This document shows, piece after piece, positions 1 to 23,679 of a stretch of DNA of 23,679 nucleotides. Numbering within the stretch: position 1 is the stretch's first letter; the number at the start of each line of letters is the position of its first letter. The position numbers and the translations under genes were made by a program. A model generated the notes under the pieces. It worked only from the letters and a program-made list of their open reading frames with translations, had not been told where the DNA came from and did no database searches. Location of the stretch: IMG/VR virus record IMGVR_UViG_2671180884_000031; one strand, 5' to 3'. This stretch comes from a virus (taxonomy: Duplodnaviria > Heunggongvirae > Uroviricota > Caudoviricetes).

Positions 1-1020
1 ATGAAAAGCATATTAATTGAAAAACCGAATCAACTGGCGATTGTCGAACGTGAAATACCCACCCCGTCAGCGGGTGAAGTACGAGTAAAAGTGAAACTTG
101 CCGGAATTTGTGGTTCAGATAGCCATATTTATCGTGGGCATAATCCTTTTGCGAAATATCCGCGCGTCATTGGACATGAATTCTTTGGCGTCATTGATGC
201 GGTGGGTGACGGCGTGGAAAGCGCCAGAGTCGGTGAACGTGTTGCTGTCGATCCGGTGGTCAGCTGTGGGCATTGCTATCCGTGCTCTATAGGTAAACCG
301 AACGTTTGTACGACACTTGCTGTATTAGGTGTGCACGCTGACGGTGGTTTCAGTGAATATGCCGTGGTTCCGGCAAAAAATGCGTGGAAAATTCCTGAAG
401 CAGTGGCCGATCAATATGCGGTGATGATCGAACCTTTTACCATTGCGGCTAACGTAACCGGACATGGTCAACCGACTGAAAATGATACCGTTCTGGTTTA
501 TGGTGCCGGTCCAATCGGCCTGACGATCGTTCAGGTATTAAAAGGCGTCTATAACGTTAAAAATGTGATTGTTGCCGATCGCATTGATGAACGACTGGAA
601 AAAGCGAAAGAGAGCGGGGCAGACAGGGCGATTAATAACAGCCAGACACCGCTTGGCGAGATTTTCGCTGAAAAAGGCATCAAGCCGACATTAATTATCG
701 ATGCGGCTTGTCATCCTTCTATCCTGAAAGAGGCCGTAACGCTGGCTTCTCCAGCGGCACGTATTGTATTGATGGGCTTCTCCAGTGAACCGTCTGAAGT
801 GATTCAGCAAGGAATTACCGGAAAAGAACTCTCTATTTTCTCTTCACGCTTAAATGCAAATAAATTTCCGGTTGTTATCGACTGGTTAAGTAAAGGGTTA
901 ATTAAACCAGAAAAATTAATTACCCATACGTTTGATTTCCAGCATGTTGCTGATGCCATTAGTTTATTTGAACAGGATCAAAAACATTGCTGCAAAGTCT
1001 TACTCACTTTTTCCGAATAA
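1..1020 (+). CDS. rspB: Zn-dependent alcohol dehydrogenase family protein (starvation-sensing protein RspB)
   Basis: Full 339-aa ORF; GHEFxG and CGxCxxC zinc-ADH motifs and GAGPIG Rossmann motif visible in the translation; matches recalled RspB end to end. Confidence 0.85.
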   Translation: MKSILIEKPNQLAIVEREIPTPSAGEVRVKVKLAGICGSDSHIYRGHNPFAKYPRVIGHEFFGVIDAVGDGVESARVGERVAVDPVVSCGHCYPCSIGKPNVCTTLAVLGVHADGGFSEYAVVPAKNAWKIPEAVADQYAVMIEPFTIAANVTGHGQPTENDTVLVYGAGPIGLTIVQVLKGVYNVKNVIVADRIDERLEKAKESGADRAINNSQTPLGEIFAEKGIKPTLIIDAACHPSILKEAVTLASPAARIVLMGFSSEPSEVIQQGITGKELSIFSSRLNANKFPVVIDWLSKGLIKPEKLITHTFDFQHVADAISLFEQDQKHCCKVLLTFSE

Positions 1021-1077
1021 TACCAATAACGGCGAGTAAGTAGTACGCATCTTACCTCTTTTTTAGAGATAACCATT

Positions 1078-1170
1078 ATGACAATAGAAAAACATGAAAG
1101 AAGCACTAAGGATTTGGTGAAAGCAGCAGTATCGGGATGGCTGGGCACTGCGCTTGAATTTATGGATTTC
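1078..1170 (+). pseudogene. ydfJ: 5' fragment of an MFS transporter gene (ydfJ-like) truncated by the prophage insertion
   Basis: ATG at 1078 encodes MTIEKHERSTKDLVKAAVSGWLGTALEFMDF, a ProP/ShiA-type MFS N-terminus; similarity ends about 1170 and the frame stops at 1188. In K-12, ydfJ is recalled as split by Qin. Confidence 0.45.
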
Positions 1171-1207
1171 AAGAGTCATGCGTGTTAACTATTTGATAAA
1201 TATTAAA

Positions 1208-2488
1208 TTAATTTTTCATTGCTTCGTTATGGGGCATGGTTGGGGCAAACTCGCTTAACTGTGTATTTAACAAAGCTACCTGTGCATTATTGTTTTCAGA
1301 CATCCATTTTCCGTATACCTGAAATACCATTTGCGCATCTGCATGGCCCATCTGGTTTGCTATAAATGCCGGGTTAGCACCAGCTGTCAGCGACCAGCAG
1401 GCATAAGTATGTCTCGACTGATATGATTTTCGATGGCGGAGTCCGGCACGTTTTATCGCTGCGTCCCACATCTGCCTTATTGAGTCAACGGTAAAATGGT
1501 CACCATAATTTTTTACTCTCGCTGACACTTCAGGTTGAAAAACAAAGGTGCATTTTTGTTTTTCTGTTCTGCCATACTCTCTGAGGTGAACATCAATGAT
1601 ATGCTCTTTGCTCAGTCTCGTTAATGTCATCTGACTCCGGAGAGCGTCGATTGCTGGCTTAATAAGATGAATGACCCGATTGGTTCCCGCCTGTGTTTTT
1701 GGTACCGTGAAACGGTCTTTTGCTAAATTTCTCCTGATCATCATTGTTCCATTTTTCAGATCTATGTCCTCCCATCCAAGTGCACACAGCTCACCAGGGC
1801 GAACGCCAGTATAAACAGAAACACACCATAAATTTTTTGCTTGCTGATTTCTGCACGCATCGATAAGACGGATAAATTCTTCCCGCGAAAGAGGATCCGG
1901 AATGGTTCTTGATTCCTTTAATGGCGAGATCCCCTTAAACGGATTATCTGCCAGGTAACCGTTATCAACACCAAACTGGAACACGGCGTTAAGATTTGTC
2001 ATGTAATTATTTACAGTTACAGCCGATCTCCCTGGTTGTGTAACAATATAGTTACTTTTGGGGATCTGGTATCCAGTCAGTAACTCTTTACGAGCCTCCA
2101 GTAATTTTTCTTTATTAATCGATGAGGCAAGATTTTTTTCACCGATTATGCTCAGGATATTTTTGATGACGGCACGGTATGTGTTGAGTGATGTTTTGGC
2201 GACTTCAGTTTCTTTCAGTGCCAGAAATTTTTCAGCCAGTTCTTTTATGGTTAAATCTTGTCGGGCCTCACCAAATTTTTCCAGATTGCGTGAGGAGGGA
2301 AACTGTTTTGCATAGTCGAAAACACCAGTTTTTATTGCGTAACAAACAGAGGAGCGTAGTTCACCTGCAACGCGCCTGTTTTTTGCTGTGTCAGGAACCC
2401 CCAGATTTTCCCTGACTCTTACGCCTTTATAAACAAACCAGATACGTAATTTCCCTCCATGGTTTTCCACGCCTGTCGGATATTTCAT
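1208..2488 (-). CDS. Lambdoid prophage tyrosine integrase, intact (IntR/IntQ-like)
   Basis: ORF 1208..2503; N-terminus KYPTGVENHGGKLRIWF resembles the Rac IntR arm-binding region, and the C-terminus carries RPGEL, HxxRHT and a catalytic Y. Start at 2488 preferred because an AGAGAAG SD-like sequence precedes it; 2503 is the alternative. Confidence 0.8.
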   Translation of the reverse strand: MKYPTGVENHGGKLRIWFVYKGVRVRENLGVPDTAKNRRVAGELRSSVCYAIKTGVFDYAKQFPSSRNLEKFGEARQDLTIKELAEKFLALKETEVAKTSLNTYRAVIKNILSIIGEKNLASSINKEKLLEARKELLTGYQIPKSNYIVTQPGRSAVTVNNYMTNLNAVFQFGVDNGYLADNPFKGISPLKESRTIPDPLSREEFIRLIDACRNQQAKNLWCVSVYTGVRPGELCALGWEDIDLKNGTMMIRRNLAKDRFTVPKTQAGTNRVIHLIKPAIDALRSQMTLTRLSKEHIIDVHLREYGRTEKQKCTFVFQPEVSARVKNYGDHFTVDSIRQMWDAAIKRAGLRHRKSYQSRHTYACWSLTAGANPAFIANQMGHADAQMVFQVYGKWMSENNNAQVALLNTQLSEFAPTMPHNEAMKN

Positions 2489-2522
2489 TTCAACTTCTCT
2501 CATTAGTTAGTGTGGCTTTTAG

Positions 2523-2774
2523 TCAAGTAAGATGACGTCTTGGTCTCGCTGATGCCTGGCGCTCAATCCAGCGATCAATTTCTTCCAGGTTGTAAAAGCA
2601 TGGACTGTTATCCCATGGCATACCGTCATGAGCGACATGCTTATATTCCCTTCCTTCCATAAACGATTTTTCCCGGGCCTTTTTTAACGTACCTTTTTTT
2701 ATTCCTTTCAGCGCAATTAACTGCTCTTCGGATACCCATTTGCCGGGAGAGACAATCATGATTACTTCGCTCAT
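2523..2774 (-). CDS. Excisionase-like small protein
   Basis: 83-aa basic ORF directly upstream of and co-oriented with the integrase; position and size are typical of lambdoid xis. Confidence 0.55.
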   Translation of the reverse strand: MSEVIMIVSPGKWVSEEQLIALKGIKKGTLKKAREKSFMEGREYKHVAHDGMPWDNSPCFYNLEEIDRWIERQASARPRRHLT

Positions 2775-2846
2775 CGATTTCTTTATCTCTTACATCAGAC
2801 GAGCGCCGGTTGCAGAATACCAGTCACAACCGGCGACAGTTGAACA

Positions 2847-5324
2847 TTAAGAATCAGCCTGACTCGGGATCAGTTTTTGCCAGATAACTGAAACGTATTT
2901 TGCCTGGTAACGGGCGTCATCAAGTGCATTATGGCGCTCACCTTCGAATGGAATAGCCGTTCTGGCATCGAAGTCTATGGCTTTCCCCAGCTCAACGATT
3001 GTGCGTACATCGCGATCGTTGTAGTAACGCCACGGGCAGGGGATCCCCTGCCGCTCGTATGAACGGCGCAAAATCGTGTTGTCGAAGTTGGCTCCATTTC
3101 CCCAGACCTGAACAAAAAATTCACCGGAGTTTTCGTCGATAAATTCCCGCAATTGTAACAGTGCATCATCTAACGGGATTTCATCGGTCATAATGGCAGA
3201 TTGCGCTTCGCGTGATTGCTTAAGCCACCATTTAATGGTGTCCCGATCAATGACTCCGCCAGCAGTTTCCAGATCGATAGTCTTACTAAATTCCGGTCCC
3301 ATATCTCCGGTTTGCGGATCGAAAAATATTGCACCTATTGAGATGATCGGGGCATCAGGATTTTTTCCCATGGTTTCAAGGTCGATCATTAGATGGTCAC
3401 ACGTCCTGCTGGTGGATGTGATTTCGTGATGACCGTTCACCTTAATTGAGCGATCTGCCGTCTCGCCAGTTTCATTATCGCTATCGTGATGCTGATTGCC
3501 GCCAGTGTTCTCCTTGTGTGGATGTTCAGCGCCTTCCATTTCCTCCGGATCATCTTCCTGAACTTCAACCTGATACTCTTCATCGAATGTTTCCTGGTAT
3601 GTTGCGTCGCCCATCACCGCGCCACAATCAGGGCAGTTGCCGCCGCCGGTCTGACCGCAGGCGGTGCAGACTTTTTCCACTTCCTGTTGCGCCACTGGTT
3701 CAGGCTGTTTCGTTTCTGGCTCGTTTTGTAACGCATTTGGGCTGTTTTGTTCCGCTTTTTGGTAGTTCCGTTCCGATTCATGCTGGTTCTGGTTCACAGA
3801 ATCGCGGGTCTGGATCCCCTTAACCCATTTCGGATCATTCGGGTCACTAATCCCTTCAACAAATTCACCACGTGATGCAGCAAGCAACTTATCGGCGTCA
3901 GGCTGGCTGATATTGGCTGCCTGCATAATTTTGTTTACTTCGTCAGCGGTAACTTTTATCGGCTCTGGTTGTTCTGAATCTTCAGCGGTATCTACATTTT
4001 GCGGTAAGCCCGTGTATGTGCCATTTTTTCGGGCAAAATATTCTTCTTTTGTGATTTCAGTGGCGCCAGCAGCCAGTGCCTTATCCAGACCAGAAAGTTT
4101 GTTTGCGCGACCGTATTTTTCTCCGTCCTTATCTGCGAAGAGGAAATAGAACGGCCCCTCACGCTCTACAGATGGTTCAGCTTCCGGCGCGGTTTCATTT
4201 TTTGGGATATCAGATACCTCGGTTTCCACTGCATCAGTTTGTGTTTCTGATGACTGGAGAACATCAACAGTGCCCGGGTCTGTTTCTTCATTCTCAAACA
4301 CGCCCTTTGTCGTCAGGTATTCGCAGATATATTTGTTCAGTGCTACGGGATCTTTGTGAATGTCGATCGGACGCTCACGGACAAGGCCAAAAATAGTTTG
4401 GCGGTCGTAGCGAAGGGCATCAGGCTGTTTGCGCATTGATGCCGAGATACGCTTCCAGTCTTCGCGGTCGTTGTCGATAACTTCTTTTTTTGCCCAGCGA
4501 TGGATGCTGCCGTCAATGTTTCCGGCATCCACATCACCAGGCCAGAGAGCGTAGGCCAGTTCGTCATCCAGTGTTTTCCATGTCTGCTTGTATTCGCGAT
4601 GAATGGCAGCAATGACCGGGCTGATTTTTCCTGTTGAATTTTCAGTGTACTGTTGATTGGCTTTGGCGCGGGCGAGATCAACAACAGACGTGTATTTTCC
4701 GGTTTCCTTGCGTTCACCTTCGCGACGTTTTTTCCAGATGCGCATCTCTGCCTGAATTTCGGGCCATTTAGCACCAGGAATACATTTATGCTTAACCCAC
4801 CCAATGGCGTGCAACTTAAGCTCCGGATACATGGCGTTAACTTCTGGCATTTTCATCAACGCTTCAACGATATGTCCGTCGAATGTTGCCATGTCTTCCT
4901 GCAACAATTCCTGTGCGCTAATAACCATATCAACGGTGATGTTTTCACATGTGTCGAACTTAACCATGACAGCGTTCTGTACTTCAGGGGCCAGCTTGTC
5001 AAAAGTGACGTTCATCGGATCGGATTCAGTCTCAACCGGGACAAAAGAAGCAGACTCCTCATCCCAGCGGTTTTCCTGCATATATTCAGCATCCCATGAA
5101 TCGAGGGCAGGGCGGGGTATGCCAGGTTTATCCTCGCAGACAATAAATTTATAAGCGCAGTCCTGAGCAGCCGGATAATGTTCCAGGAACTGCCAGTGAA
5201 ATTTTGCTCGAGCACGGCGTTCGTCGCCAGCTTCAATGGCTGTGGCTACAGCCACAGCCACAGCGCCTTCTTCCCTTGTTGCCAGTTCGTCAGGAATAGC
5301 GGCGCAAATAAAGACTTTACTCAT
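2847..5324 (-). CDS. Prophage exonuclease (RecE/exodeoxyribonuclease VIII-like) with C-terminal DEDDh 3'-5' exonuclease domain
   Basis: 825-aa ORF; the C-terminal ~200 aa carry MIDLETMG (Exo I) and HNALDDARYQAKY (Exo III, H-x4-D); an acidic Q/E-rich middle and a CTACGQTGGGNCPDCG zinc-ribbon-like motif precede it. Sits where K-12 has the ydfE fragment. Confidence 0.6.
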   Translation of the reverse strand: MSKVFICAAIPDELATREEGAVAVAVATAIEAGDERRARAKFHWQFLEHYPAAQDCAYKFIVCEDKPGIPRPALDSWDAEYMQENRWDEESASFVPVETESDPMNVTFDKLAPEVQNAVMVKFDTCENITVDMVISAQELLQEDMATFDGHIVEALMKMPEVNAMYPELKLHAIGWVKHKCIPGAKWPEIQAEMRIWKKRREGERKETGKYTSVVDLARAKANQQYTENSTGKISPVIAAIHREYKQTWKTLDDELAYALWPGDVDAGNIDGSIHRWAKKEVIDNDREDWKRISASMRKQPDALRYDRQTIFGLVRERPIDIHKDPVALNKYICEYLTTKGVFENEETDPGTVDVLQSSETQTDAVETEVSDIPKNETAPEAEPSVEREGPFYFLFADKDGEKYGRANKLSGLDKALAAGATEITKEEYFARKNGTYTGLPQNVDTAEDSEQPEPIKVTADEVNKIMQAANISQPDADKLLAASRGEFVEGISDPNDPKWVKGIQTRDSVNQNQHESERNYQKAEQNSPNALQNEPETKQPEPVAQQEVEKVCTACGQTGGGNCPDCGAVMGDATYQETFDEEYQVEVQEDDPEEMEGAEHPHKENTGGNQHHDSDNETGETADRSIKVNGHHEITSTSRTCDHLMIDLETMGKNPDAPIISIGAIFFDPQTGDMGPEFSKTIDLETAGGVIDRDTIKWWLKQSREAQSAIMTDEIPLDDALLQLREFIDENSGEFFVQVWGNGANFDNTILRRSYERQGIPCPWRYYNDRDVRTIVELGKAIDFDARTAIPFEGERHNALDDARYQAKYVSVIWQKLIPSQADS

Positions 5325-5417
5325 TTTGTTTTAACCTCATGACAGATTTAAGGATGAACAAATCCCTGCCATTGCTGGCATATAAGAATGAAACCGGATA
5401 TTTATTACGGAACTGTT

Positions 5418-5609
5418 TTAAAGACCTGCCGGGATTTCGATATTATCCTGGTGAATAACTTTATCGACCGGGTAACAGTTACCGGGAATTTTCTGTTCGG
5501 TTGCTGCAGTCATACACTCCTGCATTGTCCTGTGAACACTGACTGCAATATCAACTGGCTCTCCGGAAACAAGAAAAACTGTCAGAACAAGCGCAAATGC
5601 TGAATTCAT
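5418..5609 (-). CDS. ydfD: Small lysis/membrane protein YdfD (63 aa)
   Basis: Internal-Met product MNSAFALVLTVFLVSGEPVD... matches recalled YdfD; ATGA start/stop overlap with dicB. Confidence 0.75.
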   Translation of the reverse strand: MNSAFALVLTVFLVSGEPVDIAVSVHRTMQECMTAATEQKIPGNCYPVDKVIHQDNIEIPAGL

Positions 5610-5794
5610 TGTGCACATCCTTTTGGCATCAGACGTAAACGAGCCAGCATTGAAACAATGCATATTTTATTTAATAGCTCCCGTTCTTGTTTTCTCTTGT
5701 TAATGGCATCTTCAGTAAATACAGGGTTACTGATAGTGACACCAATTTCAAAACAACCTTCAGACGTATTAACGTTTGGTAATAACGTTTTCAT
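5606..5794 (-). CDS. dicB: Cell-division inhibitor DicB (62 aa)
   Basis: MKTLLPNVNTSEGCFEIGVTISNPVFTEDAINKRKQERELLNKICIVSMLARLRLMPKGCAQ from ATG at 5794 with a GAGGA SD upstream; matches recalled DicB. Confidence 0.85.
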   Translation of the reverse strand: MKTLLPNVNTSEGCFEIGVTISNPVFTEDAINKRKQERELLNKICIVSMLARLRLMPKGCAQ

Positions 5795-5967
5795 TATCGC
5801 GTCCTCAACAATGAATTTTGTGATGCAGTGCCTGGTGCCTCCAGGTGACGTTAACCAGTTAACAATTAACGCCGGATACAGAGAATCCACCCATAACACT
5901 GTTTTTGGTTTTAACTGTTCCGCGTGCGCTTAGCCGCATTCACCGCATCACAAAATTCACTTTAAAA

Positions 5968-6021
5968 ACGGCGGTAGAGCAGTCACGGAGTAAAACTGAT
6001 ACTGCCAAACGTCACCAGAAA
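5968..6021 (-). ncRNA. dicF: DicF small regulatory RNA (ftsZ-targeting antisense sRNA)
   Basis: Minus strand reads TTTCTGGTGACGTTTGGCAGTATCAGTTTTACTCCGTGACTGCTCTACCGCCGTTTTT, near-identical to recalled K-12 DicF, ending in a GC stem plus T-run; lies ~170 bp upstream of dicB as in K-12. Confidence 0.8.
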
Positions 6022-6052
6022 ATTGATAACAGAGGGCGTTGCAGCGGGGTTG

Positions 6053-6244
6053 TCACTTAAGCGTATGGTCAACCTGACAACTCGGTGTCCTCAACGGGGA
6101 AGGAATAACCCCGCCATACTTACCGCCGCGCCATTTCGCGGGTTGCCACAACCGGAAGCGCACGGTCGAATTAAATTTAACGACACCGTACAGTGAGACG
6201 AACTTCGCCGTGCGCTTTCGTGTTGTGTGCCTGCTTTTAACCAC
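6053..6244 (-). CDS. Hypothetical small basic protein in the ydfC position
   Basis: 63-aa ORF ending ~30 nt upstream of DicF, where K-12 has ydfC; no recognisable sequence features. Confidence 0.2.
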   Translation of the reverse strand: MVKSRHTTRKRTAKFVSLYGVVKFNSTVRFRLWQPAKWRGGKYGGVIPSPLRTPSCQVDHTLK

Positions 6245-6280
6245 GTCAGGCGAGGTGGTATCCTTAAAATCACCACAGTT

Positions 6281-6856
6281 TTAAGGATTCATTAAGCAAT
6301 GTCGCAACCACCAATAAATCCGCTTAAGAACATGAAAATTGATTACTGGTATAAAGCGCTTACAGTTGTTGGCGCTGCGTTGTTTGTCTTTAATGGAACG
6401 TCTTTTTTTGACAGATATCCCGTTGTTCCATTGGGTTTTTTGTCCTCCGGCATCTTTTTTATTGGTTTGGGGGAGTGGATTAATCACCCTCTCAAGGTGA
6501 GATTTATTGGTCCTGGAGTTTGGACTCGTGGATATAATCGTTCTTCGTGCGCACTCGGTATCATCTTCGACATACTTGGTTGTTTCCTGATTGTTACAGG
6601 AGTCGTCAAGTTCTTCTGATGTAAAACCGCAAATGGGGCACGTAACGGGAATTTTGAAAAGCGTTTCTCCGGGTTCCAGAACAAAATTTTCTGCGGTCTG
6701 ATTTTGCTTCTCATATTTGTGCTCCGCGTCATTGTGAGAGCACATTCTTATTCTGAGTGCCTGTTTAAACTCACTGAAGCTGAGAGCTTCTTCGCCTTCG
6801 GCAAGGCCTTCGAAGTATTCTTCGTAAGCCTTTTCCATGATTGTGTCGAAATCCAT
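6281..6856 (-). CDS. YdfB-like protein; 3' extent uncertain (the part at 6281..6619 may be an antisense shadow of the plus-strand membrane ORF)
   Basis: ATG at 6856 sits one nt after the ydfA stop; MDFDTIMEKAYEEYFEGLAEGEEALSFSEFKQAL resembles recalled YdfB (42 aa in K-12), but the frame stays open for 191 codons and includes a CPICGF motif. Confidence 0.35.
   Translation of the reverse strand: MDFDTIMEKAYEEYFEGLAEGEEALSFSEFKQALRIRMCSHNDAEHKYEKQNQTAENFVLEPGETLFKIPVTCPICGFTSEELDDSCNNQETTKYVEDDTECARRTIISTSPNSRTNKSHLERVINPLPQTNKKDAGGQKTQWNNGISVKKRRSIKDKQRSANNCKRFIPVINFHVLKRIYWWLRHCLMNP
6332..6619 (+). CDS. Hypothetical small membrane protein (three predicted TM segments)
   Basis: ORF 6299..6619; from the internal Met: MKIDYWYKALTVVGAALFVFNG...VVPLGFLSSGIFFIGLGEWI...SSCALGIIFDILGCFLIVTGVV. 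Convergent with, and codon-aligned antisense to, the minus-strand ORF 6281..6898, so only one of the two is likely real. Confidence 0.4.
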   Translation: MKIDYWYKALTVVGAALFVFNGTSFFDRYPVVPLGFLSSGIFFIGLGEWINHPLKVRFIGPGVWTRGYNRSSCALGIIFDILGCFLIVTGVVKFF

Positions 6857-6857
6857 A

Positions 6858-7013
6858 TCACTCACCTGAGTTTCTTTCCAGCCAGCGACGGGCACCATTT
6901 TCGGTTTTAAACGTTTTGCTTTTGGTATACGTCATCGCGGTGAACGTGCCGTCCTGGTTGGGGAACACGCCACATACCAGAGATTCGCTGTTGCCAAGAT
7001 CGATAGTATCCAT
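6858..7013 (-). CDS. ydfA: Small prophage protein YdfA (51 aa)
   Basis: MDTIDLGNSESLVCGVFPNQDGTFTAMTYTKSKTFKTENGARRWLERNSGE from ATG at 7013; matches recalled YdfA. Confidence 0.75.
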   Translation of the reverse strand: MDTIDLGNSESLVCGVFPNQDGTFTAMTYTKSKTFKTENGARRWLERNSGE

Positions 7014-7093
7014 GCTGACCTCATTTCCCCTTAACGCCGGGGTGGCGGAACTGTTTGCTGAGAACACCGTGCGGTGTGTTGATGTAAACAAGA

Positions 7094-7107
7094 TTAGCCA
7101 TGACTAA
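7094..7107. promoter_or_regulatory. Candidate DicA operator (TTAG-N6-CTAA palindrome) in the dicB-operon promoter region
   Basis: TTAGCCATGACTAA lies between dicA and ydfA; the same TTAG-N6-CTAA architecture recurs twice in the dicA-dicC intergenic region. Confidence 0.5.
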
Positions 7108-7157
7108 CATATTGGTCAAGTGATTTTGTATGTTATGGCTAACATAATTGATATAAT

Positions 7158-7188
7158 AAAAGATAACTCATTGATGATGTTATCTTTT
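7158..7188 (-). terminator. Candidate intrinsic terminator after dicA
   Basis: Perfect 10-bp inverted repeat AAAAGATAAC / GTTATCTTTT with an 11-nt loop, overlapping the dicA stop codon and followed on the minus strand by an A/T-rich tract. Confidence 0.4.
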
Positions 7189-7587
7189 ATTTGTCCGCTG
7201 ACGGGCTTTTAGTAATTCTTCAAAGAGTTTATTGAAATTTTTTACTCGAGCTCGCATTTCGGCGAGCTGGGTATCCTGTTCTGATTCTGGCAGTGCATTA
7301 AACAGCTCAAGGAGCTCTAGTTCTTTGGGGGCTAAGGCAACCGGCTTCTCAACAGGTGGTGTTGGTTGCTTGTCTTCATCGCCAAATAGAATCCATGTTG
7401 GTGAGCATTGCAATACTTTGCTGAGGGCAAAAAGGTTCTTCCCTGTAGGTTCACTATCATCCCGTTCCCATTGTGATACAGACACATGGGAGATTTTCAG
7501 GGCTTTAGCAAGAGACCTTTGGGTGTGTTTGAGGTTTTTCCGACGATACCTAATGCGTTCGCCGATGGTTAAATTTTTTGTATCCAT
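7180..7587 (-). CDS. dicA: HTH-XRE repressor DicA (135 aa)
   Basis: MDTKNLTIGERIRYRRKNLKHTQRSLAKALKISHVSVSQWERDDSEPTGKNLFALSKVLQCSPTWILFGDE...; XRE-type helix-turn-helix; matches recalled DicA. Confidence 0.85.
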   Translation of the reverse strand: MDTKNLTIGERIRYRRKNLKHTQRSLAKALKISHVSVSQWERDDSEPTGKNLFALSKVLQCSPTWILFGDEDKQPTPPVEKPVALAPKELELLELFNALPESEQDTQLAEMRARVKNFNKLFEELLKARQRTNKR

Positions 7588-7589
7588 AG

Positions 7590-7603
7590 TTAGCTAATGC
7601 TAA
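7590..7603. promoter_or_regulatory. Candidate DicA operator in the dicA-dicC divergent promoter region
   Basis: TTAGCTAATGCTAA (TTAG-N6-CTAA) starts 3 bp upstream of the dicA start codon. Confidence 0.45.
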
Positions 7604-7638
7604 ATCGTATTGACTATGTTTTTGTTAACATCTATTTT

Positions 7639-7654
7639 GTTAGTCATGACTAAC
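7639..7654. promoter_or_regulatory. Candidate DicA operator, perfect 16-bp palindrome
   Basis: GTTAGTCATGACTAAC is its own reverse complement; located 17 bp upstream of dicC. Confidence 0.55.
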
Positions 7655-7670
7655 ATCTAAGGTGTTTTAA

Positions 7671-7901
7671 ATGCTTAAAACTGACGCTCTTTTGTATTTC
7701 GGTTCAAAAACAAAACTTGCACAAGCAGCAGGTATTCGTTTGGCTTCGCTTTATAGCTGGAAAGGGGATTTAGTTCCCGAAGGTCGCGCGATGCGTCTAC
7801 AGGAGGCATCTGGCGGGGAGCTTCAGTATGATCCCAAAGTTTATGACGAATATCGTAAGACGAAGCGGGCGGGGCGGTTGAACAATGAAAATCACTCCTG
7901 A
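7671..7901 (+). CDS. dicC: Cro-like regulator DicC (76 aa)
   Basis: MLKTDALLYFGSKTKLAQAAGIRLASLYSWKGDLVPEGRAMRLQEASGGELQYDPKVYDEYRKTKRAGRL...; divergent from dicA. Confidence 0.8.
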   Translation: MLKTDALLYFGSKTKLAQAAGIRLASLYSWKGDLVPEGRAMRLQEASGGELQYDPKVYDEYRKTKRAGRLNNENHS

Positions 7902-8406
7902 ACAGGCTCGTGAGGCTCTGGATGCCTGGATATGTCGACCAGGAATGACACAGGAGCAGGCGACGATATTAATCACTGAAGCATTCTGGGCTTTGAAAGA
8001 GCGCTCGAACATCGATGTTCAGCGTGTCACATATGAAGGTGGCGCGGTTGATCAGCGAGCGCTTAGCGTTAATCGAGTGAAGATATTTGAACGCTGGAAG
8101 GCTATCGACACCAGGGATAAGCGTGAAAAGTTCACAGCGCTAGTGCCTGCAATTATGGAGGCTATCCGGATTAGTGATTTCAGGTTGTATCGTGAAATTA
8201 GTGACGGAAAGAGCATTACGTACATGATCGCTGGGTTAAATAAAGAATATGGCGATGTGGTGGAGTCCGGACTGCTTTTTGCAGATCCTGCCGTTGTAGA
8301 TCGTGAAACTGACGAACTTATAGAAAAAGCAATTGCTTTCAAGCTTGCGTATCGACAGCAATACCAACAAAAAGCTGGATGGAATTATGAGTCTTCTTTT
8401 TGCTGA
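7885..8406 (+). CDS. YdaT-like prophage protein (CII-like regulator / toxin YdaT family)
   Basis: 173-aa ORF overlapping the dicC 3' end by 17 bp; KREKFTALVPAIMEAIRISDFR resembles the Rac YdaT segment QREKIQKLIPAILAILPRELR. Confidence 0.5.
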   Translation: MKITPEQAREALDAWICRPGMTQEQATILITEAFWALKERSNIDVQRVTYEGGAVDQRALSVNRVKIFERWKAIDTRDKREKFTALVPAIMEAIRISDFRLYREISDGKSITYMIAGLNKEYGDVVESGLLFADPAVVDRETDELIEKAIAFKLAYRQQYQQKAGWNYESSFC

Positions 8407-9352
8407 ACGCCCACTGGTTATAAACACGCAGCTGGCAATGAAAATCGGCTTAAACGAAGCCATTGTTTTGCAACAACTGCACTACTGGTTGAGAGATACC
8501 AACTCCGGTATGGAATGTGATGGTGTTCGCTGGATTTATAACACAACGGAACAATGGCTGGAACAGTTCCCATTCTGGTCAGAGTCAACGTTAAAGCGCG
8601 CGTTTGCAAGTCTGAAAACGCTGGGGCTTTTGCGTTGTGAAAAGCTCAATAAATCAAAGCGCGATATGACCAATTTCTACACGATCAACTATGGGAGCGA
8701 GCTTTTAGATGGTGGCAAATTGAACGAATCCATCGGTTCAAAATGCGCCGCTCCATCAGGTCAAAATGACACGATGGAAGAGGTCAAAATGAAACGCTCC
8801 ATTGGTTCAAAACGACCCAATGTCATCGGGTCAAAATGGCCTGATGATCTTACAGAGAATACAACAGAGATTACTACAGAGAATAAAAACACTTTTCGTC
8901 CGGAAGCTTCGCAACCGGACCCGCAGACGACTGAACAGGATTTTTTAACCCGGAACCCCGACGCGGTTGTGTTTAGTGTGAAAAAACGCCAGTGGGGTAG
9001 CAGGGAGGATTTGGCGTGTGCGCAGTGGATTTGGGGGCGGATCGTGAACCTTTACGAACAGGCTGCCAGCGACGATGGAGAGATCATGCGACCAAAAGAG
9101 CCTAACTGGACAGCCTGGGCCAATGACGTGCGCACAATGCGGATGCTGGATGGCAGAAGCCATAGACAAATTTGCGAAATGTTTGGTCGGGTACAGCGGG
9201 ATCCATTCTGGGTAAAAAACATCATGAGCCCGTCAAAACTCCGCGAAAAATGGGACGAACTGGTCATCCGCCTGGGACGTTCACCTGAACAGCGTTGTGT
9301 GAATCATATTTCTGAACCGGATACAGAAATTCCGCCTGGTTTCAGAGGATAA
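8387..9352 (+). CDS. Phage replication initiation protein (lambda O-like replisome organiser) with internal iteron array
   Basis: ORF 8333..9352 with the likely start at ATG 8387; the N-terminal wHTH-like segment, an SIGSK-repeat middle encoded by DNA iterons, and the position after the cro/cII-like genes all fit an O-like initiator. Confidence 0.55.
   Translation: MSLLFAERPLVINTQLAMKIGLNEAIVLQQLHYWLRDTNSGMECDGVRWIYNTTEQWLEQFPFWSESTLKRAFASLKTLGLLRCEKLNKSKRDMTNFYTINYGSELLDGGKLNESIGSKCAAPSGQNDTMEEVKMKRSIGSKRPNVIGSKWPDDLTENTTEITTENKNTFRPEASQPDPQTTEQDFLTRNPDAVVFSVKKRQWGSREDLACAQWIWGRIVNLYEQAASDDGEIMRPKEPNWTAWANDVRTMRMLDGRSHRQICEMFGRVQRDPFWVKNIMSPSKLREKWDELVIRLGRSPEQRCVNHISEPDTEIPPGFRG
8729..8838. 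repeat. Iteron array, candidate prophage replication origin inside the O-like gene
   Basis: Five direct repeats of ~CATCGGTTCAAAATG at ~23-bp spacing (starting near 8729, 8752, 8777, 8798, 8822), followed by an A-rich ACAGAGA-repeat tract. Confidence 0.6.
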
Positions 9353-9392
9353 GTTTTGATTTCAGGTCATGAGGTAATTTTAAGGGGGACTT

Positions 9393-9794
9393 GTGGCAAA
9401 AGTTTTTACACAAGAAGAGCGGGAAAAAATTAAAGGGCAGGTGGTGGAACTCGTGCGCCAGAGTGGTCGTGAGACGTTACGGCAACTGGAAGCTAAAACA
9501 GGTGCGACTAGATATCTGATGAGCGTTCTTGCCAGAGAGCTGGTAGCCAGTGGCGATGTATACAACTCCGGCTACGTGTTATTCCCGTCTGAACAGGCGC
9601 GTAAGGACTGGCAAAACGCCCGCAAAAAACTATCGAGGGCAAAGGTGAAGAAAACAGCTGTGGTTGATCCGGACCTTATCTGGTCGTTACCTGATGGAGA
9701 AATACGTCGCTACGACAGTCGCCTAAACATAATCTGTCGCGAGTGCCGGATGAGTGAAGTTATGCAGCGCATACTGGCATTTTATCAGGGATAA
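9393..9794 (+). CDS. Hypothetical protein (GTG start), possibly replication-associated
   Basis: 133-aa ORF with an AGGGGG SD 5-6 nt upstream of GTG 9393; immediately follows the O-like gene. Confidence 0.45.
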   Translation: MAKVFTQEEREKIKGQVVELVRQSGRETLRQLEAKTGATRYLMSVLARELVASGDVYNSGYVLFPSEQARKDWQNARKKLSRAKVKKTAVVDPDLIWSLPDGEIRRYDSRLNIICRECRMSEVMQRILAFYQG

Positions 9795-9897
9795 TGTTAG
9801 GTATTTTAGACGTTACTAGATTAAAAAGCATTAGTTCAGGAGTGAATTGACATTCTCATTTTTCATGGCACAGGGTAGATCTGGCGTGGTTGTCCGC

Positions 9898-9918
9898 TTT
9901 GTGCCAGGAGCGGACGTT
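9898..9918. repeat. att-like repeat copy A (left boundary of cargo module 1)
   Basis: TGTGCCAGGAGCGGACGT (9900..9917) recurs exactly at 12452..12469 and in degenerate form at ~13998..14015. Confidence 0.5.
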
Positions 9919-10007
9919 GCTAATGGCATGATGTATGAACCAATGGAGAACCGATCATCTATACACATATAGATCCCTAACGAAAATATTGTTTTCACTA
10001 GCCCTGT

Positions 10008-10044
10008 AATGGAAGCGTTAATTTTATATTCTAACGCTTCCATT
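10008..10044. repeat. Perfect 13-bp inverted repeat (hairpin) downstream of the SDR gene
   Basis: AATGGAAGCGTTA (10008..10020), 11-nt loop, TAACGCTTCCATT (10032..10044); no flanking U-tract on either strand. Confidence 0.4.
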
Positions 10045-10096
10045 GAGCCTACCACTTTGGCAAAGCAATTCTTACACTTCAAAATAATGTGCTTTT

Positions 10097-10843
10097 TTAT
10101 TCAGCTAAATAACCGCCATCGATTGGATAAACGCCTCCGGTACAGAATGTAGAACTGTCTGACAGCAAGAACAATATGAAGTCTGCTATTTCCTGCATTT
10201 TTGCCATCCTTTTCATAGGGTGGCTATTTGCGAAACTACTTACAATATTTTCAGGGAACTCACTCATTCTTTGGGTTTGGACATAGCCCGGAGCGACTGC
10301 ATTGATTCGAATGCCTTGACATGCAAACTCTAGCGCTGCGGTTTGGGTTAAACCGATTATACCATGTTTAGCCACGGTGTAAGGTGCTAATCCAGGAATG
10401 CCAACCAGACCATTTACTGCAGATAAATTAACTATAGATCCACCAAACTTCATCATCTGGGGTATTTCATATTTTAGGCAGTGAAAAACGCCGCTCAATG
10501 AGGTAGCAATAACCTTATCCCAGTTTTCAACTGTCTGCTCTGTTATATTTTTACCATGTTCACCTGTTAAGCCTGCATTATTTACAGCATAATCAAGTCT
10601 GCCGAAATGTTTGATAACCTCATCTATCATTTGCCGTACTTGTTCGGGCTGTGACACATCACATCCGATCCCCATGGCTTGTTGTCCCTGTGAAGATAAT
10701 TGTTCCGCTTTTTGTTTAGCCTGTTCTGACGAGCGGGATACAATAACAACTTTTGCACCATGCTTATGTAATTGCTCTGCGACGGCCTCACCTATACCTG
10801 TAGTGCTTCCTGTTATAACGGCAATTTTATTCTGGAAATTCAT
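10097..10843 (-). CDS. SDR-family (short-chain dehydrogenase/reductase) oxidoreductase
   Basis: TGSTTGIG cofactor-binding motif, NNAG, catalytic YTVAKHG (YxxxK); start at ATG 10843 with a GGGGGTGG SD. Confidence 0.8.
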   Translation of the reverse strand: MNFQNKIAVITGSTTGIGEAVAEQLHKHGAKVVIVSRSSEQAKQKAEQLSSQGQQAMGIGCDVSQPEQVRQMIDEVIKHFGRLDYAVNNAGLTGEHGKNITEQTVENWDKVIATSLSGVFHCLKYEIPQMMKFGGSIVNLSAVNGLVGIPGLAPYTVAKHGIIGLTQTAALEFACQGIRINAVAPGYVQTQRMSEFPENIVSSFANSHPMKRMAKMQEIADFILFLLSDSSTFCTGGVYPIDGGYLAE

Positions 10844-10914
10844 AACCACCCCCTATGAAGTAGAATTGAGTCTTTCATCTGGGATAGTATACAAACCATC
10901 TGTGACAGTTTTTG

Positions 10915-11604
10915 TCAGTACTCTTTCCCCTCGCAGATCCCTTCTTTTATTCTCCATTTTTTCAATAAAATTGTCCTGCTTTCACTATAGTTGGAGTCAA
11001 GTTGCACAATATCTTCAATTTTGTCAGTTCTAAAATGACGAAAATCATTTCTCATCTCGCACCATGCAACCAAAAGCCAGCACGATTCCATGTATACCAA
11101 TCCGATGGGCCATATGACTCGTGAAGTGTAAGAATCTTTTTTATCACAATAATTTATTTTGATTTTCTTTCTTTTTTTTATAGCATTGCGAATGTCTTCA
11201 AAAAAAATCTCATTGTTTTCTGATGGACCGATCAGATAGGATTGACTCTCAATAAGATTTTTCAATTCACTGGGAATGACGGCGTGTATTTTCGCAAGCG
11301 CATTCTTTGCGGTAATTTTGAAATTATAATCTGTATTGTGCGATACCCAATTTAACCCAAGTGTAATAGCATTAATTTCTTCATGAGAAAGATTTAAGGG
11401 GGGCAAATGAAAGTCAGATTTAACAATATAACCAATTCCAGCACCACCTTCAATGCATACTCCTTGATGCTGCAGCGTTTTTATATCTCTGTAAAGGGAG
11501 CGTACACTTATTCCCAATCTTTCTGAGAGGATGGATGCTGTGATCGGATATCTTTGTGCCCTTAATATTTGTAGTAACTCGAGAAGTCTTTCTGTTCTAG
11601 TCAT
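10915..11604 (-). CDS. YafY-family transcriptional regulator (N-terminal HTH plus WYL-type ligand-binding domain)
   Basis: From the internal Met: MTRTERLLELLQILRAQRYPITASILSERLGISVRSLYRDIKTL..., a DeoR/YafY-type HTH followed by a WYL-like region; directly upstream of and co-oriented with the SDR gene. Confidence 0.6.
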   Translation of the reverse strand: MTRTERLLELLQILRAQRYPITASILSERLGISVRSLYRDIKTLQHQGVCIEGGAGIGYIVKSDFHLPPLNLSHEEINAITLGLNWVSHNTDYNFKITAKNALAKIHAVIPSELKNLIESQSYLIGPSENNEIFFEDIRNAIKKRKKIKINYCDKKDSYTSRVIWPIGLVYMESCWLLVAWCEMRNDFRHFRTDKIEDIVQLDSNYSESRTILLKKWRIKEGICEGKEY

Positions 11605-11822
11605 GTTGATAAATCCATTTTGAGGCGATTTCTTAAAGCATCTGTTAGATAAACATATTAGTACAAAGCAAGTGTACATGGCTAAGCTGAACTGCTACCG
11701 ATGATTAATACAGCGCTATGTTCGTAATGCGTACATAAGCGGTGATCATGAGTGTAAACATCCGCTTTTCGCTTATAAGGGACAACCATACTCAAATTTC
11801 CCACATTGCAGGAGATTTGAGT

Positions 11823-12425
11823 ATGAATACGTCACCGTGGAACAAAGACCGTATCATCGGCCAAAAAAGACCACTTCAGATATCTCATATCTGGGGGATC
11901 CGAATCCGGCTTGAACTGGAAGGTAAAACGCGCGATTTAGCTCTGTTCAATATGGCCCTGGACAGTAAGCTTCGAGGCTGTGATCTGGTCAAACTCAAAG
12001 TATCGGATGTGGCATATGGTAGTTCGGTTTCAAGCAGAGCAACGGTGTTGCAACAGAAAACCGGTAGCCCTGTGCAATTCGAGATAACCAAAGGGACAAG
12101 AGAAGCTGTTGCTGCATTGATAAAGCTTGGCAATTTGCACAGTAAAGACTTCTTGTTTCGGTCTCGGGTCGGAACTAACCAGCACATTTCAACCCGGCAA
12201 TACAACCGAATCTTTCATGGGTGGATAGAAAAACTTGGTCTCGAAGGTTCACTTTACAGCACACATTCAATGAGAAGAACAAAACCTTACCTGATCTACA
12301 AGAAAACCAAGAATCTCCGGGTGATCCAACTTCTGTTGGGTCATAAGAAACTGGAAAGCACAGTCCGTTATCTGGGCATTGAAGTCGATGATGCGTTAGA
12401 GATCTCTGAATCGATTGAAGTCTAA
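11823..12425 (+). CDS. Short tyrosine site-specific recombinase (~200 aa, phage-integrase family catalytic domain)
   Basis: AGGAG SD before ATG 11823; C-terminal HSMRRT...LLGHKKLESTVRYL carries the R/H-x-x-R ... Y catalytic signature. Confidence 0.65.
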   Translation: MNTSPWNKDRIIGQKRPLQISHIWGIRIRLELEGKTRDLALFNMALDSKLRGCDLVKLKVSDVAYGSSVSSRATVLQQKTGSPVQFEITKGTREAVAALIKLGNLHSKDFLFRSRVGTNQHISTRQYNRIFHGWIEKLGLEGSLYSTHSMRRTKPYLIYKKTKNLRVIQLLLGHKKLESTVRYLGIEVDDALEISESIEV

Positions 12426-12433
12426 GGTTGTCA

Positions 12434-12469
12434 GGGCTGCAACAGCAGCCCTGTGCCAGGAGCGGACGT
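12434..12469. repeat. att-like repeat copy B: hairpin GGGCTGC-AACA-GCAGCCC plus TGTGCCAGGAGCGGACGT core
   Basis: Begins 9 nt after the recombinase stop codon; hairpin plus a core identical to copy A. Confidence 0.5.
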
Positions 12470-12576
12470 CTAGTTCGCTGAACCACAAAAAGTCGTTTCT
12501 AGTTATATTACTGGCTCATTAGTATCTTTATGCGATAATATTTCATACAACCAAAATTATGATGAAGGGAGTTCAA

Positions 12577-13698
12577 ATGGCAATTACGGTCTATTCTCGT
12601 ACATTCAAAAAGGAATTGGACATGGTTCAATTGTTAAACCATTACTCATCAGATAACGCACTCAATTTCAGTGATTTCAAGGAATTTGTTGCCTTTGATG
12701 CAGAGTGCCCAATTTGCAATGTAAGCGGTGCGATTGTTGTTTCAGAAGGTTATTCGAAAAGAACAAATAAGATAGTCAGCCAATCTCATTTTGCGTTTAG
12801 AACAAAAGACGGAACTGATGCACACAAAGTATTTTGCGATCATTACAGTGGTGATGATAAGCAAATAGATTCATCAAGGGATGGTTTTATAAAATTCGGC
12901 ACCTCAGGTTCTGAGATTACAAGTATAATTCGCGAGCTTGTATGTAGAGGTATTGAACATGATGAGTTCAATCAGGAAGATATTCGAAACATGCGGCAAT
13001 GGTTTACAGAATTACGCCAGTCAGGCACTTTTTCTGTTAACTATAGCCCTCACATGATCAATCTAATAAGGGCCAGCATGTATTCCCGTAAGGGAGAAAG
13101 TAAATATATTGTAGATGAAGAGAGGAAAAATAAATCTTGGTTTGATATAAACGATGAAGTGTATCGTTCGTTAAGATTCAAATATCCATCATTGATGATC
13201 GACATGACTAATGAAAATAATTCTGTTTTCTATAATCTTGTGAATAGTACCACATTTACTAAACAAGCACATCGATTAGTAGCACGAGATCGAGGTTATC
13301 AGGTTTATGATAGAAGGTTGCTTAAAGAAAAATATGAAGCAACGATAAGAGTTGCACAAAAAATAACCAGGCATCACGAATTTCTTTTTAGGAAAATCAG
13401 GGGTATATCCGCTGTTAAAAAAAACAACCCCCTTTTGGCTGTATCTGCCTTGCTTCTTTTTGTCTCGGACTGGAATGAAACAACTGCAATCAACAAATTC
13501 ATCAAATTGTGTGGTGTAGGGAAATCTAAAAATAATGATGAGGGGAATGTAATTGGCTTAAATCCCTTTATTCATTACGATGTCTGGAATGTTATTCATC
13601 AACTTAAGGATTTAATGGTTACACTTCCAGACTTCTCAAATCTTGATGAAGAATTTGACAGAGAAAAATCCAGATTAATTGAACTTTACAAGCTCTAA
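12577..13698 (+). CDS. Hypothetical protein, 373 aa, AT-rich cargo gene; candidate accessory/anti-phage function
   Basis: GAAGGGAG SD 5 nt before ATG 12577; N-terminal CPIC ... HKVFCDH cluster suggests a metal-binding site; no family recognised by eye. Confidence 0.7.
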   Translation: MAITVYSRTFKKELDMVQLLNHYSSDNALNFSDFKEFVAFDAECPICNVSGAIVVSEGYSKRTNKIVSQSHFAFRTKDGTDAHKVFCDHYSGDDKQIDSSRDGFIKFGTSGSEITSIIRELVCRGIEHDEFNQEDIRNMRQWFTELRQSGTFSVNYSPHMINLIRASMYSRKGESKYIVDEERKNKSWFDINDEVYRSLRFKYPSLMIDMTNENNSVFYNLVNSTTFTKQAHRLVARDRGYQVYDRRLLKEKYEATIRVAQKITRHHEFLFRKIRGISAVKKNNPLLAVSALLLFVSDWNETTAINKFIKLCGVGKSKNNDEGNVIGLNPFIHYDVWNVIHQLKDLMVTLPDFSNLDEEFDREKSRLIELYKL

Positions 13699-13740
13699 CA
13701 TAAACTAGCAGGCTGCGTATACAGTCTGCTAATTTTCATA

Positions 13741-13970
13741 GTAAAGACTTCATGCTTCAGTCTCGAGTTGGAGCTATCCGTCACACATCACCCAGGCAAT
13801 TCAACCGAAATTTTTCATGGGGGGTAGAGAAGTTTTGTCTCGAAGATTTGCTTTACAGCATACTAATCATTGAACCTCTGTTGAACCATAAGAAACTGGC
13901 AAGCACAATCCGTTGCTTGGGCATTGAATTCGACGATGCGTCGTATAGCTCTGACTTGAACAAAACATAA
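13741..13970 (+). pseudogene. Degenerate duplicate of the tyrosine recombinase 3' end (remnant)
   Basis: About 75-80% nucleotide identity to 12142..12425 with an internal deletion; translation ...SRVGAIRHTSPRQFNRNF...LLNHKKLASTIRCLGIEFDDA parallels the recombinase C-terminus. Confidence 0.6.
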
Positions 13971-13978
13971 GGTTTTTA

Positions 13979-14015
13979 GGGCTGCAACAGCACCTCTGTG
14001 TCATAGGCGGAAGTT
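13979..14015. repeat. att-like repeat copy C (degenerate)
   Basis: GGGCTGCAACAGCACCTCTGTGTCATAGGCGGAAGT parallels copy B in the same position relative to the recombinase remnant. Confidence 0.45.
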
Positions 14016-14311
14016 AACAAACATTAAAATCTCTAAATCTGTAGGGATCAGACTCCTTCTATAAAAGGATACTGTTCATATCCTTAGTTGTATATAGGTG
14101 TGTTTAGAGTATTAGGATGCTAGTTTTGAAAATTAATTTTTTAAACATATTGAATTTTTTAAGAATTGGGAATAGTGTATAGCTTTGTCATGGCGGATTT
14201 TTTCTCTTCAAGTATTTATTTGAACACTACTTCTTGCACCTGCAAGGTTACAATATCGTGTAAATTTGTTCACAAAGACATAGATTATAATTTTTACTTA
14301 AAGGAAATTCA

Positions 14312-15565
14312 ATGTCAAAAAATCTCCCGGTTTTATTAAGCTCGCCATCAACAACTAATTTTCCTGCAACAGTTAATACTGAAATAGAATTCCTTTCGCA
14401 AGCTAGAAAGTTGTTAGATTCTGGCTTCCCTGATCATGCTCTTTTAGATATATGGAATGCATCCATTCATAATCTTAGGCGGCGAATTGAGGCTTATGGT
14501 TTAGACTTATTCCTTTCCGCAATAAAGGATGATAGTGGTCGTAAAAAATATGATAAAGATGGTGAAACAATAAACGAGAGATGGTCAGGTGTAGATGATT
14601 TAGTGCTAATAAGTGGAGCCACCAAATTAGGGGTTCTGCATAAGAAAGCTGGAAAATCATTAGAAATGATCAATTGGATGAGAAACCATGCCTCTCCAGC
14701 CCATGCAAGTGATAGTAAAGTAGAGTCTGAGGATGTGTTTGCTTTGGCTCTTATGCTCCAGAAGAATTTATTCGAATCTGATATGCCAGACCCTGGACAT
14801 TCGCCATCTGGATTATTTGAACCCATAAAAAAATCTGAACTATCAATTGAGAGCATAGACTTACTTAAAGATCAAATAAGAGCATTTAAGCAAGCTGATA
14901 TAAGAATAACATTTGGATTTTTATTGGATTTAATAACTAAGGGGGAAAATCCTGCTTATGTTAATGCTAGCAAGTTGTTTGAACAAGCATGGGAAAGATC
15001 TAATGATGACCTTAAAAAAACAGCGGGGGAAAGATATCACTCATTTATGCTGGAGCCCGAATCGGATACAAGTGAGGATAAAGGAGCAAAAATAAGAATT
15101 TTAGAGACTTTAGTAAAAGTTAATGGTGTGAAATTTATACCTGATGCTGCTAGGGCAAGTTTATACAGACATGCGGTTAAACAGCTAGCTAAAGCTAAGG
15201 ATACATCTTACGGCTGGAATGATGAAGAAAGAGCAGCCAAGGCACTTATACAATTTGGACCTCATGTTCCATCTATTGCTTTTGAAGATGTATATCAAGA
15301 AATACTTACTGTTTGGGTGGGGAATTACTGGGGAAGATCTGATGCACATTTAGTACTTCAACCATTTTTAGATGTGTTAAATAGTAATCAATTGATGGCT
15401 CTCTCACGGTTGTTCGTGGAGAATGAAAGAGCAAATTCAGAACTGGTGTCATCAAGGCCCAAAAGAAGAGCAATAGAATTACTTGAGATAATAAAAAATA
15501 ATCTAACAATTCAAGCAAGCATTGATGAAATTGATAGGATTATTTCTGAAATTGATAAAATGTAA
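14312..15565 (+). CDS. Hypothetical protein, 417 aa, with HEPN-like R-x6-H motif; candidate abortive-infection/defence protein
   Basis: AAGGAAA SD before ATG 14312; helical N-terminal region with WMRNHASPAH (R-x6-H) resembling the HEPN active-site motif; AT-rich; own terminator downstream. Confidence 0.7.
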   Translation: MSKNLPVLLSSPSTTNFPATVNTEIEFLSQARKLLDSGFPDHALLDIWNASIHNLRRRIEAYGLDLFLSAIKDDSGRKKYDKDGETINERWSGVDDLVLISGATKLGVLHKKAGKSLEMINWMRNHASPAHASDSKVESEDVFALALMLQKNLFESDMPDPGHSPSGLFEPIKKSELSIESIDLLKDQIRAFKQADIRITFGFLLDLITKGENPAYVNASKLFEQAWERSNDDLKKTAGERYHSFMLEPESDTSEDKGAKIRILETLVKVNGVKFIPDAARASLYRHAVKQLAKAKDTSYGWNDEERAAKALIQFGPHVPSIAFEDVYQEILTVWVGNYWGRSDAHLVLQPFLDVLNSNQLMALSRLFVENERANSELVSSRPKRRAIELLEIIKNNLTIQASIDEIDRIISEIDKM

Positions 15566-15577
15566 TTTATTTGCAAT

Positions 15578-15610
15578 TAAGCCATGCTTTTTAGGTGGCT
15601 TATTTTTTTT
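15578..15610 (+). terminator. Rho-independent terminator after the 417-aa gene
   Basis: AAGCCA ... TGGCTT stem followed by an 8-T run, 13 nt after the stop codon. Confidence 0.55.
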
Positions 15611-15882
15611 GAATCTACTACTTATATTGATATTAGCAATGTAATTGCTAAAGTATTCCTAGCCCACTATTCATCTAAATATGGTTGTCGAAAGGCCCGC
15701 TTCTCGCTCAAAGCGGACTAGAAGGTTAGCTTGTGTCGGACTTTGCGTATTAAATGACTAGTGGTTGAGCCCCATTTCCACAGAAAAAATCAGAGAAACT
15801 ATACCCAATAGTTGTATTGAATCACTGACGAGACAGCCTCATATTCATCAGGACTGGTGTACGTCCAATACAGGAGGTTGTG

Positions 15883-15972
15883 GTGCTGGTTCTCAAATGT
15901 GCGCTGGCTATTACGGCTGTAATGGCGATTTATTGTCTTGCTATTGTTCTTATGGATCGCCTTTCTGACTGA
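15883..15972 (+). CDS. Candidate small hydrophobic peptide (29 aa, GTG start), type-I-toxin-like
   Basis: Canonical AGGAGG SD (15872..15877), 5-nt spacer, GTG; product (M)LVLKCALAITAVMAIYCLAIVLMDRLSD is a single predicted TM helix. Overlaps a 67-aa Cys/Gly-rich ORF in another frame that is judged spurious. Confidence 0.3.
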   Translation: MLVLKCALAITAVMAIYCLAIVLMDRLSD

Positions 15973-16183
15973 TTTCACATTGGCGAGGTAACGGTAGTTA
16001 AGTAGAATGGCTGCGGGTGCTTGAGGCTATCTGCCTCGGGCATGAACACCAACGGCAGATAGAGAAAAGCCCCAGTTAACATTACGCGTCCTGCAAGACG
16101 CTTAACATTAATCTGAGGCCAATTTCATGCTAGACATATGTAGGTTAGCCTCTTACGTGCCGAAAGGCAAGGAGAAGCAGGCT

Positions 16184-16339
16184 ATGAAGCAGCAAAAGGC
16201 GATGTTAATCGCCCTGATCGTCATCTGTTTAACCGTCATAGTGACGGCACTGGTAACGAGGAAAGACCTCTGCGAGGTACGAATCCGAACCGGCCAGACG
16301 GAGGTCGCTGTCTTCACAGCTTACGAACCTGAGGAGTAA
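16184..16339 (+). CDS. hokD: Hok-family small membrane toxin HokD (RelF)
   Basis: MKQQKAMLIALIVICLTVIVTALVTRKDLCEVRIRTGQTEVAVFTAYEPEE matches recalled HokD; AAGGAGAA SD; an in-frame upstream ATG at 16127 could give an extended form. Confidence 0.8.
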   Translation: MKQQKAMLIALIVICLTVIVTALVTRKDLCEVRIRTGQTEVAVFTAYEPEE

Positions 16340-16407
16340 GAGACCCGGCGAGGGAGAAATCCCTCGCCACCTCTGATGTGGCAGGCATCCTCAACGCACC
16401 CGCACTT

Positions 16408-16439
16408 AACCCGCTTCGGCGGGTTTTTGTTTTTATTTT
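16408..16439 (+). terminator. Rho-independent terminator after hokD
   Basis: CCCGC-TTCG-GCGGG hairpin followed by TTTTTGTTTTTATTTT; a second 8-bp hairpin (GGCGAGGG/CCCTCGCC) lies at 16347..16368. Confidence 0.6.
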
Positions 16440-16555
16440 CAACGCGTTTGAAGTTCTGGACGGTGCCGGAATAGAATCAAAAATACTTAAGTAGCGCGCA
16501 GGGATAAGAGGGATGGTCCCTTAAAGGGGAGAGCTAATTATCCGGAAGGATTCTG

Positions 16556-16807
16556 ATGATGAACATCGAAGAACTGCGTAAAATTTTTTGTGAAGATGGC
16601 CTCTATGCTGTGTGCGTTGAAAATGGAAATCTTGTTAGTCATTACCGCATTATGTGTTTGCGAAAGAATGGGGCTGCGTTAATTAATTTTGTGGATGGTC
16701 GAGTGACAGACGGATTTATCTTGCGCGAAGGTGAGTTTGTCACTTCATTACAGGCACTGAAAGAGATCGGAATAAAAGCAGGCTTTTCAGCTTTTGCAGA
16801 AGAATAA
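16556..16807 (+). CDS. rem: Qin-prophage protein Rem (83 aa)
   Basis: MMNIEELRKIFCEDGLYAVCVENGNLVSHYRIMCLRKNGAALINFVDGRVTDGF...; size and position after hokD as recalled for K-12 Qin. Confidence 0.6.
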   Translation: MMNIEELRKIFCEDGLYAVCVENGNLVSHYRIMCLRKNGAALINFVDGRVTDGFILREGEFVTSLQALKEIGIKAGFSAFAEE

Positions 16808-16873
16808 ACTCATCTACAATCTTGCGCGGGGCTGAACTCCCGCTGAGTAACACCGTGCCACCGGAGAAAACCG

Positions 16874-17152
16874 ATGGCACGCAACGTAAAATATTACAAT
16901 TCTGATAATTCGCCCGTTCTTGTCTGCACGCACGAGCGGTATTCTCACGCATTCAAGTCTGAATGGTTCCAACACCCTCCATGCACTGAAGAGCAGGCTG
17001 AATGGATAATTCAGTGTTACCGCAGGCGCGGATACGAGGTTAAGAAAGCCCTTAGCCTCGACTACCGTCACTGGATAATCTCAGTCAGATTGCCTTACTC
17101 CGAACGCCCACCACGTGCGTCCCGCACTTTCCAGCAACGGATCTGGAGGTAA
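16874..17152 (+). CDS. Hypothetical protein (possibly the N-terminal part of a frameshifted Q-like gene)
   Basis: 92-aa ORF overlapping the next ORF by 38 bp in a different frame. Confidence 0.3.
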   Translation: MARNVKYYNSDNSPVLVCTHERYSHAFKSEWFQHPPCTEEQAEWIIQCYRRRGYEVKKALSLDYRHWIISVRLPYSERPPRASRTFQQRIWR

Positions 17153-17708
17153 CGTGCGGGTATTACTTAGACCTGTTCTGGTGCCTGAGCTTGGGCTGGT
17201 GGTCCTTAAGCCGGGCCGTGAATCCATACAGATATTTCATAATCCTCGAGTGCTGGTGGAACCGGAACCAAAAAGCATGCGTAATCTGCCATCCGGAGTC
17301 GTTCCTGCCGTTCGCCAGCCGCTGGCGGAAGACAAAACATTGCTGCCGTTTTTTAGTAACGAACGGGTGATTCGTGCTGCTGGCGGTGTTGGCGCATTGT
17401 CTGACTGGCTATTACGTCATGTTACATCCTGCCAGTGGCCTAATGGCGATTACCATCACTCTGAAACAGTCATTCACCGTTATGGTACCGGCGCAATGGT
17501 GTTGTGTTGGCACTGCGACAACCAACTGCGTGACCAGACATCGGAATCACTGGAGCTGCTTGCTCAACAAAATCTGACAGCATGGGTGATTGACGTCATC
17601 CGTCACGCAATAAGCGGTACGCAGGAGCGGGAATTATCTTTGGCTGAATTATCCTGGTGGGCGGTCTGCAATCAGGTGGTGGATGCACTACCTGAGGCTG
17701 TATCTTAA
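17115..17708 (+). CDS. Late-gene antiterminator Q-like protein (zinc-finger), candidate
   Basis: C-terminal [10 protein letters not shown] ... CWHCDNQ cysteine/histidine cluster; sits upstream of the csp genes and the lysis cassette, as quuQ does in Qin. Confidence 0.4.
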
Positions 17709-17756
17709 ATGGGGCAATAGAGATATTGAATCTCATCCCGGGATAAACATTGGCAG

Positions 17757-17933
17757 TTGAAGGTCCACGCGAACCATTTATCCAGCAAAATTCCACGCGT
17801 AATCCTGTGGTAATTTCTTCTGCATCTCGAAGATTGAGAGCTGAAACGTGAAGCTGGGCATCGATACGCCATCGGATGGGAATATAAGACCTTTGCTGCT
17901 TTTGTAGTCAAAGTTTTTGACAATTCCTGTCAT
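17757..17933 (-). pseudogene. cspF: cspF-like cold-shock gene remnant (frameshifted, stop lost)
   Basis: From ATG 17933: [22 protein letters not shown], then a one-nt frame change, then ...[42 protein letters not shown]; both parts parallel recalled CspF. Confidence 0.45.
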
Positions 17934-18243
17934 TTTAGGGGACAGAAAAACTCCTTAATACTGATAACCTGGTGCACCATACACACGTTCCTGGAGAAAA
18001 CTACTTTTTTGATAGGGTTGAAGGTGGCTGGATGTCTAAAATAAACATTGCTTCATATGTTCAACTATGAGTTAATGACTGTGTCGGTTTGAAGAACAGA
18101 CGATATACGAAGTAGTTTACTAAAGCAGTTCTCATTTCAGGTGTTATTCACTTATTCCTTCTTTGAGTCTCTCCAATTAAGTACGAAGTCGTTTCTGTTA
18201 TGCAAACCATTTATGCCGAAAGGCTCAAGTTAAGGAATGTAGA

Positions 18244-18459
18244 ATGTCAAATAAAATGACTGGTTTAGTAAAATGGTTTAACGCTGATAAAGGTTTCGGC
18301 TTTATTTCTCCTGTTGATGGTAGTAAAGATGTGTTTGTGCATTTTTCTGCGATTCAGAATGATAATTATCGAACCTTATTTGAAGGTCAAAAGGTTACCT
18401 TCTCTATAGAGAGTGGTGCTAAAGGTCCTGCAGCAGCAAATGTCATCATTACTGATTAA
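18244..18459 (+). CDS. cspB: Cold-shock protein CspB-like (71 aa)
   Basis: [53 protein letters not shown]...; cold-shock-domain RNP motifs; long 5' UTR typical of csp genes. Confidence 0.8.
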
Positions 18460-18740
18460 AATTCATCGCTCGTCTGTATACGATAACGAAGAAGGCTGAT
18501 GCCTGAGTAGAGATACGGACAGAGTAGTGAATATTGGATCTCTTTAATAAAAAGTAAGGAGGTCCAATACATGAAACAATGGCCAGCATATTTGGCAAAA
18601 TCTTAATCAGGAAAAGTATGCTAACCATTGTGGTGAAGTGCAGGTTTGCTGCATGAATAGTTTCACAGCAGAAGCTAACTGCTGGCATCGCAAAACAAAG
18701 TGCGTAAGTGGATGACTCCCACAAAAAGCACCACAATCTC

Positions 18741-18766
18741 AAACCCGCTCAGGCGGGTTTTTTATT
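18741..18766 (+). terminator. Rho-independent terminator (candidate tR'-like late-region terminator)
   Basis: Perfect AAACCCGC-TCAG-GCGGGTTT hairpin followed by TTTATT, ~450 bp upstream of the holin gene. Confidence 0.6.
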
Positions 18767-18822
18767 ATCTGCTTTAAATATATTATTAAAATATAAAAAA
18801 TACTTGTTACTAATAAAATCAA

Positions 18823-18993
18823 TCAGGCTACAGCTTTAAGATTTGTCTGGAATACTTTGTTGCAATGAGGGCAGATCAAAAGGGCACCTTTTTGTACTCT
18901 TGAAAAACTGTGTTCTGACTCTTGGGTGCAGTTTGGGCAGGAACATTTAACGAGATAATTACGGCGTGATTTTGAGTCTTTACGTTCTGACAT
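18823..18993 (-). CDS. Hypothetical small zinc-ribbon protein (56 aa)
   Basis: MSERKDSKSRRNYLVKCSCPNCTQESEHSFSRVQKGALLICPHCNKVFQTNLKAVA with two CxxC pairs; AGGAAAAG SD upstream of ATG 18993. Confidence 0.4.
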   Translation of the reverse strand: MSERKDSKSRRNYLVKCSCPNCTQESEHSFSRVQKGALLICPHCNKVFQTNLKAVA

Positions 18994-19212
18994 AGGCTTT
19001 TCCTGTATAAATGGCCGTATACAGTACACTAAATATGAAAACATTTCTCGTATTATTATTTTATATATGACTTTCTTTCAAAATAATTACCCACATTTTT
19101 AATGTGTATGTTTTTTTAGCGCCGTTGAGAACAACGTGTGCTGTCAAAACTACCCCGTAGACTCCGATCTTTTCAAACATATTGCACCATCCGTGTACAT
19201 CGGGGTGAGGAT

Positions 19213-19428
19213 ATGAAATCAATGGATAAGTTAACAACAGGTGTTGCCTATGGCACATCGGCGGGTAATGCTGGTTTCTGGGCATTGCAGTTACTCGATA
19301 AAGTAACTCCGTCACAGTGGGCTGCAATCGGTGTGCTGGGTAGCCTGGTTTTTGGCCTGCTGACGTATCTGACAAATCTTTATTTCAAGATTAAAGAAGA
19401 CAGGCGTAAGGCTGCGAGAGGAGAATAA
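19213..19428 (+). CDS. essQ: Class II (pin)holin, phage 21 S-like, with dual-start motif
   Basis: [71 protein letters not shown]; two TM segments and a basic C-terminus; GGTGAGGA SD. Confidence 0.8.
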
Positions 19429-19739
19429 TCCAATGACTCAAGACTATGAACTGGTTGTGAAAGGAGTCCGTAATTTTGAGAATAAAGTTACGGTAACTGT
19501 AGCCTTACAGGACAAAGAACGCTTTGACGGTGAAATTTTTGGCCTGGATGTCGCCATGGACCGTGTTGAAGGAGCTACGCTGGAGTTTTATGAGGCAGCA
19601 GCCAGAATGAGCGTCCGGCAAGTCTTCCTGGAAGTAGCAGAAAAATTGTCAGAAAAGTTGAGTCTTATCTGCAGCATCAGTACTCCTTTAAGATTGAAAA
19701 TCCTGCCAATAAGCACGAGCGTCCTCATCATAAATATCT

Positions 19740-20767
<1,028 letters not shown>

Positions 20768-21129
20768 GGTAATATTAAATCGGAACATTTACATCGCGGA
20801 ATGTAAAATTTAAATAAAAAGGACTCTTCCATGAGCCAAAATTCCTGAAATCTTAAGGGTAAGATAAAAGGTCTTAATCAGAATGACACGTTTTATTAAT
20901 AAATAAAGCTATTCTTTCATTGCTGTGTTTTTCTTTACAAAAGTAATCCTTGCTATGGGTGGTTAATCATGCGTTAATGGTGTTCTGGTTTGTTACAAAT
21001 TTATCTGAAGCAGTCATTGTTATAATTTTATTATTTGTACCTCTTGAGATTTCCTTGTTGGTTTTTCTCTCTGATATTTTTTTTCGGACCATTCTGCCCA
21101 AGGGCTAATTTCTTCAAAAGGTAATAATT

Positions 21130-21342
21130 ATGTCTAACAAAATGACTGGTTTAGTAAAATGGTTTAACCCTGAAAAAGGTTTTGGTTTCATCACGCCGAA
21201 AGATGGCAGCAAAGATGTGTTTGTCCATTTCTCAGCAATTCAGAGCAACGATTTCAAAACATTAACTGAGAATCAGGAAGTTGAATTTGGTATTGAGAAC
21301 GGACCTAAAGGTCCTGCCGCTGTTCATGTAGTGGCGCTTTGA
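21130..21342 (+). CDS. cspI: Cold-shock protein CspI (70 aa)
   Basis: [70 protein letters not shown] matches recalled CspI. Confidence 0.85.
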
Positions 21343-21548
21343 GGTAGACAATATTACAAACCATATTCACTTTAGATGCCCGTGTTGTCATGGTTCCCAG
21401 TATAGAACATCATCTTTTGATGTTTCTGACATGAATCCTTTCGGGGCAAAATGTATCTTTTGTAAATCAATGATGATTACATTTGATAATATTTCACAAT
21501 ACTTAAATGCTAGCCGTCTGTCGTTGGATTTAAAAAAGTGAAAATGAA

Positions 21549-21569
21549 GGCTCCTTCGGGAGCTTTTTG
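21549..21569 (+). terminator. Small rho-independent terminator candidate downstream of cspI
   Basis: GGCTCC-TTCG-GGAGCT hairpin followed by TTTT. Confidence 0.4.
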
Positions 21570-21613
21570 GCTTGGTGTCTATTCGATGGATACTCACATA
21601 CTACGGTAACATC

Positions 21614-21844
21614 ATGAAAAAAATCATAGTTTTTTTTAACTCTGAACCAGCAGTGGTAGTGCCAGCGATGACTGGAGTTAACACCATCATGCGTGAATAT
21701 CCAAATGGCGAAAAAACACACCTTACTGTAATGGCCGCAGGGTTTCCATCTCTGACCGGAGATCATAAAGTCATTTATGTAGCCGCGGATCGACATGTTA
21801 CTTCAGAAGAAATTCTGGAAGCAGCAATAAGGCTCTTGAGTTGA
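21614..21844 (+). CDS. Hypothetical prophage protein (76 aa)
   Basis: ORF 21572..21844 with internal ATG at 21614 (MKKIIVFFNSEPAVVVPAMTGVNTIMREYPNGEK...); weak SD. Confidence 0.4.
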   Translation: MKKIIVFFNSEPAVVVPAMTGVNTIMREYPNGEKTHLTVMAAGFPSLTGDHKVIYVAADRHVTSEEILEAAIRLLS

Positions 21845-22015
21845 TTTGATGCTATTGCATTGATAATTCAGGAAAATTCTCTTTGTCTGTTTGTGTAAAA
21901 TTTAGACTATCGTATGTTGATTATTGCGATGTTTCATCTTATCTTTTACACGTTTGCACCATATAATCGACTTACTGTGTAACTGGAAAGTCATAACAGA
22001 CTAAAAGAGGAAATG

Positions 22016-22189
22016 ATGAATATTGAAAACTTAAAAACAAAAGCAGAAGCAGATATTTCTGAATATATAACAAAAAAAATTATTGAACTTAAGAAAAAGA
22101 CCGGGAAAGAAGTTACCAGTATTCAGTTTACCGCACGGGAAAAAATGACGGGTCTTGAAAGCTATGATGTCAAGATTAATTTAATCTGA
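22016..22189 (+). CDS. gnsB: GnsB-like protein (Gns family, 57 aa)
   Basis: Hand translation MNIENLKTKAEADISEYITKKIIELKKKTGKEVTSIQFTAREKMTGLESYDVKINLI; AAAGAGG SD 5 nt upstream; below the 60-aa cutoff of the ORF track. Confidence 0.7.
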   Translation: MNIENLKTKAEADISEYITKKIIELKKKTGKEVTSIQFTAREKMTGLESYDVKINLI

Positions 22190-22340
22190 TGTATTCAATA
22201 ATAAAATTTATCCATAAACCTCGTTTTTACGGGGTTTTGTTATATTTGAATGGTTCCGAATATCTAAATCACAATTGTTGATGGTTTTTATTAAACCAAT
22301 GCAGTCCGGCTCAGGAGTGAGAGAAGCCGGACGTTATGGT

Positions 22341-22751
22341 TTAGCGTGGTAAGATCTGTGTAGTTTTCTGGATGCTTTCAGTAAATAGTAATGAATTATC
22401 AAAGGTATAGTAATATCTTTTTTGTTCGTGGATATTTGTAACCCACCGAAAAACTCCTGCTTTAGCAAGGTTTCTTCTGTATTCCTGAAATGTGATCTCT
22501 CTGGATTTCAGCTTATTAGAGGTCGTTTCTATAAGATGCCTATCCTTTGAAAATTTGACAGACACAATGTTTTTTAGGCCCTTTAATAACACTGTATTAT
22601 CATTTTTTAATACAATATGAACATTCTCTGTGGCTAAATAGTAAATGTAATGTGAGACATTGTGACGTTTTAGCTCAGAATAAAACCATTGATAGTTTAA
22701 ATCGTTTCGAACTTTATCAAATATTTGTTTAAAAATGACTACCTGATCCAT
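22341..22751 (-). CDS. ydfO: YdfO-like prophage protein (136 aa)
   Basis: ORF 22341..22766 with likely start at ATG 22751 (GGAAGG SD); size and position match recalled K-12 YdfO. Confidence 0.55.
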
Positions 22752-22808
22752 AGATAAACCTTCCATGTGATATGAGGGGGCGTAGTCTGCACGATTATCT
22801 AAATTGCT

Positions 22809-23042
22809 TCAATCTGGTCTGACCTGTTTTCTGAGCAATTCAGTAATGTCACTCTTTTCTTTGTTTGCTTCAGAAGAAACTCTTTTTTCTGAGCACAGTC
22901 TCCGGCGGCAGGCTTCAATGACCCAGGCTGAGAAATTCCCGGACCCTTTTTGCTCAAGAGCGATGTTAATTTGTTCAATCATTTGGTTAGGAAAGCGGAT
23001 GTTGCGGGTTGTTGTTCTGCGGGTTCTGTTCTTCGTTGACAT
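22809..23042 (-). CDS. ynfO: YnfO-like small prophage protein (77 aa)
   Basis: 77-aa basic ORF adjacent to ydfO and upstream of cos, as in Qin. Confidence 0.5.
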   Translation of the reverse strand: MSTKNRTRRTTTRNIRFPNQMIEQINIALEQKGSGNFSAWVIEACRRRLCSEKRVSSEANKEKSDITELLRKQVRPD

Positions 23043-23241
23043 GAGGTTGCCCCGTATTCAGTGTCGCTGATTTGTATTGTCTGAAGTTGTTTTTACGTTA
23101 AGTTGATGCGGATCAATTAATACGATATCTGCGTCATAATTGATTGTTTGACGTGGTTTGATGGCGTAGATGCACGTTGTGACATGCAGATGATAATTAT
23201 TATCATTTTGCGGGTCCTTTCCGGCGATCCGACAGGTTACG

Positions 23242-23253
23242 GGGCGGCGACCT
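23242..23253. other. cosN cohesive-end site, lambda-type (GGGCGGCGACCT)
   Basis: GTTACG-GGGCGGCGACCT-CGCGGGTTTTCGCTATTTATGAAAATTTTCCGG is near-identical to the recalled lambda cos junction; Nu1 starts 178 bp downstream. Confidence 0.85.
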
Positions 23254-23430
23254 CGCGGGTTTTCGCTATTTATGAAAATTTTCCGGTTTAAGGCGTTTCC
23301 GTTCTTCTTCGTTGTAACTTAATGTTTTTATTTAAAATACCCCCTGAAAAGAAAGGAAACGACAGGTGCTGAAAACGAGCTTTTGGGCCTCTGTCGTTTC
23401 CTTTCTCTGTTTTTGGCCGTGGAATGAACA

Positions 23431-23679
23431 ATGGAAGTCAACAAAAAGCAGCTGGCTGACATTTTCGGTGCGAGTATCCGTACCATTCAGAACTGGCAGG
23501 AACAGGGAATGCCCGTTCTGCGAGGCGGTGGCAAGGGTAATGAGGTGCTTTATGACTCTGCCGCCGTTATAAGATGGTATGCCGAAAGGGATGCTGAAAT
23601 TGAGAACGAAAAGCTGCGCCGGGAAGTTGAAGAACTGCGGCAGGCCAGCGAGGCAGATCTCCAGCCAGGGACTATTGAG
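23431..23679 (+). CDS. nohA: Terminase small subunit Nu1 (5' part; continues beyond the window)
   Basis: MEVNKKQLADIFGASIRTIQNWQEQGMPVLRGGGKGNEVLYDSAAVIRWYAERDAEIENEKLRREVEELRQA... is near-identical to recalled lambda Nu1. Confidence 0.9.
   Translation, partial: MEVNKKQLADIFGASIRTIQNWQEQGMPVLRGGGKGNEVLYDSAAVIRWYAERDAEIENEKLRREVEELRQASEADLQPGTIE

Follow-up and report, generated by a model that had tools for sequence, protein, structure and literature searches.

What is a solitary, AT-rich gene doing in the accessory region of a lambdoid prophage, when its 373-residue product is labelled "hypothetical protein" in RefSeq (WP_001018849)? The gene, which we call the orphan gene, lies in a stretch of DNA of 23,679 nucleotides that was analysed over its full length and is referred to here as the window. 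A preliminary description made from the letters of the window had taken it for a candidate defence gene, a horizontally acquired single-gene accessory or abortive-infection function, pointing to its composition, to att-like repeats, to a recombinase remnant beside it and to a cluster of cysteine and histidine residues. We examined the gene, the module in which it travels, its protein family and the neighbours of its homologues; the features are collected in Table 1.

Table 1. Features of the orphan gene and of the surrounding array of recombinase sites (coordinates in the window)
Feature	Position	Strand	Remarks
Orphan gene, CDS of the 373-aa orphan protein WP_001018849.1	12577..13698	+	RefSeq, homologues, model
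Shine-Dalgarno-like GAAGGGAG	12564..12571	+	5 nt before ATG 12577; read directly
Codons of C44-P-I-C47, putative zinc site, half 1	12706..12717	+	both Cys in 112/112 members
Codons of H83-K-V-F-C87, putative zinc site, half 2	12823..12837	+	H83 in 112/112, C87 in 111/112
Codons of G323-N-V-I-G-L-N-P-F331, loop motif GNxxGxNPF of the C-terminal helical domain	13543..13569	+	invariant
Terminator-like hairpin, 10 pairs, then ATTTTC	13706..13731	+	8 nt past the stop codon of the orphan gene
Site A, GGTTGTCCGCTTTGTGCCAGGAGCGGAC, left end of the 5.8-kb cargo array	9888..9915	+	
Site B	11761..11787	minus orientation (inverted)	
Tyrosine recombinase, intact, 200 aa, WP_024178309	11823..12425	+	between inverted sites B and C
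Site C, left module boundary, GGTTGTC / hairpin AGGGCTGC-AACA-GCAGCCCT / TGTGCCAGGAGCGGACGT	12426..12469	+	
Decayed second recombinase gene, 3' half, no intact frame	13719..13963	+	74-77% identical to 12120-12425, 54-nt gap
Site D, degenerate copy of site C, right module boundary	13971..14014	+	
hyp2, neighbouring cargo gene, 417 aa, WP_000042049	14312..15565	+	
Site E, core GCCCGCTTCTCGCTCAAAGCGGAC, inverted spacer type, right end of the cargo array	15683..15718	+	

The orphan gene and its expression signals

The longest open reading frame at this position runs from 12559 to 13698, and the supported start within it is the ATG at 12577, because RefSeq annotates it so and all homologues open with MAIT or MPIT. 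The Shine-Dalgarno site and the AT-rich composition reported earlier were both confirmed, the former just ahead of this ATG and the latter as a G+C content of 35.5%, against 42.7% for the whole window and 45-50% for the flanking prophage DNA. A scan of the plus strand upstream of the gene for sigma-70 promoters gave no qualifying site; by eye, a weak candidate (CTGGCT-17-GATAAT) can be seen near 12511-12539. No RNA gene was found near the orphan gene by Rfam and tRNA scans.

The frame is not a chance ORF, since it has at least 128 homologues, shows dN/dS values of 0.11-0.14 against relatives at 91-99% identity and is intact in all 18 full-length copies found in complete E. coli genomes; it is a real gene under purifying selection, far beyond what chance would give.

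A recurring module bounded by recombinase sites

The att-like repeats turned out to be real recombinase sites of 24 bp, with the core GTCYGC-N12-GCRGAC, that bound the orphan gene as a recurring module. Five related sites are present in the insert; matches to the site core exceed those in shuffled sequence 10- to 100-fold and flank cargo in plasmids (loci L014-L016), and the sites are found on plasmids, an ICE and prophages. The recombinase remnant is also real: it corresponds to the 3' half of the intact upstream gene and, together with the site D that follows it, spans 13719-14014, downstream of the orphan gene.

The block formed by the orphan gene, this remnant and hyp2 starts exactly at 12452, inside site C, and three left flanks were found before this point: the recombinase gene in the window, a DUF2254 gene in the ICE (L002) and unrelated prophage DNA at a locus with a 91%-identical variant of the gene (L003). 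Because the same block stands behind different flanks and the breakpoint falls within the 24-bp site, the orphan gene is best read, from these sequence comparisons, as a mobile module bounded by recombinase sites. The block is 99% identical in the E. coli ICE and in Serratia montpellierensis (L033), with the same 24-bp start, and the horizontal acquisition that had been proposed is well supported. hyp2 accompanies the orphan gene in E. coli and Serratia and is absent with the 91%-identical variant; across 96 loci no partner gene is conserved, and the description of the gene as a single-gene accessory stands.

The 200-aa recombinase has a Phage_integrase domain only, and its best NCBIfam likenesses are to Xer-type recombinases and FimB/E-type invertases, far below the cut-offs; XerC and XerD models give 28-47 bits (cut-offs of about 330) and integron-integrase models 13-14 bits (cut-offs 265-435). 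Integron cassettes and the pdif modules of Acinetobacter also hold cargo between short recombinase sites with inverted-repeat arms, and the module studied here shares with them its occurrence behind different left flanks and in arrays with sites in both orientations. By contrast, its recombinase is 200 aa long and lacks the N-terminal arm-binding domain, its site is neither attC-like nor dif-like, and its modules bring their own expression signals. An integron gene cassette, for which an IntI-type integrase, an attC site with an imperfect palindrome and usually a promoterless ORF would be expected, was rejected on the scores of the recombinase, on the non-attC 24-bp sites and on the terminator that belongs to the gene itself. 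No description of the 24-bp site or of its recombinase system was found in the literature that could be searched.

The cargo of sister modules includes BetT, glycosyl hydrolases and restriction or HNH genes; because transport and metabolic genes also travel with this recombinase system, membership in a module is neutral on function.

Prophage context and distribution

The 4.1 kb around the orphan gene match the chromosomes of E. coli 2012EL-2448, 2018-166 and STEC2018-553 at 100% identity, and according to the annotated record the host element is a Qin-like lambdoid prophage adjoining rspAB. To the left of the insert are found the integrase, an exonuclease, dicB/DicF, dicA/dicC, replication genes and a DUF977 gene, and to the right hokD/sok, rem, ydfU, a Q-like antiterminator, csp genes and lysis genes; the orphan gene sits in the accessory slot between the replication genes and hokD. 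In the lambdoid prophage L017 this slot keeps sites A and E with a different gene between them, and at locus L018 it holds QueH, with site A partial and site E unrecognisable. Single-gene prophage defences and morons, such as P2 Old and Tin, BstA and the Rex-type exclusion genes of lambda, offer a parallel, in that the orphan gene is an AT-rich insert in a lambdoid accessory slot with alternative cargo and has its own ribosome-binding site and terminator; it differs from them in having no homology to any of these genes and in being delivered by a recombinase-site module, not by illegitimate or homologous exchange.

The gene is rare, being carried by 21 of 5426 complete E. coli genomes, while a query of 4.1 kb that takes in the recombinase gene finds matches in 883 of these genomes, for the most part by way of the recombinase gene. 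Relatives at 27-44% identity occur on IncF/IncX plasmids and on about 190 SSU5-like phage-plasmids, and the homologue on pOU1115 of S. Dublin adjoins an Abi family gene.

One alternative is that the protein serves the element itself, as an accessory or directionality factor of the recombinase or as a UmuDC-linked helper in DNA metabolism. In E. coli and Serratia the orphan gene always precedes half a recombinase gene, within the sites of that recombinase, a Vibrio locus has a 198-aa recombinase at a distance of 2.5 kb, and homologues abut umuC in Pseudomonas and Acinetobacter. Such a role in element maintenance or regulation nevertheless seems very unlikely to us: recombinase fragments lie near the homologue in only 7 of the 96 loci, the genomes that match the recombinase-containing query far outnumber those with the orphan gene, the recombinase modules hold unrelated cargo, and the umuC adjacency is confined to the two lineages just named.

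An undescribed family and its predicted fold

A word-indexed search recovered at least 128 homologues, each about 375 aa long and annotated as hypothetical, in which Pfam recognises no domain. When 1.84 billion representative proteins were searched exhaustively with a profile, only 212 clusters at 50% identity emerged, which share one architecture of about 375 aa, without fusions or extra domains. Members of the family occur in the Alpha-, Beta- and Gammaproteobacteria, the Cyanobacteria and one flavobacterium. Neither the orphan protein nor the 43 members of an alignment matched Pfam, NCBIfam or PADLOC profiles; in PADLOC-DB v2.0.0 no family reached E<=1 with the orphan protein, and across the 43 members there were scattered single-member matches at E 0.008 or weaker. 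The abortive-infection families of Pfam (Abi_2, AbiEi/Eii, Abi_C and others) gave no profile match, a profile search of PDB sequences gave nothing below E 0.1, and the sole match in PHROGs was phrog_12525, of unknown function.

An AlphaFold2 model computed from the 43-sequence alignment (pLDDT 89.8, pTM 0.86) predicts an N-terminal beta-rich zinc domain (residues ~1-110), which bears the Cys/His residues and is weakest at 91-110, followed by an all-helical part with a UBA-like three-helix region (~113-168) and a C-terminal helical domain (~181-371). Sub-threshold Pfam matches to TAP_C and TetR_C fall at residues ~100-160. Residues 4-47 resemble DUF7516, below threshold, in 12 of the 43 members, a likeness that is uninformative. 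Searched with Foldseek against PDB and BFVD, the model gave nothing better than E ~1. The preliminary description had been unable to place the protein in a family, and this agrees with the profile and fold searches; nor did they yield a housekeeping or phage-structural family, the kind of match that it had considered damaging to its proposal. Nothing relevant on the family, its accessions, phrog_12525, the SSU5 homologue or DUF7516 was found in the literature, and the resources searched describe neither the family nor the fold.

Several known activities were considered and rejected. An HNH or His-Me finger nuclease, whose beta-beta-alpha-metal motif has a catalytic His and Asn/His and is often framed by CxxC pairs, is contradicted by the absence of any HNH-type Pfam match in the 43 members and by the single CxxC, the other half being HxxxC; a cytidine-deaminase-like zinc site does not suit the order and spacing of the motifs; the HEPN signature Rx4-6H fails since R137 and R140 are followed by no conserved His; and the DD at 92-93, which recalls the DDxxD of terpene synthases, sits in a variable loop. 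The protein has no Walker A motif, as had been noted before, and the catalytic signatures of known nucleases, NTPases, deaminases, HEPN proteins and pore-formers do not fit it.

The helical part of the model raises a second alternative, that of a toxic effector, belonging to a module of toxin-antitoxin-like or abortive-infection type, whose helical domain, pore-forming or otherwise lethal, stays silent until triggered. A hydrophobic and highly conserved central helix (LLAxSALLLF, residues 288-295) would suit such an effector, as would very weak Foldseek matches to colicin, Bcl-2 and alpha-pore-forming toxin folds and the XRE-HTH+M78 regulator genes that adjoin homologues in three lineages. The fold matches, however, are insignificant (E 1-7, TM-scores of 0.1 or less), and in every 19-residue window the hydrophobicity stays below the value usually required of a transmembrane segment (regional maximum 1.16), on which grounds a transmembrane or pore-forming helix was rejected; moreover, no antitoxin-like partner is conserved across the 96 loci and the orphan gene is stably kept alone. 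We regard a toxic effector as highly improbable.

The conserved Cys/His cluster

The most conserved feature of the family is the Cys/His cluster, which in the numbering of the 373-aa protein reads C44-P-I-C47 and H83-K-V-F-C87-D-H89. The CPIC and HKVFCDH motifs of the preliminary description are present and of zinc type, but two details had to be amended: the positions given were too high by about 7, because they had been counted from an upstream ATG, and the family motif is CxxC...HxxxC, not HxxxCxH, because the position of H89 is occupied by F or Y in most of the 112 family members. Judged from the alignment, the conserved zinc-type motif is CxxC-(35)-HxxxC, and the invariance of CxxC...HxxxC strongly suggests a zinc-binding module. 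It resembles C2HC zinc-knuckle and treble-clef modules in having a CxxC and, some 35 residues on, an HxxxC, with four residues that are essentially invariant in the family; among zinc-finger profiles none was significant, the best being Zn_ribbon_20 (E 0.11) and zf-C2H2_2 (E 0.22), with one member each.

Residues E13, Q18, C44, C47, H83, R140, G323, N324, G327, N329 and P330 are invariant in the 112-sequence alignment, and D41 is kept in 111 of the 112 members. The invariance of GNxxGxNPF among the scanned loci is partly circular, because the same motif served as the pattern with which 80 genomic loci were found; it is also invariant in an independent alignment set.

Association with Gabija and other defence genes

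The 80 genomic loci were fetched, their ORFs were called and the neighbours of the homologues were clustered, the survey of partners covering 96 loci; dereplication at 90% identity left 64 lineages. GajA and GajB were the commonest neighbours in the clustered loci: GajA lies within 4-5 kb of the homologue in 12-13 of the 64 lineages (~20%), most of them with GajB too, and these lineages belong to the Alpha-, Beta- and Gammaproteobacteria. The assignments are strong (PADLOC E-values of 1e-192 to 1e-279 for GajA and of 1e-126 to 1e-250 for GajB), and at least four Gabija groups adjoin homologues, as defined by neighbour clustering and best PADLOC model. Where X stands for the homologue, the commonest layouts are GajA-GajB-X with gaps of 29-214 nt, X-GajA-GajB with gaps of 73-118 nt and a convergent arrangement with a gap of 35 nt; in a few Gabija-linked loci other genes lie between the homologue and the pair. 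Reports place Gabija in about 15% of genomes (PMC10568477), and because of this we estimate the chance that a random gene would adjoin it to be far below 1%. No Gabija was found beside the orphan gene or any Enterobacterales homologue examined, and the GajA and GajB models tested matched none of the ORFs of the window.

Among 147 other immediate neighbours, PADLOC recognised a CBASS cyclase, LmuB, an Argonaute-associated REase, mad3, PDC-S02, PDC-S15 (FRG domain) and Olokun, and the XRE-HTH+M78 peptidase gene mentioned above matches capP. One Vibrio locus has TIR_2 and a KAP NTPase near the homologue (Pfam), and an Abi family protein and DUF4365 lie near further homologues (Pfam or annotation of the record). 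The company kept by the homologues is that of classical defence islands. The proposal of a candidate defence gene is upheld to the extent that about 20% of lineages have a Gabija gene no more than 5 kb from the homologue and that further neighbours match PADLOC, which is evidence of an associative kind; the recombinase-module context, taken by itself, is no pointer to defence. None of the observations points to abortive infection in particular.

Gabija consists of GajA, an OLD-family ATPase (ABC type)/TOPRIM nuclease, and GajB, a UvrD-like SF1 helicase with a Walker A motif, and shares with the orphan family the status of cargo of mobile elements and defence islands. Unlike the Gabija core, the orphan protein lacks ATPase, TOPRIM and helicase motifs and is modelled as a beta/zinc domain with an all-alpha domain; the PADLOC GajA and GajB models match neither the protein nor the 43 family members. 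The family is not a core Gabija component, because its 212 clusters make it far rarer than Gabija. For type II Gabija a "GajC" has been published, but it is a MazF-like protein that takes the place of GajA, is unrelated and was ruled out as an identity for the orphan protein (PMC13069673).

The same association could be read the other way round, and the main rival explanation is that the protein modulates or counters Gabija by binding or regulating GajA/GajB, serving for self-immunity or as a brake beside Gabija and as a shield from the Gabija of the host on elements that carry none. The association is specific and repeated over several Gabija subtypes, not over defence genes generally; solitary copies lie within strings of small same-strand ORFs on SSU5-like phage-plasmids and on a Ralstonia plasmid, and one homologue adjoins an AcrVA2-like gene. 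Modulation would unify the Gabija-adjacent copies with these solitary copies in early-type regions, and the lack of a recognisable enzymatic motif fits a binder.

The structure of the anti-Gabija protein Gad1 in complex with GajAB has reportedly been solved, and the complex is said to be in PDB; Gad1 was rejected as a relative, the orphan protein having no sequence match to any PDB chain and no fold match. Like the protein studied here, Gad1 (295 aa) and Gad2 (400 aa) are prophage-borne orphans; they have homologues in Proteobacteria, and a nucleotidyltransferase domain has been predicted in Gad2 (10.1101/2023.05.01.538930). The likeness lies in the orphan status, the prophage location and the similar size. 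Gad1 and Gad2 also have a functional tie to Gabija. A difference is that the genes of the orphan family are co-oriented with Gabija operons and do not lie on the attacking phage. Gad2, judged by its predicted domain, was rejected too, as the orphan protein has no NTase-type Pfam match and a secondary structure unlike the alpha/beta NTase core.

Several observations weigh against modulation of Gabija. A co-oriented and probably co-transcribed placement, 29-214 nt from GajB/GajA, would mean that an inhibitor is expressed together with its target; PDB entries show no likeness to the protein in sequence or fold, and the nucleotidyltransferase-like domain predicted for Gad2 is absent; and the family is rare in IMG/VR, where a pattern scan confirmed 11 viral contigs. 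We consider modulation unlikely, although it is better supported than element maintenance or a toxic effector.

A proposed role and its significance

The orphan gene represents, in E. coli, a small family that had not been described before, and it is a self-contained cargo of mobile elements. Its product is, from the sequence, probably a soluble, cytoplasmic, zinc-binding protein. The explanation that we place first, tentatively and a little short of an even chance, is that the family acts in conflicts that involve phages or mobile elements, on the side of defence, alone in E. coli and next to adjacent GajA/GajB in many Alpha-, Beta- and Gammaproteobacteria. A defence-related role is a credible candidate, and its support is by association. 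For a defensive protein of this kind, the C2HC zinc domain, with the polar residues E13, Q18, D41 and Q69, would be a recognition module for a nucleic-acid or protein cue, while the UBA-like region and the C-terminal helical domain, with R140 and the GNxxGxNPF loop, would transmit or execute the response, which would probably consist in binding or sequestration rather than in the chemistry of a known nuclease or NTPase.

Several points count against defence. The protein matches no PADLOC, Pfam or NCBIfam profile, and its gene has no convincing sigma-70 promoter upstream; the Enterobacterales branch never adjoins Gabija, the Gabija-linked copies sharing no more than 27-31% identity with the protein of E. 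coli; the small-ORF contexts on phage-plasmids and on the Ralstonia plasmid are, in our judgement, more typical of early or anti-defence genes; and the protein shows no recognisable catalytic motif of a known effector class.

A more specific form of the defence reading can be put forward, which we think rather doubtful: the family would be a Gabija partner that has gone unrecognised, a sensor or guard of novel fold that depends on zinc and gates or extends GajAB. On prophages, phage-plasmids and plasmids it would also act as an autonomous module, immune or counter-immune, and its spread in Enterobacterales would have been brought about by the 24-bp sites and the 200-aa recombinase, as an integron-like system not described so far.

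Gabija has been described as a two-gene system, and an orphan that recurs beside its divergent subtypes would point to a layer that has been overlooked, be it a sensor, a guard, a regulator or an antidote. The family would also add a protein fold that has no solved relative. Finally, the 24-bp sites and the 200-aa recombinase suggest an exchange of cassettes, which may help to explain how accessory genes move between the different types of element in Enterobacterales.

A variable prophage slot and its 24-bp sites

The prophage carries an accessory slot (window positions about 9800-16100), bounded by hokD/sok and by the DUF977 gene of the replication region. Its content varies among lambdoid prophages, as shown by comparison with two others (L017 and L018); in other strains it is occupied by a hypothetical protein of 195 aa or by QueH, an epoxyqueuosine reductase. 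Five sites lie in the window (Table), with the 24-bp consensus GTCYGC-N12-GCRGAC and a spacer found in two orientations. Such sites frame cargo modules on plasmids, one ICE and prophages (the window; L002, L003, L014-L017 and L033), and every 200-aa tyrosine recombinase gene examined (the window and plasmids L014-L016) has inverted sites on both sides. The recombinase region is matched in 883 of 5426 complete E. coli genomes. A literature search with the site sequence gave no match, and the sites together with the recombinase appear to form an undescribed cassette-like system.

Table. Coordinates of cargo modules, 24-bp-type sites and known prophage RNAs
Feature	Window position	Strand	Remark
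DicF	5969-6020		known prophage RNA
Site A	9888-9915		
HTH+WYL regulator, then SDR-family oxidoreductase	10097-11679	-	cargo module
Site B	11761-11787		
Site C	12426-12469		
Site D	13971-14014		
WP_000042049	14312-15565	+	417-aa gene, neighbour of the 373-aa gene
Site E	15683-15718		
sok	16015-16189		known prophage RNA, antitoxin of hokD
cspA-type thermoregulator leader	18083-18475		known prophage RNA
cspA-type thermoregulator leader	20984-21369		known prophage RNA

Other cargo of the array

WYL regulators are often found to govern defence operons; here, the partner of the HTH+WYL regulator is a dehydrogenase. WP_000042049 has no match in Pfam, NCBIfam or PADLOC and has 435 homologues; nearly all of the 120 listed, which come from Proteobacteria, Lentisphaerota and Cyanobium, have a length of exactly 417 aa and are 57-94% identical. 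This conservation is unusually strong for orphan cargo.

Homologues of the 373-aa gene in other settings

A homologue of the 373-aa protein (27-29% identical, about 190 records) occurs in many Klebsiella, Salmonella and Enterobacter phage-plasmids of the SSU5-like type, and SSU5_107 of Salmonella phage SSU5 is one example; for the E. coli representatives, the alignment is limited to the N-terminal 41% of the query. At three loci (L027-L029), P4-like satellites with Toprim primase and Ogr/Delta genes, an XRE-HTH+Peptidase_M78 gene (ImmA/IrrE-type, PADLOC capP-like) lies directly upstream of the homologue, and at L078 and L110 the neighbours of the homologue include a gene of this type, encoded on the opposite strand. 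In two unrelated lineages, Pseudomonas viridiflava (L010/L011) and Acinetobacter (L023-L025), the homologue directly adjoins umuC, with umuD also present beside it in Pseudomonas. This adjacency may be a coincidence or may reflect a link to DNA-damage functions.

Follow-up and report, generated by a model that had tools for sequence, protein, structure and literature searches.

Gene content and sequence features of the locus

The window, meaning the whole 23,679-nt stretch of DNA that was analysed, covers a lambdoid prophage of Qin-like type, located at rspB/ynfA in Escherichia coli. On its plus strand, positions 14312–15565 hold an ORF of 417 aa (start ATG, stop TAA), predicted to encode an N-terminal HEPN-fold domain followed by a C-terminal all-alpha domain. 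The ORF had been picked out in a sequence-only reading of the window and is present at identical coordinates in RefSeq for strain 2012EL-2448 (STEC), where it is WP_000042049.1 and labelled hypothetical protein. It is located between a DUF977 gene of the replication region and hokD/sok with rem/ydfU, a position used by lambdoid phages as an accessory slot for morons. Strong purifying selection was found (dN/dS 0.088 relative to Providencia and 0.054 relative to Psychrobacter), indicating that the gene is real. As had also been noted, it is AT-rich: the GC content of the ORF is 36.1 %, and that of the stretch from 13.5 to 15.5 kb is 0.34–0.37 versus 0.45–0.50 farther downstream.

A Shine–Dalgarno sequence, AAGGA, is found at 14301–14305 (+), six bases 5' of the ATG, and a perfect −10 element, TATAAT, at 14286–14291 (+) is a possible expression signal. 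The earlier description of the upstream region as promoter-like was borne out as far as this −10 element, but no acceptable −35 accompanies it and a consensus promoter scan called no plus-strand promoter upstream of 14312; total matches in the region (9) were not above those in shuffles (7.9 ± 3.1). Positions 14286–14305 are partly conserved in the Providencia copy. On the minus strand, two overlapping sigma-70-like matches (10/12) were present at the start codon (14284–14318), directed away from the gene.

The predicted hairpin and T8 terminator downstream of the gene (15578–15610, +) was corroborated by RNA folding, which gave a bulged 10-bp stem (15578–15602) followed by U8 (15603–15610), with a dG of −9.9 to −12.2 kcal/mol and a z of −1.8. 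A simple terminator scanner missed this element because the hairpin is bulged. A hokD/sok type I toxin–antitoxin module (16015–16339; Rfam sok 112.7 bits; Hok ORF within 16127–16339) was found directly downstream of the island described below.

A single-gene cassette in a modular island

Providencia islands share only 14010–15714 with the window, at 84 % nt identity and with different flanks, which defines a unit of 1.7 kb. The leader and terminator of this unit are common to the Providencia islands, in agreement with the earlier suggestion of an autonomous cassette. The mobile single-gene cassette as delimited here (14010–15718, +) consists of a leader of ~300 nt, the ORF, the terminator and a tail of ~100 nt. 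Its left edge carries a degenerate recombination core, TGTCATAGGCGGAA (13999–14012, +), directly 3' of a decayed integrase end, and its right end a palindromic site, GCCCGCT-TCTCGCTCAA-AGCGGAC (15695–15718, +), immediately after which the prophage backbone resumes. Another palindromic 24-nt site, GTCCGCT-TTGTGCCAGG-AGCGGAC, is located at 9892–9915, so that an island of 5.8 kb (9892–15718) is bounded by direct sites. Each 24-nt site has 7-bp arms around a 10-nt spacer, and compensatory arm changes were present in another strain (GTCTGCT...AGCAGAC). Exact copies of TGCCAGGAGCGGAC lie at 9902 and 12454; both the exact core copy at 12454–12467 and the degenerate one at 13999–14012 lie at a module junction.

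The first module, at the left end of the island (10097–11679, −), consists of an SDR oxidoreductase gene (10097–10849) and an HTH-WYL regulator gene (10915–11679; PADLOC WYL, 3.8e-61). WYL regulators are frequent companions of defence systems. These are followed by a gene for a 200-aa tyrosine recombinase (WP_024178309.1; 11823–12425, +; Pfam Phage_integrase) that is essentially a catalytic domain only. After its stop codon come a hairpin, GGGCTGC-AACA-GCAGCCC, and the recombination core; at the junctions, which share a core, a hairpin and TGTGCCAnnAGCGGAC come in this order after every integrase 3' end, and the same core bounds cassettes in unrelated flanks. A 95 % identical copy of this integrase is carried by an IncY plasmid (locus L019), where it adjoins the gene for a 476-aa distant relative of the 417-aa protein, and in Serratia (L021) one with 99.5 % identity is located 3' of the gene pair.

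The next module contains a gene for a 379-aa protein (phrog_12525; 12559–13698, +) with no Pfam, NCBIfam or PADLOC match and with its own terminator (13706–13731). Between it and the HEPN cassette is a second, decayed copy of the 3' end of the integrase with its downstream flank (13719–14014; 74–77 % nt identity to 12120–12469), including a remnant ORF (13752–13970) that is 43 % identical to the integrase at the protein level. DNA related to the 379-aa gene, with an adjacent and often partial integrase, occurs in 1636 of 5426 complete E. coli genomes, and the 379-aa gene may be part of the integrase module rather than cargo.

Other occupants of the same slot were identified. In strain R1 (L052) a different one-gene cassette has the same site on each side, with the same right end and backbone beyond, and in many other strains the slot is occupied by queH (L053). 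No strictly empty attachment site was found, the slot always being filled by some cargo. The 24-nt site is present on at least 120 viral contigs, and among 90 loci from the contigs listed the first ORF downstream of it fell into 52 clusters. The cargo includes a TIR-like protein (L072), a 763-aa Rad50-type ABC ATPase with a CxxC hook and a RloC-like look (L089) and a 527-aa protein without a PDB relative (L083). In E. coli SF-468 (L020, 3405–8864) a 373-aa gene and an integrase remnant precede the slot, whose occupant is a DUF4365 protein with a match to the PADLOC pAgo-associated REase model (8.5e-22); a dCTP-deaminase defence gene (5e-127) lies just upstream. Judged by these comparisons, the 24-nt site marks a hypervariable prophage slot, and site-specific recombination appears to have brought the cassette into variable slots of prophages, plasmids and islands. 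The island has the look of an integron-like platform whose cassettes are self-expressed, and no description of such a platform was found in the literature.

Family distribution and conservation

A word-indexed homology search returned 435 relatives of the 417-aa protein, and an exhaustive profile search gave 421 family representatives at 50 % identity; no member of either set is named or contains a Pfam domain. The core clade is uniform in length (417 aa), with 57–94 % identity and a mean column identity of 68 %, and is distributed across Providencia, Vibrio, Photobacterium, Acinetobacter, Burkholderia, Pseudomonas, Cyanobium and Lentisphaerota. A species-level genome scan added a 100 % identical Serratia copy and members of Bacteroidota, Acidobacteriota, Chloroflexota, Spirochaetota, Firmicutes, Bradymonadota and three CPR lineages, none of which falls below 48 % identity. 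A fixed length of 417 aa with at least 48 % identity across more than ten phyla, CPR included, is unusually strong conservation for a mobile accessory gene. The protein was absent from 50,697 isolated phage genomes, and neither the main text of the searchable literature nor the DefensePredictor supplements were found to mention it.

Genomic neighbourhoods

Homologues occupy accessory slots of prophages in Pseudomonas viridiflava, Photobacterium and Cyanobium; in Cyanobium, portal and terminase genes flank the homologue, which is oriented opposite to the structural genes. The Providencia homologues are located at the cargo end of CP4-type islands. Type I restriction–modification genes lie within 6 kb of a homologue in four independent lineages. 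The Lachnobacterium homologue is between hsdS and hsdR, that of Lujinxingia 3' of hsdM, and that of Lentisphaerae directly 3' of hsdR and adjoining an integrase. In Syntrophales the homologue is 3' of GmrSD. Further neighbours were IS91 with an integrase, a large serine recombinase, a conjugative coupling protein and a Schlafen-AlbA2 protein, and several loci have ordinary housekeeping flanks. The HsdR adjoining the Lachnobacterium homologue (L040, 7264–10569) has an N-terminal DUF4145 domain, of the HEPN clan, so that two different HEPN-type modules occur in one type I restriction–modification operon.

When the 943 flanking ORFs of 36 loci were clustered, integrases were the only recurrent neighbour family, and a neighbouring antitoxin was ruled out since no recurrent partner was present. 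No MNT nucleotidyltransferase antitoxin gene is adjacent in the annotated contexts, and none is conserved in the 36 loci. Pairing with the 379-aa gene upstream, as a two-gene system, was likewise ruled out by the absence of that gene at all non-enterobacterial loci, and was also rejected because the 379-aa gene has its own terminator and the decayed integrase copy intervenes. There is unlikely to be a regulatory RNA or a cis-encoded RNA antitoxin: conservation of the upstream DNA does not extend beyond E. coli and Providencia, and sok of the hokD locus was the only Rfam match. The 417-aa gene is thus a solo gene.

Predicted HEPN domain and conserved motif

The sequence-only reading had proposed a HEPN RNase domain from a single R-x6-H in the peptide WMRNHASPAH. 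The motif is present as read (residues 122–131, nt 14675–14704), with R124 and H131 separated by a spacer of six residues. On its own it carries no weight, as Rx4-6H was found in 80 % of shuffles of the 417-aa protein (mean 1.5 per shuffle) and is therefore not above chance; support for the HEPN assignment itself is much firmer than the motif alone could give. R and H occur without exception in the 41 motif-bearing sequences, and in the divergent alignment (17–56 % identity) the motif generalizes to RNxx[ST]xAH. Among the same 41 sequences the only invariant columns of the N-terminal domain are W48, R124, N125 and H131, and H126 varies. In the core-clade alignment the block L117–H131 is essentially invariant. 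A polar residue directly after the conserved R, as expected of HEPN domains, is provided by N125, which is invariant in alignment A3 and present in 31 of 35 sequences of alignment A2. The R-N-x5-H motif (R124, N125 and H131; 14681–14704, +) would supply the predicted RNase active-site residues. A second Rx4-6H match, R281–H287, was set aside as not conserved, H287 being variable.

Structure prediction, which had been proposed as a check, gave a HEPN fold for the N-terminal part of the protein. The predicted domain (residues ~20–155; 14369–14776, +) has a four-helix core of two alpha-hairpins, with helix 1 at 22–36, helix 2 at 40–62, helix 3 at 111–126 and helix 4 at 139–154, and this core matches solved HEPN domains structurally. 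R124–N125 are at the C-terminal end of helix 111–126, and H131 is in the loop 127–138 before helix 139–154. An insert of 43 residues (64–106) with short helices and a beta-bridge is present, as expected for a HEPN domain. An acidic Ex3[KR] motif in helix 2 is typical of many HEPN families, though not all; here it is degenerate ([NDE]x3[RK]; N54...R58 in the 417-aa protein), with N, D or E at position 54 in 33 of 41 sequences and R or K at position 58 in 37 of 41. The best structural matches include the HepT toxins 5yep_B, 8xdj and 7ae2 (type VII toxin–antitoxin), and the minimal HEPN proteins 2hsb, 1jog, 1wwp and 1wol were compared alongside HepT as the closest known systems. When the full-length model was used as query, generic helical repeats scored nearly as high as HEPN.

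Database scans gave little at the sequence level. The 417-aa protein had no match at E ≤1 in Pfam, NCBIfam or PADLOC, scans of 10 and then 35 divergent members against the same libraries yielded no family assignment, and no protein model of PADLOC v2, HEC and PDC candidates included, matched the 417-aa protein; a single SspE match among the 35 members (E 0.008) was spurious. In PHROGs the protein matches phrog_27609, function unknown. PDB sequence searches, whether started from the single protein or from its family profile, returned nothing relevant, and the BFVD viral structure library gave no match at E ≤0.001, only a weak TPR/Sel1-like resemblance. In the profile comparison suggested earlier, hmmscan of the 35 divergent members against Pfam found no HEPN-clan match; hhalign against a DUF4145 (PF13643) profile, built from the N-terminus of the HsdR adjoining the Lachnobacterium homologue, gave a local match that covers helix 3 and is centred on the motif, with a score of 27.3, a P of 8e-4 and a probability of 24.7 %. 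The alignment pairs N125 and H131 with the GN..AAH of DUF4145, with the motif R offset. All controls scored lower (C-terminal domain 12.4, reversed profile 10.1, 60 column shuffles 13.2 ± 2.9, none above 21.5), and the match is supportive of HEPN membership without being decisive. A HEPN fold for residues ~20–155 is considered highly probable, and catalytic competence of the domain likely.

The C-terminal domain (residues ~165–417; 14804–15562, +) is predicted to be all-alpha with about 15 helices and has no specific relative: its structural matches are generic solenoids only (DHR, TOG/HEAT, TPR/Sel1), and no relatives by sequence were found in Pfam or PDB. Its residues N218, W227, E305, P320, G337, N338 and G341 are conserved family-wide, including in a deep branch that lacks the motif. 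Fusions of this domain to other effectors were sought and not found, as partial profile matches retain the same architecture.

Comparison with characterized HEPN systems

HEPN domains that retain the motif have been argued to be RNases (PMC3710099). One functional precedent is HepS, the 'HEPN Solo' abortive-infection protein of the Gifsy-1 prophage (PDB 9oik; PMC13043305), which is likewise encoded by a solo gene in the accessory region of a lambdoid prophage. HepS has no inhibitory partner and is inactive by default, and a tail-tip protein activates it to cleave tRNA anticodon loops (PMC13043305). HepS differs in having 218 aa, an R-x4-H motif (R100–H105) and no 250-residue C-terminal domain, whereas the 417-aa protein has R-x6-H together with such a domain; no PDB sequence match indicative of homology was found at E up to 10. 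HEC-08, in which mutation of the motif histidine abolishes defence (bioRxiv 10.1101/2024.01.29.577857), is similar in being a one-gene system, embedded in other defence systems, whose protein has HEPN at the N-terminus and an unknown fold at the C-terminus, and its structural match SO_3166 (5yep) is also among the top matches of the 417-aa protein. HEC-08 belongs to Pfam DUF3644 and has zinc-ribbon-like C-terminal modules, whereas the present family has no Pfam or PADLOC match and an all-alpha C-terminal domain.

HepT/MntA toxins and minimal HEPN proteins are about 120–140 aa and are paired with an adjacent MNT nucleotidyltransferase antitoxin. The anticodon nucleases PrrC and RloC are HEPN-type RNase effectors of abortive infection, and PrrC is embedded in a type I hsd operon (PMC3710099); the family member of Lachnobacterium has a PrrC-like setting inside an hsd operon, and homologues adjoin hsd genes in three other lineages. 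PrrC and RloC have an N-terminal ABC-type ATPase and a C-terminal HEPN domain, whereas here the HEPN domain is N-terminal and no NTPase domain was found in the Pfam, NCBIfam and PADLOC scans. DUF4145 (PF13643), Abi_2/AbiD-F, AbiU2, AbiJ and AbiV are defence-island HEPN families with an R/N...H motif, as here, and DUF4145 provides the sole sequence-level signal for the family (the local hhalign match), with no hmmscan match at E ≤1. By sequence comparison, therefore, the 417-aa protein would be placed outside HepT/MntA, HepS, PrrC/RloC, DUF4145, DUF3644/HEC-08, the Abi families and the PADLOC models; at the fold level the model shows the structural and motif features of the HEPN superfamily. 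New is the pairing of an R-x6-H HEPN domain, which has an insert of 43 residues, with an uncharacterized 250-residue domain, at a fixed length across phyla.

Predicted function and alternative explanations

An abortive-infection RNase is the most likely function given the predicted HEPN fold, the invariant motif and the location of the cassette in slots that hold anti-phage genes elsewhere. Overall the protein is predicted, with somewhat better than even confidence, to be a new single-gene abortive-infection RNase, and a defence role as such is favoured to about the same modest degree. Precedents for a single-protein system are HepS and HEC-08, both characterized experimentally, and for embedding in an hsd operon PrrC.

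We infer RNase activity, dimerization, autoinhibition and sensing by the C-terminal domain, an RNA target and a defence phenotype, as follows. [quoted passage not shown] On activation, by analogy with characterized solo HEPN defences, two HEPN domains would pair to create a composite catalytic site, and cellular RNA would be cleaved to leave 2',3'-cyclic phosphate ends. For solo HEPN defences as a class, tRNA anticodon loops are the commonest target. Translation would stop, and the infection or incoming element would be aborted.

Part of the same evidence could be read as an addiction or stabilization toxin of mobile elements, i.e. a HEPN RNase held in check by an unrecognized antitoxin, be it the fused C-terminal domain, a factor of the host, or a small ORF or RNA missing from the annotation. 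The HepT toxins 5yep_B, 8xdj and 7ae2 among the best structural matches, carriage of the family by mobile elements, the hok/sok module adjoining the gene in the window and the existence of fused MNT-HEPN systems (PMC13000451) are all consistent with this. Set against them are the lack of an MNT gene or any other conserved neighbour in 36 loci, of a conserved non-coding element up- or downstream beyond close relatives, of any Rfam antitoxin except the unrelated sok, and of nucleotidyltransferase similarity in the C-terminal domain, and an addiction role is considered unlikely. Slightly less credit is given to a non-catalytic RNA- or nucleotide-binding HEPN domain, comparable to those of sacsin, Roquin and nucleotidyltransferase-associated HEPN proteins, in a regulator or adaptor whose real activity resides in the C-terminal domain. 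[quoted passage not shown]

The gene could also serve the prophage or element rather than the host, through superinfection exclusion by another route, host RNA remodelling at induction or counter-defence. This would fit its place in an early-region accessory slot of lambdoid prophages, its orientation, which in Pseudomonas and Photobacterium is that of the early and late genes, and the match to phrog_27609; however, most loci are not prophages, the Cyanobium copy is on the strand opposite the structural genes and the family is absent from the isolated phage genomes, and this reading is considered improbable. That the motif arose by chance in an unrelated helical protein that is not HEPN is very improbable, even though the frequency of Rx4-6H in shuffles, the lack of a HEPN HMM match and the near-equal scores of generic helical repeats with the full-length model all point that way.

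Beyond the abortive-infection RNase itself, we tentatively raise a joint reading in which the C-terminal domain is a new sensor or regulatory module for a highly conserved target and the gene is cargo of an apparently undescribed cassette platform. A highly conserved cell or invader target would explain the fixed length of 417 aa and the identity of at least 48 % across more than ten phyla. On the platform side, the 200-aa recombinase and the 24-nt palindromic site would allow prophages, plasmids and islands to trade cassettes that each hold one self-expressed gene, in many cases a defence-like one, in the manner of an integron but with promoter-bearing cassettes.

One more predicted HEPN defence gene is unsurprising in itself; the unusual points are that every current model misses the family, that it is so extremely conserved and that a cassette platform carries it. 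To our knowledge few solo HEPN abortive-infection nucleases have been characterized, HepS and HEC-08 among them, and if the prediction is confirmed a widespread, entirely unannotated family would join them. As no current annotation or defence-finding model detects it, the family would represent a hidden part of the bacterial immune repertoire, carried by prophages of Shiga-toxin-producing E. coli, by IncY and other plasmids (as the distant paralogue) and by islands in Providencia, Serratia and Vibrio. The C-terminal domain is a candidate new sensor whose trigger could reveal a new mode of invader recognition, and the unusual conservation should make the family easy to work with, since any homologue should behave alike. 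The recombination site, with at least 52 cargo types, offers a simple sequence handle for harvesting accessory and defence genes.

A deep branch of the family (P0235, P0241, P0246, P0256, P0261, P0266, P0248, P0185 and P0263) lacks both R124 and H131 and keeps N125–H126 (xxNH[YF]) together with all conserved C-terminal domain residues. This pattern suggests an alternative active site or a non-catalytic role in that branch.

Follow-up and report, generated by a model that had tools for sequence, protein, structure and literature searches.

The window, as we call the whole stretch of 23,679 nucleotides that was analysed, is a Qin-like lambdoid prophage of E. coli. In the RefSeq annotation of an identical locus, dicC, a ydaT-like gene, a replication gene and a DUF977 gene are followed by a cargo island (genes for an SDR oxidoreductase, an HTH regulator, an integrase fragment and two hypothetical proteins) and then directly by hokD, rem, ydfU and the gene for the Q antiterminator. 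There is thus no relBE in this stretch, as had been noted before. E. coli K-12 lacks the whole studied stretch, and there relBE abuts hokD. The Rfam matches in the window are DicF, two cspA-type leaders and the sok/hok leader.

Between the cargo island and hokD there is an ORF of 29 codons (Table 1), the product of which reads (M)LVLKCALAITAVMAIYCLAIVLMDRLSD. An ORF just upstream of hokD with a Shine-Dalgarno (SD) sequence, a 5-nt spacer and a GTG start had been proposed in the original prediction, and direct reading of the sequence bears this out. Another GTG in the same frame, at 15880, leaves a distance of only 2 nt to the SD sequence, and the codon at this place is GTC, TAT, ATC, GTT or AAC in the relatives. 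Because this GTG is not conserved and because the copy on pINV, the virulence plasmid of Shigella and EIEC, has ATG at the position of the GTG at 15883, the latter is considered to be the right start. The stop codon lies 8 nt ahead of the −35 hexamer of the hokD promoter. Two other readings of the stretch were tried and rejected. The ORF is not the C-terminus of a longer protein, there being an in-frame TGA near 15826 and no start codon from there to 15880; and a "terminator-like" hairpin at 15907–15926 lies within the coding sequence, contains 3 GC pairs and is not conserved among other haplotypes.

The adjoining hokD locus (15980–16425) is complete in the window, with its own promoter, leader, mok, hokD and terminator. 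The hok mRNA leader begins near 16015, and the sok/hok Rfam model matches it at 16015–16189 with 112.7 bits. The hokD copy of K-12 misses these upstream parts because relBE abuts hokD there.

The size of the ORF is by itself unremarkable, since 30 ORFs of at least 20 amino acids overlap the 1.6-kb region. It is the comparison with relatives, and not ORF size, that raises this putative gene above chance.

Table 1. Positions in the window of the 29-codon ORF, its putative signals and the neighbouring features
Feature	Position	Strand	Remarks
DicF (Rfam)	5969–6020	−	
24-nt hairpin motif GTCCGCT-N10-AGCGGAC, left copy	9892–9915	−	2 copies observed vs 0 in shuffled controls
24-nt hairpin motif, right copy	15695–15718	+	
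Overlapping 67-aa ORF	15765–15968		
Palindrome AACTATACCCAATAGTT	15797–15813		
Promoter-like GTGATT-16-TATAGT	15797–15824	−	overlaps the palindrome, points away from the 29-codon ORF
Antisense 59-aa ORF	15799–15978	−	
−35-like hexamer TTGAAT of the putative promoter of the small gene	15817–15822	+	TTGNNN with 17-nt spacer in 153/171 loci
−10-like hexamer CATATT of the putative promoter	15840–15845	+	169/171 loci, at −43 to −38 (±1) from the start codon
SD sequence AGGAGG	15872–15877	+	read directly; spacer TTGTG, 5 nt to the GTG at 15883
29-codon ORF, predicted single-pass membrane peptide MLVLKCALAITAVMAIYCLAIVLMDRLSD	15883–15972	+	GTG start; TGA stop at 15970–15972
ORF 3' end plus 7 nt	15954–15979	+	retained at almost every hokD locus, including those with a truncated ORF
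hok promoter, −35 hexamer TTGGCG	15980–15985		17-nt spacer
hok promoter, −10 hexamer TAGAAT	16003–16008		
mok frame, 70 aa	16127–16339		
hokD	16184–16339		
hokD terminator	16408–16425		

Relatives and distribution

Relatives were collected as follows. An exact 25-mer of the hok promoter/leader, which is independent of the ORF, was searched for in public collections and yielded about 200 loci, and a degenerate pattern derived from the window's own ORF yielded about 60 further loci; searches of E. coli genomes, of phages and of plasmids with blastn and tblastn supplied diverged copies. An intact ORF is present at 171 loci, which represent 35 nucleotide haplotypes and 23 protein variants, and in about 86 hokD loci the ORF is truncated or replaced, so that it is polymorphic for presence and absence between otherwise syntenic phages.

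A 251-nt region was matched by blast in 1,975 of 5,426 complete E. coli genomes, and the module is found in the functional phages mEp460, Tritos, Evi and HannyBb. An intact copy of the ORF, 72% identical and with an ATG start, is present on 135 pINV plasmids. About one third of the complete E. coli genomes, inducible phages and the Shigella/EIEC virulence plasmid thus carry the ORF. A scan of genome contigs anchored on the hok promoter gave matches only in E. albertii and E. ruysiae, and the family as a whole is confined to elements of Escherichia and Shigella. Small-protein surveys in K-12 could not have seen the peptide, since K-12 does not have the gene; it has escaped every K-12-based small-protein catalogue and has not been assigned to a protein family.

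Selection on the 29-codon frame

The length of 29 codons is the same in all 35 haplotypes, without a frameshift in any of them. GTG serves as the start codon in 34 of them and ATG in one (pINV), the stop codon is TGA in 34, and the GGAG(G) core of the SD sequence is retained in 33, the two exceptions being AAAAGG and GGGGG. The frame is therefore kept in the related prophages, where its loss would have spoken against the original prediction. This does not mean that an open frame is in itself informative: under permutation of the alignment columns the probability of finding no stop codon was 0.55–0.80.

The substitutions are more telling. Of the six frames the 29-codon frame has the lowest pN/pS (0.33), the other five having values of 0.48–1.16, and variable sites are distributed over the three codon positions as 16:6:22 (p = 0.012). 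In a column-permutation test, which keeps relatedness and mutation type, the nonsynonymous fraction was 0.52 versus an expected 0.72 (P = 0.015), and a polar or charged residue was never introduced at residues 6–24 in any variant (P = 0.0002), where it should be noted that these selection tests rest on few independent substitutions, because diversity is shallow and the relatives are at least 72% identical. Between the L206 type and pINV, the most distant pair, 13 of the changes are synonymous and 7 are nonsynonymous (Fisher p = 2.5e-5).

The degenerate pattern used for retrieval could have favoured wobble variation, and the test was for this reason rerun on two subsets. With codons 2–15 alone, which lie outside the retrieval pattern, P was <0.0002; with the set anchored only on the hok promoter, P was 0.04 for the nonsynonymous fraction and 0.02 for the polar residues. 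As judged from these substitution patterns, the 29-codon ORF is under purifying selection in its frame, with the qualification that some of the nucleotide conservation at its 3' end may serve the hok promoter rather than the protein.

The predicted peptide

The original prediction of a single transmembrane (TM) helix agrees with the hydropathy of the peptide: residues 6–24 have a mean Kyte-Doolittle value of 2.58. The N-terminus is short and contains an invariant Lys5. It is followed by a predicted helix of 19 residues that is rich in Ala, Ile, Val and Leu, with an invariant Tyr17, near-invariant Cys6 and Cys18 and a small-residue face formed by A7, A/T/V11 and A15. The chain ends 5 residues past the helix in an acidic tail, D/E/N-R/H-L-S-D. 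M1, V3, K5, L8, A9, I16, Y17, L19, L23 and D29 do not vary, and the replacements found elsewhere are I/V, A/V/T, M/V/I, D/E/N, R/H, L/F and S/T.

Searches of Pfam, NCBIfam, PHROGs and PADLOC gave no family match, and the Hok/Gef profile (PF01848) did not match the peptide in Pfam at E ≤ 1. A HMMER scan of 1.84 billion representatives returned nine matches, all of which are the 29-residue peptide with over-extended N-termini. In these entries it is merely the SD region that has been translated, and they do not indicate a longer protein. In databases the peptide is named only "hypothetical protein" or "membrane protein". For example, WP_000960667.1, ACT39199.1 (strain REL606) and OSK45992.1 are the same peptide or variants of it more than 85% identical, and all are automatic calls with no family. 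PGAP annotates the ORF in a few genomes (e.g., strain 1943) and leaves it unannotated in most. A full-text literature search with the peptide sequence found no paper that mentions it, and a CFT073 Ribo-seq preprint describes other small membrane proteins.

A conserved promoter-like site

Upstream of the ORF there is a promoter-like site, TTGAAT-17-CATATT, from which transcription of the small gene is predicted to start near 15852. The −35 hexamer is TTGAAT, TTGAAG or TTGAGT in the different lineages, and the −10 hexamer is TATATT in one locus. The site is also present in the diverged pINV and L206 lineages. Between lineages the length of the 17-nt spacer is kept and its sequence is completely different. 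When representatives of eight lineages were scanned, only two promoter-like sites had a conserved position on the plus strand, namely the CATATT site and the hok promoter. With only 8 of 12 positions matching, the site is below the threshold of a generic scan, and the case for a promoter is for this reason based on conservation and not on motif strength. The −35 hexamer is lost in 14 loci, and in the BL21-type locus, where the ORF directly follows the DUF977 gene, there is no such promoter.

On the minus strand a promoter-like GTGATT-16-TATAGT is found just to the left of this site and is common only to the window-type and pINV lineages. The palindrome AACTATACCCAATAGTT, with which it overlaps, was considered as an operator and dropped, since it is missing from the L005, L016 and L206 lineages.

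Separability from hokD

The hok promoter lies downstream of the ORF in 155 of the 169 loci with readable downstream sequence. In 12 prophage loci (types L206, L214 and L225) the ORF is intact and hok is absent, unrelated sequence beginning about 15 nt after the ORF and being followed by a convergent DUF1971 gene. On pINV what comes after the ORF is a decayed hok promoter with a leader stub and, about 290 nt further on, icsP. Conversely, cargo junctions are located inside the ORF, at 15930–15954, in about 86 hokD loci, among them those of O157:H7 strains, and are never nearer to the hok −35 hexamer. These ORF-cutting junctions fall into at least five classes, the commonest of which carries a QueH-like gene. 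Since each occurs without the other intact, the ORF and hokD are separable neighbours and not one system, and since cargo truncates the ORF so often, the small gene is dispensable. The sequence at 15954–15979 is probably the upstream part of the hokD promoter.

The arrangement on pINV can be seen in pWR100 (L204), where the promoter-like site, the SD sequence, the intact ORF and the hok stub are found at 2440–2700 and icsP at 2848/2881. The upstream region of icsP thus derives from a lambdoid hok module, because the ORF and a decayed hok stub precede it.

Proposed function

The ORF is, in our judgement, quite probably a genuine autonomous gene of Qin-like prophages that encodes a 29-residue membrane peptide and that is a neighbour of hokD/mok/sok and not a component of it. 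Most likely it constitutes a promoter-SD-ORF unit that is mobile among lambdoid elements of Escherichia and Shigella and that is usually found beside hokD. Its weak sigma-70 promoter would give rise to an mRNA that has an approximately 30-nt leader, the canonical SD sequence and the GTG start, and translation of this mRNA would yield a bitopic peptide of the inner membrane. No terminator was found between the ORF and hokD in the window, and transcription therefore presumably continues into hok; the final codons of the ORF would at the same time form the flank upstream of the hok promoter.

With respect to function we favour a membrane-embedded modulator or an accessory peptide of the moron type. 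The peptide would act within the membrane, its small-residue face serving for helix-helix packing, and the target could be a membrane protein of the host or of the phage; alternatively, self-association of the peptide could perturb the membrane. In size (about 30 amino acids), in the predicted single TM helix and in a face of small residues that could pack against the helix of a partner it resembles MgtS, MgrB, AcrZ, PmrR and KdpF. It differs from these in that there is no homology and in that its gene is phage-borne rather than part of the chromosomal core.

Prophage morons are independent promoter-gene-terminator units in lambdoid phages, such as bor and lom of lambda and gp15 of HK97. Like them, the small gene appears to be a self-contained unit with a promoter-like site, and some prophages have it while others of the same gene order do not. 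As to a terminator, the L206-type loci have a hairpin next to an A/T run, recognized by eye, which is located 15 nt past the stop codon and is terminator-like, and the window has no terminator before hokD. Unlike the morons that have been characterized, all of which are far larger, the gene codes for 29 amino acids. Our verdict is that the peptide would be an uncharacterized small membrane protein of prophages, which would add a member to a familiar class rather than represent a new kind of system. As such it is a cheap and well-defined target for asking what the small membrane proteins of prophages do. The position of its gene directly against the hokD promoter also bears on how upstream transcription that enters hok affects a textbook type I system.

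Alternative explanations

The main rival, which we consider rather unlikely, is that the peptide is membrane-active and toxic or lysis-modulating, that it has no RNA antitoxin and that it is expressed only during phage development, alongside Hok, by read-through of the early-right operon, where it could contribute to host shut-off or to depolarization of the membrane. The ORF does lie inside that operon and is co-oriented with its replication, hok, rem and Q genes. In the BL21 locus the DUF977 gene immediately precedes it, and it has no promoter of its own there. In addition, the topology of the peptide, a basic N-terminus followed by a TM segment, resembles that of Hok, and a GTG start together with a weak promoter would hold its basal level low. 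However, conservation of the promoter-like site does not depend on which genes lie upstream, and pINV keeps an intact copy outside any phage operon, both of which argue against this rival.

It is distinctly unlikely that the stretch is not a gene at all and that its DNA is conserved as the upstream part of the hokD promoter or as the flank of a recombination hotspot, the frame being incidental. Several observations would fit such an explanation: at hokD loci the 3' end is kept even where the ORF is destroyed, cargo junctions cluster in and around the stretch, PGAP passes over the ORF in most genomes, and most copies are more than 90% identical, so that an open frame is easily kept, as the permutations mentioned above indicate. 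What speaks against it is that the excess of synonymous changes and the exchange of hydrophobic strictly for hydrophobic residues are found in the 5' two-thirds (codons 2–15), which, to judge from the cargo junctions, hok does not need. Moreover, the GTG/ATG exchange at the start and the conserved spacing of the SD sequence argue for translation, and the ORF is intact where hok is absent or decayed.

Distinctly doubtful, too, is the proposal that the peptide is coupled to Hok, for example as a modulator residing in the membrane or as an immunity factor, or that it is a second toxin, of a new kind, which would be set by promoter strength and the GTG start instead of an RNA antitoxin. If this were true, the widespread "intact" hokD locus would be a two-peptide module, and one that work on K-12 had missed because relBE has replaced that part of Qin.

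The original prediction had placed the peptide with type I toxins or small membrane regulators. A classical type I toxin, which would damage the membrane and be restrained by an antisense or divergent sRNA, is very unlikely. The peptide is similar to the type I toxins of E. coli (Hok/Gef, TisB, ShoB, IbsC, DinQ, ZorO and Ldr) in having fewer than 60 amino acids, one hydrophobic helix and a short charged end; its gene is carried by a mobile element, and next door there is a bona fide type I locus, hokD/sok. In the window-type and pINV lineages there is also the minus-strand promoter-like GTGATT-16-TATAGT. What the tests in silico did not find are the regulatory parts. The search for an antisense promoter or sRNA that had been suggested revealed no promoter-like site of conserved position on the minus strand, whether over the ORF or after it, and a 3'-overlapping antisense gene would not be conserved, since the sequence after the stop codon is replaced in L206-type loci. 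No inverted repeat that would link the conserved upstream region to the ORF mRNA, as for a divergent sRNA, was found in silico; no Rfam family reached significance at the ORF; and RNA folding, compared with shuffled controls on either strand, gave nothing unusual (z = 0.79, −0.12 and −0.92). The mRNAs of Hok, TisB, ShoB, ZorO and DinQ have long sequestering leaders, whereas the leader predicted here, counted from the conserved −10 hexamer, has a length of only about 30 nt and leaves a canonical SD sequence exposed. Nor does the peptide have sequence similarity to any of the type I toxins. It would thus have the shape of a type I toxin without the regulatory features that define such systems, and the second half of the original prediction, a small membrane protein or regulator, appears to fit better.

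Finally, it can practically be dismissed that the real gene is the overlapping 67-aa ORF, whose product many genome records list as a hypothetical protein, or the antisense 59-aa ORF, although antisense ORFs are called in the annotation of phage HannyBb: the 67-aa frame is not the conserved one (pN/pS 1.16 versus 0.33), its upstream two-thirds are missing in the BL21, HannyBb, L016 and L206 lineages, its product is Cys/Gly-rich, as off-frame translations often are, and has no family match above noise, and the antisense frame has stop codons in 6 of 32 haplotypes.

Possible cargo exchange and a second small ORF

In the window, the 5.8-kb cargo island that separates the DUF977 gene from the small ORF is flanked by inverted 24-nt hairpins. 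In at least 18 related loci this hairpin bracket encloses differing cargo of 1.5–5.8 kb, and the identity between loci stops at the hairpin. The bracket may mark a hotspot of cargo exchange or a recombination site. The right hairpin and the promoter of the ORF are separated by approximately 100 nt (15697–15800) that are conserved in most E. coli copies, some of which have a 14-nt indel, AGAAGTGCTGGTGG, and that are missing from the L005, L016 and L206 lineages.

In E. coli B strains a deletion joins the DUF977 gene to the region of the small ORF (positions 1204–1563 of the BL21 locus, L003). As a result of this fusion the annotated DUF977 protein of B strains ends with ...FMCWFSNARWLLWL*, which represents the first 14 codons of the small ORF read out of frame.

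A second small hydrophobic ORF, which is unrelated to that of 29 codons and has its own SD sequence, encodes 27 amino acids, MTWPEAFTTVGIA[ILM]AVALVVYSICRWG. It is found about 160 nt upstream of the 29-codon ORF in about 10 loci. In L016, for example, it extends from −245 to −161 relative to the 29-codon ORF, and its start overlaps the stop of a gene for 187 amino acids (ATGA). In L023 it replaces the 29-codon ORF directly before the hok promoter, at −113 to −29 relative to the hok −10 hexamer. From these arrangements, small TM peptides appear to be recurrent occupants of the position before hok.

Follow-up and report, generated by a model that had tools for sequence, protein, structure and literature searches.

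The hokD locus and its elements

The window, by which we mean the whole 23,679-nt stretch of DNA analysed, is a Qin-like cryptic lambdoid prophage of Escherichia coli, in which dicF, dicA/dicC, replication-region genes and a cargo block are followed by hokD, rem, ydfU, cspB and cspI. The hokD coding sequence (16184–16339, + strand) encodes a 51-aa toxin that is identical to the HokD of K-12 and matches the Pfam family PF01848 (HOK_GEF) with 82.9 bits (E=1e-23; cut-off 22), which bears out the gene's identification in a first-pass annotation of this DNA; RefSeq genomes label the same CDS hokD. The toxin gene has a Shine–Dalgarno (SD) motif of its own, GGAG, at 16171–16174, 9 nt 5′ of its ATG. 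A second frame of 70 codons, mok (16127–16339, + strand), starts 57 nt 5′ of the hok ATG and is in frame with it. Eight nucleotides before the mok ATG stands GAGG (16115–16118), which we read from the sequence as the mok SD; the motif is unchanged across a 28-sequence alignment and is homologous to the mok SD of plasmid R1, which is GAGG as well (PMC9841398).

Upstream of the two frames, a promoter for the mok-hok mRNA is predicted at 15980–16008 (+ strand), with a −35 element TTGGCG, a 17-nt spacer and a −10 element TAGAAT; a consensus scan gives it 9/12, and most aligned homologues have a −10 of the type TAnAAT about 7 nt before GGGTGC. The full-length hok mRNA predicted from this promoter is about 420 nt long (16015–16435), its 5′ end being placed by homology to R1 and by the Rfam model, and its 3′ end by the T-run of the terminator. 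At the 5′ end lies tac, GGGTGCTTGAGG (16015–16026), which would pair with fbi in the full-length mRNA and has ucb or positions 16033–16041 as its alternative partners. It is followed by a leader hairpin, GCTATCTGCC...GGCAGATAG (16027–16062), recovered by folding and by covariation, and by ucb, the anti-SD element, AAGCCCCAG (16067–16075), which is expected to hold the mok SD region (16113–16119) in the closed form of the RNA and tac in the open form; the structure of Rfam RF01794 is consistent with the ucb pairing.

Three further elements lie 3′ of the coding sequence on the same strand. The first is a conserved stem-loop, GGCGAGGGA-GAAA-TCCCTCGCC (16347–16368), seen in both fold and covariation; a hairpin of 8 bp had been noted here, and it is indeed present, but with a stem of 9 bp around the GAAA loop. 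The corresponding stem-loop of R1 ends the processed, translatable mRNA (PMC9841398), and by analogy we infer that the one at 16347–16368 forms the protective 3′ end of a processed hok mRNA. The second element is fbi, CCTCAACGCACCC (16389–16401), which complements tac except for one bulged C. The third is an intrinsic terminator (16408–16435), with a stem at 16408–16425 followed by the T-run TTTGTTTTTA; a terminator scan found it downstream of hokD, where one had been reported before.

The opposite strand, where a search for a Sok-like antisense gene and its promoter had been recommended, carries a candidate for both in the region proposed, between 16059 and 16170. The putative sok gene (16059–16135, − strand) is about 71–77 nt long, with ends transferred from the annotations of sokW and sokC: the 5′ end at 16135 and a 3′ end at 16065 come from the sokW of phage 933W, and the alternative 3′ end at 16059 is a tentative placement obtained by counting the ends of K-12 sokC by hand against the window. 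At its 5′ end the predicted RNA carries a single-stranded tail that is complementary to the region of the mok start; a long hairpin follows, and the 3′ tail is rich in U. Its strand folds at −30.3 kcal/mol (z=−5.67). Its promoter (16142–16170, − strand), placed by homology and read from the sequence, would consist of a −35 element TTGCCT (16170–16165), a 17-nt spacer and a −10 element TAACCT (16147–16142), with the +1 G at 16135. This promoter is weak when set against the consensus and was not detected in a generic promoter scan of the minus strand, because only 7 of the 12 consensus positions match. Its −10 region is nevertheless identical to that of sokW. A promoter-less sokW construct unmasked the toxicity of HokW (PMC8621323), and the primer sequences of that study indicate that the element mutated was the sokW −10.

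The leader as a whole matches the Rfam family RF01794 (sok/hok leader) over 16015–16189, covering model positions 1–157 of 157, with 112.7 bits (E=3e-25; gathering score 59 bits). The score is comparable to those obtained for K-12 hokC/sokC (118.3 bits) and 933W hokW/sokW (113.5 bits) in the same test, and the K-12 Qin region with hokD gave no match in it. The first-pass annotation had drawn the unit at 16127–16439; all the features that it listed are present within that interval, but the 5′ part of the unit is cut off, the true beginning being some 110–150 nt further upstream, with the promoter at 15980–16008 and the mRNA 5′ end near 16015. Taken as a unit, 15980–16435 is very probably a complete, canonical hok/mok/sok type I toxin–antitoxin cassette, representing the un-rearranged form of hokD. 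Its place within this Qin/lambda-like prophage is the early-right (nin-like) part. The kind of locus is already known, and this is an ordinary intact copy of a textbook type. Homology is the basis on which its promoters and transcript ends, the processing of the 3′ end and the action of Sok are predicted.

That the toxin gene should instead owe its expression to read-through from upstream, as the distal member of an operon comprising the 417-aa ORF and others, in the manner of relF in relBEF, is highly improbable. The genes upstream of hokD are co-oriented with it, and between 15565 and 16015 the scan found no strong terminator, only a weak internal match at 15907–15926. Against this, the locus comes with a promoter of its own and with a complete leader, and in R1 the leader controls translation whatever the transcription context; moreover, the upstream neighbours vary by strain while the cassette stays constant.

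Folding and covariation of the hok mRNA

The predicted transcript (16015–16434) folds at −171.4 kcal/mol (z=−6.97), and its minimum-energy fold joins the 5′ GGGUGCUUGAGG to CCUCAACGCACCC at 16389–16401 by 12 bp with one bulge. The consensus structure of RF01794 has GGG/GCUU paired with AAGC/CCC. Covariation was assessed on 28 homologous loci from Escherichia, Kluyvera, Pseudocitrobacter, Citrobacter, Pantoea and Photorhabdus, plus hokW. Across the named helices, 89.7% of the cells are paired, against 42–47% in controls in which the partners were slid by one to three columns; over all helices, both partners are changed in 17 pairs, and none of 500 shuffles reached the observed value. Together with the Rfam match and the fold scores of the two RNAs, these values lie well outside what chance would give. 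The tac-fbi helix has both-side changes in 4 of its 12 pairs and 92.5% of cells paired (28 sequences), and in seven sequences a T-to-C change in tac is matched by an A-to-G change in fbi (U-A to C-G), the Photorhabdus and Pantoea rows with GGGCGC being among them. The leader hairpin (helix 2; nine pairs) has three compensatory pairs and 96.4% of cells paired, the helix of ucb with the SD-sokT region (helix 5) has six compensatory pairs out of 18, and the 3′ stem-loop (helix 6) has three, with 96.5% paired. The compensatory changes thus support the presence of the long-range tac-fbi pairing in the predicted full-length hok mRNA.

The same data correct an earlier assignment. The two hairpins downstream of hokD had been suggested to be the fbi and tac folding elements of hok mRNAs. 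Both are real and conserved, as the compensatory changes and the pairing across the 28 sequences show, yet neither is fbi or tac: the first is the conserved 3′ stem-loop and the second the terminator. Element fbi sits between the two, at 16389–16401, and tac at the 5′ end of the mRNA, 330 nt upstream of the first hairpin and outside the interval originally considered.

The evidence for the open form of the leader is of a different nature. The complementarity of tac to ucb is present and agrees with the Rfam consensus structure; the positions are nearly invariant and hence show no covariation. When the RNA is truncated at 16372, the minimum-energy fold contains a local tac hairpin, 16019–27 with 16033–41, plus the pairing GGGU:ACCC, and the canonical tac-ucb stem is absent from it. 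The local tac hairpin corresponds to the metastable structure of R1 (PMC9841398). The open conformation is therefore suggested by the Rfam consensus, by complementarity and by R1 rather than by thermodynamics. Of 3′ processing, the sole trace seen is the conserved stem-loop, which would be able to stop trimming.

The ATG at 16127 and the mok frame

For the ATG at 16127, the first-pass annotation had left open whether it produces an extended Hok of 70 aa or marks a mok-like coupling frame. The codon does open a 70-aa ORF (16127–16339) in frame with the 51-aa hokD, and the second of the two proposals is the one that the comparison bears out: 16127 is the mok start, standing in a conserved column and having the same geometry as in mokC and mokW. 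The annotated CDSs of K-12 mokC and hokC share their end at 16751 and start 57 nt apart, in frame; those of 933W mokW and hokW, at 518–730 and 575–730, are likewise in frame. An in-frame mok is normal for the hokD/hokC/hokW branch.

Among 23 relatives, 20 have an ATG in the mok column. A reading of the codon at 16127 as a chance in-frame ATG was considered and dropped. The frame relative to hok varies: mok starts 57 nt before hok, in frame, in 13 of the relatives, 58 nt before it in six and 56 nt before it in two, and the 58-nt loci have unrelated products of 55–69 aa while the 56-nt loci have an ORF of 19 aa. The start site is kept and the downstream frame is not, a pattern that marks a coupling frame and not a conserved protein. 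R1 itself differs from the locus studied here in this respect, the mok ATG at 116–118 and the hok ATG at 174–176 being 58 nt apart and out of frame, as opposed to 57 nt and in frame; translation of mok is required for the R1 mechanism (PMC9841398).

Ribosomes that initiate at mok would yield a Hok of 70 aa with an extended N-terminus, which is also the arrangement of mokC/hokC and mokW/hokW. It is quite unlikely that this isoform has, in the hokD/hokC/hokW branch, a function of its own, such as that of a differently targeted protein or a pro-toxin of delayed action; the varying frame in sister loci and the poor conservation of the extension both count against it. A further proposal, by which the functional gene is really the 70-aa ORF that starts at 16127, the N-extended Hok being the relevant long isoform or pro-toxin and mok more than a coupling frame, we regard as very unlikely. 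What speaks for it is that mok is in frame here and in 13 of the 23 relatives, hokC and hokW included, and that the 70-aa form is very often called by gene callers: the exact product occurs in at least 1000 contigs, named 'Hok family toxin', and its 90% cluster has 900 members. However, close relatives have their mok ATG 58 nt (out of frame) or 56 nt upstream and retain a 51-aa Hok, and the 19-residue extension differs among relatives (MLDICRLASYVPKGKEKQA versus MLNTCRVPLTDRKVKEKRA). The hok frame also possesses its own GGAG SD, and the 51-aa CDS is toxic by itself (bioRxiv 10.1101/2025.08.07.668861).

Relatives of the cassette and its possible function

In K-12, hokD (relF) is known as the third gene of relBEF, and the first-pass annotation had remarked on the lack of relBE here. 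A tblastn search of the K-12 RelB and RelE proteins against the whole 23.7-kb window confirmed the lack, the only hit being a chance match of five residues (E=2.9). An overlooked relBE immediately upstream, that is, a relBEF arrangement of the locus, was accordingly dropped; the sequence found upstream of hokD is the hok leader. What does not stand is the implied anomaly, since the arrangement is the ancestral type and that of the majority. Leader and hokD occur together in 4032 of 5426 complete E. coli genomes (counted at ≥80% of 16015–16340), and the K-12 relE-hokD junction in 1163 of the 5426, which makes hokD without relBE the rule and not an oddity.

The K-12 gene makes the relationship plain. 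It encodes the same Hok protein, has a nearly identical 3′ UTR and is followed, in Qin, by the same rem and ydfU; its upstream part is replaced by relB-relE. In the alignment, identity to K-12 begins only at window position 16170, at AGGAGAAGCAGGCTATG, which contains the hok SD, and the K-12 sequence upstream of this point is relE. K-12 hokD thus retains the SD, CDS, 3′ stem-loop, fbi and terminator, but is without promoter, tac, ucb, mok start and the whole sok gene including its −10, so that an orphan fbi is kept and antisense control is gone. From identity that starts at 16170, we conclude that K-12 hokD is a truncated, rearranged copy that lost its leader, and PMC12214031, citing Pedersen and Gerdes 1999, likewise describes it as inactivated by genomic rearrangement. 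The relBEF view of hokD derived from K-12 hence reflects a derived, truncated state; in most E. coli, hokD is a self-contained hok/mok/sok cassette on Qin/lambda-like prophages.

The closest characterised system is hokW-mokW-sokW of the Stx2 phages Sp5 (VT2-Sakai) and 933W, which from the −10 through fbi is about 94% identical, with 23 differences in 387 nt. Both loci belong to lambdoid prophages and have a 51-aa Hok, a 70-aa in-frame mok starting 57 nt upstream, a Sok that overlaps the first 9 nt of mok and a sok −10 of TAACCT; the mokW, hokW and sokW annotated in 933W have the same geometry as here. The two differ in their terminators, in the C-terminus of Hok (TAYEPEE in the hokW-sokW phages, VDYESEK at the hokD locus) and in position, the Sp5/933W locus being near the right end of the prophage and ours between the replication genes and rem/ydfU/Q. 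A search for hokW in the nin region of Sakai Sp5 (L057) did not find it there; the gene is ECs_1245, near the Sp5 right end, annotated as 'MokC'. Seven of the 23 differences fall in the 18 nt of the Sok 5′ tail and its target (16120–16137), and the differences between the two alleles are in this sense concentrated in the Sok recognition tail. [quoted passage not shown]

Two further relatives share the design. K-12 hokC(gef)/mokC/sokC has the same architecture and belongs to the same Rfam family, with mokC in frame 57 nt upstream of hokC and sokC overlapping the first 9 nt of mokC. It is chromosomal rather than prophage-borne, its sokC of 59 nt has a stem-loop 18 nt shorter than that of the sok described here, and it adjoins IS186, similarity being lost before the position of fbi, which thus appears to be lost. 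The hok/mok/sok (parB) system of R1 shares tac, ucb, the mok SD, sokT, fbi and the 3′ stem-loop, as well as a 70-codon mok and an antisense Sok with a single-stranded 5′ tail. Its Hok is only about 44% identical, by the figure that is reported for HokW versus Hok, and it is plasmid-borne, with post-segregational killing demonstrated.

Given these relatives, the mechanism at the hokD locus is most likely like that of R1 hok/sok and of hokW-sokW, and we take the R1 mechanism (PMC9841398) as the template. A moderately strong promoter would produce a stable mRNA of about 420 nt, in which the 5′ tac is bound to fbi near the 3′ end. This lock would keep ucb, the anti-SD, on the ribosome-binding site of mok, so that the full-length RNA would be neither translated nor bound by Sok. 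Slow trimming from the 3′ end to the stem-loop at 16347–16368 would then strip fbi, and the leader would refold, tac pairing with ucb, which would make the mok SD accessible along with the Sok target. Ribosomes starting from mok at 16127 would pass the hok start region and thereby permit Hok synthesis. As long as it is supplied, the unstable Sok (minus strand, from about 16135 to 16060) would pair with the mok start region and block the translation of mok and hence that of hok, and the hok-Sok duplex would be marked for cleavage by RNase III. Were the supply of Sok to stop, through prophage loss or induction or through a shut-off of transcription, Hok would be made and the inner membrane depolarised. 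Possible roles for the prophage are its maintenance, the exclusion of other phages and help with lysis on induction.

For a prophage that is defective, such roles are uncertain, since Pedersen and Gerdes reportedly saw no post-segregational killing with the intact chromosomal hok loci that they tested (cited secondhand). This result and the state of the prophage are the grounds for a different reading, by which the cassette is silent or in decay, a remnant with no current function, like the chromosomal hok loci of K-12. The closest genome, 2018-166 (NZ_CP075632), matches the window at 99.99–100% over two colinear blocks; in comparison to it, the window has a deletion of 1401 bp, through which ydfU is without its 3′ half and the Q-like antiterminator ydfT is missing, and the closest genome itself has a cspF pseudogene. 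We nevertheless consider the remnant reading unlikely. All regulatory elements at the locus are intact, complementarity has been retained through compensatory changes across genera, and the CDS is identical to that of K-12 HokD, the overexpression of which is toxic (bioRxiv 10.1101/2025.08.07.668861). The hokW-sokW system, 94% identical, is expressed and functional (PMC8621323). The cassette also occurs in HannyBb, a phage deposited as a complete genome of 45 kb, with 99.5% identity and an unchanged order of genes (O-like, Ren-like, MokW-like, rem, ydfU-like, Q-like).

The relevance of an intact cassette at this locus lies mostly in the correct annotation of hokD loci. RefSeq labels the hokD CDS alone here, leaving mok, sok and the folding elements of the mRNA unannotated, and gene callers report 'Hok' alternately as a protein of 51 aa or 70 aa. 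Beyond annotation, the hokD allele offers a close natural variant of hokW-sokW for the study of prophage type I toxin–antitoxin systems.

Regarding the neighbours, searches of Pfam, PADLOC and PHROGs assigned no function to the two proteins of 417 and 373 aa encoded upstream, nor to a 30-aa ORF, and a distant blastn search of the upstream 323-nt block against phages returned four close E. coli phages only, with no divergent relatives. Immediately 5′ of the hok promoter, at 15883–15969, lies a conserved, unannotated hydrophobic ORF of 29/30 codons.

A small open reading frame next to the hok promoter

On its upstream side, the hok promoter is abutted by a block of 323 nt (window 15692-16014), shared by 1482 genomes of E. 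coli and by a few mEp460-like phages; in one strain, the block is present without hokD. Among the matches listed, none carries an annotated feature under this block. It holds, on the plus strand at 15880/15883-15972, an open reading frame of 29/30 codons for a hydrophobic product, M(V)LVLKCALAITAVMAIYCLAIVLMDRLSD, the second GTG of which is preceded at a distance of 5 nt by an AGGAGG Shine–Dalgarno sequence. Across five diverged copies, 8 of the 10 variable sites fall on third codon positions, and the amino-acid changes are confined to T/A, I/V and D/E; an antisense frame that has been called in HannyBb, a phage with a 99.5%-identical cassette, runs into stops in two of the five copies of the block. 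Searches of Pfam and PHROG with the product of the 29/30-codon frame returned no matches. The frame probably encodes a real, so far unannotated, small membrane protein.

Divergence of the Sok tail and an invariant codon in hok

Differences from hokW-sokW, the related locus of Stx2 phages, are unevenly spread: 7 of the 23 found over 387 nt lie within the 18 nt of window 16120-16137, which comprise the single-stranded 5' tail of Sok together with the sequence around the mok start that it targets. Among the 28 aligned relatives, this segment and the Sok stem belong to the most weakly conserved stretches of the locus (majority fraction 0.65-0.67), together with two short spacers at 0.60-0.63, while tac, the Shine–Dalgarno sequences and the promoter boxes reach 0.85-0.94. 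Genomes carry a median of two hok/sok copies, and as many as nine, and the divergence of tail and target is consistent with a role in limiting cross-talk among co-resident copies.

At the other extreme, TACGAA at window 16322-16327, made up of hok codon 47 (TAC) and the following GAA, is invariant in 28 of 28 aligned hok loci. In RNA, UACG is the motif for A-to-I editing by TadA, which recodes tyrosine to cysteine. Position 46 of Hok homologues is a cysteine, and in HokC, HokD and HokE it is coded through RNA editing (PMC12214031); for the hokD mRNA of K-12, the edited proportion is ~6% (PMC12214031).

Variable genes upstream and the relBE-hok fusion

Directly 5' of the conserved block, at window ~10097-15565, gene content varies by strain, as seen in the comparison loci L059-L062. 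Here, the stretch contains an SDR oxidoreductase, an HTH regulator, a short integrase-like ORF, a 373-aa protein (phrog_12525) and a low-GC gene product of 417 aa (phrog_27609), the last two giving no matches in Pfam or PADLOC; in other strains, the corresponding position is taken by a RelA/SpoT-domain protein, a SIR2-family protein or other hypotheticals, and in K-12 by relBE-ydfV-flxA. The region looks like a hotspot for prophage cargo or defence genes. The relBE pair of K-12 may be one such cargo, and its insertion or recombination may have truncated hokD.

An operon of relB, a frameshifted relE and hok is also found in Kluyvera sp. CHPC 1.2972 (locus L028, 906-1653). Its relE-hok junction matches that of K-12 as far as TTGACAG, so fusions of relBE to hok also occur outside E. 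coli. The hok allele is a different one, its protein being 70% identical to HokD, and is close to an allele of Citrobacter youngae that still has the full leader; an orphan fbi is retained in the Kluyvera operon.

Annotation of related records and other prophage features

The annotation of the hok/sok cassette is inconsistent from record to record. The RefSeq record of Sakai has, for the hokW locus (ECs_1245; comparison locus L058, 35420-35632), a single annotation, a 'regulatory protein MokC for HokC' of 70 aa, and lacks hokW and sokW features, whereas the phage records of VT2-Sakai and 933W annotate mokW, hokW and sokW alike.

Compared with NZ_CP075632, its closest genome, the window lacks 1401 bp at 17704/17705; ydfU loses its 3' half, ydfT, which codes for a Q-like antiterminator, is removed, and the deletion reaches as far as the cspF pseudogene region. 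Rfam places the DicF sRNA at 5969-6020 on the minus strand (62.2 bits) and two cspA-type thermoregulator 5' UTRs on the plus strand, at 18083-18475 and 20984-21369, preceding the cspB-like and cspI-like genes; all three are expected features of a Qin prophage.

What the first reader, a model, noticed from the sequence alone, without database searches (positions are those of the whole stretch)
17757..17933. cspF-like gene disrupted by a one-nt frame change and loss of its stop
The first 22 codons and the last ~45 codons both parallel CspF but sit in different frames, and the C-terminal frame runs on past the expected LS-stop. cspB and cspI, by contrast, look intact.
Basis: partly seen in the sequence, partly recalled or inferred. 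Interest (0 to 1): 0.35.

Follow-up and report, generated by a model that had tools for sequence, protein, structure and literature searches.

The report
Decayed cspF pseudogene in Qin-like prophage
This is an ordinary dead copy of the small E. coli prophage gene cspF, broken by a one-base deletion and by a 258-base deletion that removed its end, and public genome annotation already marks the identical allele as a pseudogene in many strains.

Summary
On the minus strand at about 17743-17945 there is a cspF homologue, next to intact cspB in a Qin-like cryptic prophage of E. coli.

- **Frameshift.** One T is missing from codon 27 of the 70-codon gene (GGT CGT has become GG-CGT, between window 17869 and 17868). 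It splits the gene into a 51-aa N-terminal ORF and a C-terminal part in another frame.
- **Lost stop.** The stop was not lost by a point change. A 258-bp deletion, joint at 17744|17743, removed codons 69-70, the TGA and the whole neighbouring small gene ynfS. The C-terminal frame therefore runs on for 48 unrelated codons.
- **Ancestor.** An intact allele (70 aa, ending ANVYLS) exists in E. coli CP123276.1. It has no other base difference from the window up to the deletion joint, so the decay is recent.
- **Spread.** The same doubly damaged allele is in about 217 of 5,426 complete E. coli genomes, including ATCC 25922 and LF82, and in phage Tritos. RefSeq annotates it as "frameshifted; incomplete; missing C-terminus". 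No genome showed only one of the two lesions.

This is already known and of low interest.

Separately, the window lacks 1,401 bp at 17704|17705 that its otherwise identical relative carries. That segment holds the ydfU 3' end, the Q antiterminator gene ydfT and a terminator. The joint was found nowhere else.

The parts
17743..17945 (-). cspF pseudogene. These are the extents PGAP annotates in 100%-identical genomes, starting at the CTG that corresponds to the K-12 TTG start. The ATG at 17931-17933 is codon 5.
   Evidence: PGAP: cspF, frameshifted; incomplete; missing C-terminus. Alignments.
17868..17869 (-). Site of the 1-nt deletion. The T of GGT, codon 27 of the 70-codon gene, is missing between these two bases.
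   Evidence: The intact allele reads GATGGTCGT and the window reads GATGG-CGT.
17743..17744 (-). Joint of the 258-bp deletion. It removed cspF codons 69-70, the TGA stop, all of ynfS and flanking spacer. It corresponds to K-12 NC_000913.3 1642058-1642315 and to L010 2704-2961.
17778..17933 (-). 51-aa ORF left in the N-terminal frame. It has 22 CspF codons, then 29 out-of-frame codons and a TAA. No Pfam match.
17596..17868 (-). The C-terminal frame. It has 42 CspF codons (RIDAQ...ANVY), then 48 unrelated read-through codons that cross the 1401-bp deletion joint and run antisense into truncated ydfU, ending at TGA 17596-17598.
17952..17957 (-). AAGGAG Shine-Dalgarno-like hexamer upstream of cspF. 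It is conserved with K-12 (AAGGAA there).
   Evidence: Sequence reading only; function not tested.
17704..17705 (.). Joint of a window-specific 1401-bp gap relative to NZ_CP075632.1. The missing segment holds the last 499 nt of ydfU, all of ydfT (Q antiterminator) and the terminator hairpin between ydfT and cspF. This is context, not part of the cspF lesions.
17154..17708 (+). Truncated ydfU (DUF968). It is 184 aa instead of 349, and its stop TAA (17706-17708) is created at the deletion joint.
18244..18459 (+). Intact cspB, divergent neighbour of cspF. Its cspA-type thermoregulator leader is matched at 18083-18475.
21130..21342 (+). Intact cspI. Its cspA-type thermoregulator is matched at 20984-21369.

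Best explanation
The feature is a non-functional remnant (pseudogene) of the prophage-borne cold-shock-domain gene cspF, in a Qin-like cryptic lambdoid prophage of E. coli.

Two deletions destroyed the gene. The first is a 1-nt deletion in codon 27. Translation from the normal start then yields 22 native residues, 29 junk residues and a premature TAA. The second is a 258-bp deletion that removed the last two codons, the stop codon and the downstream small gene ynfS.

Neither remaining ORF can form the five-stranded cold-shock OB fold, so no CspF protein is made. This last step is inferred.

The allele is inherited and spread as part of the prophage module. It is not a private mutation or a sequencing error.
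For: Shown directly:
- Alignments with K-12 cspF and with the intact sister allele locate both deletions to the base.
- Only the one-base-repaired translation matches Pfam CSD (59.4 bits). The real ORFs do not.
- The intact allele P0001 (70 aa...ANVYLS) in CP123276.1 has no nucleotide difference from the window up to the 258-bp deletion joint, apart from the missing T.
- The identical damaged allele is in about 217 of 5,426 complete E. coli genomes. These include several independent assemblies of ATCC 25922, and LF82. PGAP flags it as a pseudogene.
- Phage Tritos carries it too.
- Within the damaged lineage, the five further changes seen are all replacement or nonsense (F22S, H33Q, W55R, A65P, G48stop). 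None is synonymous, which fits relaxed constraint.

Context from the literature: CspF function is unknown (PMC6719143). A cspF knockout had no effect in long-term stationary-phase competition (PMC7406224). Both are consistent with a dispensable gene.
Against: No expression or protein data were examined, so production of the 51-aa peptide or of a transcript cannot be excluded. The relaxed-constraint evidence rests on only five substitutions from three sequences. The order of the two lesions is unresolved.
Confidence: 0.95

Rival explanations
1. The frame change is a sequencing or assembly error, and the gene is really intact.
For: Single-base indels are a common error class. An intact allele that is otherwise identical exists.
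Against: The missing base is not in a homopolymer run (GATGGTCGT becomes GATGGCGT). The same 255-nt sequence is found at 99-100% identity, with the same length, in more than 200 independent complete genomes and in a phage genome. Even with the base restored, the gene still lacks its last two codons and its stop because of the 258-bp deletion.
Confidence: 0.01
2. The two frames are joined by programmed -1 ribosomal frameshifting, giving a functional CspF variant with an extended C-terminus.
For: Both halves remain open in their frames and overlap. The frame change needed is -1.
Against: There is no X XXY YYZ slippery heptamer at the frame junction (CC GAT GGC GTA), read directly. The C-terminal extension is unrelated spacer read out of context, and it differs between the window and its relatives because of the 1401-bp gap. 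One lineage member has an in-frame stop in the C-terminal half. The intact ancestral allele needs no frameshift.
Confidence: 0.01
3. The remnant has been taken over for a new role. Either it encodes a 51-aa peptide, or, in this window where the downstream terminator is missing, its transcript acts as antisense RNA running into ydfU, rem and hokD.
For: The upstream region, Shine-Dalgarno-like hexamer and ATG are preserved. The terminator hairpin downstream of cspF lies inside the 1401 bp missing from the window.
Against: The 51-aa ORF has no family match. No sigma-70-like promoter was found by the simple scan. There is no sign of selection on the out-of-frame part. The deletion joint is unique to this window, so no conservation supports any role.
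Confidence: 0.03

Closest known systems
cspF (b1558) of E. coli K-12 cryptic prophage Qin
   Same: It has the same position and orientation, divergent from cspB and between cspB and the ydfT/ydfU late-regulation genes in relatives. There are 22 nucleotide differences in the 68 shared codons, about 89% identity. The repaired protein differs from K-12 CspF at 9 of those 68 residues.
   Different: The window copy lacks one T in codon 27. It also lacks codons 69-70, the stop and the neighbouring ynfS through a 258-bp deletion. Its first codon is CTG rather than TTG, although intact alleles annotated by PGAP share that CTG.
Intact sister allele WP-type CspF '[31 protein letters not shown]...ANVYLS' in E. 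coli CP123276.1 (P0001 / L010)
   Same: It is identical to the window at every base up to the 258-bp deletion joint, apart from the missing T. The flanking sequence downstream of the 258-bp deletion is the same.
   Different: It keeps the T, the LS-stop end and ynfS. It is rare, with one member sequence in the 15-billion-protein collection.
RefSeq cspF pseudogenes, e.g. DR76_RS17085 in ATCC 25922, JFX80_RS03855 in strain 2018-166, C7A04_RS26320 in 2012EL-2448
   Same: The cspF remnant has the same sequence (100%). It has the same two lesions and the same annotation as a frameshifted, C-terminally incomplete pseudogene.
   Different: In those genomes the remnant is followed by a terminator hairpin and an intact ydfT. 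In the window those 1401 bp are absent.
cspH (b0989), the chromosomal paralogue of cspF
   Same: It belongs to the same divergent CspF/CspH clade of the CspA family, which is poor in aromatic residues and has no known function (PMC6719143).
   Different: It lies at a different locus. It was not compared here at sequence level.

Membership tests
Cold-shock domain proteins (Pfam PF00313 CSD / CspA family) | A single ORF of about 65-70 aa that matches the CSD profile end to end | tested here: not met
   The real ORFs of 51 aa and 66 aa give no Pfam hit at E <= 0.01. Only the artificially repaired translation matches positions 1-64 of 66 (59.4 bits). cspB and cspI from the same window score 109 and 108 bits.
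Cold-shock domain proteins (Pfam PF00313 CSD / CspA family) | Descent from a CSD gene, shown by sequence homology of the DNA to cspF | tested here: met
   There are 22 nucleotide differences from K-12 cspF in the 68 shared codons. There are none from the intact allele P0001/L010 up to the deletion joint, apart from the missing T.
cspF orthologue of Qin-like prophages | Synteny: divergent from cspB, convergent with ydfT (Q antiterminator), upstream of the lysis cassette | tested here: met
   The cspB side is present in the window (18244-18459). The ydfT side is present in all close relatives but falls in the 1401 bp missing from the window.
Pseudogene (PGAP sense: frameshifted and/or incomplete relative to family) | A frame disruption relative to intact homologues | tested here: met
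   There is a 1-nt deletion between 17869 and 17868.
Pseudogene (PGAP sense: frameshifted and/or incomplete relative to family) | Missing terminus or missing stop | tested here: met
   A 258-bp deletion removes codons 69-70 and the TGA. The PGAP note reads 'missing C-terminus'.
Pseudogene (PGAP sense: frameshifted and/or incomplete relative to family) | Relaxed selective constraint after inactivation | tested here: inconclusive
   Five further changes in three lineage members are all replacement or nonsense, and none is synonymous. The direction is as expected, but the sample is too small for a test.
Programmed -1 ribosomal frameshift genes | A slippery heptamer X XXY YYZ at the frame junction | tested here: not met
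   The junction reads CCA TCC GAT GGC GTA TCG, with no slippery heptamer (direct reading).
Programmed -1 ribosomal frameshift genes | Conservation of the frameshift among functional homologues | tested here: not met
   Intact homologues, namely K-12, L006, L007 and P0001, are single-frame.

The most novel reading that the evidence does not exclude
Two readings are not excluded. In the first, the damaged cspF allele is kept for a reason. Its two lesions are always found together and it travels on an apparently complete phage genome (Tritos). Loss of CspF and YnfS might benefit the phage or host, or the 51-aa N-terminal peptide or its transcript might have acquired a role. In the second, specific to this window, loss of the downstream terminator lets cspF-promoter transcription run antisense into ydfU, rem and hokD.
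Probability: 0.03. Interest if true: 0.35.

Novelty: already known. Interest (0 to 1): 0.07.

Why it matters
It matters very little. It is a routine example of gene decay in a cryptic prophage, and the identical allele is already flagged as a pseudogene in RefSeq.

The minor value added here:
- The exact lesions are now described (a missing T in codon 27 and a 258-bp deletion that also removes ynfS).
- The intact ancestral allele has been identified.
- The frequency of the damaged allele is estimated at about 4% of complete E. coli genomes.
- The same damaged allele sits in a complete phage genome (Tritos), which shows it spreads with the phage module.

It also fits the literature view that CspF is dispensable and of unknown function.

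Tried and rejected
1. **Sequencing error.** Rejected because the identical allele occurs in more than 200 independent complete genomes and in a phage.

2. **Programmed frameshift.** Rejected because there is no slippery site, intact homologues are single-frame, and one lineage member has an internal stop.

3. **Search for intermediates with only one lesion.** I built two synthetic queries, one with the frame repaired plus the 258-bp deletion, and one with the frameshift plus an intact 3' end. Neither exists in the 5,426 complete E. coli genomes. The order of the two events stays unknown.

4. **Loss of the start codon.** The TTG-to-CTG change and R3P are shared with alleles PGAP annotates as intact, so they are not a lesion of this lineage.

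5. **Is the 1401-bp gap at 17704|17705 a natural allele?**
   - A 40-nt joint sequence is absent from GTDB representative genomes and JGI metagenomes.
   - No complete E. coli genome spans the joint.
   - The truncated YdfU product, tried with two alternative starts, is not on record.
   - There is no microhomology at the joint.
   - I cannot tell whether it is a strain-private deletion or an edit of the window.

6. **Promoter scan of the cspB-cspF spacer.** It found no sigma-70 consensus match, which is uninformative.

7. **Structure prediction.** Not run, because it was not needed for a verdict.

Full report
**Where the window comes from.** The 23,679-base window is an E. coli Qin-like cryptic lambdoid prophage next to rspB.
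- It is 100% identical to NZ_CP075632.1 (strain 2018-166) 749606-774685 in two pieces.
- It lacks one 1,401-bp segment that the relative carries.
- The gene order in that relative is rspB, int, xis, exonuclease, ydfD, dicB, DicF, ydfA, dicA, dicC ... hokD/sok, rem, ydfU, ydfT, cspF (pseudo), cspB, ynfU, essD, ydfR (pseudo), rrrQ, rzpQ, cspI, ymcF, ynfR, ynfN, gnsB, ydfO, ynfO, nohA.
- K-12 Qin has the same core order.

**Checking the observation.** The finding lies on the minus strand.
- Translating the three minus-strand frames gives [22 protein letters not shown] from the ATG at 17933, followed by junk and a TAA (a 51-aa ORF, 17778-17933).
- Another frame gives [42 protein letters not shown]. 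It is followed by 48 unrelated codons up to a TGA at 17596-17598.
- K-12 CspF is (M)[69 protein letters not shown].
- When one base is restored, the translation matches Pfam CSD (PF00313) over positions 1-64 of 66 (59.4 bits). The two real ORFs match nothing.
- cspB (18244-18459) and cspI (21130-21342) are intact, full-length CSD proteins.

**The two lesions, to the base.**
- *One-base deletion.* Nucleotide alignment with K-12 cspF shows GATGGTCGT in K-12 and GATGG-CGT in the window. One T is missing between window 17869 and 17868, in codon 27 of the 70-codon gene.
- *258-bp deletion.* At the 3' end, homology stops at AATGTTTA (17744). The next bases, TCCCGGGATGAGATTC..., align to K-12 sequence 258 bp further downstream (K-12 locus L004 5059-5316, which is NC_000913.3 1642058-1642315).
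- A 258-bp deletion therefore removed codons 69-70 (LS), the TGA and the entire small gene ynfS.
- The same 258 bp are missing relative to the intact sister allele (L010 2704-2961). The sequence downstream of the joint is otherwise the same.
- The 'lost stop' is thus a deletion, not a point change.
- The first codon is CTG, where K-12 has TTG. Alleles that PGAP annotates as intact share this CTG, so it is not a lesion of this lineage.

- It is encoded in E. coli CP123276.1, next to an intact ynfS, ydfT and ydfU.
- Up to the 258-bp deletion joint, the window differs from that allele only by the missing T.
- All nine amino-acid differences from K-12 CspF were therefore already present in a working gene, and the inactivation is recent.
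- Within the damaged lineage, three sampled members (strain 14EC033, strain Z1323PEC0014, phage Tritos) carry five further changes: F22S, H33Q, W55R, A65P and G48stop. All are replacement or nonsense. This is what relaxed constraint predicts, but the sample is small.

**Distribution and prior knowledge.** A 255-nt query covering the remnant matches about 217 of 5,426 complete E. coli genomes at 95% identity or more, with the same length.
- These include several independent assemblies of ATCC 25922, and LF82. That rules out a sequencing error.
- PGAP annotates the allele as 'cspF ... frameshifted; incomplete; partial in the middle of a contig; missing C-terminus'. In one strain it adds 'internal stop'.
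- At least 1,407 genomes carry a K-12-like full-length form at 90-95% identity.
- Synthetic queries representing single-lesion intermediates found no exact match. The two lesions always travel together in this collection, and their order is unknown.
- The complete genome of Escherichia phage Tritos (OV696610.1) carries the same doubly damaged remnant between its cspB and Q genes, unannotated.
- The allele therefore spreads as part of a phage module.

**Mechanism.**
- *Shown:* two deletions break the reading frame and remove the C-terminus and stop.
- *Inferred:* translation from the preserved AAGGAG/ATG would give 22 native residues plus 29 junk residues. That product lacks most of the five-stranded OB fold, so no functional CspF is made.
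- There is no slippery heptamer at the frame junction, so programmed frameshifting is not supported.
- The literature held here says the CspF/CspH clade has no known function and few aromatic residues (PMC6719143).
- It also reports that a cspF knockout had no effect in long-term stationary-phase competition, unlike cspB and cspI knockouts (PMC7406224). This fits a dispensable gene that decays freely.

**Surroundings.**
- Rfam finds cspA-type thermoregulator leaders for cspB (18083-18475) and cspI (20984-21369) but none for cspF. It also finds sok (16015-16189) and DicF (5969-6020, minus strand).
- A simple promoter scan of 17500-18300 found nothing, which is uninformative.

**The adjacent 1,401-bp gap (not part of the finding).** Thirty-eight bases downstream of the cspF remnant, at 17704|17705, the window lacks 1,401 bp present in its otherwise identical relative (L011 17705-19105).
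- The missing segment holds the last 499 nt of ydfU, leaving a 184-aa product with a stop formed at the joint.
- It also holds all of ydfT (the Q antiterminator) and the hairpin terminator between ydfT and cspF.
- There is no microhomology at the joint.
- The joint is absent from 5,426 complete E. coli genomes, from GTDB representatives and from JGI metagenomes.
- The truncated YdfU is not on record in the gene collection.
- I cannot tell whether this is a strain-private deletion or an alteration of the window.
- Its only bearing on the finding is that the read-through tail of the C-terminal frame differs from that of relatives.

**Verdict.** It is an ordinary pseudogene, already annotated as such. 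Interest is low.

Noticed in passing
window 17704|17705 (context 17154-17743): The window lacks 1,401 bp that its otherwise 100%-identical relative NZ_CP075632.1 carries. The missing segment holds the ydfU 3' end, the whole Q-antiterminator gene ydfT, and the ydfT/cspF terminator hairpin. The joint has no microhomology. It was found in no complete E. coli genome, GTDB representative or JGI metagenome, and the truncated 184-aa YdfU is not on record. It is either a strain-private deletion or an edited window.
   Followed up: partly
window 19433-19650 (+): ydfR (DUF1327) next to the holin gene essD is also a pseudogene. PGAP notes it as 'frameshifted; incomplete; missing C-terminus' in the identical relative. 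In the window it reads as a 129-aa ORF that runs on out of frame. This is a second decayed gene in the lysis cassette.
   Followed up: no
window 6755-6856 (-): A partial ydfB pseudogene, missing its C-terminus, is annotated in the identical relative.
   Followed up: no
window 5969-6020 (-), 16015-16189 (+), 18083-18475 (+), 20984-21369 (+): Four Rfam matches lie above their gathering scores: DicF sRNA, the sok antitoxin RNA of hokD, and cspA-type thermoregulator leaders of cspB and cspI. cspF has no such leader.
   Followed up: yes
window about 10097-15565: K-12 Qin has relBE, ydfV and flxA upstream of hokD. This prophage instead carries different cargo: an SDR oxidoreductase, an HTH regulator, a short site-specific integrase and two large hypothetical proteins (12577-13698, 14312-15565). 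This is a mosaic replacement.
   Followed up: no
L009 (Escherichia phage Tritos OV696610.1) 2501-2703: A complete deposited phage genome carries the same doubly damaged cspF remnant, unannotated, between cspB and Q. Its late region is collinear with Qin (ydfU, Q, cspB, holin, ydfR, endolysin, DUF2514). Qin-type 'cryptic' modules therefore circulate on phage genomes that look complete.
   Followed up: partly
L010 (E. coli CP123276.1) 2501-2713: This is the only intact copy found of the window's cspF allele (70 aa, ending ANVYLS). It is represented by a single member sequence in the 15-billion-protein collection, whereas the damaged derivative is in about 4% of complete E. coli genomes.
   Followed up: yes

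Follow-up and report, generated by a model that had tools for sequence, protein, structure and literature searches.

Does the right-hand end of the DNA stretch analysed here (23,679 nucleotides of IMG/VR record IMGVR_UViG_2671180884_000031; hereafter, the window) carry a cos site with the packaging specificity of phage lambda, and to what kind of element does such a site belong? In the reading that we favour, at a probability of about 90%, it is a cos with lambda packaging specificity, followed by the first 83 codons of Nu1, and both come from a full-length lambdoid prophage of ~47-49 kb, a member of the Qin family inserted between rspB and ydfJ. A lambda-type cos with Nu1 in an undeleted Qin-family prophage is already known, well understood and very common; the evidence that places this locus among such elements, and the alternatives that had to be weighed, are set out below.

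Alignment to lambda and subsites of the cos region

When the right and left ends of lambda (NC_001416) were joined and aligned locally to positions 22701-23679 of the window, 771 of 801 columns were identical (96.3%), with one 1-base gap. The aligned stretch, window 22880-23679, corresponds to lambda 48141-48502 followed by 1-439, window position 23242 being lambda base 1, and blastn returned the same blocks. This bears out the preliminary description, which had called the cosQ-cosN-cosB region and the start of Nu1 near-identical to lambda. That description had located the similarity at 23100-23679; the sequence is indeed there, with a likeness well above anything due to chance, but homology to lambda starts further to the left, at 22880, inside ynfO. 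The segment homologous to the lambda right end (22880-23241, plus strand; lambda 48141-48502), which begins inside the ynfO coding sequence, is 94.8% identical over 362 bp, and identity reaches 100% over the 87 bp of window 23226-23312 (lambda 48487-71) that contain cosN, I2 and R3. A megablast search of positions 23100-23679 against 50,697 phage records yielded 87 records at E = 0, of which 40 cover at least 80% of the query; identity was 96.0% for lambda records and 97-98.8% for several lambdoid phages of recent deposition.

Each of the defined subsites, namely cosQ, cosN with its 12-base cohesive end, I2, R3, the core of I1, R2 and R1, is base-identical to its lambda counterpart. The packaging-termination signal cosQ (GGGTCCT) lies on the plus strand at 23212-23218 and is the same in all six comparison sequences and in lambda at 48473-48479, which we take to be the exact cosQ coordinates of Wieczorek and Feiss (2001). 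The interval from cosQ to cosN aligns with lambda without a gap, so the lambda spacing is kept; cosQ is known as a highly conserved 7-bp element (PMC4669245). The nicking site cosN (23237-23258, plus strand), of about 22 bp, is 100% identical to lambda 48498-17 and contains, at 23242-23253, the 12-base cohesive-end sequence GGGCGGCGACCT, again identical to that of lambda; its nicks are predicted between 23241 and 23242 on the top strand and between 23253 and 23254 on the bottom strand. The I2 spacer, an A/T-rich bent segment separating cosN from cosB, follows at 23259-23291 (plus strand; lambda bp 18-50), the size of cosN and the extent of I2 being those defined in PMC4856287.

Within cosB, the predicted principal binding site of Nu1 (TerS), R3, occupies 23294-23309 on the plus strand (CGTTTCCGTTCTTCTT; lambda bp 53-68), and its bases 55-63, which are the contact bases (PMC9026076), are the same as in lambda. 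The predicted Nu1 binding site R2 lies in inverted orientation at 23349-23364 (minus strand; lambda bp 108-123), and the predicted accessory site R1 at 23395-23410 (plus strand; about lambda bp 155-170). This arrangement was also recovered de novo, by a repeat search made independently of lambda, which found CGTTTCCGTTCT at 23294, a 92% direct copy at 23395 and an inverted copy at 23349; the R3 and R2 arms are 92% complementary and 42 nt apart, and R1 is a direct copy of R3 at a spacing of 101 bp. An R3, an inverted R2 and an R1 form the layout given for complex cosB sites by Feiss and colleagues (PMC4669245, PMC9026076). No indel separates the window from lambda between cosN and R2, and the cosN-R3 spacing is the same. 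The R sites, whose divergence the preliminary description had named as the outcome that would speak against it, are thus identical to those of lambda. Between R3 and R2, the predicted IHF bending site I1 was placed at 23315-23342. The IHF consensus WATCAANNNNTTR has a one-mismatch match there, on the minus strand at 23320-23332; as the scan of the whole window gave 37 matches against 40.7 expected, i.e. not above chance, and is not significant by itself, I1 was positioned by its identity to lambda bp 74-101.

A 47-aa open reading frame (23148-23291, plus strand) lies over cosQ and cosN and appears in several phage records as a "hypothetical protein" (FIG00642806). Because it overlies packaging signals, it is almost certainly not a gene.

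The differences from lambda fall between the subsites. Across the 238-bp segment lambda 48446-182, which the Feiss laboratory cloned as a carrier of cosQ, cosN and cosB (PMC4856287), we counted 12 substitutions or indels, none of them in a defined subsite, and 11 of the 12 are common to Escherichia phage PhiR42_1. The spacer between R2 and R1 is 1 bp shorter than in lambda; since the shorter form is common to all six other sequences compared, lambda is the outlier in this respect. One cos variant of the window, a C>T change at lambda position 72, between R3 and I1, is absent from the six aligned sequences; an exact 33-mer carrying it occurs in 8 contigs of IMG/VR, a distribution that says nothing on packaging.

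Nu1 and packaging specificity

The 5' part of Nu1 (nohA), the terminase small subunit, starts with an ATG at 23431 and runs on the plus strand to the window edge at 23679, covering codons 1-83 of 181 and including the winged helix-turn-helix DNA-binding domain. Eighty-two of the 83 residues are those of lambda, the sole change being K48R, and the Pfam family Phage_Nu1 (PF07471) is matched over profile positions 1-83 of 164 with E = 9.1e-51 (score 172 bits; cut-off 30). Both the recognition helix (residues 17-24, RTIQNWQE, with Q20 and E24 among them) and the wing (residues 31-39), for whose roles we rely on PMC4669245 and PMC9026076, are unchanged relative to lambda.

As lambda, phage 21 and N15 have a common cosQ and a near-identical cosN, neither of these elements sets specificity (PMC4669245), and a site of phage 21 or N15 specificity could in principle lie behind a lambda-like cosN. 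What distinguishes the three types is R3 base pairs 56, 58 and 59 in combination with TerS residues 20 and 24 (PMC4669245, PMC9026076). Here R3 is base-identical to that of lambda, base pairs 56, 58 and 59 included, and Nu1 carries glutamine at position 20 and glutamate at position 24; moreover, the N15 type has a single R sequence, whereas this cosB is complex, with three. Specificity of the 21 or N15 type is therefore extremely improbable, and the R sites together with the Nu1 residues led us to reject both. Still less credence, indeed next to none, can be given to the idea that the site belongs to a phage-inducible chromosomal island (PICI) hijacking a helper terminase. PICI cos sites do have a lambda-like cosQ and cosN at equal spacing, but they are devoid of R sequences and are followed by rpp and not by terS (PMC9026076), whereas here R3, R2 and R1 are all found, the next gene is Nu1, and the element is a ~48-kb prophage with full morphogenetic genes; both the R sites and Nu1 contradict a PICI cos, which was rejected. 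What is found at this locus is a cos of lambda specificity with a lambda-type complex cosB: cosQ, a 12-base end in cosN, and R3, I1, inverted R2 and R1 at lambda distances.

Because the subsites and the DNA-binding domain of Nu1 match lambda, a lambda-like mechanism is expected. Following late-gene expression, a Nu1 dimer would occupy R3 and the inverted R2, brought face to face by IHF bending at I1, and gpA anchored in this way would nick cosN 12 bases apart, at the top- and bottom-strand positions given above, to leave 12-base 5' overhangs. The Nu1/gpA complex would then keep the cosB end, dock on the prohead portal and pump DNA rightward, until the next cosQ-cosN would end packaging. These steps, from docking at cosB to termination at cosQ and cosN, are modelled on lambda (PMC4669245, PMC4856287, PMC9026076), and we infer that cos would be cut and packaged in this strain; the deposition, as a phage genome, of a phage with a near-identical cos (PhiR42_1) lends this indirect support.

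The downstream module in the closest genomes

As the window breaks off within Nu1, after codon 83, the genes further downstream were read in sister genomes. The closest are 2018-166 and STEC2018-553, two Swiss STEC genomes that match the window at 100% in two blocks, and 2012EL-2448, at 99.9%; none of the genomes compared, these three included, matches the window over its whole length. In all three, Nu1 is untruncated, with 181 aa and 2 differences from lambda (K48R and L132I), which speaks against the second outcome, a truncated Nu1 downstream, that the preliminary description had regarded as refuting. Nu1 overlaps the A gene, whose 641-aa product gpA shows 6-7 conservative substitutions relative to lambda, and A is followed by W, B, C, D, E, FI, FII, Z, U, V, G, T, H, M, L, K, I, J, lom, stf, tfaQ, pinQ and ydfK. 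Downstream identity to lambda is 97.5% over the first 11.5 kb and 93.8% over the next 6.3 kb. With its untruncated Nu1, intact gpA and full lambda-like set of head and tail genes, the packaging module has been kept in these genomes; its function in the window's prophage, which had been proposed from the window alone, is putative. Measured from att to att, the prophage of STEC2018-553 is about 48.76 kb long, which falls in the packageable size range of lambda.

In 2018-166, frameshifts are annotated in gpA and in six late genes (FI, Z, U, V, G and a DUF1327 gene). Comparison with STEC2018-553 traced the differences in gpA, C, FI, Z, U, V and G (2018-166 positions 10753-19220) to indels of a single base or of 1-3 bp, several of them in homopolymer runs, and RefSeq calls most of these genes frameshifted. 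Because the indels are very short and several lie in homopolymer runs, the frameshifts are probably errors of the (long-read) assembly and not real pseudogenes.

An undeleted Qin prophage

The window opens with rspB, and the prophages of the sister genomes end at a truncated ydfJ; the integration site is therefore that of Qin in E. coli K-12, between rspB and ydfJ. Together with this site, the gene order dicB-dicA-dicC ... cspB-ess-rrrQ-rzpQ-cspI-gnsB-ydfO-ynfO-nohA identifies the element as Qin. K-12 Qin resembles the window in its chromosomal site, its gene order from dicB to ynfO, the boundary of its lambda homology and its cos, and matches it at 97.6-99.3% in five blocks, with 98.9% over the 5.9 kb that end at the window end. 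Its homology to lambda likewise starts at lambda 48141 and carries the same six variants at lambda 48145-48166.

The preliminary description had set the window against K-12 Qin as a prophage left with only a degraded nohA. This contrast is not upheld: K-12 has the same cos, and its nohA (b1548) equals Nu1 for 176 of 181 residues before continuing into 13 foreign codons. That fusion results from a deletion in K-12 Qin extending from lambda-equivalent base 720, at the start of A, to within stf, homology to lambda ending at base 719. K-12 Qin further differs in having relBE, flxA and other genes where the window's prophage has a different accessory island, and in its degraded intQ, int and xis being whole in the window's prophage. 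The prophage of the window is thus undeleted Qin, and K-12 Qin is its deletion derivative.

It remained to be considered whether the locus might instead be a newly formed mosaic private to this prophage, in which Qin-type early and lysis genes had recently been recombined onto a lambda packaging module. Nucleotide likeness to lambda is indeed confined, within the window, to 22322-22825 (ydfO, 84%) and 22880-23679, and the 11.5 kb downstream are lambda-like as stated above, so that the earlier view of the prophage as mosaic stands in relation to lambda. The junction itself is not new. K-12 Qin has an identical left boundary, the six variants and the same cos, and its Nu1 agrees as far as the point of deletion; the longer block from ynfR/ynfN through ydfO-ynfO-cos-Nu1-A is present in 1722 of 5426 complete E. 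coli genomes at 80% query coverage or more; and the chromosomal site is the Qin site. A recent private mosaic is accordingly very improbable, and a new junction was rejected, the boundary being common with K-12 Qin and ancestral to the Qin family. We read the element as undeleted Qin, because K-12 Qin has an equal cos, left boundary and site and has lost what lies downstream.

Over the 389 bp of lambda 48167-53, which span cos, identity between K-12 Qin and lambda is 100%; these sequences suggest that lambda and K-12 Qin once exchanged DNA at cos, fitting the cos-stimulated recombination of PMC3945230. At 13 positions to the left of cosN, K-12 Qin has the lambda base and the window, like other phages, has another. 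Kotani and colleagues (1992, Nucleic Acids Res 20:3357) reportedly showed that lambda terminase cleaves cos-like sites of the K-12 chromosome, and the names nohA and nohB are said to derive from that work.

Several other features of the window concern its accessory genes. The last of them before cos is ynfO (22809-23042, minus strand), of the YlcI/YnfO family; it matches Pfam DUF3950 with E = 2.7e-21 and is annotated as ynfO in the closest genomes. The left edge of the lambda homology falls inside it (window 22880-23042, minus strand; lambda 48141-48303), and lambda consequently has, left of cos, the N-terminal part of a YlcI/YnfO-like frame that is unannotated in NC_001416. The accessory island, at about 9800-16170, occupies the place of relBE, flxA and ydfV in K-12 Qin and PhiR42_1 and encodes an SDR oxidoreductase, a WYL-HTH regulator (PADLOC WYL, E = 4e-61), a 227-aa integrase fragment, and proteins of 379 aa (phrog_12525) and 417 aa (phrog_27609). 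A PADLOC scan of the island recognised only the WYL regulator and no known defence system. Rfam matches comprise cspA-type thermoregulator leaders upstream of cspB and cspI (18083-18475 and 20984-21369, plus strand), the sok antitoxin RNA next to hokD (16015-16189, plus strand) and the DicF sRNA (5969-6020, minus strand).

A missing Q gene and the question of late expression

Between positions 17704 and 17705, the window is without 1401 bp that 2018-166, STEC2018-553, 2012EL-2448 and K-12 all carry. The missing segment takes in ydfU from its middle to its 3' end, all of the Q antiterminator gene (ydfT/quuQ) and a further 136 bp closed by a terminator-like hairpin. No direct repeat flanks the junction, which occurs in none of the 5426 complete E. 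coli genomes and was not found among GTDB species representatives; the gap may be a deletion private to the window or an artefact of it. Taken at face value, an element missing its Q antiterminator gene would be without the activator of its late operon, and late expression driven by the prophage itself would be doubtful.

This raises the reading that cos and Nu1, intact in sequence, belong to a silent relic, which would have no late expression or particles of its own and whose cos would at most be cut in trans by a terminase of lambda specificity, supplied by another prophage or by an infecting phage. Besides the loss of Q and of the sequence just downstream, several observations point this way: in the closest genomes, the annotation gives a frameshift in ydfR (DUF1327) and makes cspF a partial pseudogene, likewise frameshifted (19434-19744 and 17744-17946 in one of them), the accessory island interrupts the early region, and STEC2018-553 has a second cos-Nu1-A match. 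K-12 Qin and DLP12, moreover, are defective prophages that still hold such cos sites, and nu1 of DLP12 is functional when recombined into lambda (PMC3945230). Against these stand the closest complete genomes, in which Q and every late gene are intact, and the 1401-bp gap, which no other genome shows and which may be artefactual; the window also has an O-like replication initiator (E = 7.6e-93) and a cII-like gene, the prophage is of lambda-like length, and PhiR42_1, of the same architecture, was deposited as a phage. On balance we consider a silent relic unlikely, though a possibility of some weight; it agrees with the data provided that Q has really been lost, and it leaves the identity of the cos site, a lambda-specificity cos in a Qin-family prophage, unchanged. 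In the window, the ydfR frame (19433-19822) extends to 129 aa.

A more specific variant, which we regard as rather improbable, is that, given a real Q loss, this would be a Qin prophage complete in structure yet silent by itself, with a fully lambda-specific cos that serves solely in trans, through the terminase of a co-resident prophage of the STEC host. If true, the site would be a hotspot of chromosomal double-strand breaks and recombination beside an intact spare head-and-tail module, and the formation of hybrid phages would be favoured, including hybrids with Stx phages having the same cos.

Distribution and comparison with known systems

The cos-Nu1-A block is found, at a coverage of at least 80%, in 3258 of 5426 complete E. 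coli genomes (~60%), mostly with 95-99% identity. The present analysis thus records a lambda-specificity block in about three fifths of complete E. coli genomes, which matters little beyond annotation; this prevalence offers a substrate for the recombination, stimulated by cos, that is known to take place between resident prophages and lambdoid phages.

Compared with phage lambda itself (NC_001416, bp 48446-48502 and 1-736), the locus agrees in its subsites, in the spacing from cosN to R3 and in the recognition helix and wing of Nu1. It differs to the left of cos, where lambda has bor and open reading frames and the window has the Qin-type genes cspI, ynfN, gnsB, ydfO and ynfO.

Among deposited phage genomes, the element resembles Escherichia phage PhiR42_1 (PV340562.1; 48,668 bp, host ECOR13; sisters among the PhiR, mEp and 2H10 lambdoid phages), which carries int, xis, exo, DicA/DicC, O, Q and lysis genes, followed by cspI-ynfN-gnsB-ydfO-ynfO-cos-Nu1-A...J-lom-stf-tfa-pin. 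The 580-bp region at 23100-23679 is 98.8% identical between the two, and 15.6 kb of the window match at 97-99%. In contrast to the window, PhiR42_1 has a G54A change in R3 and is without the C>T change at lambda position 72; it carries Q, relBE and flxA, and its accessory region is different. A literature search found no publication on the PhiR phages; that they were deposited as genomes of phages, with the host named, suggests that they are viable.

The defective prophage DLP12 of K-12 likewise has a lambda-type cos with all subsites, together with a full 181-aa homologue of Nu1 (nohD), the nu1 gene that, as cited above, works once recombined into lambda. It is distinguished from the present locus by another chromosomal site, by the flanking genes bor, ybcV, ybcW and ylcI, by a G53T change in R3 and by a truncated A.
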